Source: Deltaproteobacteria bacterium
Lineage (GTDB): Bacteria > Desulfobacterota > GWC2-55-46
Length of the DNA: 64,000 bases
Assembly (NCBI GenBank): GCA_016234935.1
Contig: JACRNL010000010.1
Span: 276,589-340,588 of the forward strand
Direction of reading: 5' to 3'
Shown here: positions 1-64,000 of the stretch, piece by piece
Layout: every line of letters begins with the position of its first letter
How positions within the stretch are numbered: the first letter of the stretch is position 1
Notes under the pieces: generated by a model
The model's input: the letters and a program-made list of their open reading frames with translations, nothing else
Database searches by the model: none
Told to the model about the DNA's origin: nothing
Translations under genes and position numbers: made by a program

Positions 1-116
1 CCCTGCGAGGTCTCCTGCCCCTCATGCACCCATGACCCGAAATGCGGCAACGCCAACGACCCGCTCGATAAAAGAGGGGCCGTTATGATACTTGATGAAT
101 GGCTGAAGGAATTCTG
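1..116 (+). CDS. 3' end of a window-truncated ORF with a Cys-rich tail (…[37 protein letters not shown]), function unknown
   Basis: Open frame from window edge to TGA at 114-116. Followed by a GC palindrome (ACGCGCGCGGCGCGT). No recognisable family. Confidence 0.2.
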
Positions 117-180
117 ACGCGCGCGGCGCGTGAACGAATTATCTTTCTACCGCATAACGCGCCGCGGCTTTTCCTGCGGC

Positions 181-717
181 CTACGCCCCGCCCTTCAAAC
201 GCGCTATCTCCTCTTTGGCCTTTATGAGGTCTTCCGTGGTATGCCGGAGCCTCTTTGAAAGCATCTCTGAAAAGACGCGGTAAATGATGTAGAGCAAAGT
301 ATCTCTTTCCTTGGCAGGGAGCCTGTCCACGTAAGAGATGTCCATCTTCAGGCAGTTGCTCTCTTCAACGGCATAGACCGACGCTGAACGCGCGCCAGCG
401 TCGATTATGCACATCTCCCCGAAGACGTCGCCGGTGGAGCTCAGCGTGGCGATTTCCATCCCCTTTTTAACAATTTTAACCTTCCCGGTAAGAAGAAAGT
501 AAATGTGCTGGTCATAGCCGTCTTCCTCGAATATGTTTTCGCCCTCGTAGAAGTGGCTGAGCTTGCATAGACTGATAAGCCCGGTTACGAGATGATCCTC
601 AAGCGAGTCGATTATCGGCAGCATCCTCAGGCTCTGCACGATCACCCTGTTCTCTTTCAGAAAATCGGACTGTTCCACTATACCCGCCCCCCTGTTTTTA
701 TGCGGACATAGTAGCAC
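181..717 (-). CDS. stand-alone cyclic-nucleotide-binding (cNMP/CAP effector) domain protein, no HTH
   Basis: 178-aa ORF with a GTG start. Carries a cNMP-binding beta-roll signature (…TGDVFGEMCIIDAGARSASVYAVE…) and a C-terminal coiled coil, but no DNA-binding domain. Confidence 0.65.
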   Translation of the reverse strand: MLLCPHKNRGAGIVEQSDFLKENRVIVQSLRMLPIIDSLEDHLVTGLISLCKLSHFYEGENIFEEDGYDQHIYFLLTGKVKIVKKGMEIATLSSTGDVFGEMCIIDAGARSASVYAVEESNCLKMDISYVDRLPAKERDTLLYIIYRVFSEMLSKRLRHTTEDLIKAKEEIARLKGGA

Positions 718-1132
718 AAAACGGCAGAAGTTGGTAGGCTAAATTAACGCATGACGGGCTTTTTTGACGGGAAGACCCTTAATGAAAAAGGCATTGACAA
801 GCTGCCGGAAAAATATTAAAGTATACCCTCACAATTGAATATAGAACCTTCCGTGACTGACGGAATCAAGGTGGCAACCACCGGGGATCGGAAGGGTCGT
901 TTTAATGATAAACTGCATGACGGCGCCTGTAAAAGGCGCTGTGCGCGAAGAATAACATACGTGAAAATGCGCGTTCTATCAGCCCCCGCATGCCTGCCCT
1001 CGCACGTTTTAAGCGTGGGCATGAAGCGGGGGGTCAGCCGACCGTCTGGGCAATCGCATGATACCATTCATCGTGTGATTTCGCTCAGGCGGTTTTTTAT
1101 TTTCAACCTTTAAAAGCAGGAGTTCAAGCAAG

Positions 1133-1651
1133 ATGTCCTTCCGCAAGGAAACGGTAAACGTAATGATCGAAATACCCAAAGGCAGCAGGAATAAATACGA
1201 ATACGACAAGGAATCGGGGCATATAAAATTCGACCGCATGCTTTTTTCCTCCGTGCACTATCCGAGCGATTACGGCTTTATCTTCGACACCCTTGCCGAG
1301 GACGGAGACGCGCTCGACGCCCTGGTGCTCGTGTGGGAGCAGACCTTTCCGGGATGCGTCATAGAGGCCAAGCCCGTCGGTCTCTTTAAGATGTGGGATG
1401 AAAAGGGGCCTGACGCGAAGATACTGTGCGTGCCCGTCAAGGACCCGTTCTGGAACTATATAGAAAAGCTCTCCGACGTGCCGCCGCATCTGCTGAAGGA
1501 AATAGAGCATTTTTTCACCATCTACAAGGAACTGGAAGAAAAAAAGACCGGCGTTGAAGGCTGGGAAGACCGCGAACATGCCGTCAAGGTAATAAAAGAA
1601 TCCCGTGACCGTTACAAAAAATCCCTGACGTCGAAACGGAGGAAAAAATGA
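1133..1651 (+). CDS. ppa: inorganic pyrophosphatase (family I)
   Basis: 172 aa with PPase motifs (…EIPKGSRNKYEYDKESG…, DGDALDALVL). Its stop overlaps the pntAA start (ATGA). Confidence 0.9.
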   Translation: MSFRKETVNVMIEIPKGSRNKYEYDKESGHIKFDRMLFSSVHYPSDYGFIFDTLAEDGDALDALVLVWEQTFPGCVIEAKPVGLFKMWDEKGPDAKILCVPVKDPFWNYIEKLSDVPPHLLKEIEHFFTIYKELEEKKTGVEGWEDREHAVKVIKESRDRYKKSLTSKRRKK

Positions 1652-2772
1652 AGATTGCGGTATTAAAAGAGACGGCGCCTTACGAGAGAAGGGTTGCCGC
1701 CGTGCCGGAGACCATCGCAAAATTAGTCAAGTCAGGGGCGGAGGTGATAGTGGAATCCGGCGCCGGAAAAGAGTCTTTTATTGAAGACCAGGACTTCGAG
1801 GCCGTCGGTGCGCGGATTGAGCCCGGCACAAAGGCCGCCCTTGCCGGCGCTGACATCGTAATAAAAGTTAACAAACCCACGGACGCCGAGATCGACTCCA
1901 TGAAAAGCGGCGCCGTATTCATGGGCTTTATGAGCGCGTTTACAAGCCCCGATACGGTCAAAAGGCTGGCTGAGAAGAATATCACCTCGCTGGCGATGGA
2001 AATGGTCCCCCGCATAACAAGGGCGCAGAGGATGGACGCCCTTTCCACCATGAGCACCATTGCCGGATACAAGGCCGTCCTTATCGCGGCAACGGCCTGC
2101 GGAAGGTTCATGCCTATGCTCACCACCGCGGTAGGCACAGTCCCTCCGGCAAAGGCCATCGTCATCGGAGTGGGCGTTGCCGGACTCCAGGCCATCGCTA
2201 CGGCAAGGCGAATCGGCGCGGTCGTAACGGCCTTTGACACAAGGCCCGCCGCCGGAGAGCAGGCAAAAAGCCTCGGCGCGGACTTCGTGGCAATGGACGT
2301 TGACCACAGCCATGCCGAAGACGCCGGCGGATACGCCAGGGAGCAGAGCGCGGACTTCTACAAGCAGGAGCAGGAGCTTATCCGCAAATACTCGAAGGAC
2401 GCGGATATCATTATCACCACGGCCCTCATCCCTGGAAAGCCGGCGCCGGTGCTCATCACGGAGGAGATGGTCAAGGAGATGAAACCCGGCTCCGTCATAG
2501 TTGACCTGGCGGTGGAACAGGGCGGGAACTGCCCCATTTCAGAGGCCGGAAAGCAGGTTATCAAACACAGGGTCATACTCGTCGGGCAATTGAATCTTCC
2601 GAGCACGCTCCCTGTGCACGCGAGCCTTCTTTACGCGAAAAACATCCTCGCGTTCCTCAACCTCATACTGCCGGACGGAAAGACGCTTAAAGTAGACCCC
2701 GCCGACGATATAATAAAGGGTTCGATGATAACGCACGACGGGCAGATAACGCATCCTGCCCTGAAGAAATAA
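1648..2772 (+). CDS. pntAA: NAD(P) transhydrogenase subunit alpha part 1 (dI, AlaDH/PNT fold)
   Basis: 374 aa. N-terminus MKIAVLKETAPYERRVAAVPE plus a GVGVAGLQAIATARRIGA Rossmann motif. GGAGG RBS. Confidence 0.9.
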   Translation: MKIAVLKETAPYERRVAAVPETIAKLVKSGAEVIVESGAGKESFIEDQDFEAVGARIEPGTKAALAGADIVIKVNKPTDAEIDSMKSGAVFMGFMSAFTSPDTVKRLAEKNITSLAMEMVPRITRAQRMDALSTMSTIAGYKAVLIAATACGRFMPMLTTAVGTVPPAKAIVIGVGVAGLQAIATARRIGAVVTAFDTRPAAGEQAKSLGADFVAMDVDHSHAEDAGGYAREQSADFYKQEQELIRKYSKDADIIITTALIPGKPAPVLITEEMVKEMKPGSVIVDLAVEQGGNCPISEAGKQVIKHRVILVGQLNLPSTLPVHASLLYAKNILAFLNLILPDGKTLKVDPADDIIKGSMITHDGQITHPALKK

Positions 2773-2854
2773 TGCCTTTTTTAATAAAGCTGAAAGCGGG
2801 CTTGCCGCCCCGAAAGATTTTTTAAAGCAGCAGTAAAAAAGAAGGAGGCTACAT

Positions 2855-3148
2855 ATGGTTGGATATTCAACGTTAATGCCGGAGCTGTACGTCTTCATAC
2901 TTGCCGCATTCGTAGGCTATATGGTCATTACGCGGGTCCCTCCGCTCCTGCACACGCCGCTCATGTCGGCCACCAACGCGATTTCGGCCATATCGGTCGT
3001 AGGCGCGATATTGGTCGCCGGCAGCGCCAACAGCCTGGTAACAAAGATACTCGGCACCATTGCCGTGGCCGCGGCCATGTCAAACGTGGTTGGCGGATTC
3101 ATCCTCACCGACCGCATGCTTAAGATGTTTAAGAAGGAGAAACGTTAA
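2855..3148 (+). CDS. pntAB: NAD(P) transhydrogenase subunit alpha part 2 (membrane dII helices)
   Basis: 97-aa hydrophobic protein between pntAA and pntB. GGAGG RBS. Its stop overlaps the pntB ATG. Confidence 0.85.
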   Translation: MVGYSTLMPELYVFILAAFVGYMVITRVPPLLHTPLMSATNAISAISVVGAILVAGSANSLVTKILGTIAVAAAMSNVVGGFILTDRMLKMFKKEKR

Positions 3149-5172
3149 TGCTGCAAACATACTTCGTGGATGTTTCATACCTTGTAGCATCGGTTCTTTT
3201 CGTATTGTGCCTCAAGTTCCTGAACTCGCCTGAGACCGCCAGAAAGGGCGTCCTGCTCGGTGAAATAGGAATGGCCCTTGCCATCATAGGCACGCTTATC
3301 AACCATGAGATCATCACCTACGAGTGGATCATCATAGGCCTCTTTATCGGTTCCATCATAGGCATAGCCATAGCCGTATGGACGCCGATGACGCACATGC
3401 CCCAGCGGACGGCGCTTTCACACGCATTCGGCGCCCTGGCGGTGACCCTCGTCGGAATAGCGGAATTTTACAAACACGGCGCGGACCTCGGCACCATCAA
3501 GACCGCCGCGATAGGCTTTGAGTGCCTTCTCGGCGCGTTGACATTCACCGGCTCCATGCAGGCCTTTTTCAAACTGCAGGAGTGGATGCGCGGCGCGCCA
3601 ATCACCTTCAAGGGCCAGAACGCCCTGAATATGGCCATCCTTGCGGGCATGATCGGGCTTCTCGGCTACATCATCTACGACCCGACCGCTTCATGGGCCT
3701 TTTACCTGATGGTCGCCCTGGGCTTTGCCTTCGGCGTCCTCCTCGTCCTGCCGATAGGCGCGGCGGACATGCCGGTCGTTATTTCTCTTTTAAACTCCTA
3801 CGCGGGACTTGCCGGCTCCGCGACCGGATTCGTGCTTTCAAACAACGTCCTCATCATCGCCGGCGCGCTTGACGGGGCATCCGGAGTCATCCTTTCCATC
3901 ATCATGTGCAAGGCCATGAACAGGTCGATGGCCAACGTCCTTTTCGGCGCATTCGGCTCAAGCACGGCGGGAGCGGCGGCGCCCAAAGTGACTATGCCGT
4001 CTCCAGCCGCCGCATCAGCCGCTCAAGCAGCCCCAACAGGCCCGGTCATAAAGAAACTTACGCCTGAGCAGGCCGGTGGCCTTTTCAAGAACAGGTCCAA
4101 GTCCGTCATAGTCGTGCCCGGCTACGGCATGGCCGCCGCGCAGGCCCAGCACGCCGTCAGGGACCTCGGCGACCAGTTAAAGACCCTCGGCATATCCGTC
4201 AAATACGCCATACACCCCGTAGCGGGCAGGATGCCCGGCCACATGAACGTCCTTCTGGCCGAGGCTAACGTCCCATACACCGACCTCTTTGATATGGAGG
4301 ACATAAACGAGGAGTTCGAGCATACCGACGTAGCCCTTGTTATCGGCGCCAACGACGTCACGAACCCGGCGGCAAGGAACAACGAGCAGTCACCGATATA
4401 CGGTATGCCGATACTGAACGTGGACAAAGCCAGGACCGTCATCGTCTGCAAGCGCTCCATGAGCCCTGGCTTTGCCGGAATAGACAACGAGCTGTATCTC
4501 ATGCCGCAGACCTACATGCTCTTTGGCGACGCCAAGGGTTCCATCGGCAAGCTCGTTGACTCGATAAAGAGCGGCAACGTTGAAGACGTCCCGGTTGAAG
4601 CGCCCGCGGCGGCTGCCGTGACCGGCGGCGGCCCCGCCGTAAAACAGCTCAGCGCCGAACAGGCCTGCGAACTTTTCTCGAAGAAGGCCAAGCGCGTCAT
4701 CATAGTGCCCGGCTACGGCATGGCCGCGGCGCAGGCACAGCATGCGGTCAGGGACCTCGGCGATCTGCTCAAATCAATGGGCGTCAAGGTGAAGTACGCC
4801 ATCCACCCTGTCGCCGGCAGGATGCCCGGCCACATGAACGTACTTCTGGCCGAGGCCAACGTCCCCTACACCGACCTCTTTGACATGGAGGACATAAACG
4901 ACGAGTTCGGAGAAGCCGACGTGGCGCTCGTTGTCGGGGCAAACGACGTCACCAACCCGGCGGCGAAAACCAACCCGCAATCGCCCATCTACGGCATGCC
5001 CATACTCGACGTTGAGCTTGCAAAGACCGTCATCGTGTGCAAACGCTCCATGAAGCCCGGTTTCGCAGGCATTGACAACGACCTGTATCTGATGCCGCAG
5101 ACCTACATGTACTTCGGCGACGCAAAGACATCCATCGGCAAACTTGTTGACGCGATGAAGGCGGCAAAGTAG
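3148..5172 (+). CDS. pntB: NAD(P) transhydrogenase subunit beta with a tandemly duplicated C-terminal NADP(H)-binding dIII domain
   Basis: 674 aa against ~460 expected. The block VIVVPGYGMAAAQAQHAVRDLGD…YLMPQTYM.FGDAK.SIGKLVD occurs twice (aa ~300-470 and ~500-674), at ~85% nt identity between the two copies. Confidence 0.85.
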   Translation: MLQTYFVDVSYLVASVLFVLCLKFLNSPETARKGVLLGEIGMALAIIGTLINHEIITYEWIIIGLFIGSIIGIAIAVWTPMTHMPQRTALSHAFGALAVTLVGIAEFYKHGADLGTIKTAAIGFECLLGALTFTGSMQAFFKLQEWMRGAPITFKGQNALNMAILAGMIGLLGYIIYDPTASWAFYLMVALGFAFGVLLVLPIGAADMPVVISLLNSYAGLAGSATGFVLSNNVLIIAGALDGASGVILSIIMCKAMNRSMANVLFGAFGSSTAGAAAPKVTMPSPAAASAAQAAPTGPVIKKLTPEQAGGLFKNRSKSVIVVPGYGMAAAQAQHAVRDLGDQLKTLGISVKYAIHPVAGRMPGHMNVLLAEANVPYTDLFDMEDINEEFEHTDVALVIGANDVTNPAARNNEQSPIYGMPILNVDKARTVIVCKRSMSPGFAGIDNELYLMPQTYMLFGDAKGSIGKLVDSIKSGNVEDVPVEAPAAAAVTGGGPAVKQLSAEQACELFSKKAKRVIIVPGYGMAAAQAQHAVRDLGDLLKSMGVKVKYAIHPVAGRMPGHMNVLLAEANVPYTDLFDMEDINDEFGEADVALVVGANDVTNPAAKTNPQSPIYGMPILDVELAKTVIVCKRSMKPGFAGIDNDLYLMPQTYMYFGDAKTSIGKLVDAMKAAK

Positions 5173-5196
5173 CAAATTACTCTCAGACGCTTGAAA

Positions 5197-5235
5197 AACG
5201 CCCTACCCGCGGCTTCGCGGATAGGGCGTTTTTTT
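5197..5235. terminator. bidirectional intrinsic terminator between pntB (+) and the rhodanese gene (-)
   Basis: AAAAACGCCCTACCCGCGGCTTCGCGGATAGGGCGTTTTTTT: a 13-bp stem with A-run and T-run flanks. Confidence 0.55.
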
Positions 5236-5585
5236 CATTTCCCTGCAAGGGGATAACCGGCATTGACCCAGGCGTCAAGCCCGCCAATAAGCGCGCTTAC
5301 GGCCCTGAACCTTTTACCAAGAAGTATCCGCGCCGCACGGGCGCTGGAGTGTTCATCCATTCAGGTGCAGTAAGCTGCGACCTCTTTGTCCGGATCAAGC
5401 TCGCCCGCCCTCTTCTCCAGCTCGTCAAGCGGTATCCGCACGGCATTGATTATTTTCACCCGGCTTGCGGCATAATCCGCAGGGCTTCTTACGTCAAGCA
5501 AAACCACATCTTCGCCTGCGTCAAGCCTTCTTTTCAGCTCTTTTCCGGTGATCCTTGGGGCCTTCATGGAAATCACTCCTTTCAT
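5235..5585 (-). CDS. single-domain rhodanese-like sulfurtransferase with an in-frame TGA (candidate selenocysteine) at 5361-5363; alternatively a nonsense-disrupted gene
   Basis: The 74-aa ORF ends …EVAAYCT-TGA. Translation continues in-frame as MDEHSSARAARILLGKRFRAVSALIGGLDAWVNAGYPLAGK to TGA at 5235-5237. Aligned to GlpE (…[20 protein letters not shown]…GGFEAW), the TGA falls exactly on the catalytic Cys column. A hairpin CAGCGCC-CGUGC-GGCGCGG starts ~14 nt downstream of the UGA. Confidence 0.45.
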
Positions 5586-5586
5586 G

Positions 5587-6183
5587 TCACGTCTGCGCTG
5601 TTTTAAAGTCGCGCAGGGTTGCCGTTAGCGCGCCATTTTCGCGCATCGTTTCAATCGCACGGATGGAATCGCCGGGGGAAATGTCCACGCCTTTGACGGC
5701 GTCGGTAAGAAGACAGACTTCAAAGCCCTCACGGATGGCGTCAATGACGGTTTCCTTGACGCAGTAATCCGTCGCCAACCCGCCGACGAATATGCGCGTC
5801 ACCCCTTGGGCGCGAAGCGCCTCGGCAAGTCCCCTGCCGCCCGCGTCCTTGCCCTGAAACCCTGAATAGCTGTCCTCGTCCTTTCCAGCGCCCTTGGTAA
5901 TGATGACGGTATCGTGCGGGAGTTTTAACGCAGGATGAAACTTGGCGCCGTGCGTGCCCTGCACGCAGTGAGGAGGCCATTTACCGCCCTGCTCCCTGAA
6001 ATGAACGGTTTTCGAAGGATGCCAATCCCGCGTGGCGTATATCGCATGGCCGGCCTTTTTAAAGACCGAAATATACACGTTAAGCGCCGCCGCGACCTCG
6101 CCGCCGTCAGTCACCGGCAGCGACCCGCCGGGACAAAAATCGTTTTGCACGTCCACAATGACGAGCGCGCTCACTGTCTTCAT
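5587..6183 (-). CDS. pncA: isochorismatase-family hydrolase, nicotinamidase/pyrazinamidase-like
   Basis: MKTVSALVIVDVQNDFCPGGSLPV… carries the Asp-Lys-Cys triad motifs of PncA. Start taken at the ATG with an AGAGG RBS (the ORF track extends 53 codons further). Adjacent to and co-directional with the rhodanese gene. Confidence 0.8.
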   Translation of the reverse strand: MKTVSALVIVDVQNDFCPGGSLPVTDGGEVAAALNVYISVFKKAGHAIYATRDWHPSKTVHFREQGGKWPPHCVQGTHGAKFHPALKLPHDTVIITKGAGKDEDSYSGFQGKDAGGRGLAEALRAQGVTRIFVGGLATDYCVKETVIDAIREGFEVCLLTDAVKGVDISPGDSIRAIETMRENGALTATLRDFKTAQT

Positions 6184-6368
6184 TATCATCACCTCTGCTG
6201 CTTTAAGGCTATCATCTTTTGACGGCCTGTCAATTACGGCCGCAGCGGGACATGAAACAGGCCAAAATAGGAGAGGTAACGTCAAATATTTTGTGTCTGA
6301 TTGACGGTTGCAAAAATTACCGAGTTGGTTTATCTTATACAAATTAAAGCGTTTCGGAGGTTCGCATA

Positions 6369-9119
6369 ATGAACGGCTTGAGGAGCTTGGTCGTTTTCAT
6401 CGCAGCCCTGTTTTTTATTATCAATATCAACGCGGATGCGGCCCAGGCAAATAGAAAAAAGCTCGACCCTAAAGCAAAAGCCGCGATTACGCGTCTAAAG
6501 ACCGCCAGGCTGAACCCGCGCGCCAATGCGCCGAAAAAGCAAAACAAACAAGCCGCCGTTCAAAAAGGCGGCGCGTACAAAACAAAACTTCCAAACGGCC
6601 TGACGGTGATAATCGAAGAAAACCCATCGGCCCCCGTAGTGGCCATTGAGACGTGGGTGCGCGTCGGAAGCGCGGATGAAACCGAAGCTGAGGCAGGGCT
6701 TTCACACGTATTCGAGCATATGCTTTTTAAAGGCACATCAAAAAGAAAGGTCGGGGAAATAGCCGGGGTCATAGAGTCGCTCGGCGGCGGCATAAACGCC
6801 TTCACATCCTACGACAACACCGTCTATCACCTTACCGTGCCGTCGCGCCACTTCCTTACCGGGCTTGACGTCATGAGCGACGCCCTTCGGAACTCGTCCT
6901 TCGACCCGGCGGAGCTTGCCAGGGAGCTTCAGGTGGTGCTCGAAGAACTGCGCATGAACGAGGACAGCCCCGGCAGGAGCCTTTACAAAAACCTCTTTGA
7001 CGCGGCTTACCAAGCGCATCCTTACAAAAGACCGGTCATCGGATACGAAAAGGTCATACTCGGCCTCACGCGGGAGGAGATACTCGCCTTCTTCAAAAGA
7101 TGGTACGTCCCCAACAACATGACGCTCGTTGTCGCGGGCGACGTTGACAGGGACAGCGCTCTTGCCGCCATAAAAGAGGCGTTCAAGGAGTTTAAAAGCG
7201 GCCCTGACCAGCACAGGAAGCGGCCCGTCGAGCCGCCGCAAAACGGCGTAAAAACGCGGATAATCACACAGGACGTCATCGAGCCCCATCTGGGGATCGC
7301 TTACCACATACCTGAATTAAAAAACGCGGACACGTATGCTATTGACGTGGCCGCCGGCATACTCGGCGACGGCGCAAGCTCAAGGCTTTATGCCGATCTC
7401 CGCGCGCGGAAGGCGCTTGTCCACTCCATCTCGGCATACGCCATGACGCCTAAGGAACCGGGCCTGTTCTTCATTACGGCGACGCTTGACGCAAAGAACA
7501 TCGCCGAGGCCGCGCCGCGGATACTCTATGCCGTAAAACGGCTCGGCATCACGGGCCCAAGCCCTGACGAACTCGAAAAGGTGAAGACCAACCTTGAGAG
7601 CTCCTTTATCTACGGCAGGGAAACGATGGAGGGCATCGCGGACAAGCTCGGCTACTACGAGACCATCTCCGGCGACATGAACTACGAAAGAAAATACATC
7701 GAGAATATCCGCAAAGTCACCACCGAGGACGTCGCGCGCGTGGTCAATAAATATCTTGTCGACGGCAACATGACATTTGCGGCAATCCTTCCCAAAGCGA
7801 GCAAAGACGCGCTCACGCAGGAAGGCGTCTTAAGCTACGCAAAGCAGGCCAACGACATGGCCGCAAAAGAGGCCCTGCAGTTCAAGGAGACCGCCGCCGT
7901 TACGAAAGTGATCCTCGAAAACGGCGCGACGCTCATCGTGAAGGAAGTCCACTCAAATCCGACGGTCGCCGTTTACGCCACGTTCCCCGGCGGTCTCAGG
8001 CACGAGACGTCTTCCACCAACGGCATAGGCGCTTTCACGGCGCAGATGCTCACGCGCGGCACGAAGACAAGGACGAGAGAGACCCTGGCAAGGGAGCTTG
8101 ACGAACTGGCCGGCGGCGTGTCCGGCTTCTCCGGATGGAACACCACAGGCGCCTCAGGGAAGTTCCTGTCCTCCAGCTTCAACAGGGGCTTTGAGATATT
8201 CGCCGACGTCGTCATGAACCCTGCCTTCAGCGGCGATGAAATAGAAAAACTGAAAAGCGACGTCAATGCCGCAATCCTTGCGCAGGAGGACAATCTGCCG
8301 GCCTACACCTTCAAGCTCCTTTACAGGAGCCTCTTCAAAAAGCATCCTTACGGCATGCCGACGATTGGCTCGACCGAGACGGTCTCTTCGTTCAAGAGGG
8401 AGGATGCCATTAAGCATTATGAGGCATTCTTCGCGCCGGAGAGGATGGTCATAACCATCGTCGGCGACGTAAAAACCCCTTTTGTCATTGAAAAGGCGCG
8501 CTCGCTTTTCAAGGGGTTCAAAAGAAGCGGCGGGCTACTCATCAAGCCGCTCATCGAGGAGAGGCCGAATGGAATAAGCTTTACCGGCGCTACAAAACAA
8601 AAGGCGCAAATAAACATCGGCATCGGCTTTCAGGGGACATACATCGGCAGCGCGGACAGCTACCCGCTGGATGTCATGACGGAAGTCCTCGCGGGCCAGG
8701 GCGGACGGCTGTTTGTAAACCTGCGCGATAAAGAGAGTCTCGCCTATTCCGTCAGCGCGTTCTCAAAGAAAGGCGCTGACCCGGGCATAATCGGCTTTTA
8801 CATAGGCGCGGCCCCGTCCAAGAAGGACGCCGCCATCAAAGGCATCATGAACGAACTGACAAAGATACTCTCGGAAAAGGTCACGGACGCGGAACTCAGC
8901 AGGGCGAAAAACTCTCTGATAGGCGGCTACGAAATAGGCTTGCAGGAGGTGTCTGCTCAGTCCGCCGACATGGCCAATAATGAAATCTACGGCCTTGGCT
9001 ACGCATTCAGCAAGACATACCCTAAAAAGATAGAGGCCGTCACGGCGGACGACGTGCAGAGCGCCGCGAGAAAATACCTGATACTGGACGCCTACACAAT
9101 ATCCATCGTGGGGCCGTAG
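6369..9119 (+). CDS. secreted two-unit M16-family zinc metallopeptidase (pitrilysin-like)
   Basis: 916 aa with a signal peptide and the inverted zinc motif HVFEHMLFKGT. Two M16 / M16_C halves. GGAGG RBS. Confidence 0.85.
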   Translation: MNGLRSLVVFIAALFFIININADAAQANRKKLDPKAKAAITRLKTARLNPRANAPKKQNKQAAVQKGGAYKTKLPNGLTVIIEENPSAPVVAIETWVRVGSADETEAEAGLSHVFEHMLFKGTSKRKVGEIAGVIESLGGGINAFTSYDNTVYHLTVPSRHFLTGLDVMSDALRNSSFDPAELARELQVVLEELRMNEDSPGRSLYKNLFDAAYQAHPYKRPVIGYEKVILGLTREEILAFFKRWYVPNNMTLVVAGDVDRDSALAAIKEAFKEFKSGPDQHRKRPVEPPQNGVKTRIITQDVIEPHLGIAYHIPELKNADTYAIDVAAGILGDGASSRLYADLRARKALVHSISAYAMTPKEPGLFFITATLDAKNIAEAAPRILYAVKRLGITGPSPDELEKVKTNLESSFIYGRETMEGIADKLGYYETISGDMNYERKYIENIRKVTTEDVARVVNKYLVDGNMTFAAILPKASKDALTQEGVLSYAKQANDMAAKEALQFKETAAVTKVILENGATLIVKEVHSNPTVAVYATFPGGLRHETSSTNGIGAFTAQMLTRGTKTRTRETLARELDELAGGVSGFSGWNTTGASGKFLSSSFNRGFEIFADVVMNPAFSGDEIEKLKSDVNAAILAQEDNLPAYTFKLLYRSLFKKHPYGMPTIGSTETVSSFKREDAIKHYEAFFAPERMVITIVGDVKTPFVIEKARSLFKGFKRSGGLLIKPLIEERPNGISFTGATKQKAQINIGIGFQGTYIGSADSYPLDVMTEVLAGQGGRLFVNLRDKESLAYSVSAFSKKGADPGIIGFYIGAAPSKKDAAIKGIMNELTKILSEKVTDAELSRAKNSLIGGYEIGLQEVSAQSADMANNEIYGLGYAFSKTYPKKIEAVTADDVQSAARKYLILDAYTISIVGP

Positions 9120-9139
9120 GAAATTTTTCATCCGTCTTA

Positions 9140-9195
9140 AAAAAGCGGGCAGACGCCTTTGAACCTGCAGGGTGTCTGCCCGCGCTGTTTTGTGA
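9140..9195. terminator. bidirectional terminator between the convergent M16 and sppA genes
   Basis: GCGGGCAGACgcctttgaacctgcaggGTGTCTGCCCGC (10-bp stem) followed by GCTGTTTTGTG. Confidence 0.5.
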
Positions 9196-9213
9196 ATCGC
9201 ATCCTTTAAATAA

Positions 9214-10191
9214 TCACGGCGCCCACAAATACATAAAACGCATACCCAGGCGCTCGGATAGAAGCGAGCCGTCTATGTTTACAAGGTTGACCTGCGGCGC
9301 GGCTCCGGCGTCAAGGGTTTCGGCCATCGAATAGATGTTGTTCTTGTAGGCGCGGGGCGAAGAATATGCTATTACCCTCGCCTCTTTTACGCCGGCGGCC
9401 TCCTTTGCAAGCTCTATGGCGTCGTCCATATACCCTATCCTGTCAATCAGCTTCAATTTAAGCGCCTGCTCGGCGGTGTATATCCTGCCGTCGGCTATCT
9501 TCTTCAGCTCAGCCCTGTCGAGCTTGGCAAGCTCCGGCCTGCCGCCTGTTATGACGGTCAGAAACCTCTCGTACATCTCGTCAATAATCGACTGCATGAT
9601 CCGCCGGTCTTCTTCGGTCATGGGCCTCAGCGGCGAGCCGATGTCTTTTTTATTGCCGGACTTGATGGTCTGGTCCGAGATGCCTATCTTATCAAGAAGC
9701 CCGCTCGCGTTGAGGTTGTAAGCTATGACGCCGATGGACCCGGTGACGGTGGTCGGATGCGCGACTATCTTATCCGAGGCCGCCGCTATGTAGTAGCCGC
9801 CGGACGCGGCTATGTCCATAAACTCGGCGATTACCGGCAGGTTCCTCTTCTTTTTGAAAAGCGCCATCTCGTGGTTCATTATGTCGCACACGGTCACGGC
9901 GCCGCCGGGGCTGTTAATCCTCAGGATAACCGCCTTGATGTCCGTATCCTTCGCGGCAAGGTCAAGCTCCTCTTTTAAAAGCGCCAGCCTTCCGGGCTTT
10001 TGCCCGAAAAGCCAGCGGCCCCGCCCGCCGTCCTCGGTGATTATGCCTGAGAGGTCTATGACGAGTATCTTATCCGCCCCCCTGCCGCCGAGGGTCTTCT
10101 CCTCGAGAGGCACCTCTTTGGGAAGGCTTATAAAAACGCATCCGGTGAGAAGCAGGCACAGAAGACAAAGAATGGAAGATAATCTTTTCAT
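9214..10191 (-). CDS. sppA: signal peptide peptidase SppA (S49 family, 36K type), lipoprotein
   Basis: Start chosen at MKRLSSILCLLCLLLTGC (lipobox) with an AGGAG RBS. S49 motifs are present (…VAHPTTVTGSIGV…). Confidence 0.85.
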   Translation of the reverse strand: MKRLSSILCLLCLLLTGCVFISLPKEVPLEEKTLGGRGADKILVIDLSGIITEDGGRGRWLFGQKPGRLALLKEELDLAAKDTDIKAVILRINSPGGAVTVCDIMNHEMALFKKKRNLPVIAEFMDIAASGGYYIAAASDKIVAHPTTVTGSIGVIAYNLNASGLLDKIGISDQTIKSGNKKDIGSPLRPMTEEDRRIMQSIIDEMYERFLTVITGGRPELAKLDRAELKKIADGRIYTAEQALKLKLIDRIGYMDDAIELAKEAAGVKEARVIAYSSPRAYKNNIYSMAETLDAGAAPQVNLVNIDGSLLSERLGMRFMYLWAP

Positions 10192-10225
10192 ACGGCTCCT
10201 TAGTTTACAGGCGGCGCCGGGCGCC

Positions 10226-11299
10226 CTACGCCTCGCTGATAATCCGCCGTATCCTCTCCTGCGTCTCGGAAACGGTCTCAACGCCGGTATTGAGTATGTG
10301 GCAGGTGGCGGAATCGAACAGCTGTCTGAAAAACGCCTTTTGCACCTCCGGCCTTCTAACGAGAAGATATGGGTTGTAAAATGATTCGTATTTGAACTCT
10401 CCAACTTCTTTGCCCGCGCCGGCGAGGACCTGATACCTGCCCTCCTCAAGTATCCTTACCGCCGCGTCCTTCGACAGCTTCACCTCGGCCAAAGAGTCTT
10501 TGTCGCGCCTTAGAAGTATGACGGCCTTTACGACGGCCTCGTCAACGAACTTATCCGGCCCGGCGATCCAATCAGGGTCGAGGATGGCCCGGCTGTTGGC
10601 AAAGGCGGCAAAATCTCCGCCGTCGACATTTTCGCATTTGCACCTTTTAAGGAGCCGCTCGATATCGGGAAAACTCTTTACCATGTCCGTCCTGAGATAA
10701 AACTTCCTCTCGGAAATATCGGCCATTGTCAGGCCTTTTTTGTATTGCAGAAAAAGCCAATCGTCCGAATGTATCTTGCCGTCCGGCATCTGCATGAGGC
10801 CCCAGGTGTGCGTGGATTTGCCCGTGCCGGTGGGGGCTATTATCACAACGCCCTTGCCGCCTACTATGGCGCAGGAGCCGTGTATGGAATGAACGTTGTG
10901 CTGAGTTTCAAGTATGTCCGCGGCCATGCCGAGCGCCCAGGACTTGCACTGGCCGTAATATTCGGTATTGATGAAGACAGCCGTCTTTGTCTCGTGGTTG
11001 TAATAGGCGAAAGGCTTTTGCCCGGCAATGCCGGTTACCGCGTAGATGACCCCATGCGGCAGGATGTTGTGGCTTCTTGGCCCCGCATACCAGTTCTCAA
11101 CCCAGAAATCATACAGATGGGCGCTGTTTGTGACGAGCCTTACGACCACGCCGTGGATGTTTGCGTTCCAGTGGTATGCCTCGAAATTTTCAGACAGCTT
11201 TGCCTCCGCGAGCCTCACAAGCTCATCACGCTCGGCAACGCTTATGTCCTTTTTCGAATCAACGCGGCCCCGGACTTCGGTAATGTAGTTGGAGAGCAT
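10226..11299 (-). CDS. P-loop kinase of the PEPCK/HprK superfamily, function unknown
   Basis: Walker A GGKGVVIIAPTGTGKSTHTWGL followed by a GKIHSDDWLFL kinase-2-like motif. Start at MLSNY with an AAGGA RBS. Confidence 0.5.
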   Translation of the reverse strand: MLSNYITEVRGRVDSKKDISVAERDELVRLAEAKLSENFEAYHWNANIHGVVVRLVTNSAHLYDFWVENWYAGPRSHNILPHGVIYAVTGIAGQKPFAYYNHETKTAVFINTEYYGQCKSWALGMAADILETQHNVHSIHGSCAIVGGKGVVIIAPTGTGKSTHTWGLMQMPDGKIHSDDWLFLQYKKGLTMADISERKFYLRTDMVKSFPDIERLLKRCKCENVDGGDFAAFANSRAILDPDWIAGPDKFVDEAVVKAVILLRRDKDSLAEVKLSKDAAVRILEEGRYQVLAGAGKEVGEFKYESFYNPYLLVRRPEVQKAFFRQLFDSATCHILNTGVETVSETQERIRRIISEA

Positions 11300-11334
11300 A
11301 GGCATCCTTTCTGTTTTTCCATCAGGCCGCTCAA

Positions 11335-11480
11335 CGCAGCAAATGGGGCGCTTGAGGCAGCCTCTTAAGGGCAGGCTGCTCAAAAAGCCCCAGATGCAAG
11401 GAGTCGAGGAGTGAGGCGTGCTTTTTGGGCACGCCGCAGTGACGAATAACGAAGACAACGCCGCAGATGGGGCGCTTGAG
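11335..11480 (+). mobile_element. MITE-like ~125-bp TIR element, copy A, with an extra solo right-end fragment at its left
   Basis: AGGCTGCTCAAAAAGCCCC…GGCGTGCtttttggGCACGCC…GATGGGGCGCTTGAGGCAGCCT. It abuts the TAG stop of the RHH gene. Confidence 0.6.
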
Positions 11481-11488
11481 GCAGCCTG

Positions 11489-11698
11489 CTACGAAATCCT
11501 GCCCATCCTCGTCAGAAAGTCCCCCACGGCCACCCTGACCATCGCGCTTAGCGTCCATCTCTGTCCAAGCTTTTCCCTGTATTCAACAACAAGCGCCTTG
11601 AGGCTTTCGATCTGATCCTCTTCGAGCATCACGGTGAGCCTTTTCAACTCCTCGTGAGCGTCCTGCTTATGGGTTTTTTTCAGGGTCTTTTTAGCCAT
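11489..11698 (-). CDS. ribbon-helix-helix protein, ParD/CopG-like
   Basis: 69 aa with an RHH signature (…RLTVMLEEDQIESLKALVVEYREKLGQ…). Overlaps the LOG stop by 8 nt. Its stop codon is contiguous with MITE copy A. Confidence 0.55.
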   Translation of the reverse strand: MAKKTLKKTHKQDAHEELKRLTVMLEEDQIESLKALVVEYREKLGQRWTLSAMVRVAVGDFLTRMGRIS

Positions 11699-12422
11699 GT
11701 CCTTTTGCCCTCTTTTTCTTTCTTTTCGGGACGGCGGCGCGCTTCTCGCCGGCCTCCATGAATTGCGCCTGTTTGATCAACGTCTGTTTTCTGTCCCTGT
11801 GGGCGTTGATTATCTTCAAGACCTCTTTCGGGTCGTCGGTGAGGCTTATAAGTTTCATATCCTCCGGCGAGATGGTCTTGTGCCTCAGCATCGTGCTCCG
11901 CATGAAGTCCAGCAGGGGCTGCCAGTATTCCTTTCCGAAAAGTATCAGCGGGAAAGGATATATCTTATGCGTCTGGATGAGGGTCAACGCCTCGAAGAAC
12001 TCGTCCATCGTGCCAAAGCCGCCCGGCATGCAGACGTAGCCGATGGCGTATTTGACGAACATGACCTTCCTCGCGAAAAAGTAGCGGAAGTGCAGGGCCT
12101 TGTTCTGGTATTTATTGGCCTTTTGCTCATGCGGCAGGACGATATTGAGGCCGATGGAAAGCCCTCCGTTCAACGACGCGCCCCTGTTGGCCGCTTCCAT
12201 TATGCCGGGACCGCCGCCCGTGATGATATTGTAGCCGTTTCTTGAAAGGAGGTTTGACACCTCTACCGTCTTTTTGTAGTATTTATGCCCCTTGCCGATG
12301 CGCGCGGAGCCGAATATCGAAACCGCGGGAGCTATGTCCGAAAGCTCGTCAAAGCCTTCGATGAATTCGCTCATTATGCGGAACAGACGCCACGTTTCCC
12401 TGCCCTTCAGATCCTCTACCAT
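11691..12422 (-). CDS. LOG-family protein (cytokinin riboside 5'-monophosphate phosphoribohydrolase-like, TIGR00730)
   Basis: GGGPGIMEAANRGA and MPGGFGTMDEFFE are the canonical LOG PGGxGTxxE motifs. Confidence 0.85.
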   Translation of the reverse strand: MVEDLKGRETWRLFRIMSEFIEGFDELSDIAPAVSIFGSARIGKGHKYYKKTVEVSNLLSRNGYNIITGGGPGIMEAANRGASLNGGLSIGLNIVLPHEQKANKYQNKALHFRYFFARKVMFVKYAIGYVCMPGGFGTMDEFFEALTLIQTHKIYPFPLILFGKEYWQPLLDFMRSTMLRHKTISPEDMKLISLTDDPKEVLKIINAHRDRKQTLIKQAQFMEAGEKRAAVPKRKKKRAKGHG

Positions 12423-12475
12423 TTTTTAATTACCCCTCATAAGTTGCCCCTGCTTTGAAACATACCCGCGCCTGA

Positions 12476-14038
12476 TCACTCCCACTCTATTGTCGAAGGC
12501 GGCTTGGAGCTTATGTCATACACGACCCTGTTAACTCCCCTTACTTCGTTGATTATCCTCGTTGAGATGCGGGCAAGCGCGTCCGCAGGCATCCTATACC
12601 AGTCCGCCGTCATGCCGTCAACGCTCTCGACCGCGCGCACGGCCACCGTATTCTCATACGTCCTCTCGTCGCCCATGACGCCGACGGTCTTTATGGGCAA
12701 AAGCACGGCGAACGCCTGCCATATCTTTCCATAAAGACCCGCCTTTCTAATCTCCTCAATGACAATGGCATCGGCCTCGCGCAGAATTGCGCAGCGCTCC
12801 TTTGTCACCGGGCCGATTATCCTTATGGCAAGACCGGGGCCGGGAAACGGGTGGCGGTCTACGACTTCATCCTTCATTCCAAGCTCCCTGCCGAGCAGCC
12901 TGACCTCGTCCTTGAAAAGCTCCCGGAGCGGCTCGACGAGCCTCAGTTTCATCTTCTTTAAAAGCCCGCCGACATTGTGGTGGCTCTTGATGGTTGCCGA
13001 AGGACCTTTAAAGGAAACGCTTTCAATCACATCCGGATAAAGCGTGCCCTGCGCGAGGAATTTTACCCCTTTTATCTTCCTGGCCTCTTCTTCAAAGACA
13101 TGGATGAACTCGTTGCCTATTATCTTTCTCTTTCTCTCCGGGTCGCTCACGCCCCTCAGCCTTTCAAGGAAACGCTCCGATGCGTCAACGCAGCGTATGT
13201 TCATCTTAAAGTTTTTTCTAAGCGCAGCCTCGACCTTCGCGGCCTCGTCCCTGCGAAGGAGCCCGTTGTCAACGAAGATACAGGTCAGATTCTTCCCAAT
13301 GGCCCTGTGCACCAATGCCGCGGCGACGGCAGAGTCCACCCCGCCGCTTATGCCGCACACCACCCTGTCGCCACCGGCCTTTGCCCTTATACCGGCAACC
13401 GCAGTATCGACAAAAGACTTCATGGTCCAGGAGGGTTTTAATTTGCATATCCTGAATAGAAAGTTTTCAAGTATCTCATGGCCTTCGGGCGTGTGCGCGA
13501 CCTCCGGGTGGAACTGCACGCCGTAGATGCGCCTTCCTGTGCTGCTCATGGCGCATATGGCGGAGTTTGAACTGTGGGCGATGGACTTGAAACCAAAAGG
13601 CGCCTTCTCAACCCTGTCGCCGTGGCTCATCCAGACCAACAGTTTCCTGCCAAGACCGCTAAACAAATCGCCGGAGCCGTCGATTATCAAATCAGCCGGG
13701 CCGTACTCCCTGCGGCTTGACCTCTCGACCTTTCCGCCGAGGAGCCTGGCCATAAGCTGCATCCCGTAGCAGATGCCGAGGATTGGTATGCCGAGGTCAA
13801 AAATCTCCGGGGAAATAACAGGGGCCTTCCTGTCGTAGACGCTCGAAGGCGAGCCGGAGAGGATAATGGCCCTGGGTTTATACGCATTTACAAAATCAAT
13901 GCCCTTGTTGAACGGGTGTATCTCGCAGTAGACTCTTGCCTCGCGAACGCGCCTTGCGATGAGCTGGGTATACTGCGAGCCGAAGTCGAGGATTAAGACC
14001 TTCTCGGAATGAGGGTTGAACCCTTTCAAGACGTCCAT
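12476..14038 (-). CDS. guaA: GMP synthase (glutamine-hydrolysing)
   Basis: 520 aa with a GATase1 domain plus a PP-loop SGGVDS. Confidence 0.95.
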
Positions 14039-14044
14039 TTTATT

Positions 14045-15508
14045 TTATGATATTTCCAGTTTGTAATTTGGCGCTTCTTTGGTGATGGTCACGTCGTGCA
14101 CATGGCTTTCCTTAAGGCCCGCGGGGGTTATCCGTAAAAAACGCGCCTTTTTGTGAAGCTCGGAGATGGTCTTTGCCCCGCAGTAGCCCATGCCCGACCT
14201 GAGTCCGCCTATCATCTGGTAGATGCTCGATGAAAGAGGCCCGCGGTAAGGCACCCTGCCCTCTATGCCCTCAGGCACGAACTTCAGCTCGCTCTCGACG
14301 TCGTCCTGAAAATACCTGTCCTTGCTGCCCTTCATCATGGCCTCGATAGACCCCATGCCCCTGTAAACCTTGTAAGTCCTGCCCTGAAGAAGCACCGTCT
14401 CCCCGGGGCTTTCGTCGGTTCCGGCGAAAAGGCCGCCTATCATGACGCTGTCCGCCCCTGCCGCAAGGGCCTTTACAACGTCGCCGGAGAACTTTATGCC
14501 GCCGTCTGAAATGACCGGTATGTCTTTTTTCCTCAGCGCCTTCACGCAATCGGCAACGGCCGTTATCTGCGGAACGCCTATGCCCGTGACAACGCGCGTA
14601 GTGCAGATGGAGCCGGGCCCGACGCCGACCTTCACCGCGTGAACACCGGCCTTTACAAGGGCAAGGGCCGCCTCGGCGGTGGCGACGTTGCCTGCTATGA
14701 GCTGGCATTTGAAGTTCTTTCTCGTGGACCTCACGGCGTCTATCACGCCCTTGCTGTGGCCGTGCGCCGTGTCGATGATAATGCAATCGGCGCCGGCCTT
14801 GATGAGCGCGTCGACGCGCGCCTCCCTGTCAAACGACACCCCGACGGCCGCGCCCACGCGGAGCCTTCCGAGTCCGTCCTTGCACGAGTTCGGAAATTTT
14901 TCGCGCTTTTCAATGTCGGTTACCGTGATTAATCCCTTTAAACTGTTCTTCGCGTCGACGACGGGCAGTTTTTCTATCCTGTGCTTGTGGAGTATCTCCT
15001 TTGCCTTCTCGATGGGTATCCCGACGCGCGCCGTGACTACCTTCTTCGTCATTATTTCGGAAATGCGCCTGCCGGGGTTCGTCTCAAAACGCAGGTCCCT
15101 GTTTGTCAGGATGCCCACCAGAACGCCGTCCTTGACAATGGGAAAACCGGATATCTGCTCGGCCTTCATGATATCGAGGGCGTCGGCGACTTTTTGATCC
15201 GGATGCAGGGTCATTGGCTTTAATATCACGACCGATTCGTACTTCTTCACCTTGTCCACCATCGCGGCCTGCTCGTCAACGGTGATGTTTTTGTGGATTA
15301 TCCCGATGCCTCCCTCCTGCGCTATGGCTATGGCCATCCGCGCCTCGGTCACGGTGTCCATCGCGGCGCTCAGGAGCGGCACGTTAATACGTATCTCGTT
15401 CGTAAGCCGCGTCGTCACGTCGGCGTCTCTCGGCAGTATCCTCGATAAAGCCGGCTCAAGAAGCACGTCGTCAAAGGTAAGGGCCGTCCTGATCTTCAAA
15501 TTCTCCAT
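14045..15508 (-). CDS. guaB: IMP dehydrogenase
   Basis: 487 aa with CBS pair and IMPDH catalytic loop [11 protein letters not shown]. Confidence 0.95.
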
Positions 15509-15513
15509 ATGGT

Positions 15514-16536
15514 CTAAACCTCCGCTTTACGGGCCTTTGCCTCAACTTCCCTCTGAGAGGGTGCAACCCTGCCCGAATTTTTTTTGATGACTATGCCCTC
15601 CAGAAGCCCGGCGTCGCTGACTTTGATTTCCTCAAAACCGAACTCATCCATCGCGGCAATGGCGATAAGCGCGCCGGAGATGATCAGGTCTTCCCTGCCC
15701 TTTTCAAGGTTCAGCACCGTCTGCCTCTCCCTCAGCGTAAGGCCTACAAGATACCGGTAGAGGCGCTCCACCCTCGGCCTTGAAAGCGTGGCGTTGTTGA
15801 TGCGAGTCCTGTCGTAGACCTCAAGGCCCTGGTCAAGGGCCGCAAGGGTCGTAACCGTCCCCGCTGTCCCGACAAATACCGCGCCGCTTGCCATGCTGTA
15901 ATCCGCAGGATTAACGCCTGCGTTTGCCATGCCGGCCTTAAGCTCCCCCATCACAGCGCCTATCTCGCCACGCAGGGCTTTAATCTCCGCATCCTGCGGC
16001 GGGTCGCTCTTCAGGTGCGTCTCCGTAAGGTGCACCACTCCCATCTCCATTGACCACACGCCTCTTATGCCGCCGTCATCAGTGGCGATAAACTCCGTCG
16101 AGCCGCCGCCGATGTCCATGACAAGCCGCCTGCCCCGCGGGGTGTCACACCCTCTCGGGTCATTCAGGACCGACAGCACGCCGAGAAGGGACAGCCGCGC
16201 CTCTTCCTCGCCGGAGATGACCGACACGCTTATGCCGGTCTTCTTTTCGATCTCGCTTAAAAACCACTTTTTGTTCCCGGCCCGCCTGACCACGCTTGTC
16301 GCGGCGGCCTCGACCGACTCGACTCCCACCTCGTCGATCACCCTTTTAAACTCCTCAAGCGCGGCGAAGGTCCTCTGGGCGGACATGGGGTCTATTCCGG
16401 CGCTCTCGGTGTAGCTGCCCCCGAGGCGCGTTATCGCGCGCCTGTAAACAAGGGGGGACAGACGTCCGGATGAGTCAGCCTCGGCTATTAAAAGCCTTAA
16501 TGTATTCGTGCCGATGTCAATGGCCGCGTATTTCAT
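15514..16536 (-). CDS. ppx: Ppx/GppA-family phosphatase (exopolyphosphatase-like)
   Basis: N-terminus [19 protein letters not shown] with ASKHA-fold motifs. Confidence 0.8.
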
Positions 16537-16554
16537 TATTTAAAAAACCATCAC

Positions 16555-16650
16555 CCGGCACCACTTTGCGCTGCCAACGCCTGCCCTCGCATGTATGAAG
16601 CGGGGGTTTGTATTACGCATGAACTCTTAGCGACGGAAAGTGGTGCTGGG
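16555..16650 (+). repeat. hairpin-repeat family 2, copy 3 (CGGCACCACTTTGCG…CGGAAAGTGGTGCTGG), with a REP unit in its loop
   Basis: Inverted 13-15-nt arms. Lies ~19 nt upstream of the ppx start. Confidence 0.55.
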
Positions 16651-17055
16651 CGTTCCTGTTTGTTTTTTCTTCCTCTCGACCGCGATGGAGAGCTTTGCCG
16701 CCCCCGCCAGCTTTGCCGTATCAAGGACTTCCACAACAAGGCCGTGCCTGACGTTTGTATCGGCCTTTATAACGACCGTCTTTTCAGGGCTGTTTGCAAG
16801 GGCGGATTTAATAGCGTCATAAAGCGCGGCCCTCTGAGAGGGTTCAACCCTTGAGCTTGCCTTGCCGTTTATGCTTATATTGCCGCCCTCGCCTATCTCG
16901 ATGACCACACCCTTGCCAGGCTCCGCCCCGGCGCTGACGGCCTTCGGGAGCTTCACCTTGAAGGATTCGATCATGATAAGCGGCGTGGTGACCATGAAGA
17001 TAACGAGCAGGACGAGCATCACGTCCGTAAGGGGCGTGATGTTGATCTCGCTCAT
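16627..17055 (-). CDS. ExbD/TolR biopolymer transport protein
   Basis: MSEINITPLTDVMLVLLVIFMVTTP… is a typical ExbD/TolR N-terminus. The ORF track's first 12 codons lie in the repeat. Confidence 0.8.
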   Translation of the reverse strand: MSEINITPLTDVMLVLLVIFMVTTPLIMIESFKVKLPKAVSAGAEPGKGVVIEIGEGGNISINGKASSRVEPSQRAALYDAIKSALANSPEKTVVIKADTNVRHGLVVEVLDTAKLAGAAKLSIAVERKKKQTGTPSTTFRR

Positions 17056-17074
17056 GAGCCTGCCTTCGTCTCTT

Positions 17075-17728
17075 TTAAGGTTCCAGCCCACCTTTAACCT
17101 CTATCTTCTTCCCGGCTAAAAATGCCTCGGTGAATTCAGCGGCCTCGGTCTCAAGGGTCAGCGCATACCGCGACGTAGCGCGCACGAAGTAGTTATACGC
17201 CATGACCGCGGGCACGGCCACGAAAAGGCCTGTTGCCGTGGCGACCAATGCCTCGGCTATGCCGTCCGCCACGGCTGCGGGCGAAGCCCCCTGAGAGACG
17301 GCAAGGTCGGAAAACGCCCTGATTATGCCGATGACCGTTCCGAAAAGGCCGACAAACGGGGCGGTGGAGCCTATCGTGCCGAGGACTCCTAAAAACCTCT
17401 CCAGACCGGCGATCTCCGCCCTTCCGGCCAGCTCCATAGCCCTTTCTACGGCGTCCCTGCCCTTGGCCGTCTTCGCGTATCCGGCAAGATAGACCTTTGC
17501 GAGCGGCCCGCTCTCCTTTTCGCAGAGCGCGGCGGCAACGGCCGCGCCGCCCTCCTCCAGCGTGCGCGAGAGCCGTCCGTATGACTCTTTTATGCCGAGC
17601 CTGAACCTCCTGAACGCCCACGCCCTCTCAAGCATCACCGCAATGGAGATGAGCGAGAAGATAAGGAGGACTATGACCGTTACGCCGCCCTTTTGCAAAA
17701 GCCCTATGATTGTAAGGTCATTAAACAT
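17075..17728 (-). CDS. MotA/TolQ/ExbB proton-channel protein
   Basis: 217 aa with three TM helices, adjacent to the exbD-like gene. Confidence 0.8.
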
Positions 17729-17840
17729 TTTTTATTTTCCGGCGCGCCCGGTGCGCATTGAGGATTTCAACTTATCCCCTCTTTTCTAAACATGTCCCCG
17801 CATGTCTTAAGCGGGGAGAGGGGTTAGGGGAGATTATATT

Positions 17841-18350
17841 TTACCCCAGCCGGTAGCCCTTAACGTATCCAATGTAGTTTTCAGCGGACTGCGCTATGCG
17901 CGCCACCTCTTCATCTTTCAAGACCCTTACGACCTTGCCCGGTATGCCGAGGACGAGGCTTCGAGGCGGTATCCGCGCCCCTTCGGTAATGAGCGCGCCC
18001 GCGCCGATTATCGAATCCTCTCCAACCTCGGCGTGGTCAAGGAGGAGGGCCCCCATGCCGATAAGACACCTGTCCTTTATCACGCAGCCGTGGATGACGA
18101 CGTTGTGCCCCACGGTGACGTCGTCCCCCAGTATAGTCGGGCAGATGTCCTTTGTAACATGCACTGTGCAGTTGTCCTGTATGTTCGTCCTTTTCCCTAT
18201 CCTTATGTAATTCACGTCGCCGCGCACTACGGCGTTGAACCAGATGCTCGAATCCTCGCCTATTTCGACGTCGCCGATTATCTGCGCGCTCTCGACCGCG
18301 AAGACCGTCTCATGCAGCTTTGGCATTTTGCCTTTATATGATTTTATCAT
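17841..18350 (-). CDS. gamma-class carbonic anhydrase family protein (left-handed beta-helix, hexapeptide repeats)
   Basis: …IGEDSSIWFNAVVRGDVNYIRIGKRTNIQDNCTVHV…. Confidence 0.8.
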   Translation of the reverse strand: MIKSYKGKMPKLHETVFAVESAQIIGDVEIGEDSSIWFNAVVRGDVNYIRIGKRTNIQDNCTVHVTKDICPTILGDDVTVGHNVVIHGCVIKDRCLIGMGALLLDHAEVGEDSIIGAGALITEGARIPPRSLVLGIPGKVVRVLKDEEVARIAQSAENYIGYVKGYRLG

Positions 18351-18386
18351 CCCGCCGGCCCTTCCCTGGTAAATTAAATTACTATA

Positions 18387-19850
18387 TCAAATGTTTCCAA
18401 AAATCTCAATCCCGCCTTCTCGCCCGCCTTTCCGCCCGCCTGCCATTTCCAGCATCAATATCTTTTTTGTCAGCCGCGTGACCTTGAACCTGTCCGACTG
18501 CTTCAGCCCCGCCAGCCATATGATCTCGGTTCCGGCGTAAACAACCGGCACAAGCGGCCTGAGGCGGGCGGGTATCTTTTCTTCTATCAGTATCTCCTTG
18601 AGCTTTTTGTGTCCGTCCATGCCGAAAGGGATCATCCTGTCGCCTGGTTTGATTGTCCGCGCCCGCACCGGCCCCGGCAGCAAGGCATAATCAAAATAAG
18701 CCGCGCCCCGGCCGCCCGTAAAGCCCTTTGCCGGAGGTTTTTTCAAGACCGTCGCCGATATAGACAACCCCTTGAAGGGGTTCAGCCCCCTGAGGGGGTT
18801 CAATCCCGCATCCTTTATCAGCGTCTTGCCGGGCGTTTTAACGGCAACGTCGAAGGATGCAGGTTTACCGGCCTTTTCTCTGGAGATTATCAGGCTGTTG
18901 TAAACACGCCTGAGGATAAGCCCGCCAGGAAGCGCGCAGGAGGCCGAGGGGCTCGCGGCTTTTACGATGGCAACGTATGCGTCGGCATGCGCGCTGCATA
19001 TCTGCGCGTCCTTTTCCAGAGACCAGACGGCGTCTAAAAAAACCCTTTTTGAAATGGCCGGATGGAGGGCCGAGAGTTTGAGCCTGTCCATGGAGACAAA
19101 ACCTCTTTTGCGCAGGGTGGCGGCGTCTGAAAAAGCGGCGGCGGCCCGGGCGCGCATGAACTCGCCGTCCTCTCTCAATATTCCGGCGGTGCGCGCAAGC
19201 GTCTCGATTATGTTGGGGTTGTAGCGTTTCTTTATAAACGGCAGGAGCCTGAGCCTCACGTCATTCCTTAGATAATCCATGCCGAGGTTGGACGAGTCCG
19301 TTACGTATTTAATGCCTTGTTCCGCGGCGAAACGTTCTATCTCCGCCCTTTGGCAGGCTATCAGCGGGCGTATGAAACGGCCCCGCACGGGAGCCATTCC
19401 GGCAAGGCCGCGAAGCCCGCTGCCCTTTAAAAACCTCATTAGCACAGTCTCGGCCTGGTCGTCCGCGTTGTGTCCAAGGGCTATCCTGGCCGCCCCGAAC
19501 CTCTCGGCCGCCGCACTCAGAAACTCAAGGCGCCTGTCCCTTGCCAAGGCCTGCAAAGACTCTCCGCGCTTCTTAAGCTCTCCGCGCTTAAGCGTGACGC
19601 CGGCGAATTCAAGCCCGCCGGCGGCGGCGAGCTTTTTCACAAAAAGAAAATCCCTTTTCGACTCAGCCCCGCGCAGGTTGTGGTTTACGTGGGCGACCAT
19701 AAGGGTAAGGCCAAGCCGGTCTTTAAGAGCCGAGAGCGCGCGGAGCAGCACAACGGAGTCAACGCCGCCGGACACGGCGACGAGGACGGACTCCCCCTTT
19801 TTAAGCATACCGAATTTACTAACGGTCTTTTTTACCTTTTCAATCAGCAT
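18387..19850 (-). CDS. tilS: tRNA(Ile)-lysidine synthetase
   Basis: PP-loop VAVSGGVDSVVLL. Start at MLIEK (the ORF track extends 17 codons further). The gene contains an in-frame REP-derived insert (see 18770-18812). Confidence 0.8.
   Translation of the reverse strand: MLIEKVKKTVSKFGMLKKGESVLVAVSGGVDSVVLLRALSALKDRLGLTLMVAHVNHNLRGAESKRDFLFVKKLAAAGGLEFAGVTLKRGELKKRGESLQALARDRRLEFLSAAAERFGAARIALGHNADDQAETVLMRFLKGSGLRGLAGMAPVRGRFIRPLIACQRAEIERFAAEQGIKYVTDSSNLGMDYLRNDVRLRLLPFIKKRYNPNIIETLARTAGILREDGEFMRARAAAAFSDAATLRKRGFVSMDRLKLSALHPAISKRVFLDAVWSLEKDAQICSAHADAYVAIVKAASPSASCALPGGLILRRVYNSLIISREKAGKPASFDVAVKTPGKTLIKDAGLNPLRGLNPFKGLSISATVLKKPPAKGFTGGRGAAYFDYALLPGPVRARTIKPGDRMIPFGMDGHKKLKEILIEEKIPARLRPLVPVVYAGTEIIWLAGLKQSDRFKVTRLTKKILMLEMAGGRKGGREGGIEIFGNI
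18770..18812. repeat. two tandem REP-like GC palindromic units inserted in-frame in tilS
   Basis: CAACCCCTTGAAGGGGTTCAGCCCCCTGAGGGGGTTCAATCCC encodes GLNPLRGLNPFKGL on the minus strand. Confidence 0.6.
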
Positions 19851-19990
19851 CGCAGCCCCGAAGGTGAAGGAGATTTGAGAGCGCGATATAATCACGCGCA
19901 TACTTAAAAACGTTTGAAAGACAGCTATAATTTACCGCATGCCGGACAATAAGGCAAATGCAGTTTGAAGCGTAAATATGATGCCCGCAC

Positions 19991-20112
19991 AGGCTGCTCA
20001 AAAAGCCACAGATACAAGGCGTCGAGAAGCAAGGAATGAGGCGTACGTTGTATGTACGCCGCAGTGACGAGCTACGAAGACAACGCGGTAGATGGGGCTT
20101 TTTCAGCAGCCT
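19991..20112 (+). mobile_element. MITE-like TIR element, copy B
   Basis: AGGCTGCTCAAAAAGCCAC…GGCGTACgttgtatGTACGCC…GATGGGGCTTTTTCAGCAGCCTG. Confidence 0.6.
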
Positions 20113-20185
20113 GTTAAAATTATTTGACTCTGAGGGGGATTCTGCCGCATTATATCTGAATAACGCAGAGGAACGGAGAGCGCAA

Positions 20186-20800
20186 ATGACAGACGCTTTG
20201 ATGACTGAACAAGACCTGAAGGACTACCTCACTGAAATCCTCATCTTCATGAATTCCTCCGCGGACTCTTTCGACAACAGGTGCGTGGGCGAGGCAAGAC
20301 GCCTTGCGGCGTGCATACGCATACTTGCCGAGGACACCGCCCAGTCGCGCTCGCTCCTCGGACAGCTCGGGCTTACAAACCTTTTTTTCTATGACGACGC
20401 GCCGGATTACAACCCTGAGCTGGGCCTTCCGTTCAGCGGCCTTGCCGTTGTGACGCTTGGAGGCAAGACACACAAGTACGCGGCCCGGCTTGACAACAAC
20501 GTCAGGTCAAAAACCCGGAAGGTCTCTTTTGACCAATGGTGGCATAAGCCCGTCATCGTGGACGAAAAGAGAAAGATGAGCCTTACGCGCCGAGACGTCA
20601 CGCTGGCCGTGGCAAGCGCGAATATCGGCGAGATAAACCCAAAGCTCACGGGGGCATTTGAAGAACTCCTGCGCAAGGAGTCGCGCGGCTGGATCACCGA
20701 TTCCACCGTTGTCCCGCTTGACATGATCGAGATCGAATACGCCAGCCTGAGGCAGATAGCCTTCGAGCTTTTGAACTCGCTCGAAGACCAGCTGAAGTAA
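20186..20800 (+). CDS. hypothetical protein (204 aa), no recognisable domain
   Basis: Start at MTDALMTEQ with a GGAGAG RBS. The ORF track begins 50 codons earlier inside MITE copy B. Flanked by MITE copies B and C. Confidence 0.5.
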   Translation: MTDALMTEQDLKDYLTEILIFMNSSADSFDNRCVGEARRLAACIRILAEDTAQSRSLLGQLGLTNLFFYDDAPDYNPELGLPFSGLAVVTLGGKTHKYAARLDNNVRSKTRKVSFDQWWHKPVIVDEKRKMSLTRRDVTLAVASANIGEINPKLTGAFEELLRKESRGWITDSTVVPLDMIEIEYASLRQIAFELLNSLEDQLK

Positions 20801-20956
20801 CGCATTTGAACGCCATTACTCCCCTGTGAAGGGGCTGAGCCCCCTCACAGGGGGTCTACCCCTGATAAACCTTTCCATAAACATGGCAACGCATCTTTCC
20901 TTACGGCATGAGGCGCATCTTCACGCCGTAAGGGAACAGTTTCATGCCATCTCAAT

Positions 20957-21190
20957 TTATTCCAGTATCACGTTGGTGAGCGTCTTTTTGACGTGATTTA
21001 TCTTCTGTATCTTCGAGATGACTACGTCGCCGAGGACCTTGAAGTTCGACGCGGCCACGAGGGCGATGAGATCGTACGGGCCTGTGACCACCCTCGCTTC
21101 CTTCACGCCGGCCACCTTCAACAGCTTCTCAAGGACATCCCTTGATTTCGCGTGCTCACATTCTATGAGCACATAGGCTTCAACTGACAT
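20957..21190 (-). CDS. stand-alone Lrp/AsnC C-terminal (RAM) domain protein
   Basis: 77 aa (MSVEAYVLIECEHAKSRDVLEKLLKVAGVKEARVVTGPYDLIALV…) with a RAM-domain fold signature. Confidence 0.55.
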   Translation of the reverse strand: MSVEAYVLIECEHAKSRDVLEKLLKVAGVKEARVVTGPYDLIALVAASNFKVLGDVVISKIQKINHVKKTLTNVILE

Positions 21191-21215
21191 GGTTCCTCCT
21201 TGCTATCCGTAAAAC

Positions 21216-21297
21216 GTAGTGCGAGGCTTCAGCCTCGCTGTTTTTTTTGCGGTTCACTTGCCTGATTACAACAGGCGAGGCTGAAGCCTCGCACTAC
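21216..21297. repeat. inverted pair of GTAGTGCGAGGCTTCAGCCTCGC hairpin units (repeat family 3); left unit followed by T8
   Basis: ACGTAGTGCGAGGCTTCAGCCTCGCTGTTTTTTTT … GCGAGGCTGAAGCCTCGCACTACGT. Related units at ~53300-53395 and ~56696-56725. Confidence 0.5.
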
Positions 21298-21310
21298 GTA
21301 AAACAGAACG

Positions 21311-21457
21311 CGGCAGATGACGCGCTTGAGGCACAGGCTGCTCAAAAAGCCCCAGCTACTATGCGACGAGGAGCGAAGAACGAGGCGTAGTGTGTCCTAC
21401 GCCGCAGTGATGAGCGACGAAGGCAACGACGTAGATGGGGCTTTTTCAGCAGCCTGC
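21311..21457 (+). mobile_element. MITE-like TIR element, copy C, preceded by a partial right-end fragment
   Basis: …CAGGCTGCTCAAAAAGCCCCAG…GGCGTAGtgtgtcCTACGCC…GATGGGGCTTTTTCAGCAGCCTGCTCA. The napC-like TGA stop lies in the last 3 nt. Confidence 0.6.
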
Positions 21458-21961
21458 TCAGTGGAATATCCCCTGATGACAATCAACACAGGTAGCCTTG
21501 CCCTCGGCAAGGAGCGTCGCGTGCGCGGCCTTGCCGAATACTGAAGACGGCTTCGGGTCTTTGTGGCAGTCCCTGCACGGGGAGCTGTCCCAGCCCTTTA
21601 TCTGCTCCCTCGCCTTTCTTGCGAATTCGTCCTTATATTTGTCAAACTTCTCTTTCGTGCTTAAATCATGCGTGAAGCTGCTTACCACGTCCTTCATGCC
21701 GGTGACGACATGCACCTTTACCTTGCCGATGAAATCCGGCGGAAAGTGGCAATCGCGGCACTCAGGGTTTATCCCGCGCGAGCCCCAGTGCGCCGATTTC
21801 TTAAGCCCCTCGTAGGGATAGGTCATGGAGTGGCACGACATGCAAAATCCGGTCGAACTGAAAAACCTCTCGCCGCATATGAACGCGTAATTCAATGCCA
21901 GAGCGGCCACGGCGGTGATAACGACGAGCCTCCAGTTCTCAAGCAAGATCCTCTTTAGCAT
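21458..21961 (-). CDS. NapC/NirT/CymA-family membrane tetrahaem cytochrome c (quinol dehydrogenase)
   Basis: Four CxxCH motifs (CMSCH, CRDCH, CRDCH, CVDCH) and an N-terminal TM helix. Confidence 0.85.
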   Translation of the reverse strand: MLKRILLENWRLVVITAVAALALNYAFICGERFFSSTGFCMSCHSMTYPYEGLKKSAHWGSRGINPECRDCHFPPDFIGKVKVHVVTGMKDVVSSFTHDLSTKEKFDKYKDEFARKAREQIKGWDSSPCRDCHKDPKPSSVFGKAAHATLLAEGKATCVDCHQGIFH

Positions 21962-21992
21962 CTCCCACCTCTATGGTTGATATAAGCCCGCG

Positions 21993-24659
21993 TCACTCCA
22001 CGTCCCGCCAGTTAAGGCCGGACTTTACGTTTACCTTTATGGGGACGCTGAGCGTTATAACCCCTTCCATCTCGCGCCTCACCATGTCAATGATAGCCGT
22101 TTTTTCCTCCAGCGCAACCTCAAAGACAAGCTCGTCGTGTATCTGCAATATCATCTTTGAGCGCAGGCGCGCCCCGGCGGGCCCAAGCCTTTTGAAGATA
22201 TTTATCATCGCCGCCTTTATTATGTCCGCGGCGGACCCCTGAATGGGCGTATTTATGGCAAGGCGCTGTCCGAACCTGACCGTCGCGTCCACCGGACTCT
22301 TCAGCTCCGGTATAAAACGCCTCCTTCCGAAAAGCGTCTCTGTGTAGCCCTTTTCAGCCGCGTCTTTTATGGCGCCGTCAATGAACTCCCTGACCTTTTT
22401 GTAATGGGCGAAGTATCTGGAGATGTACTCCTCGGCTTCGGCAACGGGAATGCCAAGCTCGGTTGAAAGCCCGTAGGCGCCCATGCCGTAGACGATGCCG
22501 AAGTTTATGGCCTTTGCCCTCCGCCTTAACTCCGGCGTCACGTCCTTTTCGTCCTTTACGCCGAAGACGTCGCAAGCCGTGGCCGAATGTATGTCCTCGT
22601 CATTCAGAAATGCCTTTATGAGCGCCGGGTCCTGGGCCATGTGCGCGAGTATGCGAAGCTCTATCTGCGAATAATCCGCCGAGAAGAAAAAAAAGCCCTT
22701 TTCAGCGATAAACGCCTCCCGTATGCGCCCGGCGTAGTCGCCGCGAACCGGAATATTCTGGAGGTTCGGCCTTGAGCTCGACAGCCTCCCTGTGGCCGTG
22801 ACCGTCTGGTTGAACGACGTATGCACCCGGTTGGTAGACGGGTTTATCAGCCCTGCGACGGCGTCAACGTAGGTAGACTTCAGCTTCGAAAGCTGTCTGA
22901 AGCTGATTATCATCGCCGGCACTTCATGCCCGGCGGCAAGCTTTATCAAAACCTCTTCGTCCGTTGAAAAACCCGTCTTGGTCTTTTTAACGGGCTTTAG
23001 CTTCAGCCTTTCAAAAAGCAGCTGCGAAAGCTGTTTGGGCGAGCTTATATTGAACTCGCACCCGGCCGCGCGGTAGATTTCCTTTTCAATGTCAACGAGC
23101 TTGGACTCTATTTCTTTTGAGAGGTCTTTGAGGATGCCCGCGTCCACCTTTATGCCGCCGAGCTCCATGTCCGCGAGCACGGCGGTAAGCGGCAGTTCCA
23201 TCTCAAGATAAAGTTTTTTCAGATTTATCTCGTCAAGTTTCTTATCGAGGATATCCGCCACCCTGATCACATCCTGCGCCTTTTTGCAGGCAAGCGAAGC
23301 GGCCTTTTCCGGGTCGCGGAGGTCTTCTTTCCCTGCCTCCGGCTCTCCGAGATATTCATAGGCCAATTGCCCTATCGAATGTTCAGACTTCGATGGATTC
23401 ACGAGATACGACGCAACGGACGTGTCAATGCCGGGGTTCAATATGCCAATCTTCCTTGAAATGCAGTAGAGATAAAGCGCCTTGAAATTATCAGAATCCT
23501 TCCTGACGGCCGCATCCTCAAATATGGTCTTTAAAAAACCGTCAACCGCGTTAGTGTTGACGCCGCCGAAAAGCCCGCCTTGAAGAGGCTGATCCCCTGA
23601 AACAGGTATATAAAATGTCTCGCCCGCGGCTGCGGCAATGGCCAGCCCGATGGGCACAGCCGCCGGCCCCTCACCCGTAAGCAGCAATATCAAAGCGCAC
23701 CTGCCGCTTTTACGCGCCGCGTCAATAACACTGCCAAGCCCGGCCTCGCTGTCAACGACGCTAAACTCCGTCTTCTTCATTTCAACAGGCGCGGTTTCAA
23801 AGCCCATCTCTTTCAGGAGTTTGCCGAACTCAAGCTCCTTTAAAAGCGGGACGAGCCTTTCGATATCAGGCTTCCTGTACTGAAGCCCCTCGATAGTCCA
23901 CTCAAACGGCGCGTCGGCGTGAAGCGTGGCAAGCTCGCGCGAAAGAAATGCCGTCTCCCTGTGCGCCGTTAAATTCGCGCGGAGCTTGCCGCCCTTGACG
24001 CGGTCTATGTTTTCGTAAATTGCTTCAAGGCTGCCGAACTCCTTTATGAGCTTTGCCGCGGTCTTCAGGCCGATGCCGGCCACGCCGGGGATGCCGTCCG
24101 ATTGGTCTCCAGCCAGCGCGAGCAGGTCTCTTATGCGCTCCGGCCCGACGCCGAACTTTTCAAATACCTCCTTGACGCCAAGCTCCTTAGCCGCGATGTA
24201 ATCAAGTATAACGGTCTTGCCGTCAACCACAAGCTGCAGCATATCTTTATCGCCCGTGATGACGTCGATCTTGATGTCCGAGCCTTCAAGCCGTTTGACA
24301 ACGGTCGCGATAACGTCGTCGGCCTCAAACGACCGGCACTCAAGCACCGCGACGTTCATGGCGCGGAGCATCTTTTTTATGTACGGAATCTGCGGCGACA
24401 AAAGCTCCGGCATGGGCGGCCTCTGTGCCTTGTATTCGGCGAACTTCTCATGCCTGAACGTCGGCCCCTTGACGTCAAACGCCACCGCGATGTAATCAGG
24501 CCCAAAGTCCGCGATTACCTTCCGGAGGGTCTGCGTAAAACCGTAAACCGCGTTCGTCGTAAGCCCTGCGGAATTCGCAAGGGTCAGCGGTATCGCGTGA
24601 AAAGCGCGGTAAACGACTGAATTGCCGTCTATGATGATAAGTCTTTTTTCCATATCCAT
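21993..24659 (-). CDS. polA: DNA polymerase I
   Basis: 5'-nuclease N-terminus (MEKRLIIIDGNSVVYRAFHA), a 3'-5' exonuclease domain, and polymerase motifs (…RRAAKAINFGIVYG…, QIHDELVFE). Confidence 0.95.
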   Translation of the reverse strand: MDMEKRLIIIDGNSVVYRAFHAIPLTLANSAGLTTNAVYGFTQTLRKVIADFGPDYIAVAFDVKGPTFRHEKFAEYKAQRPPMPELLSPQIPYIKKMLRAMNVAVLECRSFEADDVIATVVKRLEGSDIKIDVITGDKDMLQLVVDGKTVILDYIAAKELGVKEVFEKFGVGPERIRDLLALAGDQSDGIPGVAGIGLKTAAKLIKEFGSLEAIYENIDRVKGGKLRANLTAHRETAFLSRELATLHADAPFEWTIEGLQYRKPDIERLVPLLKELEFGKLLKEMGFETAPVEMKKTEFSVVDSEAGLGSVIDAARKSGRCALILLLTGEGPAAVPIGLAIAAAAGETFYIPVSGDQPLQGGLFGGVNTNAVDGFLKTIFEDAAVRKDSDNFKALYLYCISRKIGILNPGIDTSVASYLVNPSKSEHSIGQLAYEYLGEPEAGKEDLRDPEKAASLACKKAQDVIRVADILDKKLDEINLKKLYLEMELPLTAVLADMELGGIKVDAGILKDLSKEIESKLVDIEKEIYRAAGCEFNISSPKQLSQLLFERLKLKPVKKTKTGFSTDEEVLIKLAAGHEVPAMIISFRQLSKLKSTYVDAVAGLINPSTNRVHTSFNQTVTATGRLSSSRPNLQNIPVRGDYAGRIREAFIAEKGFFFFSADYSQIELRILAHMAQDPALIKAFLNDEDIHSATACDVFGVKDEKDVTPELRRRAKAINFGIVYGMGAYGLSTELGIPVAEAEEYISRYFAHYKKVREFIDGAIKDAAEKGYTETLFGRRRFIPELKSPVDATVRFGQRLAINTPIQGSAADIIKAAMINIFKRLGPAGARLRSKMILQIHDELVFEVALEEKTAIIDMVRREMEGVITLSVPIKVNVKSGLNWRDVE

Positions 24660-24697
24660 TAATTGACAGTTTGACGCAGGTTTTATATACTTCAGGT

Positions 24698-25222
24698 ATG
24701 ATAAAAACATACCTGCCGTTTACCGCGCTCTTCCTGCTGCTGCTCTGCGTGCCCGTTCATGCCGAGCGAGGCGCCATAGGCGCATCCATAAGAGCCGTAG
24801 ATGAATTCTATAACGAAACACAAAATTTGACAAAGGATTTAGCGGACAGTCCAGCGGTAAAAGAGATGCGCGCCGCGTCACTTGAACAAAAAGACGCGGC
24901 CGTTAAGAATCTTGAAAACCTTAACCGCGTTGACAGGCCGGGTAAAAAGCGCTTTAAACAGGCCTACGGCATAGCCGCCTCCTATATGGACGCGCGAATC
25001 GAGGCCGTAAAAGCCCTTCCTCAAGCCTCCCCTGAAGACAAGGCGCGCATCGGCGGCATCGCAAAAACCCTGCTTGCCCTGAAAGCGGAAAAGCTCAACG
25101 CAATTAGCGAGACCGAAAAATTTGAACGAACAGATGAAAAGAAAATAAAACCCGTGCCAAGCATAGACCGCTCCCCCTACGAAAACAGCCCTGAAGGGGA
25201 TAAAGGGATATGGGAGAGGTGA
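24698..25222 (+). CDS. hypothetical secreted alpha-helical protein
   Basis: Signal peptide MIKTYLPFTALFLLLLCVPVHA. No recognisable domain. Confidence 0.45.
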   Translation: MIKTYLPFTALFLLLLCVPVHAERGAIGASIRAVDEFYNETQNLTKDLADSPAVKEMRAASLEQKDAAVKNLENLNRVDRPGKKRFKQAYGIAASYMDARIEAVKALPQASPEDKARIGGIAKTLLALKAEKLNAISETEKFERTDEKKIKPVPSIDRSPYENSPEGDKGIWER

Positions 25223-25289
25223 ACGGGGATTGAATTTGTTTCAGCGCGGGCGAGGCCGGGGAGCATAGGGACTTTTTGATTAACGGGGT

Positions 25290-25325
25290 TCCGGCGCGGA
25301 GACAGACCGGAACAAAAAGAGTTCG
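25290..25325 (-). terminator. intrinsic terminator downstream of the REC-PilZ gene
   Basis: Minus strand reads GGTTCCGGTCTGTCTCCGCGCCGGAACC with a T-run. Confidence 0.45.
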
Positions 25326-25350
25326 GGAGTTCTCCCCGCCGCTTTAAATC

Positions 25351-26091
25351 TCAAACGGTTCTTTTGCCGGGCACAGCCCGCCCATGCATAAAAGCCATTT
25401 CCGCCCGCGGCTCGGCCCACTGCAGGCCGGTCATCCAGCCCCCTTCCTTCAAAGGAATTGACCACATGACATTTGCGCGGGCGTTAAAGGACAGCCCGGA
25501 GGCGCTTACGGCGACGTTTACGGACGAATGCGGCTCTAAAGGACTTTCTTCATCGTATTCTATGCCGACCCCGTCGTTTGAAAAGTCCCTTGTTTTCGCC
25601 AGGAGGGTACTTGCTTCCCGCCTCTGGCCGCCTGCGTCCATGCAGTCGTGAAGGACGCATTTAACCTTGCGCCTCTGCCTTTGCGCCTTCCTTCTTTCCG
25701 CGTCCTCATGGACCGTCTTTGCCAATGCGCGCTTCATGAGCTTGTCAGCCGCGGCCATAAGCTCGGCAAGCCTGAAGGGCTTGGCGAGACACTTGACCTT
25801 GAGCCGGGAAAGCTCCGCCCTCTCCATGAACTTGCCTGTGATGAACAGAAACCTGTCGTTGAGGTAAGGATATTCCTCTCTGACGGCGTCATAGAGCGCT
25901 ATGCCGCCCATCCCCGGCATACAAACGTCCGAGATAACAAGGCTCCACCTGGAACGCCTCAGCATCTCCAGGGCCTGCTCGCCGCTGGCGGCGCATTCCA
26001 CATGATACCCCTTCAGGGCAAGCGCCTCGAAATAAAGGAGCCTCAACGCCTCTTCGTCATCCACCAGCAGTATCTTGCCCGCTTTGTTCAT
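25351..26091 (-). CDS. response regulator with receiver domain plus C-terminal PilZ (c-di-GMP-binding) domain
   Basis: REC N-terminus MNKAGKILLVDDEE…DVCMPGMGG. PilZ motifs RRKAQRQRR (RxxxR) and DFSNDG (DxSxxG). Confidence 0.65.
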   Translation of the reverse strand: MNKAGKILLVDDEEALRLLYFEALALKGYHVECAASGEQALEMLRRSRWSLVISDVCMPGMGGIALYDAVREEYPYLNDRFLFITGKFMERAELSRLKVKCLAKPFRLAELMAAADKLMKRALAKTVHEDAERRKAQRQRRKVKCVLHDCMDAGGQRREASTLLAKTRDFSNDGVGIEYDEESPLEPHSSVNVAVSASGLSFNARANVMWSIPLKEGGWMTGLQWAEPRAEMAFMHGRAVPGKRTV

Positions 26092-26254
26092 CGACAAAGA
26101 AATACCCCACAACGTTTTTATTGTCAACAGCAAAAGCTCCGCGGCCACAGCCGCCTTAAGGGCCGTTTGTCCCCGTGTGTCTAAAGCGGGGACTTGAATA
26201 TTGTCCGGAGGTGAATTTCAGGGTGTCCGCCGCTAAAAAAAACGCAAAGATGAT

Positions 26255-27007
26255 TTATGCGCCGCTGAGCCTTGAAGCGGCGTCCTGATCGACTATCCAC
26301 GTCACAGAGCCTTTTGCGAATCTTGCGAACTGGGCCGGAGTCTCCTCCGGGGCAAAGCTCCCTTCGAGACACTTAAAGAGCGCCTCCGCCTTGTCCTTGC
26401 CGCTGACGAGGAATATTATGTTCTTCGCGTTCATGACCACCGGCGGCGTCAACGTAATACGCACCGCATTGAGGCCTTCGACGTAAACGGCGACGGCTAT
26501 CCTGTTTTTTTCGTTGACCGCGCCGCTTTTGGGAAAGATTGACGCCGTGTGACCGTCGGCCCCCATGCCGAGGAGCATCAGAGCAAATTCAGGGAATGCG
26601 TCCGGCCTGAGCTTGAAAAAACCGGCCACATCTTTTTCATAGTCCAGGGCCGCCATGGCGCCATTTTCCCCTTTTATCCTGTGGATGTTCGACGCCGGCA
26701 TCTTCAGCTTTTCAAGCAAGGCCTCGCTGCACATGCGGTAGTTGCTCTCCCTGCTCCGCGGGCCTGCCGCCCTTTCATCCCCCCAGAAGAAGTGCACCTT
26801 CTCCCAGTTGACCTTCCCGATGTATTTATCCGTGGAAAGGAGCCTGTAAAGCCCCTCCGGGGTCTTGCCGCCGGAAAGGGCGACCGTAAAGACGCCGCCC
26901 GCCGCAAGGCATTCTCCGGCTATGTTCACGAAGGCCTCGGCGGCCCTTTCGTTCATCTCATCAATGCCCGCGCACACTACGACGCTCGGCGGCCTTTGCG
27001 CGCTCAC
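26255..27007 (-). CDS. pgl: 6-phosphogluconolactonase (DevB type)
   Basis: …VALSGGKTP… and …GMGADGHTASIFP… motifs. The GTG start overlaps the zwf stop (GTGA). Confidence 0.75.
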   Translation of the reverse strand: MSAQRPPSVVVCAGIDEMNERAAEAFVNIAGECLAAGGVFTVALSGGKTPEGLYRLLSTDKYIGKVNWEKVHFFWGDERAAGPRSRESNYRMCSEALLEKLKMPASNIHRIKGENGAMAALDYEKDVAGFFKLRPDAFPEFALMLLGMGADGHTASIFPKSGAVNEKNRIAVAVYVEGLNAVRITLTPPVVMNAKNIIFLVSGKDKAEALFKCLEGSFAPEETPAQFARFAKGSVTWIVDQDAASRLSGA

Positions 27008-28500
27008 TCGTTTCTCCAGACCTTGCCGTCCTTTGCGAGAAGGGCGTCCGATTCCCTCGGCCCCCATGACCCTGCGCTGTAATTCGGAAACTTGGACGGC
27101 TGCTGATTTTCCCAGCCGTCGAGTATCCTGGTGATGAACTCCCACGACGCCTCTATCCCGGCCTTGTGCGGGAAGAGCGTGGAATCTCCAAGCATGCAGT
27201 CGAGAATAAGCCTTTCGTAGGCCTCCGGAAGGTCGGCCTTGAAGGCGTTTTTGTATGAAAAATCCATCGTCACCTTTTCCATGTGCTTGGCGCTGCCGGG
27301 CAGCTTCACGTTGAACTGGAAGGCTATGCCCTCGTCGGGCTGTATCTTGAGAATAAGGACGTTGGACTCCGGGCCCGCTAAAATCGTCTTCGTGAAAAGG
27401 CTTATGGGCACCTGCTTGAAGTGGACGGCTATCTCCGTGAGATTTTTCTTCAGCCTCTTTCCAGTCCTCAGATAAAAGGGCACTCCGGCCCATCTCCAGT
27501 TGTCCACCATGACCTTCAAAGCCACGAAGGTCTCGGCCTGCGAATCATTTGACACGTCCTTCTCGGCCCGGTATTCGGCAACGCTCTCGGCGTTTACGAT
27601 CCCCGCGCCGTATTGCCCGCGCACGGTAAGCTCCGGCGTGTCCTCGGCCTCTATCGGCCTGAGCGCGCGCAAAAGCTCAAGCTTCTTCCAGCGTATAGTA
27701 TCAGCGTCCATGTTTATCGGCGGCTCCATAGCGACGAGCGAGAGGAGCTGGAGGATGTGGTTTTGCACCATGTCGCGAAGCGTCCCCGCCTCTTCGAAGT
27801 ATTTGCCCCTGTCCTCGACGCCGATTACCTCGGCGGCGGTTATCTGCACGTGATCGATGTATCTCCTGTTCCAGATAGGCTCGTATATGCCGTTGGAAAA
27901 CCGGAAATAGAGGATATTCTGGACGGTCTCCTTTCCGAGATAGTGGTCGATCCTGTAAACCTGCTCCTCGTCGAAATCCTTCAACACGAGTTCGTTCAAA
28001 GCGCAGGCGGACTCCCTGTCCGTGCCGAACGGCTTTTCAATGATGATCTTCGGCAGGCCGTTTGCCGTCTTTGCGGAAAGCCCGGAAGCGCGCAGCTTTT
28101 CGATTATAACGGGAAAAAAGCTCGGAGGGGTCGCCAGGTAAAACAGCCTTGAACACGGCGCGCCCACGGCCCTGTCAATTTCATCAAGCCGCGCCGCGAG
28201 CGCCCCGTAACCGTCCGTATCGTCAAAAGCCGAGGAGATGAACCAGACGTTATTAAGAAGCTCGCCGACAATGCCGTTGTCTACCGCAACGCGGCAATGC
28301 TTCCTGACCGCCTCGTCCGCATACGCCCTGTATGCCGCGTCGTCAAGGCGCCTCGTCGCCATGCCGACGATGCTGAATACGTGGGGCAGGAGTTTTAAGG
28401 ATTTAAGCCTGTATATCGCGGGCAGGAGCTTTTTCTTTGCCAGGTCCCCCGTGGCGCCGAATATTATAAGTATCGTTGGTTCCGGTTTATTGCTGAACAT
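27004..28500 (-). CDS. zwf: glucose-6-phosphate 1-dehydrogenase
   Basis: LIIFGATGDLAKKKL plus the RIDHYLGKE active-site motif. ATG with a GAAGG RBS (the ORF track starts 4 codons earlier at TTG). Confidence 0.9.
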   Translation of the reverse strand: MFSNKPEPTILIIFGATGDLAKKKLLPAIYRLKSLKLLPHVFSIVGMATRRLDDAAYRAYADEAVRKHCRVAVDNGIVGELLNNVWFISSAFDDTDGYGALAARLDEIDRAVGAPCSRLFYLATPPSFFPVIIEKLRASGLSAKTANGLPKIIIEKPFGTDRESACALNELVLKDFDEEQVYRIDHYLGKETVQNILYFRFSNGIYEPIWNRRYIDHVQITAAEVIGVEDRGKYFEEAGTLRDMVQNHILQLLSLVAMEPPINMDADTIRWKKLELLRALRPIEAEDTPELTVRGQYGAGIVNAESVAEYRAEKDVSNDSQAETFVALKVMVDNWRWAGVPFYLRTGKRLKKNLTEIAVHFKQVPISLFTKTILAGPESNVLILKIQPDEGIAFQFNVKLPGSAKHMEKVTMDFSYKNAFKADLPEAYERLILDCMLGDSTLFPHKAGIEASWEFITRILDGWENQQPSKFPNYSAGSWGPRESDALLAKDGKVWRNE

Positions 28501-28564
28501 GGCCGCCTTCAAGGCTTAAAATCCTTCATTTTACCGCCTTATGCCCGCCGAGGCTTAAAAACCT

Positions 28565-29461
28565 TCATTTTAACACCCTGTGCCCGCCGAACTCATGCCT
28601 TAATGCCGCGATGACCTTTGCGGAAAAGGCGTCGCCGCCCTGCCTGGACTGAAACCTCTGCAAAAGCGAAAGCGTTATCACCGGACACGGCACGTCCTTG
28701 TCCAGACTGTCAAGAACCGTCCAACGCCCCTCGCCTGAGTCTTCCACGTATGCCTTTACACCGTCGAGGGATGGATTTTCCTCGAACACGCGCCGGGCAA
28801 GCTCAAGTATCCACGAACGCACGACGCTCCCGCGGTTCCAGAGCTTTGAAACCCTTTCAAGGTCGAGCTTGAAGTCGGACGCGTGCATGAGGGCGAAGCC
28901 CTCGGCGTATGCCTCGATCATGCCGTATTCGATGCCGTTGTGTATCATCTTCACATAATGGCCCGCCCCGCTCGGCCCCATGAGGGCAAAGCCGTTTTCA
29001 GGGGCCAGAGTTTTAAACACGGGGGAGAGAGAGTCGAAGACCTTTTTTTCGCCGCCCGCCATTATGCAGTAGCCCTCGGTAAGCCCCCAGACGCCGCCCG
29101 ACGTGCCGACGTCAAGGAAGTTGACGCCCTTTTCACGAAGTGACGCGGCCCTTCGCATGGAATCTTTATACATGGAGTTGCCGCCGTCGACGATCGTGTC
29201 GTCCTTTGAAAGAAGCGGGGCGAGCCTTTCTATGGTCTCATCAACTGGCGCGCCCGAAGGGATCATTATCCACACCGCCCTCGGCCGGGCCAACTTTCCG
29301 GCAAGCTCTTCGATGGAGGACGCGCCTTGCGCCCCCTTTTCCACGGCCGCGGCTACGGCCGCGGCGCTGCGGTCATATGCGGCAACGGCGTGGCCGCCGA
29401 GGCAAAGCCTTGTGACCATGCTGAGTCCCATCCTGCCAAGCCCTATAAAGCCGAGTTCCAT
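28565..29461 (-). CDS. gnd: 6-phosphogluconate dehydrogenase (decarboxylating), short ~300-aa form
   Basis: MELGFIGLGRMGLSMV Rossmann N-terminus with an AAGGAGG RBS. The ORF track's N-terminal 43 codons lie in repeats. Confidence 0.85.
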   Translation of the reverse strand: MELGFIGLGRMGLSMVTRLCLGGHAVAAYDRSAAAVAAAVEKGAQGASSIEELAGKLARPRAVWIMIPSGAPVDETIERLAPLLSKDDTIVDGGNSMYKDSMRRAASLREKGVNFLDVGTSGGVWGLTEGYCIMAGGEKKVFDSLSPVFKTLAPENGFALMGPSGAGHYVKMIHNGIEYGMIEAYAEGFALMHASDFKLDLERVSKLWNRGSVVRSWILELARRVFEENPSLDGVKAYVEDSGEGRWTVLDSLDKDVPCPVITLSLLQRFQSRQGGDAFSAKVIAALRHEFGGHRVLK

Positions 29462-29480
29462 GACGCAAGCCTCCTTTATC

Positions 29481-29577
29481 GCCTGCCCTTTGAAAGGGTT
29501 CAACCCTCCCCAGCGCCACTTTCCGGCGCCGACATTTTTATTAGATACATATGCTGATAACGGAAAGTGGCGCTGGG
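29481..29577 (+). repeat. REP unit plus hairpin-repeat family 2 copy 1 (CCAGCGCCACTTTCCG-[AT-rich 33 nt]-CGGAAAGTGGCGCTGG)
   Basis: Lies directly upstream of the gnd start. Near-identical copy at 30813-30908. Confidence 0.6.
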
Positions 29578-29712
29578 CTGCCCATCCCATGAAGAGGATT
29601 TAAAAACAACGTAAAATTCCGCAAAGCTCAATTGATTAATAGCTTAAAGATAGCAGAGAAGGCGAGGAAAGGCAACTGCGCAAGGACGTTTTCCCGCCCT
29701 CGGCGCATGGGA

Positions 29713-30735
29713 TTAAAATTGCAGATTAGGCCTGAGGATGATCTGGAAGTTGTCGCGATTTTCCCTATCCTCAAGAACGCCCGTGTATTTTAACGCACCC
29801 TCCCAGATAAAGCCCACGGCCATGGAAAAGGCAATCTTTTTTTCATTGTAAGGCCACTTCTTGTCGACCGTGAAGTAGTGCCGCACTGGTTTTAACGTCC
29901 TGTTATCCATGTCAAAGATATATTCAAAGCCGGCGTTCTTAAAAAAGGTGTCGGGCGAACCCTCATAGTCCACAAAGCTCCTTCTGAGCGCTATGTAAAT
30001 GACGTCCTTTATGTCACGGTTCGAATGGAGCTTTTCCCCCACGCGAAAGCTCCAGCTAAGCGTATGGGTGGGGAACTTCCTGTCCCCCTTAATCTTCCAC
30101 TCCAGCTCTACCGAACTGTCCTTGATGAGCCTGTTGTCCTTTATGTGCTGGTCGCCTATGCTGACGAGATACCCCATGTAGCCGAAGTTGCCGCTCCTGT
30201 GCTTTTCGCCGGGGCTCGTGAAACTGACGACGTTGCCCATGAAAAACGAAAGGGCATAGGGCTCTTCAAAGCCTGCGGTCACGGCCTTTATCAGGTTGAG
30301 GTTGTCTGAGACCTTCGCGCCCCTGTATACGTCATTCGCGTTGCTTCTGGCGGCAACGCCCGCGACAGGCATGGGGAATACCGCCGCTTCAACGACAAGA
30401 TATCTGGGGATGTAGGAGCTTAAAAACAGGTCTCTGTATATCTGAAACTCAGGCTTTGTGCCTGCGTCTGGAATCGGCTGGTCGGTGAGATTTACGATAA
30501 TCGAGGCGTTAGTGTAATACGGGTCAAGCTCGTATTCAAAACTATAACCCTTTTCTTCCTTGCCGGCCGTCACGGCCTTTTCCTGCCCTCGCGTGTTTAA
30601 AGCGGGGGTCTGAGGCATTGCCTCATCTTTTGAGACTAAAACAGCCTCCTGGGCGTAGGCGCACGGCTGTCCAACGCACACGAGGACAAAAAGCGAAACC
30701 GCACAAAGAATCCTGCAATGGAAAGAATCCCTCAT
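29713..30735 (-). CDS. hypothetical outer-membrane protein (signal peptide, C-terminal …LRPNLQF beta-barrel signature)
   Basis: Start at MRDSFHCRILCAVSLFVLVCVGQPCAYA. Terminal aromatic residue typical of OMPs. Confidence 0.45.
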   Translation of the reverse strand: MRDSFHCRILCAVSLFVLVCVGQPCAYAQEAVLVSKDEAMPQTPALNTRGQEKAVTAGKEEKGYSFEYELDPYYTNASIIVNLTDQPIPDAGTKPEFQIYRDLFLSSYIPRYLVVEAAVFPMPVAGVAARSNANDVYRGAKVSDNLNLIKAVTAGFEEPYALSFFMGNVVSFTSPGEKHRSGNFGYMGYLVSIGDQHIKDNRLIKDSSVELEWKIKGDRKFPTHTLSWSFRVGEKLHSNRDIKDVIYIALRRSFVDYEGSPDTFFKNAGFEYIFDMDNRTLKPVRHYFTVDKKWPYNEKKIAFSMAVGFIWEGALKYTGVLEDRENRDNFQIILRPNLQF

Positions 30736-30812
30736 GATGTAACGAATTCTCTCCGCCAGACCTGTGTGATAAATCATACCGCCTAAAGGGCCAGCCATAA
30801 CTGCCTCTCAAG

Positions 30813-31015
30813 CCTGCCCTTTGAAAGGGTTCAGCCCTCCCAAGCGCCACTTTCCGGCGCCAACATTTTTATTAGATACATATGCTGATAACGGAAAGTG
30901 GCGCCGGGCTGCCCTCGCATGTCCCCCGCTTAAAACCCCCGCTTTAGACCTGCGAGGGCAGGCGTGCGGGGGTTGAACCCCTTCAAGGGGCAGGCTGAAG
31001 CGGGGGTTTAAAACC
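30813..31015 (+). repeat. cluster of REP-like units (CCTGCCCTCGCATG / CCCCCGCTTAAAA / GGGTTGAACCCCTTCAAGGGG) plus family-2 hairpin copy 2
   Basis: Direct reading shows several inverted GC palindromes without the regular spacing of a CRISPR array. Confidence 0.6.
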
Positions 31016-31104
31016 GGCAGGCCAGTCCTTCTTATATCATCACATCAACCTCTTGTAAAGCCTCAAAAGCTTGAATTGCCTGATGTTTTTTAAAGATCAA
31101 CTAT

Positions 31105-31160
31105 GACATAAAAAAACGCGGCCCCGTCATCCTGTAACCGGATAAGGGGACCGCGTTTAA
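31105..31160 (-). terminator. intrinsic terminator after the PA-repeat protein gene
   Basis: Minus strand reads AAACGCGGTCCCCTTATCCGGTTACAGGATGACGGGGCCGCGTTTTTTT. Confidence 0.55.
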
Positions 31161-31227
31161 TTATGGCTTAAGCCTGGCGGCTTTTGCCGCCGTTATCGGG
31201 ATATCCGCTGCTCCATCCTCACGGAAC

Positions 31228-31707
31228 TTATAGAGGTGTCGGCGCTGGAGCCGGTGTCGGCGCCGGCGCCGGCGCCGGAGTTGGAGCTGGAGCCGGAACA
31301 GGCGCAGGCGCTGGTTTTTCACCCATTACCGTTATCTCAAGCTGGCATTCCTTGCATGATTCGACCTCTACCTCAAGCTCGTTATCCGCCTTGAGCGTCA
31401 CGTTGTAGCTCAGCGTGTCGACCTTCTTGCTGAAGTCCTTTTGCCGCGCCACCTTCACGTCGTTCAACTCTATTGTCGCGCTCGATACCCTGAAAGACTT
31501 GCCTGATTCGCCGCCGTTCTTCACGACTATGACCCCGCTGCCTGCTACCGGGGCCGTGAAGTGGAAGGTCGTCTTCTTGTCATGCTTGGAATGTTCGCGC
31601 TTTACAACGTAGACAGGCCCGTAGATCGTGCCCATCTCGGCAAGCGCCGCGCCCGCCGACGCGAGGGTTAAAGCAACTACCGATGCCAGCAAGAATAATC
31701 TTTTCAT
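31228..31707 (-). CDS. secreted protein ending in a (Pro-Ala)n/Thr/Val repeat tail
   Basis: Signal peptide MKRLFLLASVVALTLASAGAALA with an AAGGAGG RBS. C-terminus PAPAPVPAPAPTPAPAPAPTPAPAPTPL, encoded by a GCNCCN microsatellite at ~31235-31320. Confidence 0.55.
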   Translation of the reverse strand: MKRLFLLASVVALTLASAGAALAEMGTIYGPVYVVKREHSKHDKKTTFHFTAPVAGSGVIVVKNGGESGKSFRVSSATIELNDVKVARQKDFSKKVDTLSYNVTLKADNELEVEVESCKECQLEITVMGEKPAPAPVPAPAPTPAPAPAPTPAPAPTPL

Positions 31708-32115
31708 ACGAAATTCCTCCTTACTAAGGTTTTTTATTCTCAAGCTGTGTATATATCGCGGATGACGCCACATGCATATTATAGCTGATTTATAGCATGA
31801 GGCCGGATTTCACACAGTGACTAAAGCTACCAAACGAATTTAATTTTCCTGCAAGGGGATTTTCACGCCTGCCCTCGCGTGTCCCCCGATAGAAACATTC
31901 GAGGGCAAGCTAAAGCGGGGGGTGGAATAAATCCCGCGAAATTGCCGCCCGGACATTGCCGGGCCGGTCATGAGACGCGAAAAACCTGAACTTTAACAGA
32001 CCTTGACAAACCTTGACCTGCTGATATTCTTTGAATAGTCAGCATCCCGCGCCATACAGCCCGGCACACCCCCTTGCCCCCACGACCAAATACACCGGAC
32101 AGACAAACGGTAAAT

Positions 32116-32862
32116 ATGGAAAAGAAACGTCACATCTATTCTTCCCCGGCAAGGCTTTTTCTTATCATCGCAGTCTCTGTTTTTCTTATAGAGGCCATGA
32201 TAATGATCATACTGCCGCACCTGCCGGTTTTGTCCGCAACCACGACGGTTCTGCTCGACACGTTGGCGCTGGTCTTGCTGCTCACGCCTGTTCTCTACTT
32301 CTTCTTTTTCCGTCCGCTCATTCAGCATATCAACGAACGCACGGCAAATGAAGAAAGACTCCGGATCATCAACGACAACGCCGCCGACGCGATCGTTTGC
32401 GCGAATGACGATGATAAAATCTACGCATGGAACAAAAAGGCCCATGAGATATTCGGCTATACCGCCGAAGAGGCAAAAGGAAAGCCGATTCACAGCCTCA
32501 TTGTGCCGGAAAGGCACCGTGAAAAGGCGGCTAAGGGCCTTAAGCTTTTTTTTAAGACCGGAACCGGCCCGGTAATCGGCAAGACGCTGGAATTAGCCGC
32601 TCTCCGCAAAGGCGGCACAGAATTCCCTGTCGAGCTTTCGGTGGCGGCCATGAACATCCGCGGCCATTGGCACGCGACCGCCATCATCAGGGACATTACC
32701 GCGCGCAAGAAGATGGAAGACGAACTCAAGTCTCGGCTTGAGCAATTTGAGCGGCTTAATAAGCTCATGGTAGGCAGGGAACTGCGCATGGAAGAGCTTA
32801 AAAAAGAGATACAGTCGCTTGAAAATAGCCTTATGAAGCTCCGGGGGACTGATGGGCGTTGA
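32116..32862 (+). CDS. membrane-anchored PAS-domain protein with C-terminal coiled coil
   Basis: TM segment LFLIIAVSVFLIEAMIMIIL, then a PAS fold (…DAIVCANDDDKIYAWNKKAHEIFGYTAEEAKGKPI…). Overlaps the next gene by 11 nt. Confidence 0.6.
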   Translation: MEKKRHIYSSPARLFLIIAVSVFLIEAMIMIILPHLPVLSATTTVLLDTLALVLLLTPVLYFFFFRPLIQHINERTANEERLRIINDNAADAIVCANDDDKIYAWNKKAHEIFGYTAEEAKGKPIHSLIVPERHREKAAKGLKLFFKTGTGPVIGKTLELAALRKGGTEFPVELSVAAMNIRGHWHATAIIRDITARKKMEDELKSRLEQFERLNKLMVGRELRMEELKKEIQSLENSLMKLRGTDGR

Positions 32863-35050
32863 ATCTGAAGATCTCATTAAAAAAATAGAAGCGTTTAAAA
32901 CAGAGCTTGCAAAAAAGCAAGCCGAGCTTGAGAAGGCATGGGCGCAGGAAAAGGAACTCAAAGATACCTCGCGCGCGATGCTCAACCTCCTTGACGACCT
33001 GAACAAATCCTCCGCTAACATGGAGGCGGCGAAAAAGGACTGGGAGACGACCTTTGACGCGATGCTTGACCCGGTATTCATCCACGACAGCCGGTTCAGG
33101 GTAGTCCGGGCCAACAGGGCCTATCAGGAGGCGGCGGGGCTTGCATTTCACGACATTATAGGCATGCCCTATTACGAAGTATTTCCGAAAACTCAGAGCG
33201 GCCCTTGCAAGGGCTGCTTAAAGGCCATCGAACCCGGAATCGAGGAAAAGGAAGAGATTTACATCCCTCAGACGGGCAAGACATTCAAGATGCTGTTTTA
33301 TGCCATGAAAGACGCTGCCGGCAAGCAACTATGCGGGCTGCACGTCATGGAGAACATAACGGACGTAAAGAAGGCCGAAGATGCGATGCGGCGGGAATTG
33401 GAGATTATAAGGCATCTGCTTATGATATCCAACGCCGCCGCCCGTACCACGGATATAGACAGGCTTATGGAGCAGGTGGTCTCCTGCCTGAACACAATCA
33501 TGTCGAGCGATATCGCATTGTCCTATCTCTGGGACGGGGAAGGCGGCGCATTCCTGCCAAGCCATGCAACAGGACTGTCCCACGAACAGACGTCGCTGTT
33601 TTTGACGGAGCATATCGGCGGCAATGACGCCGTTGTTAAAAAGGCATTCAATGGACACGCGGCGATAATCGGAAAAGAAACCCTGACGGCCGAGGGGCCG
33701 GGGACAGACGCGCTCAAAAGGCTTTTTTCGCGGGAAACACGGCTTGAATCGCTGGCCGTGATACCTCTTTACGGCAGGCTCGGCCCCCTCGGCCTTTTAA
33801 TATGCGCGTATACGGGACTCAATCCGAAAGGCGCCGAGGCGTTGGAACGGATGCCGGAAGAACTGATGAACGGCATCGGCTCTCAGGTGTCAACCGCGCT
33901 CGACGAGGCGCGGGTATACAGGGAGTCAACCAACAAATCAATGGAGCTCTCCCACAAGATAGAAACCATAAAGATCATGCACGAAATAGACAAACATGTG
34001 CTTTCCACCCTGGAACCGCAGGAGATACTCGACACGGCCGTGCTGATGATCTCAAAGATAATACCGTGCGACAGGGTAACGGTGGTTCTCGTTGACAGGG
34101 CCAGGGGCGGCTTTTCACTAATCGCCGGATTCGGCACTAAAAACAGGTTCGCGCCGTTTGAAGATACAAACGCATCCGAGATATTGAAGACCGGACGGCT
34201 GCAATACGCGGCGGACCTGCGCGAAATCGGGGATATCAAGCCTCTTGAAAAAAGCCTCCTTGACGAAGGCTTCATATCGCATATCAGGATGCCCCTTACC
34301 GTAAAGGGCGAGATATCGGGGATTTTGACCGTGGGGTCAAGGCACGCCTCGGCGTATACGCCTGAAGACCTTTCAACCATGGAAAAGCTCGCGTCCCAGA
34401 TAAGCGTGGCGCTTGAGAACGCGCGGCTCGTTAAAGACCTCGAAGAGCTTTTCATCGGGATAGTGAGGACGCTGTCAAAGGTCATAGACACGAAAAGCCC
34501 CTGGACGCAGGGCCATTCGGAGCGGGTCACCGAATACGCGCTTGAAATAGGCCGAGCCATGGGCATGGGCAAAACGCAGCTCAAGCGGTTAGAGCTTGCC
34601 GGCCTGCTTCACGACATCGGCAAGATAGGGACTTACGAAGCCATACTCGACAAGCCCGGCAGGCTGAGCGACGAAGAGCTTGAAATAATGAAGCGGCATC
34701 CGTCCGCAGGCGCTGAAATACTCCAGCCCATAAAGCAGCTTGCGGACGTAGTCTCCGTAATAAAATGCCACCATGAATTTTACGACGGAAGCGGATATCC
34801 GGACGGGATCAAAGGCGAGAGCATCCCGTTGATGGCGCGTATGCTCACCGTGGCCGACGCGGTCGACGCGATGAGCGCGGACAGGCCTTACAGAAAAGGC
34901 AAGCCCGCAAGCGCCATCATGCAGGAGCTTAAAAGATGCTCCGGCACGCAATTCGACCCGGCCGTGGCCAAGACATTCCTCTCCATCATTGAGGCCAAAT
35001 GGCAAGGGGCTGCGCCCCCTCAGGGGGCCGAACCCCCTCAGGGGGCGTGA
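32852..35050 (+). CDS. PAS-GAF-GAF-HD-GYP protein (c-di-GMP phosphodiesterase family)
   Basis: HD motif LLHDIGKI and HHEFYDGSGYP (HD-GYP). The C-terminal tail QGAAPPQGAEPPQGA is encoded by REP palindromes. Confidence 0.85.
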   Translation: MGVESEDLIKKIEAFKTELAKKQAELEKAWAQEKELKDTSRAMLNLLDDLNKSSANMEAAKKDWETTFDAMLDPVFIHDSRFRVVRANRAYQEAAGLAFHDIIGMPYYEVFPKTQSGPCKGCLKAIEPGIEEKEEIYIPQTGKTFKMLFYAMKDAAGKQLCGLHVMENITDVKKAEDAMRRELEIIRHLLMISNAAARTTDIDRLMEQVVSCLNTIMSSDIALSYLWDGEGGAFLPSHATGLSHEQTSLFLTEHIGGNDAVVKKAFNGHAAIIGKETLTAEGPGTDALKRLFSRETRLESLAVIPLYGRLGPLGLLICAYTGLNPKGAEALERMPEELMNGIGSQVSTALDEARVYRESTNKSMELSHKIETIKIMHEIDKHVLSTLEPQEILDTAVLMISKIIPCDRVTVVLVDRARGGFSLIAGFGTKNRFAPFEDTNASEILKTGRLQYAADLREIGDIKPLEKSLLDEGFISHIRMPLTVKGEISGILTVGSRHASAYTPEDLSTMEKLASQISVALENARLVKDLEELFIGIVRTLSKVIDTKSPWTQGHSERVTEYALEIGRAMGMGKTQLKRLELAGLLHDIGKIGTYEAILDKPGRLSDEELEIMKRHPSAGAEILQPIKQLADVVSVIKCHHEFYDGSGYPDGIKGESIPLMARMLTVADAVDAMSADRPYRKGKPASAIMQELKRCSGTQFDPAVAKTFLSIIEAKWQGAAPPQGAEPPQGA
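35005..35050. repeat. REP-like palindromes forming the 3' end of the HD-GYP gene
   Basis: GGGGCTGCGCCCCCTCAGGGGGCCGAACCCCCTCAGGGGGCGTGA. Confidence 0.55.
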
Positions 35051-35428
35051 TGCTGTCCTTCTTTCAACCGTTATTGACCCAAAACTTCCCAAACAAGGCT
35101 TGACGCCCCCGCGATACTCAATCCGGCGGAGCGCCCTTGTCTCCGGGCTTCACTTGGCTTGGCGGACAGCTTTTTCCGTTTTCTCCTTGATAAAAGGCGC
35201 AAAAATACTGTTACAGTAACCAGTGGGATTGATAGGGATTTGGTTTTGGTATTTTCTTTGGTAATATGTCGCGCATAGGTAGTTCGTTATGGTATTTTTT
35301 ATGCTGTAGATTTCAGCGCGTCTTGTATAAAGTCTCTACGGATTCCCATCTTGTAAAAAGGAGTTCCCGCAGACCATGACACAAACCTGATTGACGGACA
35401 ATTTCAAAGATAATCTACAATTGTCAAG

Positions 35429-35457
35429 TTGACCGTATATTGCAGCTGAAGTATAAT
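35429..35457 (+). promoter_or_regulatory. consensus sigma70 promoter (TTGACC-N17-TATAAT) in the AT-rich ygiQ leader
   Basis: Sequence ttgaccgtatattgcagctgaagtataat, ~40 nt upstream of the ygiQ ATG. The surrounding ~300 bp are markedly AT-rich. Confidence 0.6.
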
Positions 35458-35494
35458 GATTTTCGACGGTTAATATATTATAGGAAAAAGACCG

Positions 35495-37336
35495 ATGTTT
35501 CTGCCGACGACAAAAGAGGAGATCGAGGGGCTTGGCTGGAAGGGCCTCGATATAATACTGGTAACGGGCGACAGTTATATTGACTCGCCCTACGTCGGAG
35601 TGGCCGTAATCGGAAAGATCCTCCTTGACTCCGGGTACAAGGTCGGAGTTATCGGTCAACCGGAAACAAGTTCTGACGTCGACATCAGGCGCCTCGGCGA
35701 GCCTCGGCTCTTCTGGGGCGTTACGGGCGGCTGCATCGACTCCATGGTCGCCAACCGCACGGCTACAGGCCGCAGACGTAACCGCGACGACTATACCCCC
35801 GGCGGCGTAAACAACCGGCGTCCTGACAGGGCCGCCATCGCCTACACCAATCTCATCAAAAGATATTATAAAAAAGATACCCGCCCTATTGTCCTGGGAG
35901 GTATCGAAGCAAGTCTGCGCCGGACAGCCCATTATGATTTCTGGACAGACACTATAAGAAGGTCAATCCTCTTTGACACGAAAGCCGATTATCTTCTTTA
36001 TGGGATGGCGGAGCGCTCCGCTGTCGAACTCGCCGGATGTATAAAGGACGGGAAAGACCCCCGGAGTGTGCGCGGACTTTGCTATATCTCCAAAGATATT
36101 CCTGATGGCTGTCTGGAACTCCCTTCATTCCAGGAATCTGCGCAGGACAAGGACGCTTTCACAAGGTCATTCCACACAGTCTACAATAACAACGATCCGG
36201 CGACGGCCGTGGCATTGGCTCAAAGACAGGACACCCGTTATCTCATCCAGAACCCTCCGGCGCCCTATCTCTCTCAGAAGGAACTTGACAGGGTATACGG
36301 CCTGGGATATGAACGGGACGCTCACCCCTACCACCGTAAGGATGGCGAGGTAAAGGTCCTTGAGACGATCCGCTTCTCCATTTCCTCGCACCGCGGATGT
36401 TACGGTGAATGCAGTTTTTGCGCCATCGCCGTCCATGAAGGCCGCCGCGTGAGGAGCAGAAGCAAGGCCTCTATCCTTGCCGAGGCAAAGGAGATGACGC
36501 GGCACCCCCTTTTCAAGGGAAGGATAAATGATGTGGGCGGGCCATCGGCCAATATGTACGGCACAGGTTGTGAGAGGATGGAAAAACAGGGCTGCTGCCC
36601 GAAAAAGAGCTGCATCTCCCCGCAAGTCTGTCCCAGGCTCAATTTTGGCCACGCAGAGCAGTTATCGCTCCTTAAGGCGCTGCGCGGCGTCGATGGAGTC
36701 CAAAAGGTTGTCGTTGCGTCGGGACTGAGACACGACCTGGTACTGGCGGATAAAAACGAGGGAGAGCGGTACCTTAAGGAGCTTGTCCTCCACCACGTCT
36801 CCGGACAGATGAAGATAGCCCCCGAACACTCGGAGGCAAGCGTGCTTCGGCAGATGGGCAAGCCTAACTGCGACCAGAACGCCCTTATAAAGTTCAAGGA
36901 GCTCTTTTACAAATTTACGAAGGAGGCAGGGTTGAGCCAGTTTTTAACCTACTACCTGATGGCCGCCCATCCCGGCTGCGGCGAGGACGATATGGCAAGG
37001 CTGAGGTCATTTGCTTTGAAAGAGCTGGGCAGACTGCCGGAGCAGGTACAGGTATTTACGCCCACCCCGTCGACATATTCCACCCTGAGCTACTGGACCG
37101 GGTGCGACCCCTTTACCGGCAAGCCCTGTTTTGTGGAAAAGAGCGCCAGAGGCAGGGAAGCGCAGAAGTCCATACTAACAGGCCCATGTATCAAGAAAGA
37201 GAAGAAAGAAGCGTTTGACCCTAAAAGGTTGCTGAAAAACTCAAAATTTGTTCAGGCTCTCAAATCTTCCCATTGCAATAATAAGGACGCAATGGGAACC
37301 CAGCCAGATGCGAGGCGTCGAGGAAGCGACGAATGA
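35495..37336 (+). CDS. ygiQ: YgiQ-family radical SAM protein (UPF0313)
   Basis: MFLPTTKEEIEGLGWKGLDIILVTGDSYIDSPY… matches the YgiQ N-terminal domain. CYGECSFC is a Cx3Cx2C motif. The last ~12 codons (…TQPDARRRGSDE*) are supplied by MITE copy D. Confidence 0.85.
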   Translation: MFLPTTKEEIEGLGWKGLDIILVTGDSYIDSPYVGVAVIGKILLDSGYKVGVIGQPETSSDVDIRRLGEPRLFWGVTGGCIDSMVANRTATGRRRNRDDYTPGGVNNRRPDRAAIAYTNLIKRYYKKDTRPIVLGGIEASLRRTAHYDFWTDTIRRSILFDTKADYLLYGMAERSAVELAGCIKDGKDPRSVRGLCYISKDIPDGCLELPSFQESAQDKDAFTRSFHTVYNNNDPATAVALAQRQDTRYLIQNPPAPYLSQKELDRVYGLGYERDAHPYHRKDGEVKVLETIRFSISSHRGCYGECSFCAIAVHEGRRVRSRSKASILAEAKEMTRHPLFKGRINDVGGPSANMYGTGCERMEKQGCCPKKSCISPQVCPRLNFGHAEQLSLLKALRGVDGVQKVVVASGLRHDLVLADKNEGERYLKELVLHHVSGQMKIAPEHSEASVLRQMGKPNCDQNALIKFKELFYKFTKEAGLSQFLTYYLMAAHPGCGEDDMARLRSFALKELGRLPEQVQVFTPTPSTYSTLSYWTGCDPFTGKPCFVEKSARGREAQKSILTGPCIKKEKKEAFDPKRLLKNSKFVQALKSSHCNNKDAMGTQPDARRRGSDE

Positions 37337-37413
37337 GGCGCACTTTGTTGTGCGCCGTTCGTTCCGAGTGACGACGACAACGAAGCAGATGGGCGTTTTT
37401 CAGCAGCCTGCTG
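37300..37413 (+). mobile_element. MITE-like element, copy D (left TIR missing)
   Basis: …CCAGATGCGAGGCGTCGAGGAAGCGACGAATGAGGCGCACtttgttgGTGCGCC…GATGGGCGTTTTTCAGCAGCCTG. Confidence 0.55.
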
Positions 37414-37478
37414 AAAGACATGTCCTTAAAAGGGCCCAATTCAGGGTAAAGGGGAGATAAAACAAGAGGACGGCATCT

Positions 37479-38237
37479 TCATATCCGCCTCTTCCTCATC
37501 TCCGCCATGGAAGAGTAGTTCGTCATATCGAGGTGCAGCGGGGTTATGGAGATGTAGTTTTCGCTGATGGCGTGGAAGTCGGCCTCTTTGCCGCCCTCCC
37601 ACCTGACCATGTTGCCGCCTATCCAGTAGTACTTCCTGCCGCGCGGGTCTGTCTTTTCGATGACCGTGTCTGAGAAATAACGCTTGCCCTGTTTGGTTAT
37701 CCGGTAGCCCTTGATGTTTTTGACAGACGGGACGTTGACGTTAAGGAGCGTGTCTTTGGGCAGGCCGTGCCTTAGTATATGCCTTGCGATGCGCGCGGAA
37801 AACTGCGCCGCGACGGTAAAATCAAAACCCTCGCGCGCCACGAGGGAGACGGCTATGGACGGGATGTCAAGGAGCGTTCCTTCCATCGCGGCGGATACGG
37901 TGCCGGAATATGAAACGTCCTCGCCGAGGTTTCCGCCTTTGTTTATGCCGGATACGACGATGTCCGGCTTTGCCGGAAGGATTTTATTAACGGCGATGGT
38001 CACGCAGTCCGTCGGCGTGCCGTCTATCGCGTAGGTGTTCTTTCCGACCTCCGCAACGCGCAGCGGCCTGTGCATGGTGAGAGAATGGCTTACCGCGCTC
38101 TGCTCCCTGTCGGGCGCGACGACGTAGACCTCCCCCGCCCTTCTTAAAGCGGAGGCGAGTTTCCTCAGCCCCTCCGAATGTATGCCGTCGTCGTTGCAGA
38201 CGAGGATCAGCTTTCTTGCTTTTTTCAAGACCGGCAT
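37479..38237 (-). CDS. surE: 5'/3'-nucleotidase SurE
   Basis: LILVCNDDGIHSEGL…YVVAPDREQSAVSHSLTMH is the SurE N-terminal motif. Confidence 0.85.
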   Translation of the reverse strand: MPVLKKARKLILVCNDDGIHSEGLRKLASALRRAGEVYVVAPDREQSAVSHSLTMHRPLRVAEVGKNTYAIDGTPTDCVTIAVNKILPAKPDIVVSGINKGGNLGEDVSYSGTVSAAMEGTLLDIPSIAVSLVAREGFDFTVAAQFSARIARHILRHGLPKDTLLNVNVPSVKNIKGYRITKQGKRYFSDTVIEKTDPRGRKYYWIGGNMVRWEGGKEADFHAISENYISITPLHLDMTNYSSMAEMRKRRI

Positions 38238-38262
38238 GATGTTTGCTCCGACATTTTTAAAA

Positions 38263-39324
38263 TTATTCAAAATAAAAGTCCACCGTCACTGTCATTCCGG
38301 GCTTTAAGAAACCGTTACCTTCGGCTATTGCCGCCTTTACGCGAAACGACTTTATGTCCTGTCTGCCTCTGGTGACGTCTTTGAGGGTGGCGAACTCCCC
38401 GACGTTGCCGGCCTCCGTGACAATTGCCTTGAATACCTTACCCGGCAAACCCGGCGCAAGCACCCGGGCCTCGGCGCCGAGCTTTATCCTCGCGGCGTCA
38501 GTCTCCTGGACGTCGGCCCTCACCCAGATATTTTTAAGGTCATACACCGTATAGACAGATGATGCGGCAGGCACGACCTCTCCCTGCTCGAAGGCCTTGT
38601 GCACGACAACGCCGTCAATGGGCGAGGCCGCTTCCATGTCGGAGAGCCGCGTCATCAAGACCTTCACATTGGCCTCGGCCTCGGCCTTTTTAGCGGCGGC
38701 CCAGCCGATGCGCGCATCTGCGGCCTTTATGTTGACGCTGGACACGCGCACAAGGCTGTCCGCGCTCTTCCTGCGCGCCTCGGCTGAGCTTAAAAGCGCT
38801 TTGTTTGAATGTTGCAGCGTCTCGGCGGCGTCAAGGTCGCGCTTTGCCATATAGCCGTCCTTGAAAAGCCCCCTCGCGCGCGCGAGATTTTCCTGCGAAT
38901 CCCTAGTTATGGCCCTGACCCTTGCAACCTCGGATTTAACCGAATCGGCCTCGTATCCGGCGGACTCATGGGCCGCGCGCGCGCTGCCAAGGAGTATCAC
39001 CGCCTCTTTGTATGATTCATCCGAGCTTGCCGCCGCGGCCTTTGCCTCGTCTATCCTCGCCATAAGCTCCCTGCTGTCGAGCCTGAAGGCGGTCTGTCCG
39101 GCCTTGATGCCGTCGCCCTCCTTGCAGCACATCCACACGAGCGTACCGCCGGTCTTTGGCGATATTTCAACCTCCGTGGCCTCGATAACGCCTGTCGTCC
39201 GGATTGAATTTCCGGCCTTTTGCTCCCGCGTAAAAACAAGATACGCGGCTGCGATAATTAAGACAACGACAACGCTTAAAACCGCTATGGATTTAATCCG
39301 TGTTTTCTTTACGTCAGCCATCAT
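38263..39324 (-). CDS. HlyD-family membrane fusion protein
   Basis: N-terminal TM helix, coiled coil and beta-barrel motifs. No cognate ABC or RND pump in the window. Confidence 0.7.
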   Translation of the reverse strand: MMADVKKTRIKSIAVLSVVVVLIIAAAYLVFTREQKAGNSIRTTGVIEATEVEISPKTGGTLVWMCCKEGDGIKAGQTAFRLDSRELMARIDEAKAAAASSDESYKEAVILLGSARAAHESAGYEADSVKSEVARVRAITRDSQENLARARGLFKDGYMAKRDLDAAETLQHSNKALLSSAEARRKSADSLVRVSSVNIKAADARIGWAAAKKAEAEANVKVLMTRLSDMEAASPIDGVVVHKAFEQGEVVPAASSVYTVYDLKNIWVRADVQETDAARIKLGAEARVLAPGLPGKVFKAIVTEAGNVGEFATLKDVTRGRQDIKSFRVKAAIAEGNGFLKPGMTVTVDFYFE

Positions 39325-39445
39325 AGGTGCCCTTAAATGTGCCGCATTTTTTTAAGCATGGCAGAAGGCCGTCAGGCTGCGCGCATAAAAGACTGCCGCC
39401 GCCATTTGGCGGCGGCAGTCCGCGCAGGCCGGTGCGCCGGTCCCG

Positions 39446-41116
39446 TTAAATCCCCGTATACACTCCCCTGACCTTGAAGTTGAAGTCCGCGTTCATGATA
39501 TACGACCAGTCTATGCCGCTTGCGGTGGAACGCGCGTCATCAAGGCCGCCGTACTGGTTGCCGGGCGTGTAGAACCAGTTCACGACGGCGTCTTTGGAAT
39601 GGCGCAGGACTATCCAGTATTTTCCGGGTTTAAGCTCAGGCTGGTCTGACGGGTCGCTGAAGAATTTAAAGTCAAACCACTTGTACCCCGGGACGTAGCT
39701 CACGGTGTCGAGGTTTAAGGGCATACTCCTTATGCCCTGCATTCCCGGCTTGCCGTTTTCGTCGTTTACAACGTCCATCCACAGGCTTCCTATCCTGCCG
39801 CCGAACTTGTGCATGGCAAGGGATATCGTCTCAAGTCTTAATCCCTTATCAACCGTAAACGCCTGCGCATAGGCAGCCGGGCCGGTGACGTATTCAGCCG
39901 TCTCCTTGTCAAAAGTCTTTTGTCCCGTGTCGCCCTTTGCCTTCACGTAAAAATCCATGAGTGACGCGAAATCGAGGTTGCCGAACTCCACAACGCCGCC
40001 GGGTTTAACCTCCGGGGGCTTTTCAGGGGGCCTCGCCATGATAACCGGAGGGGCCGCAGGCGCGAGCCTCGCGGCGGTGATGGAGCTTGTCATCACGTAA
40101 TTGGCCGGGCCTGCTATCGTTTCCTTCAGGATCAGCGCGATCTCTTCTTTCTTATATTCGGCTGAAATGTCCTCCCTGAAGTCCGGCAGCACCGGCGCGG
40201 TGCGCCAGGAATCGTTGATGTCGTTGGAGTCGAGCCCCGCTGTCTGCTTTATGTGGCGGGGGCCTACGAAGAGATGGCTCTGCTGAGCGTCATACGGGAC
40301 CCAGCCTATGTCCTGATACCAGACCTCCATCCACGCGTGGCCGCCCTGTCCGATGCTCTGCAAGAGCGCCCCGTCCTTAAGCGGAACCTTCCAGCTTTTG
40401 CCCAGGGCTATGCCGCCGACGATGCGCGCCGGTATGCCCCTTGCCCGAAGAAGCGCTATGGCAAGATGCGCGTAGTTCTGACAGTTGCCGTGGCCGGTGG
40501 TCAAAGTCCACACGGCGTCATAGTTCGGTATAGGCGTCTTGTATTTGATATTGTCAATGACCCAGTTCAGGACGGCGGTCACAGCCGCGTGCTCGGTGTC
40601 CGCGCCGTTGGTCAATTTGGCGGCAAGGTCTTTGATCCCCGGGTCGTCCGACTGAACAAGCGGCGTCGGCTTTAAATACACGGCCGCGTCCGCCGGGATG
40701 TCTTTGACCGGCAGGGGGAACGGCGCGCTGCTCTTTAAATCTTTAAGGTTTATTAGAAGCTCTGCGTCAAAAGACTCCTTAACGGCAGCGTTGCCCCTGA
40801 GGTTCGTCCATGTGACGATAGTGTAAACGTTGCCGAAGGAGTCCTTTTCCGCGGTTATGGAATCAGGCTTTGGATTATAGTCTATCTTATGGTTTGAAAG
40901 CCTCTGCGTAAGCACGGCGTTACTGAACTCCGCCGGGCTCGTGAAGCGGAAGACGAGCTTTTTAATGCCTTCCGGCGCCGCGCCAAAGACCCTCTCCTGC
41001 GAGACCTCCACCACGCCGTCTATCTTCCCTTCGAGGATCAGCGTCTTTGCCCCGGAGCTTTCCGGCAGTAACACGGCAAGAAAAACCAACGCAAAAACCA
41101 AAATCATCTTCTTCAT
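39446..41116 (-). CDS. secreted transglutaminase-like (Cys-His-Asp) domain protein
   Basis: Signal peptide. …GHGNCQNYAHLAIALLRARGIPARIV…GGHAWMEVW…YDAQ fits the TGase-core triad. Confidence 0.7.
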   Translation of the reverse strand: MKKMILVFALVFLAVLLPESSGAKTLILEGKIDGVVEVSQERVFGAAPEGIKKLVFRFTSPAEFSNAVLTQRLSNHKIDYNPKPDSITAEKDSFGNVYTIVTWTNLRGNAAVKESFDAELLINLKDLKSSAPFPLPVKDIPADAAVYLKPTPLVQSDDPGIKDLAAKLTNGADTEHAAVTAVLNWVIDNIKYKTPIPNYDAVWTLTTGHGNCQNYAHLAIALLRARGIPARIVGGIALGKSWKVPLKDGALLQSIGQGGHAWMEVWYQDIGWVPYDAQQSHLFVGPRHIKQTAGLDSNDINDSWRTAPVLPDFREDISAEYKKEEIALILKETIAGPANYVMTSSITAARLAPAAPPVIMARPPEKPPEVKPGGVVEFGNLDFASLMDFYVKAKGDTGQKTFDKETAEYVTGPAAYAQAFTVDKGLRLETISLAMHKFGGRIGSLWMDVVNDENGKPGMQGIRSMPLNLDTVSYVPGYKWFDFKFFSDPSDQPELKPGKYWIVLRHSKDAVVNWFYTPGNQYGGLDDARSTASGIDWSYIMNADFNFKVRGVYTGI

Positions 41117-41172
41117 GAATGCCTCGCTTTGTTAGATGAATTGGGGCTGAGCCCCTTCAACATGTCTGTTTT

Positions 41173-43314
41173 TCACTTTGTCTTTGCCACGTATACCCCG
41201 TCCCAGTCCTGGGGCGGCGCGGATGCCATGTAGTCGGAACATCTCTGGATGTATAACTTTGACGGGCCGTCGTTCGGATGTCCCTGGAGTATTGCCTCCA
41301 GCGCCTTCCTTGCATCCTCGAACCTGCGCGCCTTATAGACACCGAGCGCGGCGGAAAAATCGTTTACAAGGGCGGCCGCGCCATTATCGTCCTTTTTACC
41401 CGCAAGATTGTAAATGACTATTGGCTTAAGTTTGCCCTTTACGCGAACAAAATCAAGCTCCCTGAAAAGGAAATCGTCCTTGACGTGATTATAGGTGAAT
41501 TCGCTGACGATGATGTGCGTGCCGTAGAGCTTGTTCATCCCCTCAAGGCGGGAGGCGAGGTTGACTGTGTCGCCTATGGCCGTGTAGTCGAAACGAAGCT
41601 CGGCGCCCATGTTCCCAACAACGGCCTCGCCGGTGTTTATGCCGACCCCTATGTCAAGGCTCGGTATGCCCTTTGCCCTCCAGCCTTCGTTCAGCTTATT
41701 GAGGCCTTCTATCATCCTGACAGCCGTAGAGCATGCCTTGCGCGGATGGTTTGCGATAGCGACCGGCGCGTTGAAAACGGCCATTATGGCGTCGCCGATG
41801 TATTTATCGAGCGTGCCTTCTTCGTCAAGGACGATGCTCGTCATTGGGTTCAGATATTCGTTCAAAAGGGCGACAAGCTCAACAGGCGTGAGCCGCTCCG
41901 AAAGCGTCGTAAAGCCGCGTATGTCGGAAAAAAGCACGCTTATCTCCCTCTTCTCTCCGCCGAGCTTCAGGCTGTCCGGGTTCTTGCTTATCTCGGCCAC
42001 GAGCTGGGGCGAGACGTATGTTGAAAATGCCTTTCTTAAAAACCTGCTCTTTTTTTCAACGACGATGGTTCGGAAGGCCTCGGTCGAAATATAGGTCAGA
42101 CAGAGCGACAGGACGGGATAGACCACGCCCGGCCTTATGTTGTATGCGGCAAACAGATGGAAGTCCAAAAAGACAAGCCCCGCGATAAGGCCGCCGAATA
42201 TGAGCAGGCTCAAAAAAGTGGAGCTGACGAAGGCGATGATGGCCGACAACACCACGGCCATGATGACGATCATCGCGAAGTCGAAGATGACGACCCTCGT
42301 GTCGTGAATCAGGAACCTGTTGTCTATGACGTTGCCCGCGACGGTCGCCAGTATCTCTACCCCCGGAAAGAGCGCGTCAACCGGCGTGGGCCTTATGTCG
42401 TAGATGCCCTTTTCCGTGACGCCTACGAATACGAGCTTGTCCTTGAAGGTGTCCGGCGAGACCTTGCCGTTTATGACGTCAACCGCTGAATAGGTCTTGA
42501 ACGAGCCGCCGGGGCCGTAAAAATTAAGCTGAAAGGCCCCCTCTTCGTCGAGCGGAATGGTCTTATCATTTATCTCAAGGCTGTCTATGCCGTATGGCGC
42601 GGTGTAAAGGATGACGTCTCCTTCATAGAACTTTTTTAAAGCGGACACGGGAAGCGTTGGATAGAGATCTCCCTCGTAAAGATAGACGAGGTTTGAGACG
42701 CGGTATGTGCCGTCTTCCTGCGGGATTATGTTGAAAACGCCGAGGCCTGCGGCAGCGGCGCCTATCCGCGGGATGTTCGTCTCGACGCCGCCGAATTCCA
42801 CCACTGGAAGCGTCTGGCCCCCTGCCTGGGCCTCGTCCGCGCCGACAGTGCGGATAAGGCCTATCTTAGACCGCCTTACCTGCCCAAGCTCCGCCTCGCC
42901 GTGCGCCTTGGTGGAGTCGTCGCGGAAAAAAAAGCCCAGCACCACGTTGCCGGCGTCCTTGACGGCCCTTGCAAGGGCCTCGTCAGCCTCTTTGTTCTCA
43001 GGTTCAGAATAGACGATATCAACCGCTACGGCCTTCGCAGACTTCAGATTCTTGAAAATGCCGGCGGTCTTCACCCTCGTCCACGGCCACCTGCCGAGTT
43101 CGTTGACGCTTTTTTCGTCAACGGCGACTATCACGACGTCCTTTGGCGGAGTTACGGGCTTTCTCAGCATGAACATCGTATCAAGCGCCTTCATGTCGAT
43201 TCCGACAAGAAAACGGGGCTTGGACCAATATGCGTAGATGATTACCAGCGAGGACGCCAGGCCCAGCAGGATGAAGACCATCCAATCGGCTGGCTTTAAG
43301 GATTTAAGCCGCAT
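41173..43314 (-). CDS. CHASE2-sensor class III adenylate/guanylate cyclase
   Basis: Periplasmic CHASE2 domain (…GRWPWTR…), multiple TM helices, and a cyclase domain (FSDIRGFTTLSE…GDAIMAVF…). Start at MRLKSL with a GAGGGG RBS. Confidence 0.85.
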   Translation of the reverse strand: MRLKSLKPADWMVFILLGLASSLVIIYAYWSKPRFLVGIDMKALDTMFMLRKPVTPPKDVVIVAVDEKSVNELGRWPWTRVKTAGIFKNLKSAKAVAVDIVYSEPENKEADEALARAVKDAGNVVLGFFFRDDSTKAHGEAELGQVRRSKIGLIRTVGADEAQAGGQTLPVVEFGGVETNIPRIGAAAAGLGVFNIIPQEDGTYRVSNLVYLYEGDLYPTLPVSALKKFYEGDVILYTAPYGIDSLEINDKTIPLDEEGAFQLNFYGPGGSFKTYSAVDVINGKVSPDTFKDKLVFVGVTEKGIYDIRPTPVDALFPGVEILATVAGNVIDNRFLIHDTRVVIFDFAMIVIMAVVLSAIIAFVSSTFLSLLIFGGLIAGLVFLDFHLFAAYNIRPGVVYPVLSLCLTYISTEAFRTIVVEKKSRFLRKAFSTYVSPQLVAEISKNPDSLKLGGEKREISVLFSDIRGFTTLSERLTPVELVALLNEYLNPMTSIVLDEEGTLDKYIGDAIMAVFNAPVAIANHPRKACSTAVRMIEGLNKLNEGWRAKGIPSLDIGVGINTGEAVVGNMGAELRFDYTAIGDTVNLASRLEGMNKLYGTHIIVSEFTYNHVKDDFLFRELDFVRVKGKLKPIVIYNLAGKKDDNGAAALVNDFSAALGVYKARRFEDARKALEAILQGHPNDGPSKLYIQRCSDYMASAPPQDWDGVYVAKTK

Positions 43315-43460
43315 CAAATCCCCTCTAATGTCCGATAGTGTAGTGCGGCGCCCCCGCTTCAGACCTGCGAGGGCAGGCTTTAGCGCCGCCGAACGAGACG
43401 CTGGAGCGTCCAAGGCTGCTTTCCCATGCCGGAGCGTGGGAAAGATAAAAGAAAGGATGA

Positions 43461-44525
43461 CTACATCTCCTTCATGAGGTTTTCGACGGTCTCCTTATGG
43501 CGGCCATTGGGATACTCGTTTAGATACCTCTCGAAGAGCTTCTTTGCGTTTTCCTTGTCGCCGAGTTCCCTGTTAATCATGCCTGCCGAGAAGATGGCGT
43601 TTTCCAGGTACTGCGGCTCAGGATATTTTTCAATGACAATCATGTATTCGGCAAGTGCGCGCTGAGGCTCATTCATGTTCCTTGAAAGGAGCGTGCCTCT
43701 TTCAAGGTAGGCTTCGGCGCGTATCTCCATTTTTTCGGTGAGGTCAACGGAAATCTGAAAGACGTCAAGGGCGTCAGCAAAGCGTTTGCTCTCGGCAAGG
43801 TAGCGGCCGTAGTTGATGTTCCAGCGCGCGAGTATCAGGGGGAGCTGTCCGGCCTTTTCCCACTCGACAGGGGCATCCACGTTCGTCACGGTCTCAAGCT
43901 GCGCCCTGACGTCGGCAAGCGGCGTGCCCGGCTCGACCTTTTCAGGATGTATGGGCGCGGTGCCCCTGGTGTTCTCAGTCATGGTGTTGGGCTTGATGAC
44001 TACAGGCCTGCCGTTGTCGCCGCTGACCTGGACATTGCTCTCCTCGCCGAATATGATATTGGCGTCGCCCTGGTTCATGACGATAAAATCAGTGCCCTTG
44101 ACTCCTGACACGCTCGTGGGGGTCTTCACCTTTATGTCGGTCCTGCCGCTGAACTTGCCCACGGCGGCCCGCAGTTTTCCGGTCGAAACGGAATAGACCG
44201 CGCTGCGTGAGCCTTTTTTGAGGAGGAATTCGGTTATCTCAAGCTCGGTGTCATTCCCAAGGGTAATGTTGGAATTGTCTTTGAACCGGAGGGCCGCCCT
44301 GCCGTCGCTTCCTGTCTTTATGCGGTCGCCGGCGTCAAGCCGGACACCCTTTGCCGCAACGGCCCATTTGGCGGCGTCCCTGGGCTTGAAATAAACCGTC
44401 CCGCTCATGCCGGCAATCGAGCCAATGGATGCCTGCGTGGCGGGCGCAGGCGCAGCCTGCGTGGTTGGCACAGCCCACCCTGCGGCAACGAGGACAGCCG
44501 CCATCAGGAAAACAAGCGCTTTCAT
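43461..44525 (-). CDS. FecR-domain protein with C-terminal TPR-like helices
   Basis: Signal peptide and FecR fold (…GVKGTDFIV…). Start taken at the ATG overlapping the upstream stop (TAATG). Confidence 0.65.
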   Translation of the reverse strand: MKALVFLMAAVLVAAGWAVPTTQAAPAPATQASIGSIAGMSGTVYFKPRDAAKWAVAAKGVRLDAGDRIKTGSDGRAALRFKDNSNITLGNDTELEITEFLLKKGSRSAVYSVSTGKLRAAVGKFSGRTDIKVKTPTSVSGVKGTDFIVMNQGDANIIFGEESNVQVSGDNGRPVVIKPNTMTENTRGTAPIHPEKVEPGTPLADVRAQLETVTNVDAPVEWEKAGQLPLILARWNINYGRYLAESKRFADALDVFQISVDLTEKMEIRAEAYLERGTLLSRNMNEPQRALAEYMIVIEKYPEPQYLENAIFSAGMINRELGDKENAKKLFERYLNEYPNGRHKETVENLMKEM

Positions 44526-45214
44526 TATTTTTTCAGCCGCCATATTATTTCACCTTTACCCAGAATGCCGGTTACGGTAAGTTTCAGAAATTTTGATTCC
44601 TTACCGGGAATACTCTCATCGCCTTGGGCGGAATACTTCGGAAACCTGACCGTATATACCAGGCTCCACGGGTCTACATAAGGGAAGAACTCGCGGATGA
44701 AAGGGTCGCCCTTTTCAACCCTTTTAACGGAAATGGGTATAAGGCGTCTGCCGGTGTCGTCCTCGAGAAAAAGCCTCCATACGGAATCCTTCGAATCAAG
44801 GTCATTCCACCTTTCCTCCGGCGTGTAGACGGACAGGAAGAACTCATTTGAGTCGTCGGCAGCCGCCCTTTCACGTTCTATAAGCGACTTTTTGTAGTCA
44901 TCGTCGATCTGGTAGCTTTTGGCATAGCGTTCAATGTATGCCTTTCTGAAGGAAAAGTCCTTATAGGTGGCGGTGGCGATGAGCCTTGTCTCTATGCCTT
45001 CGTATACCTTTGCGCCCGCAGTCCACGCATTAAGGACTTCGTCGTAACCGGGTCTTTGAGGCTCTTTTGCCGCTTTTAACGGCTTGGCGGCAACCGGCGC
45101 GGCCTCTTTCTTTACCGCTTTTCCGGAGGCGCAGCCGCCCGCGAGAAAAGCGGCGGCGGCAATAACGCAAACCACGGCAATCTTGAAAACTGTTTTGTCT
45201 GAGCTTTTATCCAA
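44525..45214 (-). CDS. hypothetical lipoprotein
   Basis: Lipobox LAGGC. Start codon uncertain (TTG in the ORF track). Confidence 0.4.
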   Translation of the reverse strand: MDKSSDKTVFKIAVVCVIAAAAFLAGGCASGKAVKKEAAPVAAKPLKAAKEPQRPGYDEVLNAWTAGAKVYEGIETRLIATATYKDFSFRKAYIERYAKSYQIDDDYKKSLIERERAAADDSNEFFLSVYTPEERWNDLDSKDSVWRLFLEDDTGRRLIPISVKRVEKGDPFIREFFPYVDPWSLVYTVRFPKYSAQGDESIPGKESKFLKLTVTGILGKGEIIWRLKK

Positions 45215-45269
45215 TGAGGAGAAAACCTCTCGTTACGTTTTATGCGGCAAACGCCGCGTCCGGCACCAC

Positions 45270-45338
45270 CCAGCACCACTTTCCATTGCCAATGCCTGTA
45301 TTATGCAAAAACTCTCGGTGATGGAAAGTGGTGCCTGG
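45270..45338 (+). repeat. hairpin-repeat family 2, copy 4 (CCAGCACCACTTTCCAT…ATGGAAAGTGGTGCCTGG)
   Basis: Arms carry compensatory changes relative to copies 1-3. Lies ~56 nt upstream of the lipoprotein gene start. Confidence 0.55.
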
Positions 45339-45357
45339 TGGCGCCGGGCCTTTAACG

Positions 45358-46257
45358 TCACTCGGCGATACGGAAGCCTACGTTTTTCATGCTCTTATCA
45401 GACTCAAGGGCGTAGCGGTAAGTGGTGCGAGTCCTTATGGCGTCGTCGAGGAACGAGCCGCCGCGCAAGGTGCGCCACAATGCAGTGACAGGGCCAAGAG
45501 GTTGTTTCCTTGGGCTTGTCTTGTAATAATCGAAATCAAAATAGTCTTCAACCCATTCCCATGCATTGCCGCTCATGTCGTAAATACCCAGGCTGTTCGG
45601 CTTTTTCTTTTTGACGTGATGCAGCGCGGAGTCGGAATTTTCCTCAACCCATGCGTAGTCCCCTATCGCGTTTTCATCGTCCGTGCCTGCCCACTTTATC
45701 TTCTTTCCACCTTCCCTCGCGGCATACTCCCACTCGGCCTCGCTTGGGAGCCTGTAATACCTCTTTTGAAGCTTGTTCAACGCTACGATGAACTTCGACA
45801 TAAACAGGAATGACATTTCAACGACAGGCTTGTCCGGATCGTAGGGGGTATTGAACTGGTATCCCATTACCGCGAGCCAGAGCGCCTGCGTAACCTCGGA
45901 ATCGGCAATATAAAAGTCCGACACGCAGACCTCATGAACCGGCAGCTCATCGTCATCGCCCATGCCGGAGAAGTCCCCCATCTCATAACATCCGCCTTTT
46001 ACGTAGACCATACGCAGCTGTTTGTCTATGTCTTTCAGCTGTTTTTCCTTAAAAGCGGCAATCTCGGCAGGGGTAAGTTTTTTCCTGTCTTTTGCCGCTT
46101 CGTCTTTTGCCGGAACTGCTTCGTCTTTTTTCGGAACCACAGCCTCTTTGGCAGCGGGCGCGGCGGTCTGCGCCTCTTTCGCGTCGGCGGCATAAACGCC
46201 TGCGGCAACAAAGGATATTATGAGAAGAACAGTAAGAACTGCGCACGTCCTTTTCAC
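45358..46257 (-). CDS. formylglycine-generating-enzyme (SUMF1/FGE-sulfatase) domain protein, secreted
   Basis: GTG start with an AAGGAGG RBS. …RLPSEAEWEYAARGG…GNAWEWVEDYF… are FGE-domain motifs. Confidence 0.8.
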   Translation of the reverse strand: MKRTCAVLTVLLIISFVAAGVYAADAKEAQTAAPAAKEAVVPKKDEAVPAKDEAAKDRKKLTPAEIAAFKEKQLKDIDKQLRMVYVKGGCYEMGDFSGMGDDDELPVHEVCVSDFYIADSEVTQALWLAVMGYQFNTPYDPDKPVVEMSFLFMSKFIVALNKLQKRYYRLPSEAEWEYAAREGGKKIKWAGTDDENAIGDYAWVEENSDSALHHVKKKKPNSLGIYDMSGNAWEWVEDYFDFDYYKTSPRKQPLGPVTALWRTLRGGSFLDDAIRTRTTYRYALESDKSMKNVGFRIAE

Positions 46258-46287
46258 GGCAAACCTCCTTGATCGTTCTTACAACCT

Positions 46288-46336
46288 CACCCCCACCCTG
46301 CCCTCCCCCGTGGAGGGGGATGAGAAATGGAAGGGG
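46288..46336. repeat. G-rich 50-nt leader motif CACCCTGCCCTCCCCCGTGGAGGGGGATGAGAAATGGAAGGGGTCAT, second copy at 56520-56570
   Basis: Two near-identical copies, each in the 5' leader of a minus-strand gene (the FGE-like gene and yebC). Confidence 0.45.
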
Positions 46337-46456
46337 TCATTTGCCTGTTCCGGACAACTTTTAAACCCGCACCCCCCGCATTCAACGAACCTTAAAAAAA
46401 GCGGGCCGCGCAAGCCGGCAAGCCCCGGTGAGCCGGACTTGGCAATTATACCTTGA

Positions 46457-47875
46457 CTACTTGAAAAGCGCAAGCTGCGGCGCGCCCGCGGCTGAGGACG
46501 CATCCACAGGGTAATTCCCGGTGAAGCACGCGTCGCAAAAGGTCCTGCCTCCGTCTTCGCCCACTGCGCGGTAGAGCCCTTCGATGCTGAGATACCCAAG
46601 CGTGTCGGACGTCACGAACTCGCGGATCTCCTCAAGCGTGTGTTTCGCCGCGATAAGCTCCTCTCTCCTCGGGGTGTCTATGCCGTAAAAGCACGGACAG
46701 ACGGTCGGGGGGGAGCTTATGCGCAGGTGCAGCTCCTTGGCCCCGGCGCTGCGTATCATTTTTATTATCTTCCTGCTCGTCGTGCCGCGCACGACGGAAT
46801 CATCCACCACCACGACACGCCTGCCTCGAATGACGTCCTTGACGGCGTTCAGCTTTATCTTGACGCCGAAGTGGCGGATGGAATCTTTCGGCTCGATGAA
46901 CGTCCTGCCGACGTAATGATTCCTGACAAGGCCCAGCTCGAACGGCAGGCCGGACTCCTCCGCGTAGCCTATGGCGGCGGGCACGCCGGAATCAGGCACG
47001 GGTATGACGATGTCGGCTCGAACGCCATGCTCCCTTGCCAGCATGGCGCCGAGCTTTTTCCTGATATTATAGACGTTAGCGCCGAATATCGTGGAATCGG
47101 GCCTTGCGAAATAAATGAACTCAAAAACGCAGGGCGTGTAAGGCTGGGACGCAAACGGCTTGTAAGACGCCATGCCGTCCTTGTTGATGACGACTATCTC
47201 GCCGGGTTCTATCTCCCTGACGTATTCAGCCTCGATAAGGTCGAACGCGCAGGTCTCTGAAGCCGCCACCCACGCGCCCTTGTGGCGGCCAAGGCACAAG
47301 GGCCTGAAGCCGCTTGGGTCGCGCGCCGCGACCATCGTATCTTCCGTCAGGAATAAGAGCGAATACGACCCCTTCAAGCGCCTGAGCGCGTAAGTTATCC
47401 TGTCAAGGAGGGACCTGTCCTTGCACGAGGCAATCAGATGAACGATGACCTCCGTGTCCATGCTCGATTGAAAAAGCGCGCCGTACGCCTCGAACTCGGC
47501 GCGCAGCAGCTGAGCGTTCACGATGTTGCCGTTGTGCGCCACCGCGATGTTGCCGCGCGAGTATTCTATGACAAAGGGCTGTGCGTTCCTTATGTGGGAT
47601 TCGCCTGTGGTCGAATACCTTACGTGCCCGATGGCCGCGGAGCCGGGAAGCCTGTGTATGTAATCCTCTGAAAACACGTCGGCGACGATGCCCATGCCCT
47701 TGTGCGAATAAAGCCGGCTCCCGTCGGAGGAGACTATCCCCGCGCTCTCCTGCCCTCTGTGCTGAAGGGCGTAAAGGCCGAGATAGGCCATGTTCGCGGC
47801 CTCGGGGTTGCCGAATATCCCGAATACGCCGCACTCATCGTTGAAACGGTCGTCTTTAAAATGAGAATCTATCAT
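46457..47875 (-). CDS. purF: amidophosphoribosyltransferase (B. subtilis type, with propeptide)
   Basis: MIDSHFKDDRFNDECGVFGIFG… leads into the Ntn Cys. PRTase motif present. Confidence 0.95.
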   Translation of the reverse strand: MIDSHFKDDRFNDECGVFGIFGNPEAANMAYLGLYALQHRGQESAGIVSSDGSRLYSHKGMGIVADVFSEDYIHRLPGSAAIGHVRYSTTGESHIRNAQPFVIEYSRGNIAVAHNGNIVNAQLLRAEFEAYGALFQSSMDTEVIVHLIASCKDRSLLDRITYALRRLKGSYSLLFLTEDTMVAARDPSGFRPLCLGRHKGAWVAASETCAFDLIEAEYVREIEPGEIVVINKDGMASYKPFASQPYTPCVFEFIYFARPDSTIFGANVYNIRKKLGAMLAREHGVRADIVIPVPDSGVPAAIGYAEESGLPFELGLVRNHYVGRTFIEPKDSIRHFGVKIKLNAVKDVIRGRRVVVVDDSVVRGTTSRKIIKMIRSAGAKELHLRISSPPTVCPCFYGIDTPRREELIAAKHTLEEIREFVTSDTLGYLSIEGLYRAVGEDGGRTFCDACFTGNYPVDASSAAGAPQLALFK

Positions 47876-47884
47876 GATATTTGC

Positions 47885-50113
47885 CTATAACCCCGCATGT
47901 AACATCCTCTCAAGCGAGCCGCTCCATGCGTCCTTCAACCTTTCCACATCCATTTCGATGAACTTCCATTTTCTGAGGTTCCATACCCTTAAACAGGGGG
48001 TAGACGTGACCGCTCCAATGGCCTTCGCCGGCGCGCCCGCCTTCACGCATATATCCCGAAGCCGCGCGATATCGCCCATCCTGAGGCTTACGATTATCCT
48101 CGACTGGGCCTCGCCGAAAAGGGCCTCGTCTATCCGCAGCCCCTGAATGTCCACGTCAAGCTCGGCCCCCAAAAGGCCGTCCGGGTTAAAACAGGCCTCG
48201 GCAACGGCAACGGCAAGTCCGCCTTCGGAGACGTCATGCGCGCTTCTTATTATACCAGCCTTAATGGCGGTTAAACAAGCCTCTTGAACGCTTTTTTCTC
48301 TCTTTAAATCGAGGCGCGGAGGAAGCCCCTTTTCAAGGCCGTGGATTGTCTTCAAATATTCGCTCCCTCCCAAACCCTCCCCTCCGGTTCCGATGAGGTA
48401 AATCACGTCCTTGGCCTCTTTAAACCACTGTGTCTGGTGGTGTTTGATGTCGTCTATCAGCCCGACCATGCCGATGGCAGGCGTCGGGTGGATGGCCTTG
48501 CCTGAGGTCTCGTTGTAAAGGCTTACGTTGCCGCCTATGACCGGGATGCCCAGTTCAAGGCAGGCCTCCCTTATGCCCATGACGGCCTCCTTGAACTGCC
48601 ACATGACCTCCGGCCTTTCGGGCGAGCCGAAATTAAGGCAGTCCGTGAGGGCAAGCGGGCGCGCGCCGCTTGCGGCGAGGTTTCTCGCGGCCTCTGCCAC
48701 GGCAATGGCACCGCCGGTAAAAGGATCAAGAAAGCAGTAGGTCGGGTTGCAGTCCACGGTCATAGCAAGCCCCGTGTCCGTGCCCTTTAACCTTATGACC
48801 GCCGCGTCGGAGCCCGGACAAACGACCGTGTCCGTCCGCACCATGTGGTCATATTGCGTATAGATGAACTCCTTGCTGGCGATGTTGCCGGAGGAGATCA
48901 GCTTTAAAAGAACATCGTTGTAATCCCTTGGCAGGGGGACGTCCTTCATGTTTAAACTGTTGACGCCGTCCTGCCAGTCCGGCCTCTGCATCGGCCTTTC
49001 GTAGACCGGCGCGTCGTCGGTGAGGGCGGCCACCGGTATCTCGGCGGCCAGCTTGCCGCCTTCCAATATCCGCACCTTTTTCCCGTCTATGACCCTGCCG
49101 ATTACTTGGACGTCGAGATCCCACTTCCTGAATATCTTTGCCACGTCTTCCTCGGCGCCCTTCCTTGCGACCAGGAGCATCCTTTCCTGCGATTCAGACA
49201 GCATCACTTCGTATCCGCTCATGCCGTCCTCGCGCCTCGGCACGAGGTCAACGTCTATCTCTATGCCTGTCCCTCCCCTTCCGGCCATCTCAACGCTTGA
49301 TGAAGTCAGCCCGGCCGCGCCCATGTCCTGAATGCCGACTACATAGTCGGTCTTGAAAAGCTCAAGGCACGCCTCAAGGAGGAGCTTTTCGGCGAACGGA
49401 TCGCCGACCTGCACGGTCGGACGCCTTTCCTCGCCGCCCTCGCCGAATACGTCGGAGGCCATTGTCGCGCCGTGTATGCCGTCGCGTCCGGTCTTTGAGC
49501 CGACGTAGATGACGGGGTTGCCGATGCCAGAGGCGTTGCCCTTGAATATCCTGTCCTTCTTGACGATGCCCACCGTCATGGCGTTAACGAGGCAATTGCC
49601 GTTGTAGCAGTCGTTGAAATAAACCTCGCCGCCTACCGTCGGCACGCCCATGCAGTTGCCGTAGCCCGCTATCCCCGCGGCCACGCCCTGGACGAGAAAG
49701 GCGGTCTTGGGGTTATCAAGCGAACCGAAACGGAGCGAATTCAGGTTGGCAACGGGCCTTGCGCCCATTGTAAAGACGTCCCTCAATATGCCGCCCACGC
49801 CGGTTGCCGCGCCCTGATAAGGCTCTATGAACGACGGGTGGTTGTGGCTTTCCATCTTGAAGACGACCGCGAGGCCGCCGCCTATGTCAACGACGCCGGC
49901 ATTCTCGCCGGGCCCCTGCAGGACGGCCGGGCCTTTGGTGGGAAAGTTCCTGAGGTGCACCCTTGAGGACTTATACGAGCAGTGCTCGCTCCACATGACG
50001 GAAAATATGCCAAGCTCTAGGAGGTTCGGCTCCCGGCCGAGCATGTCGACAATCCTTGAGAATTCTCCCTTCGCAAGGCCATGCTCTTTTATTACGGCAT
50101 CTGTTATCTTCAT
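47885..50113 (-). CDS. purL: phosphoribosylformylglycinamidine synthase subunit II
   Basis: 742 aa with duplicated PurM-like domains. Confidence 0.95.
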
Positions 50114-50158
50114 ATTCGCGGGTTGACCTTTCTTCCTAATAGATTCAGGCTGCCGGCA

Positions 50159-50638
50159 TTAACGGCGCGTATTTTTGGGTATGTATCCAAGCTCCCTGAG
50201 CGCCTTCCTTGCCTTTCTGATGATATCCTTTTCGTCGTCAAACTTCATCAACTTTATTGCTTCGTTAATGGGAAACCACCGGCAGTCTGTCACCTCTTCG
50301 TCGTGGTGCCTGACGTCGCCTCCGGTGTATTCCATAAGGAAGAAATAGACTATCTTAAAAACCCTCTTAAACCCTTGCAGGGTGTCACACCCTTCATCCT
50401 CGCGGAGCTGAAAAAAATAACCGACGCGGCCGAGCATCTTCAATATCTTTCCGTCAAGGCCGGTCTCCTCCCTGACCTCCCTGTAGGCAGTCCTGGCGAT
50501 GCCCTCTCCCTTTTCAACAAGCCCCTTTGGAAGGCCCCACCTTTTGCCCGGGCTGACTGAGATGAGCGCAACCTCGGCGCCGCCGCCGGCTATTCTGAAA
50601 ATAACGCCGCCGGCGGAGACCATGCGCCCGGCCGTCAT
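50159..50638 (-). CDS. NUDIX hydrolase
   Basis: Nudix box GLPKGLVEKGEGIARTAYREVREETG. Confidence 0.8.
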   Translation of the reverse strand: MTAGRMVSAGGVIFRIAGGGAEVALISVSPGKRWGLPKGLVEKGEGIARTAYREVREETGLDGKILKMLGRVGYFFQLREDEGCDTLQGFKRVFKIVYFFLMEYTGGDVRHHDEEVTDCRWFPINEAIKLMKFDDEKDIIRKARKALRELGYIPKNTRR

Positions 50639-51006
50639 TGCCGCTTTTCATGCCCGCTCGCGCATTTAACGCAAAACAGGGCGAACGGCACGGCCTTCAG
50701 CCGCTCTTCGTCTATATGTTCCTCACACTCGGAGCACATGCCGTATGTCCCCTCATCGAGCTTAAGGAGCGCCTCGTCCAGTTCTTCAAGCTCTTTACGC
50801 CTGATATCCGCCACGGCTATGCCCGTGTCCTCTATGACGTCCATGAGGGACAGGTCCTCGATGTCGTGCGGTATCTCGAACTGTTCGCTGTAATCCCTGC
50901 CGAGCTTTCTGAAAAGCTCGTCACGCAGGTCGGTCCACATCTTCCGCTTCATGTCTAAAAGCATCTTCTTGAGTCTTGTAGAACGCTGCAGCTTTTCGGT
51001 CATCAA
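50635..51006 (-). CDS. DksA/TraR-family C4 zinc-finger protein
   Basis: C-terminal CSECEEHIDEERL…CVKC four-Cys finger. Overlaps the NUDIX start by 4 nt. Confidence 0.8.
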   Translation of the reverse strand: MMTEKLQRSTRLKKMLLDMKRKMWTDLRDELFRKLGRDYSEQFEIPHDIEDLSLMDVIEDTGIAVADIRRKELEELDEALLKLDEGTYGMCSECEEHIDEERLKAVPFALFCVKCASGHEKRQ

Positions 51007-51075
51007 AAACCTCCTTGCCGGTTATCAGTTATCCGTTATATGTATCGGCAAAAACACCGTTCAAACAACGCCTTT

Positions 51076-52284
51076 TCAGCAGACAGGGTGCTCTCCCCTT
51101 GAAAGCTCGCCTGTGAACGCGCCGAGGCCGGACATGAACTCTTCAATTATCAATGCAACGGCTTTGCCGGCGGTCTTTTTGTTAAAACGCCTTCCCTGTA
51201 TTATCTTTACATATATCCTCTTTGGCCTGTCAATGGGCGAGCCTATCTGGCTTAAAAGCCACACATAAACTTCCCTTATGCCGTCTACGCGCTCATAGAG
51301 CTCCGCCGCCATGCGGTGAGAAAGGACTGTGTAAATCTTGCCCACGTGGCTGACCGGGTTTTTTCCTGCGGCCGCCTCCGTGCCCATGGGCCTGTTAAGG
51401 GAGATGACGCCGTTCACCCTGTTTCCCCTGCCGACCTCGCCGGAATCAGCGTCCTCGGCGGACGTGCCTGTCAGCGTCAGATAGACCCCGCTTGCGCCGA
51501 TTCCTTTTTTGTCAAGGGCATTGAAATTAACCGTGACCTTTTTGAAAGGCGTCTCATTAAGGAACACGGCAAGCGCGGATTTTACGGCGGCCTTTCTTTG
51601 AAAATATTCCTTCTCATTCCTTACAAGAGACGCGTAAAGAGGGCAGGCGACGGTTATGTCAAGGCCCTTGCCTGTCCGTATGCCCATCACCTTCACGTCC
51701 TCCCCGCTTTCAGGGAAGCGGAGCTTGAAGGCCGGGGAGTTCAAAAACCTTTCCGTTTCAAAGACCGTCTTTTCAGTTGTGGTAAGCGGGGCATAACCCA
51801 CAGACGCCGACGTGTCGTTCGCGCCAAGGAGTCTGCCTTTCCTGTTGAATATCGCCGTAAGCTCCGCGGAGCCGGGCGCAAGGGCGATGCGCGTTCTTAA
51901 ACTTTTATCTATGTCAACGTGCCGGAGATTTTCCTTGAACCAGCCGCCAACGGCGTCGTTGACTATCTCCTCAACGGGTATTTTTACCCTGCCGGCCTTG
52001 AAAACAGCCCTGTCGCCGATGGTGAACTCCATTGGCCTTACCACCCTGCCGCCGCCGAAACCTTTTTTCACGGATCCGGCTGATAAAAGCCCCTTGTCTA
52101 TGTTGTGGTGCAGGACGCGCCCGAACCTCTTTATGTATTCCCTGCTCAGGGCAACGGAAATCCTGTCCGTCACCGCGTCACAGATATAGTCCGGGTGGCC
52201 GACGCCCTTTCTCTCGACTATCTCGACCGCGCAGTCGCTGATTGGAAGGTCATTTACAACTTCTATCGTCAGCCTTTGCGCCAT
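51076..52284 (-). CDS. archaeal-type S-adenosylmethionine synthetase (MAT, PF01941)
   Basis: ERKGVGHPDYICDAV…ANDTSASVGYAPLTTTEKTVFETERFLNS…YLTLTGTSAEDADSGEVGRGNRVNGVISLNRPMGTEAAAGKNPVSHVGKIY aligns block-for-block with M. jannaschii MAT as I recall it. Start at MAQRL with an AGAAGG RBS contributed by the MITE E flank. Confidence 0.85.
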   Translation of the reverse strand: MAQRLTIEVVNDLPISDCAVEIVERKGVGHPDYICDAVTDRISVALSREYIKRFGRVLHHNIDKGLLSAGSVKKGFGGGRVVRPMEFTIGDRAVFKAGRVKIPVEEIVNDAVGGWFKENLRHVDIDKSLRTRIALAPGSAELTAIFNRKGRLLGANDTSASVGYAPLTTTEKTVFETERFLNSPAFKLRFPESGEDVKVMGIRTGKGLDITVACPLYASLVRNEKEYFQRKAAVKSALAVFLNETPFKKVTVNFNALDKKGIGASGVYLTLTGTSAEDADSGEVGRGNRVNGVISLNRPMGTEAAAGKNPVSHVGKIYTVLSHRMAAELYERVDGIREVYVWLLSQIGSPIDRPKRIYVKIIQGRRFNKKTAGKAVALIIEEFMSGLGAFTGELSRGEHPVC

Positions 52285-52298
52285 TAGCCGCCTTCTTA

Positions 52299-52433
52299 GC
52301 AGACTGCTGAAAAAGCCCCATCTACCGCGTTGTCTTCGTCGTTCGTCACTGCGGCGCACCCAAAAGTGCGCCTCACTCCTCACTCCTCGACGCCTTGTGT
52401 CTGGGGCTTTTTGAGCAGCCTGCCGGTTTCAGC
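52299..52433 (-). mobile_element. MITE-like TIR element, copy E (inverted orientation)
   Basis: The reverse complement matches the consensus, with hairpin GGCGCACttttggGTGCGCC. Lies between the MAT start and the queH 3' end. Confidence 0.6.
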
Positions 52434-52999
52434 AACCTCTTAGAGTATCTTTCTATTTTACTGTAAATACAGCCGCAATACTTCTGCCTGTAAAGCCCCA
52501 TCTCCTTTGACGCGTCTATGCCTGCCTGCCAACCGCCGCGGTAGTCCGCGTAGAAAAAAGGAATGCCATACTTCCGGGAAAGTGTAAGCCCAATGGCCTT
52601 TATCCCGTCATGGTTCTGGTATCTGCTGTATAAAAGGGAAGAAGAAAAACCGTCAAAACCGTTTGCGAGGGCCGTCTTCGCGGTCTCCTCAAGCCTTGAT
52701 GAGTAGCAATAGCCGCAGCGGCCGTCTTTCTCGGGAAGGCCTTTTTTTCCGCTAAATTTTGCGGCTTCCTTAACGCCTTTTATAAAGGCCGTCGGCCTAT
52801 ACACCTCGTCGAATATGACGTTTACGCCAAGAAGCGCAGCGAGCCTTTTTGCCGCATCAAGCCTTTTTTTGAATTCGGAAAACGGATGGATGTTCGGATT
52901 ATGAAAAAACCCCCAGACGTCAGGCCGAGAGGCGCCGTGGCCGTGGCCGAGCATGGCCTTAATCGGAATGATGGAACACGGCCCGCAGCACATATGCAC
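52373..52999 (-). CDS. queH: epoxyqueuosine reductase QueH (DUF208)
   Basis: …LVHMCCGPCS…FFHNPNIHPFSEF…LYRQKYCGCIYS… are QueH motifs. Start uncertain (GTG/ATG near HMCC), since the upstream ORF-track residues lie in a REP repeat. The last ~20 codons and the stop lie inside MITE copy E. Confidence 0.7.
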   Translation of the reverse strand: MHMCCGPCSIIPIKAMLGHGHGASRPDVWGFFHNPNIHPFSEFKKRLDAAKRLAALLGVNVIFDEVYRPTAFIKGVKEAAKFSGKKGLPEKDGRCGYCYSSRLEETAKTALANGFDGFSSSLLYSRYQNHDGIKAIGLTLSRKYGIPFFYADYRGGWQAGIDASKEMGLYRQKYCGCIYSKIERYSKRLLKPAGCSKSPRHKASRSEE

Positions 53000-53019
53000 A
53001 AGGACGCGGCCCGCCCCCG

Positions 53020-53095
53020 CTTCAGCCTGCCCTCGCGTGTTTTTAGCGGGGGACACGCGAGGGTTGAACCCTTTCAAAGGGCAGGCAAAGACGAC
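53020..53095. repeat. REP-like units (GCCTGCCCTCGCGTG…AGCGGGGGACACGCGAGGGTTGAACCCTTTCAAAGGGCAGGC)
   Basis: Same palindrome family as at 975-1040, 17775-17830, 30905-31015, 31860-31925 and 43335-43385. Confidence 0.55.
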
Positions 53096-53401
53096 TCCGC
53101 CCGTGTTATCCGCGTTGGCCGGTCCTGACAGCGGCGTTATTATGGAAAGGTCTTTATTCACCGTAAAAACGCACCCGTAAAACGACGGCACGCATGTATT
53201 AACATTAGCTCAGAAATCCGTGATTGTATAGCCACATCCGGTAAAAGCAACTTAAAATTTTTAACGGGAAGATTCCAGCCTGACAAGCCGTTTATGGTTT
53301 ATCGTCCCCGTAGTGCGACACTTCAGTGTCGCCTTGTCGTTGAAACAACAGCTCGGTAGAAGCCTCGCACTACAATCTTTCTAATAACCGGCAAGCCGCC
53401 T

Positions 53402-54433
53402 TCAAAACATCTTTTCCTGTTTGTCGTCGGCTTCTCTTTCCTTGAACAGCCTGCCGGTATACTCATAGGCGGCCTTTGTGGCGACGCGCCCCCTTGGGGT
53501 TCGGTTTAAAAAACCTTCCTGTATGAGATACGGCTCGTAGAGGTCTTCGATGGCGTCCCTTTCTTCGTGAAGGGCCGAGGCAATGGCCTCTATTCCGACC
53601 GGGCCGCCGCTGAATTTGTCTATTATCGTCGTCAGTATGCGCCTGTCCATCTTATCAAAGCCCCTTGCGTCTATCTCAAGCATGGTCAGGGCTTTTGAGG
53701 CGACCTCTTTGGTGATAACGCCCTCTGCCTTGACCTCGGCAAAGTCGCGCACCCTCCTTAAAAGGCGGTTTGCCACGCGGGGCGTGCCGCGCGACCTTCC
53801 GGCAACCTCGGCCGCGCCGTCGCCGGTTATCTCTATGCCGAGGATGGACGCTGACCTCTTGACAACGATAGTAACCTCTTCAGGCGTATAAAAGTCAAAG
53901 CGCAGTATTACGCCGAAACGGTCTCTAAGCGGCGACGTTAGAAGGCCCGCCCTCGTGGTGGCTCCTATGAGGGTGAATTTGGGTATCTCAAGCCTTACAG
54001 ACCTTGCCGAAGGCCCCTGTCCGATGATGATGTCTATGTGGTAGTCTTCCATCGCCGGGTAGAGCAGTTCCTCCACCACGGTTCCGAGCCTGTGTATCTC
54101 GTCTATGAAAAGCACGTCCTTTGCCTCAAGGTTCGTAAGTATGGCGGCAAGGTCGCCTGTCTTGTCAATGGCCGGGCCTGAGGTGACGCGAATCCTGCTT
54201 GAAAGTTCCGTCGCGATGATATTGGCCATCGTGGTCTTGCCAAGCCCGGGCGGGCCGTAAAAGAGCACATGGTCAAGCGCCTCTCCCCTTGCCTTTGCGG
54301 CCTCGATGAAGACCTTGAGGTTTTCCTTCAGTTTTTCCTGCCCGATAAAGGCGTCAAGCGACGACGGTCTGAGATTATTCTCAAACCCCTCGTCCTCAGG
54401 AAGCTTCATCGGAACTATGTCGCGGTCGTCCAT
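53402..54433 (-). CDS. ruvB: Holliday junction branch migration ATPase RuvB
   Basis: Walker [10 protein letters not shown] and RuvB C-terminal motifs. Confidence 0.95.
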
Positions 54434-54446
54434 GGCAATTATCCGT

Positions 54447-55052
54447 TTATCTCTTTGACAGGAGCCTCAGCGTTTCCTTAAACAGCCGCTCAAAGGCAGC
54501 CTCCGCGCCCAATGACTCTCTTACCTTCCTGAGGGCGTCTTCTGCCTGGCCGCTCTTATAGCCAAGGTTGTCAAGGGCGGAGATAACGTCGTTGCCGACA
54601 GCGTCCTTTGAAGGCATTGCGCCCGCGGCCTTCCCATAGGCGGCGGCAAGCTCCCTGACCTTGTCCTTAAGCTCAAGAATGAGCCTTTCAGCGGATTTTG
54701 CGCCTATGCCGGGTATGGCGGCAAGGCGCGCCCTGTTGCCGCCGGATATCGCGGCCACAAGGTCGGCAACGGCTATGCCGGAGAGGATGTTCCTCGCAAG
54801 CTTCGGCCCAACGCCCGTCACGCTGATAAGGAGTTTAAAGACCTGCTTTTCTTCATGCGTAAGGAAACCGTATAATTGTATCGCGTCTTCTTTTAAATGC
54901 GTATGGATGTTGAGGGCAACGATTTCAAACGGCTCAGGAAGCACATAGAAGGTGGACAGGGGGATAAAGACCTCGTAGCCTACGCCGCCGACGTCGACAA
55001 CGACCGATTCCGGGGACTTGAATATAAGTTTACCGCTGACATGGGCTATCAT
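54447..55052 (-). CDS. ruvA: Holliday junction DNA helicase RuvA
   Basis: [28 protein letters not shown]. Start at the first ATG (the ORF track begins 4 codons earlier on a non-ATG codon). Confidence 0.9.
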
Positions 55053-55075
55053 ATGTCGTGCCAACCCCTGGGGTT

Positions 55076-55702
55076 TTATGCGCCGGTCTTCGTGCTGCCT
55101 GTGACATGCGCGGCCTTTTGGCCGGCGATGACCCCTTCCTTATCTCCTCCCCCGCACCACTCGCTCGTACGGCTCTTTGCGTTTAGTGATGCGTCTGTAT
55201 CGGCGAGTGGTGCGGGGTGAGGAACTCTGACGGGCCTGACATGGTGTATGTGGCAAATGGCCGCCGCAAGCGCATCCGCGGCATCAGCCCCGGCGGGCTT
55301 GCCGGTCTTCAGGAGGAGTTTGACCATCTTCTGAATCTGTCCCTTTGCCGCGTTGCCGTAGCCGGTGACGGCGAGCTTTATGGCCCTCGGCGCGTATTCA
55401 AATACCGGCAGCCCTCTTGATGCCGCCGACTGGAGGATAACGCCCCTTGCGTGGCCGAGCATTATGGCGCTTTTAGCGTTCTTTGCGAAAAAGATTGATT
55501 CAACCGCCACGGCGTCCGGCCCGCACCCTTCGATGATGCCGTCAATGGCCTCGCGTATTGCCACAAGACGGTCCGGCAGAGACATGGCCGGGTCTGTCTT
55601 TACGCATCCATCAAGCAGATGGATGAGCAAGCCGCCCTTTCCCCTGTCCACAACGCCGTATCCCGTCACCCGCGTGCCCGGGTCTATTCCAAGAACCCTC
55701 AA
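55076..55702 (-). CDS. ruvC: crossover junction endodeoxyribonuclease RuvC with a ~45-aa low-complexity C-terminal extension
   Basis: (M)RVLGIDPGTRVTGYGVV… is the RuvC N-terminus. Probable TTG start with an AAGGAGG RBS, so the start is uncertain. Confidence 0.75.
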   Translation of the reverse strand: MRVLGIDPGTRVTGYGVVDRGKGGLLIHLLDGCVKTDPAMSLPDRLVAIREAIDGIIEGCGPDAVAVESIFFAKNAKSAIMLGHARGVILQSAASRGLPVFEYAPRAIKLAVTGYGNAAKGQIQKMVKLLLKTGKPAGADAADALAAAICHIHHVRPVRVPHPAPLADTDASLNAKSRTSEWCGGGDKEGVIAGQKAAHVTGSTKTGA

Positions 55703-55751
55703 AAGGGCCTCCTTTTGTTCGTTCCCGTAGTACGACACCCCGCGCACCGCC

Positions 55752-56504
55752 CTACGCCATCCCGGCCAGTTCCTCTTGCGGCATATCGAAGTTGGCGTGC
55801 ACGGACTGCACGTCGTCAAGGTCTTCAAGCTCCTCCAGAAGGTGCAAGACCTGCTGCGCCTGCTTGCCCTCGACCCTGACGGTGTTTTTGGGTATCATCG
55901 TTATCTCGGAGCTTGCGTATTTAAGGCCTGCCGAGTCAAACGATGTTTTTACCTTATGGAAGTCCGCCGGGTCGGTGTAGACCTCAAAGACGTTGTCTTC
56001 GGCATTAGTTCTGACGTCGTCCGCTCCGGCGTTGATGGCGGCGTCCATGAGCCTGTCTTCGTTTATGGATGACACATCAAAGGTGAAAAAGCCCTTCTTC
56101 TCGAATATCCACGCCACGGAGCCGCCTGTGCCGAGGCTGCCGCCTGAGCGCGTAAAGGCAAACCTGACCTCGGAGGCTGTCCTGTTTTTATTGTCGGTCA
56201 TGTAGTTGACTATGATAGCCACTCCGCCCGGGCCGTACCCCTCATAGACGCCCTCTTCGTAGTTTACGCCCTGCAGCTCGCCCGCGCCTTTTTTTATGGC
56301 GCGTTCGATATTATCAGCCGGAAGGTTCACGGCCTTGGCGTTGTCTATCGCCGCGCGAAGCCTTGGGTTTCCGCCCGGGTCGCTTCCGCCGACCTTGGCC
56401 GCGACCATTATTTCCCTTACAAGCTTTGTAAAGACCTTTCCCTTTTTCGCGTCGGTCTTTGCCTTCTTGTGCTTTATGTTAGCCCATTTGGAATGTCCGG
56501 ACAT
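55752..56504 (-). CDS. yebC: YebC/PmpR-family transcriptional regulatory protein
   Basis: MSGHSKWANIKHKKAKTDAKKGKVFTKL…. Confidence 0.9.
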   Translation of the reverse strand: MSGHSKWANIKHKKAKTDAKKGKVFTKLVREIMVAAKVGGSDPGGNPRLRAAIDNAKAVNLPADNIERAIKKGAGELQGVNYEEGVYEGYGPGGVAIIVNYMTDNKNRTASEVRFAFTRSGGSLGTGGSVAWIFEKKGFFTFDVSSINEDRLMDAAINAGADDVRTNAEDNVFEVYTDPADFHKVKTSFDSAGLKYASSEITMIPKNTVRVEGKQAQQVLHLLEELEDLDDVQSVHANFDMPQEELAGMA

Positions 56505-56818
56505 CCTCGCCCCCTGCCGCCCCCACCCTGCCCTCCCCCGTAAAGGGGGAGGATAAATGGAAGTGACCATCTCCCGCCGCGCAACTGCCGGAAATATCAT
56601 TAATATTTCAAACATCAGATACATAACACAAAACAGGCGAATTTGCAATTTGCAAATTCGCCTGCGCAAGGTTTTCAAGACGGCTGTCAGCAAAACTCGC
56701 AAGGCGAGGCTGAAGCCTCGCACTACATTCATGGAATTGTGTCATTCCCCTTTTAAAAAAAAGCGGGGACAATTACCGCGTGTGAACATCTTCATAATTC
56801 CCTGAAGGGAATGCCGCT

Positions 56819-57025
56819 TTATTTGTTATTCGTTGTTTTTTTAATTTTATCTAATTTTTTAACTTCTCTTTTTTCAATCCCTTCATTAATCATTTTTCTT
56901 ACCAAGTAGCCAACACTTCTGTCCTCTGACTCAGCATGATATTTAAGTTTTTTATAAACTTCAGGTTCAACACGTATGCAAACTTGAGCGCTCTTTTTAT
57001 CGGTCATCGTCAAACTATAATTCAT
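56819..57025 (-). CDS. CopG/Arc/MetJ-type ribbon-helix-helix protein in an AT-rich (~30% GC) island
   Basis: MNYSLTMTDKKSAQVCIRVEPEVYKKLKYHAESEDRSVGYLVRKMINEGI… is RHH-like. GAGGAG RBS. Coding GC is far below the genome background. Confidence 0.55.
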   Translation of the reverse strand: MNYSLTMTDKKSAQVCIRVEPEVYKKLKYHAESEDRSVGYLVRKMINEGIEKREVKKLDKIKKTTNNK

Positions 57026-57054
57026 ATTTTGATGCTCCTCAATCAAAAAAATGC

Positions 57055-57083
57055 TTGACATTGCGTTGCAATGCAATTATAAT
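57055..57083 (+). promoter_or_regulatory. perfect sigma70 consensus promoter TTGACA-N17-TATAAT, divergent from the RHH gene; spacer contains TTGCAA/ATTGCAAT palindromes
   Basis: Sequence ttgacattgcgttgcaatgcaattataat. No convincing ORF downstream (the 36-codon MRINPETL… ORF lacks an RBS). Would read antisense into the 3' end of the sigma54-regulator gene. Confidence 0.5.
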
Positions 57084-57250
57084 GTCTACATAACACAACG
57101 AAAGATAAAAACACAGGCCGTGTCAATGCGGATTAATCCCGAAACCCTTCAGGTTGTCGAATTTACTGCGCAGAAGGTAAAACGCGCCGTATCCGCCATT
57201 GCAGGGATTATAAATAGACAAAAGGATTTTAAATGATATGGATTTAATTG

Positions 57251-58630
57251 CTAAGCGTTTTTAATCGGCTGCTTGATTCCAAGCGACTTCATTTTCATAA
57301 GAAGGGTGTTCCTGTGGATATTGAGATGCCTTGCGGCCTTTGACTTGTTCCAGTTGGTCTTATTCAATACCTCGACGATGTAATGCCTCTCAAAGCAGAT
57401 CAGGGCCTCATGGAAGTCCTTTGCCTCGTCGATGGAACCGCGCTTTATTCCGGGGCAGAACATATTGACAGGCAGGTCTTTGTAGGTAATGCCGGCGCCG
57501 TCTCTGGCTATGACTACAAGCCTTTCCATGAGGTTTTCAAGCTCCCTTACGTTGCCAGGCCATTCATATTCACAGAGCGCGTCCATCGCATCCTTTGCAA
57601 TGCCTTTGATGGCCTTCCTGCATTTCGCGCAGTGCTTTTTAAGAAAGTGCTCGGCAAGAAGGGGGATGTCCTCTTTCCTCTCGCGAAGCGGAGGAAGCTC
57701 TATGGGCACGACCTTCAGCCTGTAATAGAGGTCTTCCCTGAACCTGCCCTTTTTGACCTCCTGTTCAAGGTCGACGTTCGTCGCGGCAATAACCCTTATG
57801 TCGACCTTTATAGGCACGTTGCCGCCTACCCGTTCAAAGGTCTTCTCCTGCAAGGCGCGAAGGAGCTTTATCTGAAGGTGCATGGGAAGGGTAGCCACCT
57901 CGTCGAAAAATATGGTGCCGCCGTCCGCGTATTCGAACTTGCCGATCTTCCTTGCTATGGCCCCGGTGAAGGCCCCCCTTTCATGGCCGAACAGCTCGCT
58001 TTCCATTAATTCCGACGGGACCGCTCCGCAGTTGACGGCGACAAAAGGCTTGTCCTTCCTTTCGCCCATCGAATAAATGGCCCTTGCGACAAGTTCTTTG
58101 CCGGTTCCGCTTTCGCCGGTTATCAGGACGTTGGAAGAGGTTTTTATGACCGATTCGATGTGCTCCAGCACCTCTTTCATCTTGGGCGAAGCGCTGAGTA
58201 TCTCGCCGTAATACGTGAACTCCTTGAACATCTCTTCCTTAAGGTAGTCCACCTCGTTTTTAAGGTTCACCCTGTCCACATACCTTTTCAGGGTCATCAG
58301 AAGATCATCGCTGTCAAAGGGCTTGGTAACGTAGTCATACGCGCCCTTTTTCAAGGCGGAGACCGCGGTCTTCGCGTTGTCGCTGGCGGAAAGCATGATC
58401 ACGCCGGCTTCGCCGTCAATGGATTTTATCTTTTCAAGCGTTTTAAGCCCGTCCATGCCGGGCAGGTTTACGTCCATCAGGATGATGTCAAAGTGCCTTG
58501 CGCGCACGGCTTCGAGCGACTCGGCGCCGTCCTTTGCGGCGCATATCTCGTAGACGTCCTTTAAAATAAGCTCAAGGCTTTTCCTGACGGAACTATCATC
58601 GTCTACTATCAAAACGGCAAGTTTTTTCAT
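57251..58630 (-). CDS. sigma-54-dependent response regulator (REC-AAA+-Fis HTH, NtrC family)
   Basis: MKKLAVLIVDDD…, GESGTGKELVARAIY, GAFTGA, and a C-terminal HTH. An alternative start lies 19 codons upstream. Confidence 0.85.
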   Translation of the reverse strand: MKKLAVLIVDDDSSVRKSLELILKDVYEICAAKDGAESLEAVRARHFDIILMDVNLPGMDGLKTLEKIKSIDGEAGVIMLSASDNAKTAVSALKKGAYDYVTKPFDSDDLLMTLKRYVDRVNLKNEVDYLKEEMFKEFTYYGEILSASPKMKEVLEHIESVIKTSSNVLITGESGTGKELVARAIYSMGERKDKPFVAVNCGAVPSELMESELFGHERGAFTGAIARKIGKFEYADGGTIFFDEVATLPMHLQIKLLRALQEKTFERVGGNVPIKVDIRVIAATNVDLEQEVKKGRFREDLYYRLKVVPIELPPLRERKEDIPLLAEHFLKKHCAKCRKAIKGIAKDAMDALCEYEWPGNVRELENLMERLVVIARDGAGITYKDLPVNMFCPGIKRGSIDEAKDFHEALICFERHYIVEVLNKTNWNKSKAARHLNIHRNTLLMKMKSLGIKQPIKNA

Positions 58631-58758
58631 TGTGCGCCCGCTGCTCCCGTATTTTCGCTGCATGTCTTTGAGACCTATCGTCATTGATAAACCCCCTGGC
58701 GGGCAATACAAAAACAACACGCATTATTTATTGTAAATAAACAGTTTAACTATTGTGC

Positions 58759-58787
58759 ATTATACGCACATAAACAAACCAAGTCAA
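58759..58787 (-). promoter_or_regulatory. sigma70-like promoter (TTGACT-N17-TATAAT on minus strand) in the AT-rich leader of the sigma54 regulator gene
   Basis: Minus strand reads ttgacttggtttgtttatgtgcgtataat. A second TGcTATAAT extended -10 lies ~80 nt further upstream. Confidence 0.45.
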
Positions 58788-58896
58788 TACTTGTTTAAAA
58801 ATTTTCCTTCAAATGCTTTAAGTTGGCATTATAGCAGAGATTATTGACGCTGCTACAAGAGTTGCAGCTTTTTCAGATGATGGATGTTCCGTGCGG

Positions 58897-60267
58897 TTAC
58901 GTCAACTCTTCGTTTTCTATTCCGTAGCTTTTTATCTTCCTGTAAAGGTGGCTCCTTTCAAGCCCTATGGCCTCCGCCGTCTTTGCGATATTGCCGCCGT
59001 GCTCCCTGAGCTTCCTTAGGATAAACTCCCTTTCAAAATCCCTTCTGGCCTCCTTTATGAGCGCGCTTTTAAAGACGTTGCCGATGGGATGAGCCGACTG
59101 CGCGCCGCGGATGTAAGGCGGGACGTCGTCCGGCATGATAACGTTAGTGGGCGTCATTATGACAAGACGCTCGATGATGTTTTTAAGCTCCCTGACGTTG
59201 CCCGGCCAGCCGTATTTCATCAGTATCCGGACGGCCTCCGGACTTATCGTGAACGCATCCCTTGACGTCTCGCGCGAGAACTCCTTTAAAAAATAGTCGA
59301 TAAAAAGAGGAATATCCTCAGCCCTCTCGCGCAGGGGCGGCACCGCGAACGGGATGACGTTAAGCCGGTAGTATAGGTCCTCCCTGAACGCGCCTTTTAT
59401 TATCTCTTCCCTCAGGTTCTTGTTCGTCGCCGCGATGACCCTTACGTCCACGCTTACGCGCTCGGTCCCGCCCACGCGTTCAAATGTCTGCTCCTGAAGT
59501 ATGCGCAGGACCTTTGCCTGCGTCTTGAGGCTCATGTCGCCAATCTCGTCAAGAAAGATGGTGCCCTTGTCCGCGAGGTCGAACTTGCCCTTCTTCTGCG
59601 CCGCGGCGCCTGTGAAGGCCCCCTTTTCATGGCCGAACAGCTCGCTCTCGATAAGCTCCTCCGGAATGGCGGCGCAGTTGACTTCGACAAAGGGCCTGCC
59701 GCTCCTCAGGGAAAGAAGGTGGATGTTCCTTGCCACGAACTCCTTGCCTGTCCCGTTCTCTCCGGTGATGAGGGCCGTTGAATTGGACGGCGCGGCGCGC
59801 CTTATGGCGCCCACCATGTCTTCAACGGCCTTTGTCTTTCCGATTATTTCATACCTTGCGAGAGCCTTTGCGCGCAGCTCGTTGTTTTCCTCGACAAGAC
59901 GCTTTTGCTCAAGGGCGTGCTCCACGGTGAGTATTACCTTGTCAAGGGAGAGGGGCTTTTCGATGAAGTCATAAGCGCCGAGCTTGGTGGCCTTCACGGC
60001 GGTCTCGATGTTGGCGTGCCCTGAGATCATTATGACCGGCAGGGCGGGGTATTTTTTCTTTATCTCCTTAAGCGCGTCAATGCCGTCCATGCCCGGCAGC
60101 CAGATGTCAAGCAGGACTATCTCAGGGATGCGGCTGTCTAACTTTTTAAGCGCCTCCTCCGCCGAGCCTGCGCTCGCGACCGCATAACCCTCGTCCCTGA
60201 AGACGCCGCCGAGCGCCTCTCTTATGTCTATCTCATCGTCAACTACCATTATATTTTTCACTGTCAA
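58897..60267 (-). CDS. ntrX: sigma-54-dependent response regulator NtrX-like
   Basis: MTVKNIMVVDDEIDIRE…, GENGTGKEFVARNIH, GAFTGA, C-terminal HTH. Immediately downstream of ntrY. Confidence 0.85.
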   Translation of the reverse strand: MTVKNIMVVDDEIDIREALGGVFRDEGYAVASAGSAEEALKKLDSRIPEIVLLDIWLPGMDGIDALKEIKKKYPALPVIMISGHANIETAVKATKLGAYDFIEKPLSLDKVILTVEHALEQKRLVEENNELRAKALARYEIIGKTKAVEDMVGAIRRAAPSNSTALITGENGTGKEFVARNIHLLSLRSGRPFVEVNCAAIPEELIESELFGHEKGAFTGAAAQKKGKFDLADKGTIFLDEIGDMSLKTQAKVLRILQEQTFERVGGTERVSVDVRVIAATNKNLREEIIKGAFREDLYYRLNVIPFAVPPLRERAEDIPLFIDYFLKEFSRETSRDAFTISPEAVRILMKYGWPGNVRELKNIIERLVIMTPTNVIMPDDVPPYIRGAQSAHPIGNVFKSALIKEARRDFEREFILRKLREHGGNIAKTAEAIGLERSHLYRKIKSYGIENEELT

Positions 60268-60356
60268 CCCTGTCCTGTCGCTGCGTTTGCCGCCTGCCTC
60301 GCGAGAAGCGCGGGGGCTGGAGCCCCTTCAAGGGGCTCGGCCCCTTCAAGCGGATG

Positions 60357-62582
60357 TTATATCGCTGCCGCCTTTACAGGCAGTTCGATTATGAAGCGCG
60401 TGCCCCTCGGCACGTTGTCCTTTACCCTTATGTACCCGTTATGGTCGGCTATGATGTTGCTGACGATGGCCAGCCCCAGTCCCGTGCCGGTCTTCTTTGT
60501 GGAGAAGTAGGGCTCGAAAAGCTTTGACTTTATCTCCGCCGGGATGCCGGTGCCGTTGTCCGCCACCTCCAGACGCGCCGCCTGCATGCCCTCGTCAAAA
60601 TGCGTCTCGACGCGGATGGTCCCGTCATCTTCAACGGCCGAGACCGCGTTGTCGATAAGGTTTATCAAAACCCGTTTTATCTGGTCCCTGTCTATGTCCA
60701 GCGCCGGAAGCCTCTGGTCGACGAGCGCCTCGAAGGTGATCCGCCTCGCGCCGGCCTTGTAGAGGGCCACGGTCTCCCTTACTATCTCGTTCAGGTCGTT
60801 AGAGCTTGGGTTGGACGCCGGCATGCGCGCGAAACTGGAAAACTCGTTGACGAGCGTCTTTAATTCGTCAACCTGCTTGATGATGGTAGTGGTGCACTCG
60901 TCAAAGACGTTTCCGTCGCCCTCGAACCTGTCAAGGTACTTTTTCCGTATCCTCTGCGCCGAAAGTTTTATCGGCGTCAGGGGGTTTTTAATCTCATGGG
61001 CTATCCTCCTGGCCACCTCTTTCCATGCAAACATCCTCTGCGTTTTAAGAAGGTGCGTCAGGTCGTCAAGCACGGCGACCATGCCGATATAGTTGCCGCT
61101 CTCGTCGCGCAGGGCGTTGAGGTTGACCAGGACCGTCATGTGGTTGCCCCTCACGTCGAGACGCATCTGCTTTTCCATTGACTCCACGCCCAGCTCGTTC
61201 ATCTCCCGTATCATATCACGGAATATCTCCCTGTCCTCCTCGCGCAGCACGTCCCTGTAGTTCTTTCCGAACGCGGAATTCTCCTCCGTGCCCAGCAGTT
61301 CGGCGCCGACCCTGTTTATCGAGGTGATGCGTCCGGTCTTGTCTATTGAAACGACGCCGGCGGGGACGTTGCTGAGGACTATCTCTATGTAGCGCCTTCT
61401 TCTTTCAAGCTCGGCGTTAGTGCCGCGCAGATCAAGATTAGCCTCCTCAAGCTGGCCCTTGCCGGCCTTTAAATCCTCGGTCATCCTGTTAAAGGACTTG
61501 ACCAGAAGGCCGATCTCGTCGTCAGACTCTATGTTTATCTTGTATTCGAGGTTCCCGCTCGCCACGGCGTGAGTGCCCTCGGCGAGCTGATGTATGGGGA
61601 TGGTGATCTCCCGCGCCATGTAGCGGCCTATCCATATCGAGAAAAAGACTATAAGGAGAGTGATGACCAGAAGTATCGTGAAGTAGCTGGCCTTCACCGG
61701 GAAGTTAAGGAGTTTGAGCTGCCTGTAACCCTCGAAGGCGGCGGATATCTCCTTCATCTTGTCAAGAAGGCTTCTGGGCACATAGTAGCTCACGACCACG
61801 ACGGCATTGACCTGTTTCGGGTCGGCCTGCGACAGGACAGGGTAGATGCCCCTGACAACGTCGCTCTTGTCAAAGGTCTCCATGACGCTCGACGCCTCTC
61901 CCTGCATCGCCTTTGCCACGTGCTCCATGCCCACGAGCGGGACCATGTTCTGAGTTACGGCATTGGATATCGCGTAACCGGCCATGCCGCCGTCCGGGGT
62001 GTAGACCTCTATCGCGGAAAAGTCATTCTCCTTCATCTTTGTTTCAATGATGCGGCTGAGCGCCTGGGCGTCCGCCGGCTCAAACGAGGCGTCAACGCTT
62101 CCGGCGAGCGTCCTTGAGCCGGAGACAACCCTGTCCGTCAGGTCCCTGTAATAGTTCTGTCCAAGCTCAAGGGACTCCTGAAGGGAATCTTCGACTTTTA
62201 TGGCGAACCAGCCGTCTATGCTTTTATTTATAAAGCCTATGACAACGAAGAAAAGGACGAACGTGGGGACTATCGTGAGGGCGACAAAGGCCGTAATGAG
62301 CTTGGTCATGAGCCTGGAGCCCATTACCTTCCTCTTTCTTTCAAAGAAAAGCTTGACCGTGTTCCTGATGACAAGGAATATGAGCAGCACTATCAGGATG
62401 ATGTTGATATTGATGAGGCCGAGGAACAGGATGTTCGTCGGCAGCGGCACGTTTTCGCTTACGAGCGAAATGTGAGATTCTACGTATGTTAAAAAAAGGA
62501 CAGCCGCGATGACAAGGAGTATTATGTAAAACTCCCTGCGCCTTCTTTTGTGTTCCGCCTCTGTTCTCTGGTTATTTTCCAT
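60357..62582 (-). CDS. ntrY: sensor histidine kinase NtrY-like (TM-HAMP-PAS-HisKA-HATPase)
   Basis: H-box RRIAHEIKNPLTPI, N/G1/G2 boxes, N-terminal multi-TM region. Confidence 0.85.
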   Translation of the reverse strand: MENNQRTEAEHKRRRREFYIILLVIAAVLFLTYVESHISLVSENVPLPTNILFLGLININIILIVLLIFLVIRNTVKLFFERKRKVMGSRLMTKLITAFVALTIVPTFVLFFVVIGFINKSIDGWFAIKVEDSLQESLELGQNYYRDLTDRVVSGSRTLAGSVDASFEPADAQALSRIIETKMKENDFSAIEVYTPDGGMAGYAISNAVTQNMVPLVGMEHVAKAMQGEASSVMETFDKSDVVRGIYPVLSQADPKQVNAVVVVSYYVPRSLLDKMKEISAAFEGYRQLKLLNFPVKASYFTILLVITLLIVFFSIWIGRYMAREITIPIHQLAEGTHAVASGNLEYKINIESDDEIGLLVKSFNRMTEDLKAGKGQLEEANLDLRGTNAELERRRRYIEIVLSNVPAGVVSIDKTGRITSINRVGAELLGTEENSAFGKNYRDVLREEDREIFRDMIREMNELGVESMEKQMRLDVRGNHMTVLVNLNALRDESGNYIGMVAVLDDLTHLLKTQRMFAWKEVARRIAHEIKNPLTPIKLSAQRIRKKYLDRFEGDGNVFDECTTTIIKQVDELKTLVNEFSSFARMPASNPSSNDLNEIVRETVALYKAGARRITFEALVDQRLPALDIDRDQIKRVLINLIDNAVSAVEDDGTIRVETHFDEGMQAARLEVADNGTGIPAEIKSKLFEPYFSTKKTGTGLGLAIVSNIIADHNGYIRVKDNVPRGTRFIIELPVKAAAI

Positions 62583-62591
62583 ACGCCGCGG

Positions 62592-63143
62592 CTATTTTAT
62601 GCGAAAATTGTACGCATACCAGTCCGTCTCAAAATCCCAGTACCTTACGAAAAAAAACATATAGTTGAGCAAAAACGGAAGTTTTACCGTGCGCAGTTCA
62701 GCCTTTATCTTCAACTCGTAATCCTGTCCCGCGGCGGCCGGCGCCGCGTAATCAAGCGTGACGGCGCTGCCGGTGGACATGATCTTCTTCATCTCGCCGA
62801 ACTCCTTCGTCCTTACGACATCCGCCTCGTCGCGCGTTATTTCGTATTCCTCCTTCAGGGTGTCATACTTGACCGTATGCCTGAACTGCCATTTGCCGAC
62901 GCCCTCGTTAAACCAGTGGCTTTTGACGCGGGCCAACTCCATGAAAAAGGTGAAGGACGTGGGCACGCCGCTCCTGATGGCCTCTTCGATCTCCTTTGTA
63001 AACGCGTTCATTACCGTAAAGGAAACCCTGATGTCCGCGCCGCTTTCAACCCTGACCCCGTCAATGGCCGGCTCGAAACAATGACCCTGCCCTGCAATGG
63101 CAAGCAGTGAAAAAAAGGTTAAACCTGCGATGAACTTCTTCAT
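62592..63143 (-). CDS. DUF4390-domain periplasmic protein (typical ntrY-upstream partner)
   Basis: Signal peptide MKKFIAGLTFFSLLAIAG. Its stop is 10 nt from the ntrY start. Confidence 0.65.
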   Translation of the reverse strand: MKKFIAGLTFFSLLAIAGQGHCFEPAIDGVRVESGADIRVSFTVMNAFTKEIEEAIRSGVPTSFTFFMELARVKSHWFNEGVGKWQFRHTVKYDTLKEEYEITRDEADVVRTKEFGEMKKIMSTGSAVTLDYAAPAAAGQDYELKIKAELRTVKLPFLLNYMFFFVRYWDFETDWYAYNFRIK

Positions 63144-63306
63144 TATTATAAATGAATTAACCCTAAAAGGTTTCTCTAAAATTTTTTGTGATTTCAGCCT
63201 TGACGATATAATATAACCAATTCAAGGTTAAATTGCAATAGACCGCCTTTATAACCTCGCTGTTTTTCAGCTTAAAGACAGGCGGGGCCAAAGCCCCGCG
63301 CCGCTT

Positions 63307-63936
63307 TTATTTCCCGTTGTTCAGGATGGCTTCCATGAATCTTGAACTTTCCGGCGCGTCCGCGTTCTTATCAAGCAGGCGCAGATACTCCGGCGTGTCA
63401 ATGTCATTCCAGGGCTTCAGGAGCTTAAAGCTCATCGCGCTTGAGCGCAAATTTTCAATCGTCATCTCAAGCGCCTTTTCAATGCTCCACGGTATCATCC
63501 GGAAGGGGATGGCGCTCGGCGCGTCCATGGCGATAAGGTAATACCCGCCGTCCATTGCAGGACCGAGGACAACGTCTGTCAGGCCGTCAAGAAGCGCAAA
63601 GGCTTCTTCTACATATGAACGCGGCAGGTCAGGGCTGTCGCTTCCGATTATTGAAACTTTTTCATACCCTTTTTTAAACAACGCGTCGAAAACGTTAAAC
63701 ATTCTGCGGCCAATATTATCGCCGCGCTGAAAAAATAGCGTTACTCCTTCAGGCACTATCCCTATCAACGGCTCGCAGCCGTTTTCAAGGCCCTCAGGGG
63801 CGCAGGCGGCGTAAAGGTCTACGCCGCCCAGCCGGCTTGCCATATTGAATGTATCACGGATAAAGCATGCGTAAAGTCCGGCGGCTTGAATGGGGGTAAG
63901 CGGCGGCGTCAGCCTTGTTTTCACCAGGCCCGGCAA
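63307..63936 (-). CDS. DUF2064-family (TIGR04282-like) glycosyltransferase-fold protein, N-terminus apparently truncated
   Basis: …PGLVKTRLTPPLTPIQAAGLYACFIRDT… Only a TTG start 2 codons before the conserved VKTRL, with an in-frame stop just upstream. Window ends at 64000. Confidence 0.5.
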   Translation of the reverse strand: MPGLVKTRLTPPLTPIQAAGLYACFIRDTFNMASRLGGVDLYAACAPEGLENGCEPLIGIVPEGVTLFFQRGDNIGRRMFNVFDALFKKGYEKVSIIGSDSPDLPRSYVEEAFALLDGLTDVVLGPAMDGGYYLIAMDAPSAIPFRMIPWSIEKALEMTIENLRSSAMSFKLLKPWNDIDTPEYLRLLDKNADAPESSRFMEAILNNGK

Positions 63937-64000
63937 GGGCGTTTGCGTGTTGCACGATAAGTCCCTCTATATGCTTCTATTATCCAAAAAAGCAACGCAA

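Follow-up and report, generated by a model that had tools for sequence, protein, structure and literature searches.

The switch region of phage lambda consists of an integrase-side repressor, a control region, cro, and cII, with a strong PR promoter, a weak PRM promoter, and OR operator sites. The dicA/dicC locus of Escherichia coli Qin is the orphan immunity region of a cryptic prophage. Arc and Mnt of phage P22 are both ribbon-helix-helix (RHH) proteins, and their promoters overlap. In the P22 immI region, Mnt represses arc-ant, while Arc represses mnt and moderates ant (PMC11016777).

We analyzed a 64-kb stretch of DNA (‘the window’) in which an AT-rich island lies between a sigma54-activator gene and yebC. 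We consider it likely that this island is the ~600-bp decayed lysis/lysogeny switch (immunity region) of an integrative temperate-phage-like element, which would have inserted between the two genes in the present deltaproteobacterial lineage. In the intact switch, RHH1 would have headed the lysogeny side with the integrase next to it, and RHH2 would have headed the early side, with a CII-like gene and others, such as that of an HNH nuclease, behind it. Divergent, overlapping promoters would have shared an exact TTGACA, a tandem TGCAW spacer, and a common -10. The survivors in the window would be an intact RHH1, the control region, and a pseudogenised RHH2, with the integrase and other element genes lost. 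The features are as follows.

~56655 to 57265, no strand: lineage-specific AT-rich island, from homology break points and GC profile
56633 to 56818, minus strand: RHH1 3' untranslated region with four hairpins, from fold z, terminator scan, and inverted repeat
56819 to 57025, minus strand: RHH1, intact 68-aa RHH repressor gene, stop included, from Pfam, PHROG, AlphaFold (AF2), and selection
57035 to 57040, minus strand: Shine-Dalgarno GAGGAG of RHH1, read directly, 9 nt upstream of the gene
57050 to 57078, either strand: switch core, a 29-nt block with the predicted pentamer operator, the palindrome, and the P(+) -35, invariant in four host-lineage variants
57055 to 57083, plus strand: P(+), predicted RHH2-ward ‘PR-like’ promoter, TTGACA (57055-57060), N17, TATAAT (57078-57083), predicted start ~57090
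57076 to 57081, minus strand: candidate RHH1-ward ‘PRM-like’ -10, TATAAT, overlapping the P(+) -10 on the opposite strand
57090 to 57236, plus strand: relic of RHH2, a Cro/Arc-like second RHH, from homology to and colinearity with full-length RHH2s

A lineage-specific AT-rich island

The GC profile of the window places the lowest-GC 400-nt bin of 160 at 56801-57200 (GC 0.36). A previous reading made from the sequence only had described an AT-rich island in a ~58% GC background; the island stands, and the background figure gives way to a window mean of ~0.55. The RHH1 coding sequence has a GC of 0.295 and a GC3 of 0.261, as against a GC3 of 0.672 +/- 0.065 (minimum 0.503) for 50 long ORFs. AT-richness is not general among small genes here, since eight other small ORFs in the window have GC3 values of 0.53-0.72. 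Related species (L063 and L005) keep the sig54B-sig54A...yebC synteny and lack the island: their homology ends at ~57265, 4-5 codons short of the sig54A stop, and picks up again at ~56652, at the candidate yebC promoter. The contrast in GC3 (0.26 versus 0.67 in host genes) and the absence of the island from species with conserved synteny bear out the sequence-only suggestion of a horizontal, compositionally foreign origin.

The island is flanked by host genes. We found no tRNA (sought as an integration site) and no remaining integrase, att site, or other phage gene within the 64-kb window, so the case for a prophage origin rests on homologs rather than on the locus itself. The 12-nt sequence TACATAACACAA is directly repeated, without mismatch, at 56620 and 57087, and seemingly brackets the island as a target-site duplication. 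We rejected this interpretation because the first copy is ancestral – it and its upstream TTGCAA are conserved in the island-less L063 – and the second, inside the N-terminal region of the RHH2 relic, lacks conservation in the host-lineage variants L001, L002, and L094.

RHH1 and its relatives

RHH1 belongs to the RHH_1 / CopG-Arc-MetJ superfamily by profile score and predicted topology. It matches Pfam PF01402 (RHH_1) over residues 17-52 (22.6 bits, E = 9.7e-5; gathering cut-off 20.5 bits) and PHROG Arc-like repressor families (E = 1.2e-5 and 2.3e-5), and its family profile matches solved RHH domains at E = 2e-5 (2jxg, E = 2e-5; 6iya, E = 5e-5). The AF2 model, with a pLDDT of 84-96 across residues 11-50, comprises an extended segment before residue 21 and helices at residues 21-33 and 38-65, with a four-residue E-D-R-S turn between them; DSSP leaves the beta-strand unassigned because it pairs only in the dimer. 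Nearly all of the top 20 Foldseek PDB matches are RHH proteins (rmsd 0.8-2.7 A over 40-45 residues). CopA_SO (6iya) is the best structural match (TM 0.63/0.88), and Arc (1par, 27-30% identity) is among the best. The CopG-like gene of 68 residues proposed from the sequence is thus present and, with its Pfam score above cut-off and a matching fold, correctly classified.

Comparison with related sequences indicates that RHH1 is under purifying selection: dN/dS is 0.07-0.11 relative to L001 and L002, and synonymous changes are in excess (P = 1e-4). Six of 68 residues are changed relative to L001, and the L094 protein is 97% identical. The Shine-Dalgarno is invariant in all four host-lineage variants, and the start ATG at 57025 is supported by an N-terminus conserved in family alignment A2.

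RHH antitoxins are common, and the sequence-only reading had suggested that RHH1 is one of them, left behind when a type II toxin-antitoxin pair lost its toxin gene. RHH1 does weakly match Pfam HicB (E = 0.11) and the RelB-family antitoxin models of NCBIfam (E = 6.8e-5, 23 bits), and by fold it comes closest to the DNA-binding domain of the antitoxin CopA_SO. However, the NCBIfam models score 23 bits (NF048017) and 15.6 bits (NF046040) against 50-bit cut-offs, PADLOC returned no match, and none of seven homolog contexts has a toxin-like co-transcribed downstream gene. What lies downstream of RHH1 homologs is small lipoprotein-like or membrane-like ORFs, a DnaJ-domain protein, or an integrase, and their conserved partner is a divergent second RHH rather than a toxin. 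The 180 nt downstream of RHH1 in the window likewise hold hairpins and no ORF remnant. We regard an orphan antitoxin as highly improbable.

An origin in an integrated plasmid, with RHH1 as a CopG-type copy-number repressor or a ParG/omega-like partition protein, is extremely unlikely. The Pfam family is named after CopG, RHH1 has weak NikA-like (E = 0.003) and PHROG ‘partition protein’ (E = 0.005) matches, and tandem short-repeat operators are reminiscent of omega heptads. Yet rep, par, and mob genes adjoin no RHH1 homolog, the contexts instead carrying an integrase, a CII-like gene, and an endolysin, and tblastn of PLSDB with RHH1 gave insignificant matches only (E of at least 0.09). CopG/RHH_1 repressors and RHH antitoxins (6iya; the PutA RHH domain 2jxg) share the fold and Pfam family of RHH1 and are its best sequence and structure matches, but RHH1 has no rep gene, toxin partner, or enzyme fusion, and its context suggests the role of a phage switch repressor.

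The RHH1 family is very sparse: an exhaustive search of 1.84e9 representatives identified 14 relatives, and a profile search 16. In all six contexts with enough DNA (L083/L091, L084, L085, L086, L092, and L093), the gene of the RHH1 homolog is transcribed away from that of another small RHH, which we call RHH2, with 64-104 nt between the start codons. RHH1 and RHH2 are paralogous families (hhalign Prob 98.3%, E = 1.4e-14), and the relatives’ RHH2 match PHROG ‘Arc-like repressor’ families (E ~1e-5). In L083 and L084, the RHH1 homolog has a tyrosine integrase gene on its downstream side (phrog_1, E = 3.7e-57 and 9.8e-61), and an integrase-like N-terminal fragment, recognized by eye and unscored, lies directly 3' of the homolog in L086. 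A CII-like activator follows RHH2 in L086 (phrog_101, E = 4e-4), and visibly similar proteins, unscored or without a match, are encoded in L093 and L083. On the 30-kb contig L091 we identified genes for an HNH endonuclease and a GH108 endolysin (phrog_315, E = 3.6e-30), as well as for large unknown proteins. Another integrase/VapE element carries a more distant relative. None of the relatives yielded a capsid or terminase gene, and only L091 is long enough to reveal lysis genes and large unknown genes; the assignment to a phage rather than to another integrative element therefore stops short of full proof.

The parent element – RHH1 at >90% identity in a phage context – was not found in IMG/VR, INPHARED, or PLSDB. 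IMG/VR scans with the single RHH1 protein and with alignment A8 gave no match, and tblastn against INPHARED phages and PLSDB plasmids gave insignificant RHH matches only. An exact-protein look-up returned no record, a word-index search recovered two near-identical Logan contigs only, and a JGI metagenome scan with the single protein gave no match. A second metagenome scan, with A8, recovered one 97% variant, L094. The sequences L001, L002, and L086 come from the runs SRR22388013, SRR22387972, and SRR22388055.

Control region and RHH2 relic

P(+) matches the sigma70 consensus at 12 of 12 positions with a 17-nt spacer, confirming the perfect TTGACA-N17-TATAAT that had been noticed divergent from the RHH gene. 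Four sigma70 sites with at most one mismatch occur in the window against 0.10 expected, a count reached in 0 of 100 shuffles. The pentamers at 57051-57075 read TGCAT TGCAA CGCAA TGTCA AGCAT on the minus strand, a pattern unique in the 64-kb window. The spacer had also been described as palindromic, and we indeed identified an imperfect 18-nt palindrome, ATTGCGTTGCAATGCAAT, at 57060-57077, which is likewise unique in the window. The four host-lineage variants (~8% overall divergence) are identical over the 29-nt operator/-35 block, although a 29-32-nt invariant block at ~8-10% divergence is alone only marginally significant (~0.03-0.05).

The same architecture recurs across the family. TTGACA is exact in nine of nine loci, TGCA(W) pentamers make up the spacers, and the -10 lies 17-18 nt past TTGACA, with the RHH2 ATG another 7-8 nt on. 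TGCAW repeats and a palindrome adjoin the RHH gene in every family locus, and control-region DNA is conserved across loci whose proteins share only 45-65% identity; the Arg18/Lys of the RHH beta-strand seems to vary with operator type, TGCA versus TACA-GTAAT. Conservation of the repeats together with the protein family at other loci strengthens the sequence-only prediction of an RHH operator, and the spacer repeats are very probably the operator of RHH1. In L084, L085, L086, L092, and L093, where the P(+)-equivalent -10 sits 7-8 nt before the RHH2 ATG, this spacing makes the RHH2 mRNA appear leaderless.

The sequence ATTATAAT is palindromic, and the -10 hexamers of both strands overlap there. 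We infer that the minus-strand TATAAT at 57076-57081 works as the -10 of an RHH1 promoter, a candidate with no recognizable -35. This hexamer reads TATAAT in L001 and L002 and TAAAAT in L094, and TATAAT (L083), TATCAT (L084), and TACAAT (L086) in the phage loci. The P(+) -10 reads TATACT in L001 and L002 and, with the key A2 lost, TTTACT in L094, and by these substitutions it is decaying in the host-lineage relatives. Two other origins for RHH1 expression were considered. A minus-strand promoter of TAGACA (57088-57083), 17 nt, and CGCAAT is disfavored because its -10 lacks the key A2, and a leaderless start at Met7 from TTGAGG-17-TATAGT (57042..57014) is possible, the match being at chance level.

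Rightward of P(+), the stretch 57090-57250 had been read as having no convincing ORF. It holds a 36-aa ORF with an internal ATG (ORF2, 57126-57236) that is homologous to the second, Cro-like RHH gene, matching the RHH2 family (hhalign Prob 94.2%, E = 1.1e-7) and the L086 RHH2 (BLASTP E = 3e-6). ORF2 also remotely resembles RuvC (Pfam E = 0.038), which we dismissed as noise. The relic is colinear with full-length RHH2s from 57090 onward, and the former leaderless start codon now reads ATA (57090-57092). L001 and L002 have ACA and a 2-nt deletion; L094 keeps the ATG but has a 2-nt deletion; L002 has an additional 1-nt deletion. ORF2 has a dN/dS of 0.78, with changes by codon position of 4/7/7, and no part of the locus evolves faster than the RHH2 stretch, which diverges at about twice the rate of its surroundings (16% versus ~7-8%). 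Judged from these comparisons, RHH2 is pseudogenised and evolving neutrally, with independent lesions across the four variants, frameshifts in the relatives among them.

A still-functional two-gene switch, in which ORF2 would be a working minimal RHH within a host-domesticated bistable or autoregulatory module, is very unlikely. ORF2 keeps the beta-strand (MRINPETL) and an R-x-V-S turn, was called by a gene caller in L001, and weakly resembles the PHROG Arc-like family of RHH1 (E = 0.28). A residual small protein could still be made, since the 36-aa frame is open in three of the four variants (the window, L001, and L094). However, 11 of 36 residues are changed relative to L001 at a dN/dS near neutrality, as against the low rate in RHH1, the L002 frame is broken, and the start codon and N-terminal 12 residues of RHH2 have been lost through differing lesions in different variants. 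The invariant SNLVR helix-B motif of the RHH2 family has also become SAIAG in the relic, and the Shine-Dalgarno of ORF2 is weak.

The other product that might be expected from P(+) is an RHH-controlled small or antisense RNA, running from 57090 to ~57290 and acting on the sigma54 activator through convergent transcription or antisense pairing at its 3' end. P(+) is an exact consensus directed toward the activator gene, from whose 3' end it is separated by 160 nt; that gene contains a weak terminator-like hairpin (57270-57285), and co-option of a relic promoter is conceivable. The sequence-only reading had placed the stretch antisense to the activator 3' end, but the convergent activator coding sequence ends at 57251 and does not overlap it, so transcription would be antisense only by reading through past 57251. 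The candidate RNA is, moreover, a decayed protein-coding gene that is unstructured (fold z = +0.37) and diverges fastest in the locus, and Rfam gave nothing at gathering score anywhere in the window and only chance-level matches at E = 10 in the region. Decay of the P(+) -10 in relatives counts further against selection on a plus-strand transcript. The proposed RHH-sRNA module is therefore not upheld, and we consider such an RNA quite unlikely.

A probable two-RHH switch and its proposed orphan repressor

The switch of the relatives resembles P22 immI in having two small divergent RHH repressors, one short control region, and predicted operators inside overlapping promoters, a likeness that extends to the PHROG ‘Arc-like repressor’ matches of both proteins and to the fold match with Arc. 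It differs in its surroundings: immI is a secondary immunity region with the antirepressor gene ant 3' of arc, whereas a CII-like or HTH regulator and early genes, and no Ant homolog, lie downstream of RHH2 in the relatives, and nothing follows the relic in the window. The Arc-side gene of the window is a pseudogene. Kinship past the RHH superfamily is not demonstrable, and the TGCAW arrays are not Arc or Mnt operators. Because the RHH2 side leads to CII-like and early genes and the RHH1 side to an integrase, the pair holds the primary CI/Cro position.

In gene order the relatives match lambda – an integrase-side repressor, a control region, a cro-like gene, and a cII-like gene – and the predicted rightward promoter is likewise strong and the leftward one weak, with a poor -35. 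At the sequence level, repeated predicted operators overlap both promoters in nine loci. The divergent repressor pair is present in six of six relatives, and its second gene persists in the window only as a pseudogene; linkage to integrase (L083 and L084) and to early or lytic genes (the L091 endolysin) is seen in relatives and not in the window. Unlike the helix-turn-helix (HTH) regulators of lambda, both proteins here are RHH and mutual paralogs, and with no LexA/CI-type autocleavage domain their induction must differ. The lambda control region is much longer than that of the relatives, and it is the cI mRNA that is leaderless in lambda, whereas in most relatives the cro-like mRNA appears to be.

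We infer that RHH1 is the CI/Mnt-like maintenance repressor of the relic switch. RHH1 dimers would bind the TGCAW repeats and palindrome (57051-57077) inside the P(+) spacer and shut off rightward transcription, as CI does at OR/PR or Mnt at Pant, and RHH1 would autoregulate its weak promoter, which lacks a -35. Read-through from the sigma54-activator gene may also contribute to RHH1 expression, since no terminator separates the two genes. Its 3' untranslated region is strongly structured (fold z = -4.92; 0 of 200 shuffles fold as well). Its last hairpin, a perfect 15-bp stem (56634-56664) with a U-tract after it, is a predicted intrinsic terminator and overlaps the candidate yebC promoter.

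The most economical reading of the present-day role of RHH1 is that of an orphan prophage repressor, which would be kept for immunity to related phages, for silencing P(+) toward the activator 3' end, or for both. Qin dicA/dicC offers a parallel, in that a decayed prophage leaves a divergent repressor/cro-like pair and the repressor is kept to silence what lies downstream of the opposing promoter. Qin, however, retains kilobases including the toxic dicB/dicF, and DicA and DicC are HTH proteins, whereas ~600 bp remain here, the cro-like gene is dead, no harmful downstream gene is evident, and the fold is RHH. Co-option by the host, with RHH1 kept to silence P(+), now binding the 56634-56664 palindrome, or both, is unlikely. 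That TTGCAA-containing palindrome overlaps the candidate -35 of yebC-ruvCAB and is absent from the island-less sister species; were RHH1 to bind it, Holliday-junction resolution genes would be under a phage-derived repressor. Under co-option, RHH1 and the consensus promoter would be self-enforcing, as loss of RHH1 would free a full-strength promoter into the 3' end of the activator gene.

On this reading the island is an ordinary genomic fossil, neither a toxin-antitoxin remnant nor a small-RNA module, and the unsupported orphan-antitoxin and RHH-sRNA ideas give way to a concrete, testable reading. It would represent a minimal switch fossil in which a repressor and its operator outlive everything they once controlled – a small, clean example of how prophage decay can leave orphan regulators and very strong orphan promoters beside host regulatory genes. 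The relatives outline rare, undescribed temperate phage-like elements from environmental Thermodesulfobacteriota-type hosts. The primary switch of these elements appears to use two paralogous RHH proteins in place of HTH regulators, together with operators made of pentamer repeats and a cro-like mRNA that lacks a leader. Although a variant of a familiar design, it may be of interest for the diversity of lysis/lysogeny switches.

A probable relic immunity region between yebC and a sigma54-activator gene

We consider the AT-rich island beside yebC to be, in all likelihood, the remains of a prophage immunity region, in which an orphan ribbon-helix-helix (RHH) repressor, RHH1, survives. The sequence-only reading of this DNA was sound in what it observed and partly right in how it interpreted it. 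With both strands read, the island and its flanks are organized as follows:

55752–56504, minus: yebC, with ruvC and ruvA downstream
56620–56648, minus: candidate yebC promoter, TTGCAA-17-TATGTA
56665–56633, minus: RHH1 intrinsic terminator, a 15-bp perfect hairpin plus U-tract, overlapping the candidate yebC promoter
57025 (ATG) to 56819, minus: RHH1, a 68-aa ORF with GAGGAG preceding the ATG
57055–57083, plus: P(+), an exact TTGACA-17-TATAAT promoter
57126–57236, plus: 36-aa internal ORF of a relic second RHH gene (RHH2), downstream of P(+)
57251–58684 (or 58720 with the first in-frame GTG start), minus: sig54A, an NtrC-type sigma54 activator
58897–60267, minus: sig54B, an NtrC-type sigma54 activator in tandem with sig54A

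The proposed AT-rich island is real – the 400-nt bin 56801–57200 has the lowest GC of the 64-kb window (0.36 vs a mean of ~0.55). The RHH1 coding sequence (GC 0.295) has a GC3 of 0.261, against 0.672 +/- 0.065 (minimum 0.50) for 50 long ORFs and 0.53–0.72 for eight other small ORFs in the window. Low GC is thus not general among small genes, and RHH1 is a true compositional outlier.

With one genome scanned per species, the nearest genomes by YebC are uncultured groundwater 'Deltaproteobacteria'/Thermodesulfobacteriota MAGs (70–78% identity). In L063 and L005, two of these MAGs, the order sig54B–sig54A–...–yebC is preserved and the sig54A–yebC gap has no RHH gene; it holds GC-rich repeats in L063 and three unrelated genes in L005. 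Homology to both ends on the sig54A side at ~57265, 4–5 codons short of the sig54A stop, and restarts at ~56650, at the conserved TTGCAA-17-TATGTA upstream of yebC, which makes the island ~600 bp long and lineage-specific. Three short contigs, L001 and L002 (Logan) and L094 (ENA metagenome), carry the same locus at ~92% nucleotide identity. Over the ~500 nt that run from the switch across RHH1 to the yebC promoter, L001 and L002 show 0–3 differences; at the relic RHH2 and sig54A 3' end they are 15–16% different, suggesting a recombination breakpoint at the switch.

We considered a 12-nt exact direct repeat, TACATAACACAA (56620–56631 and 57087–57098, 467 nt apart), as a target-site duplication. 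Its first copy is the -10 region of the candidate yebC promoter, conserved in the island-less L063; its second falls at the beginning of the relic RHH2, and none of L001, L002 and L094 conserves it. The repeat brackets the island superficially and is probably a chance match rather than such a duplication. Very GC-rich C-tract/G-tract repeats (CCCTGCCGCCCCC...) lie immediately upstream of the yebC start (56505–56560) and differ in length among close variants (gaps in the L001 and L094 alignments). In L063 (4480–4640 and 4760–4870) such repeats build large inverted blocks of up to 83% GC on either side of the AT-rich promoter.

RHH1 and its relatives

Several lines of evidence uphold the assignment of RHH1 to the RHH proteins. 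It reaches Pfam RHH_1 at 22.6 bits (gathering score 20.5) and matches PHROG 'Arc-like repressor' families (~1e-5). An AlphaFold model built from the family alignment has an extended N-terminal segment, a helix at 21–33, a short turn and a helix at 38–65, with pLDDT 84–96 in the core, and its PDB fold matches are the RHH proteins CopA_SO, Arc, CopG, ParG and AmrZ. The gene is under purifying selection: window and L001 differ by 10 synonymous and 6 non-synonymous changes (dN/dS 0.11; synonymous excess P = 1e-4), and dN/dS against L002 is 0.07.

The RHH1 3' untranslated region is strongly structured (z = -4.9), and a 15-bp perfect inverted repeat, CAGGCGAATTTGCAA-N-TTGCAAATTCGCCTG (56634–56664), overlaps the candidate yebC -35. 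A terminator scan found no terminator-like site between the sig54A stop and RHH1, so RHH1 may also be read through from sig54A.

Relatives of RHH1 are few. HMMER, run exhaustively against 1.84 billion representatives, gave only 14 at E <= 1e-3, the best 61–65% identical, and a profile search of a 5.8-billion collection gave 16. We examined the contexts of the nearest. In every one with enough DNA (L083/L091, L084, L085, L086, L092 and L093), the RHH1 homolog is divergent from a second small RHH protein of 55–59 aa, RHH2, called as a gene in L083 and L093 and read by us from 'intergenic' DNA in the others. By hhalign, the RHH1 and RHH2 families are paralogous (Prob 98.3%, E = 1.4e-14). Distant matches P0009 (295 aa) and P0010 (197 aa) consist of three or four RHH-like repeats strung in tandem on one chain; the RHH fold normally dimerises, and such single-chain repeats are unusual.

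On the 3' side of RHH1 homologs, a small ORF of lipoprotein- or membrane-like character and a gene for a DnaJ-domain protein are accompanied by a tyrosine integrase gene (phrog_1, E = 3.7e-57 and 9.8e-61); in L086 an integrase-like N-terminal fragment lies directly 3'. On the RHH2 side, a CII-like activator is encoded in L086 (phrog_101, E = 4e-4), and proteins of L093 and L083 visibly resemble it (unscored or no match); L084 has a match to an HTH 'transcriptional repressor' family, and L083/L091 an HNH endonuclease. Large unannotated proteins are encoded on the far side of L091, a 30-kb contig (Logan SRR19611661), together with a GH108 endolysin (phrog_315, E = 3.6e-30). P0007, which is more distantly related, is carried by another integrase/VapE element. 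These contexts place the family in integrative temperate-phage-like elements, within which RHH1 would, by position, be the maintenance repressor and RHH2 the Cro.

The same contexts bear on two other origins. An orphan antitoxin, one of the possibilities raised by the sequence-only reading, fails on two counts: no RHH1 homolog has a toxin gene beside it, and the scores against curated models fall short. Descent from a plasmid CopG or partition system likewise draws no contextual support from the genes around the homologs.

A decayed RHH2 and a shared control region

The stretch past P(+), earlier thought to hold no convincing ORF, is a decayed RHH2 with a 36-aa ORF left in it. Translation from 57090, six nt past the -10, gives ITQRKIKTQAVSMRINPETLQVVEFTAQKVKRAVSAIAGIINRQKDFK, colinear with full-length RHH2 proteins (hhalign against the RHH2 profile, Prob 94.2%, E = 1.1e-7; BLASTP against L086 RHH2, E = 3e-6). 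Its first codons align with L085 DNA (GTCTC ATG ATT AAA CAT GAG in L085, GTCTAC ATA ACA CAA CGA AAG in the window). The start is ATA in the window and ACA with a 2-nt deletion in L001 and L002; L002 has an additional 1-nt frameshifting deletion, and L094 keeps the ATG with a 2-nt deletion that shifts the frame. Helix B opens with an invariant SNLVR motif in the family; in the relic this motif reads SAIAG. Between window and L001, 11 of the 36 residues of the internal ORF are changed (codon positions 4/7/7), and its dN/dS of 0.78 is indistinguishable from neutrality. Independent lesions and neutral dN/dS together mark the stretch as a pseudogene, and the 36-aa ORF reads as a remnant of the dead RHH2. 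A live two-gene RHH1/RHH2 module is unlikely given these lesions.

P(+) is, as first described, an exact consensus sigma70 promoter. Four sites in the window have at most one mismatch, vs 0.10 expected, the other three being:

24663–24691, plus: near-consensus sigma70 site
35429–35457, plus: near-consensus sigma70 site
58759–58787, minus: near-consensus sigma70 site

The last lies upstream of the adjacent sigma54-activator gene, so the organism evidently uses canonical sigma70 promoters. Site 35429 sits in another AT-rich intergenic region (35051–35494, GC 0.43).

The palindromic spacer was also correctly read: it contains an imperfect 18-nt palindrome, unique in the window, and the 29 nt at 57050–57078 (operator repeats plus TTGACA) are identical in window, L001, L002 and L094. 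Nine loci aligned along the RHH2-sense strand all share an exact TTGACA, a 17–18-nt spacer of TGCA(W) pentamers (TTGCATTGCATTGCATT in L092, TTGCGTTGCAATGCAAT in the window) and an RHH2-ward -10 of TATAAT, TAATAT, TATATT or TATTGT. The control region, like the proteins, is thus homologous among family loci. The RHH2 ATG lies 7–8 nt past the -10 in L084, L085, L086, L092 and L093, implying a leaderless mRNA; in the exception, L083, a leader bearing a Shine-Dalgarno precedes RHH2, along with a second pentamer set. On the other strand, an RHH1-sense -10-like hexamer overlaps the RHH2-ward -10 (TATAAT in window, L001, L002 and L083; TAAAAT in L094; TACAAT in L086; TATCAT in L084). We found no good -35 for it, which recalls a weak lambda PRM-type promoter.

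The RHH1-sense -10 is retained in all four host-lineage variants. The RHH2-ward -10 decays from TATAAT (window) to TATACT (L001, L002) to TTTACT (L094), and the 'perfect' P(+) is therefore best seen as an ancestral state still intact here, not one specially selected. This decay also weighs against the suggested RHH–small RNA module, in which P(+) would make a regulatory or antisense transcript. Folding of 57090–57300 is no better than shuffles (z = +0.37), Rfam has no match in the region or the whole window, and neither structure, conservation nor promoter maintenance supports the idea, which we regard as very improbable. A terminator-like hairpin at 57270–57285 (plus; GCTTG-ATTC-CAAGC and a T-rich tail), within the last sigma54-activator codons, could stop P(+) transcripts; L001 conserves it, L002 does so in part, and L063 lacks it.

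Proposed regulation and persistence

If RHH1 works as other RHH repressors and phage switches do, its dimers would bind the pentamer/palindrome array filling the P(+) spacer and keep RNA polymerase off the rightward promoter; greater occupancy would also block RHH1's own overlapping promoter. Residue 18 of RHH1, in the beta-strand (I-R-V/L/I-E), is Arg at five TGCA-pentamer loci (the window lineage, L083, L084, L085 and L092) and Lys at the two with TACAAT/GTAAT spacers (L086 and L093). In so small a sample this is at most a hint in favour of the protein–operator assignment; such covariation may point to the residue that contacts the bases. The terminator hairpin (56634–56664) contains two TTGCAA motifs, as seen in the RHH operator, and is a possible RHH1 site. 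At the yebC promoter of L063 there is a single TTGCAA, and the palindrome is absent.

The proposed logic is that of lambda CI at OR. Arc and Mnt are themselves RHH proteins. In the immI region of phage P22 they act on Pant/Pmnt by this kind of logic as well (PMC11016777).

Why the relic was kept has three possible answers. Immunity against related phages is conceivable, since L086, an intact element that is 61% identical, stems from the run series that also gave L001 and L002. A consensus promoter beside a regulator gene may need silencing. There may simply have been too little time for decay, though purifying selection on RHH1 argues against this.

The phage-like elements of L091, L084, L085, L086, L092 and L093, which have no matches in IMG/VR or INPHARED, are apparently a rare, undescribed temperate group whose switch pairs two paralogous RHH proteins with operators made of TGCAW pentamers, the cro-like mRNA being leaderless in most. 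A relic immunity region is a known kind of object; the RHH/RHH switch family to which this one belongs is rare and undescribed.
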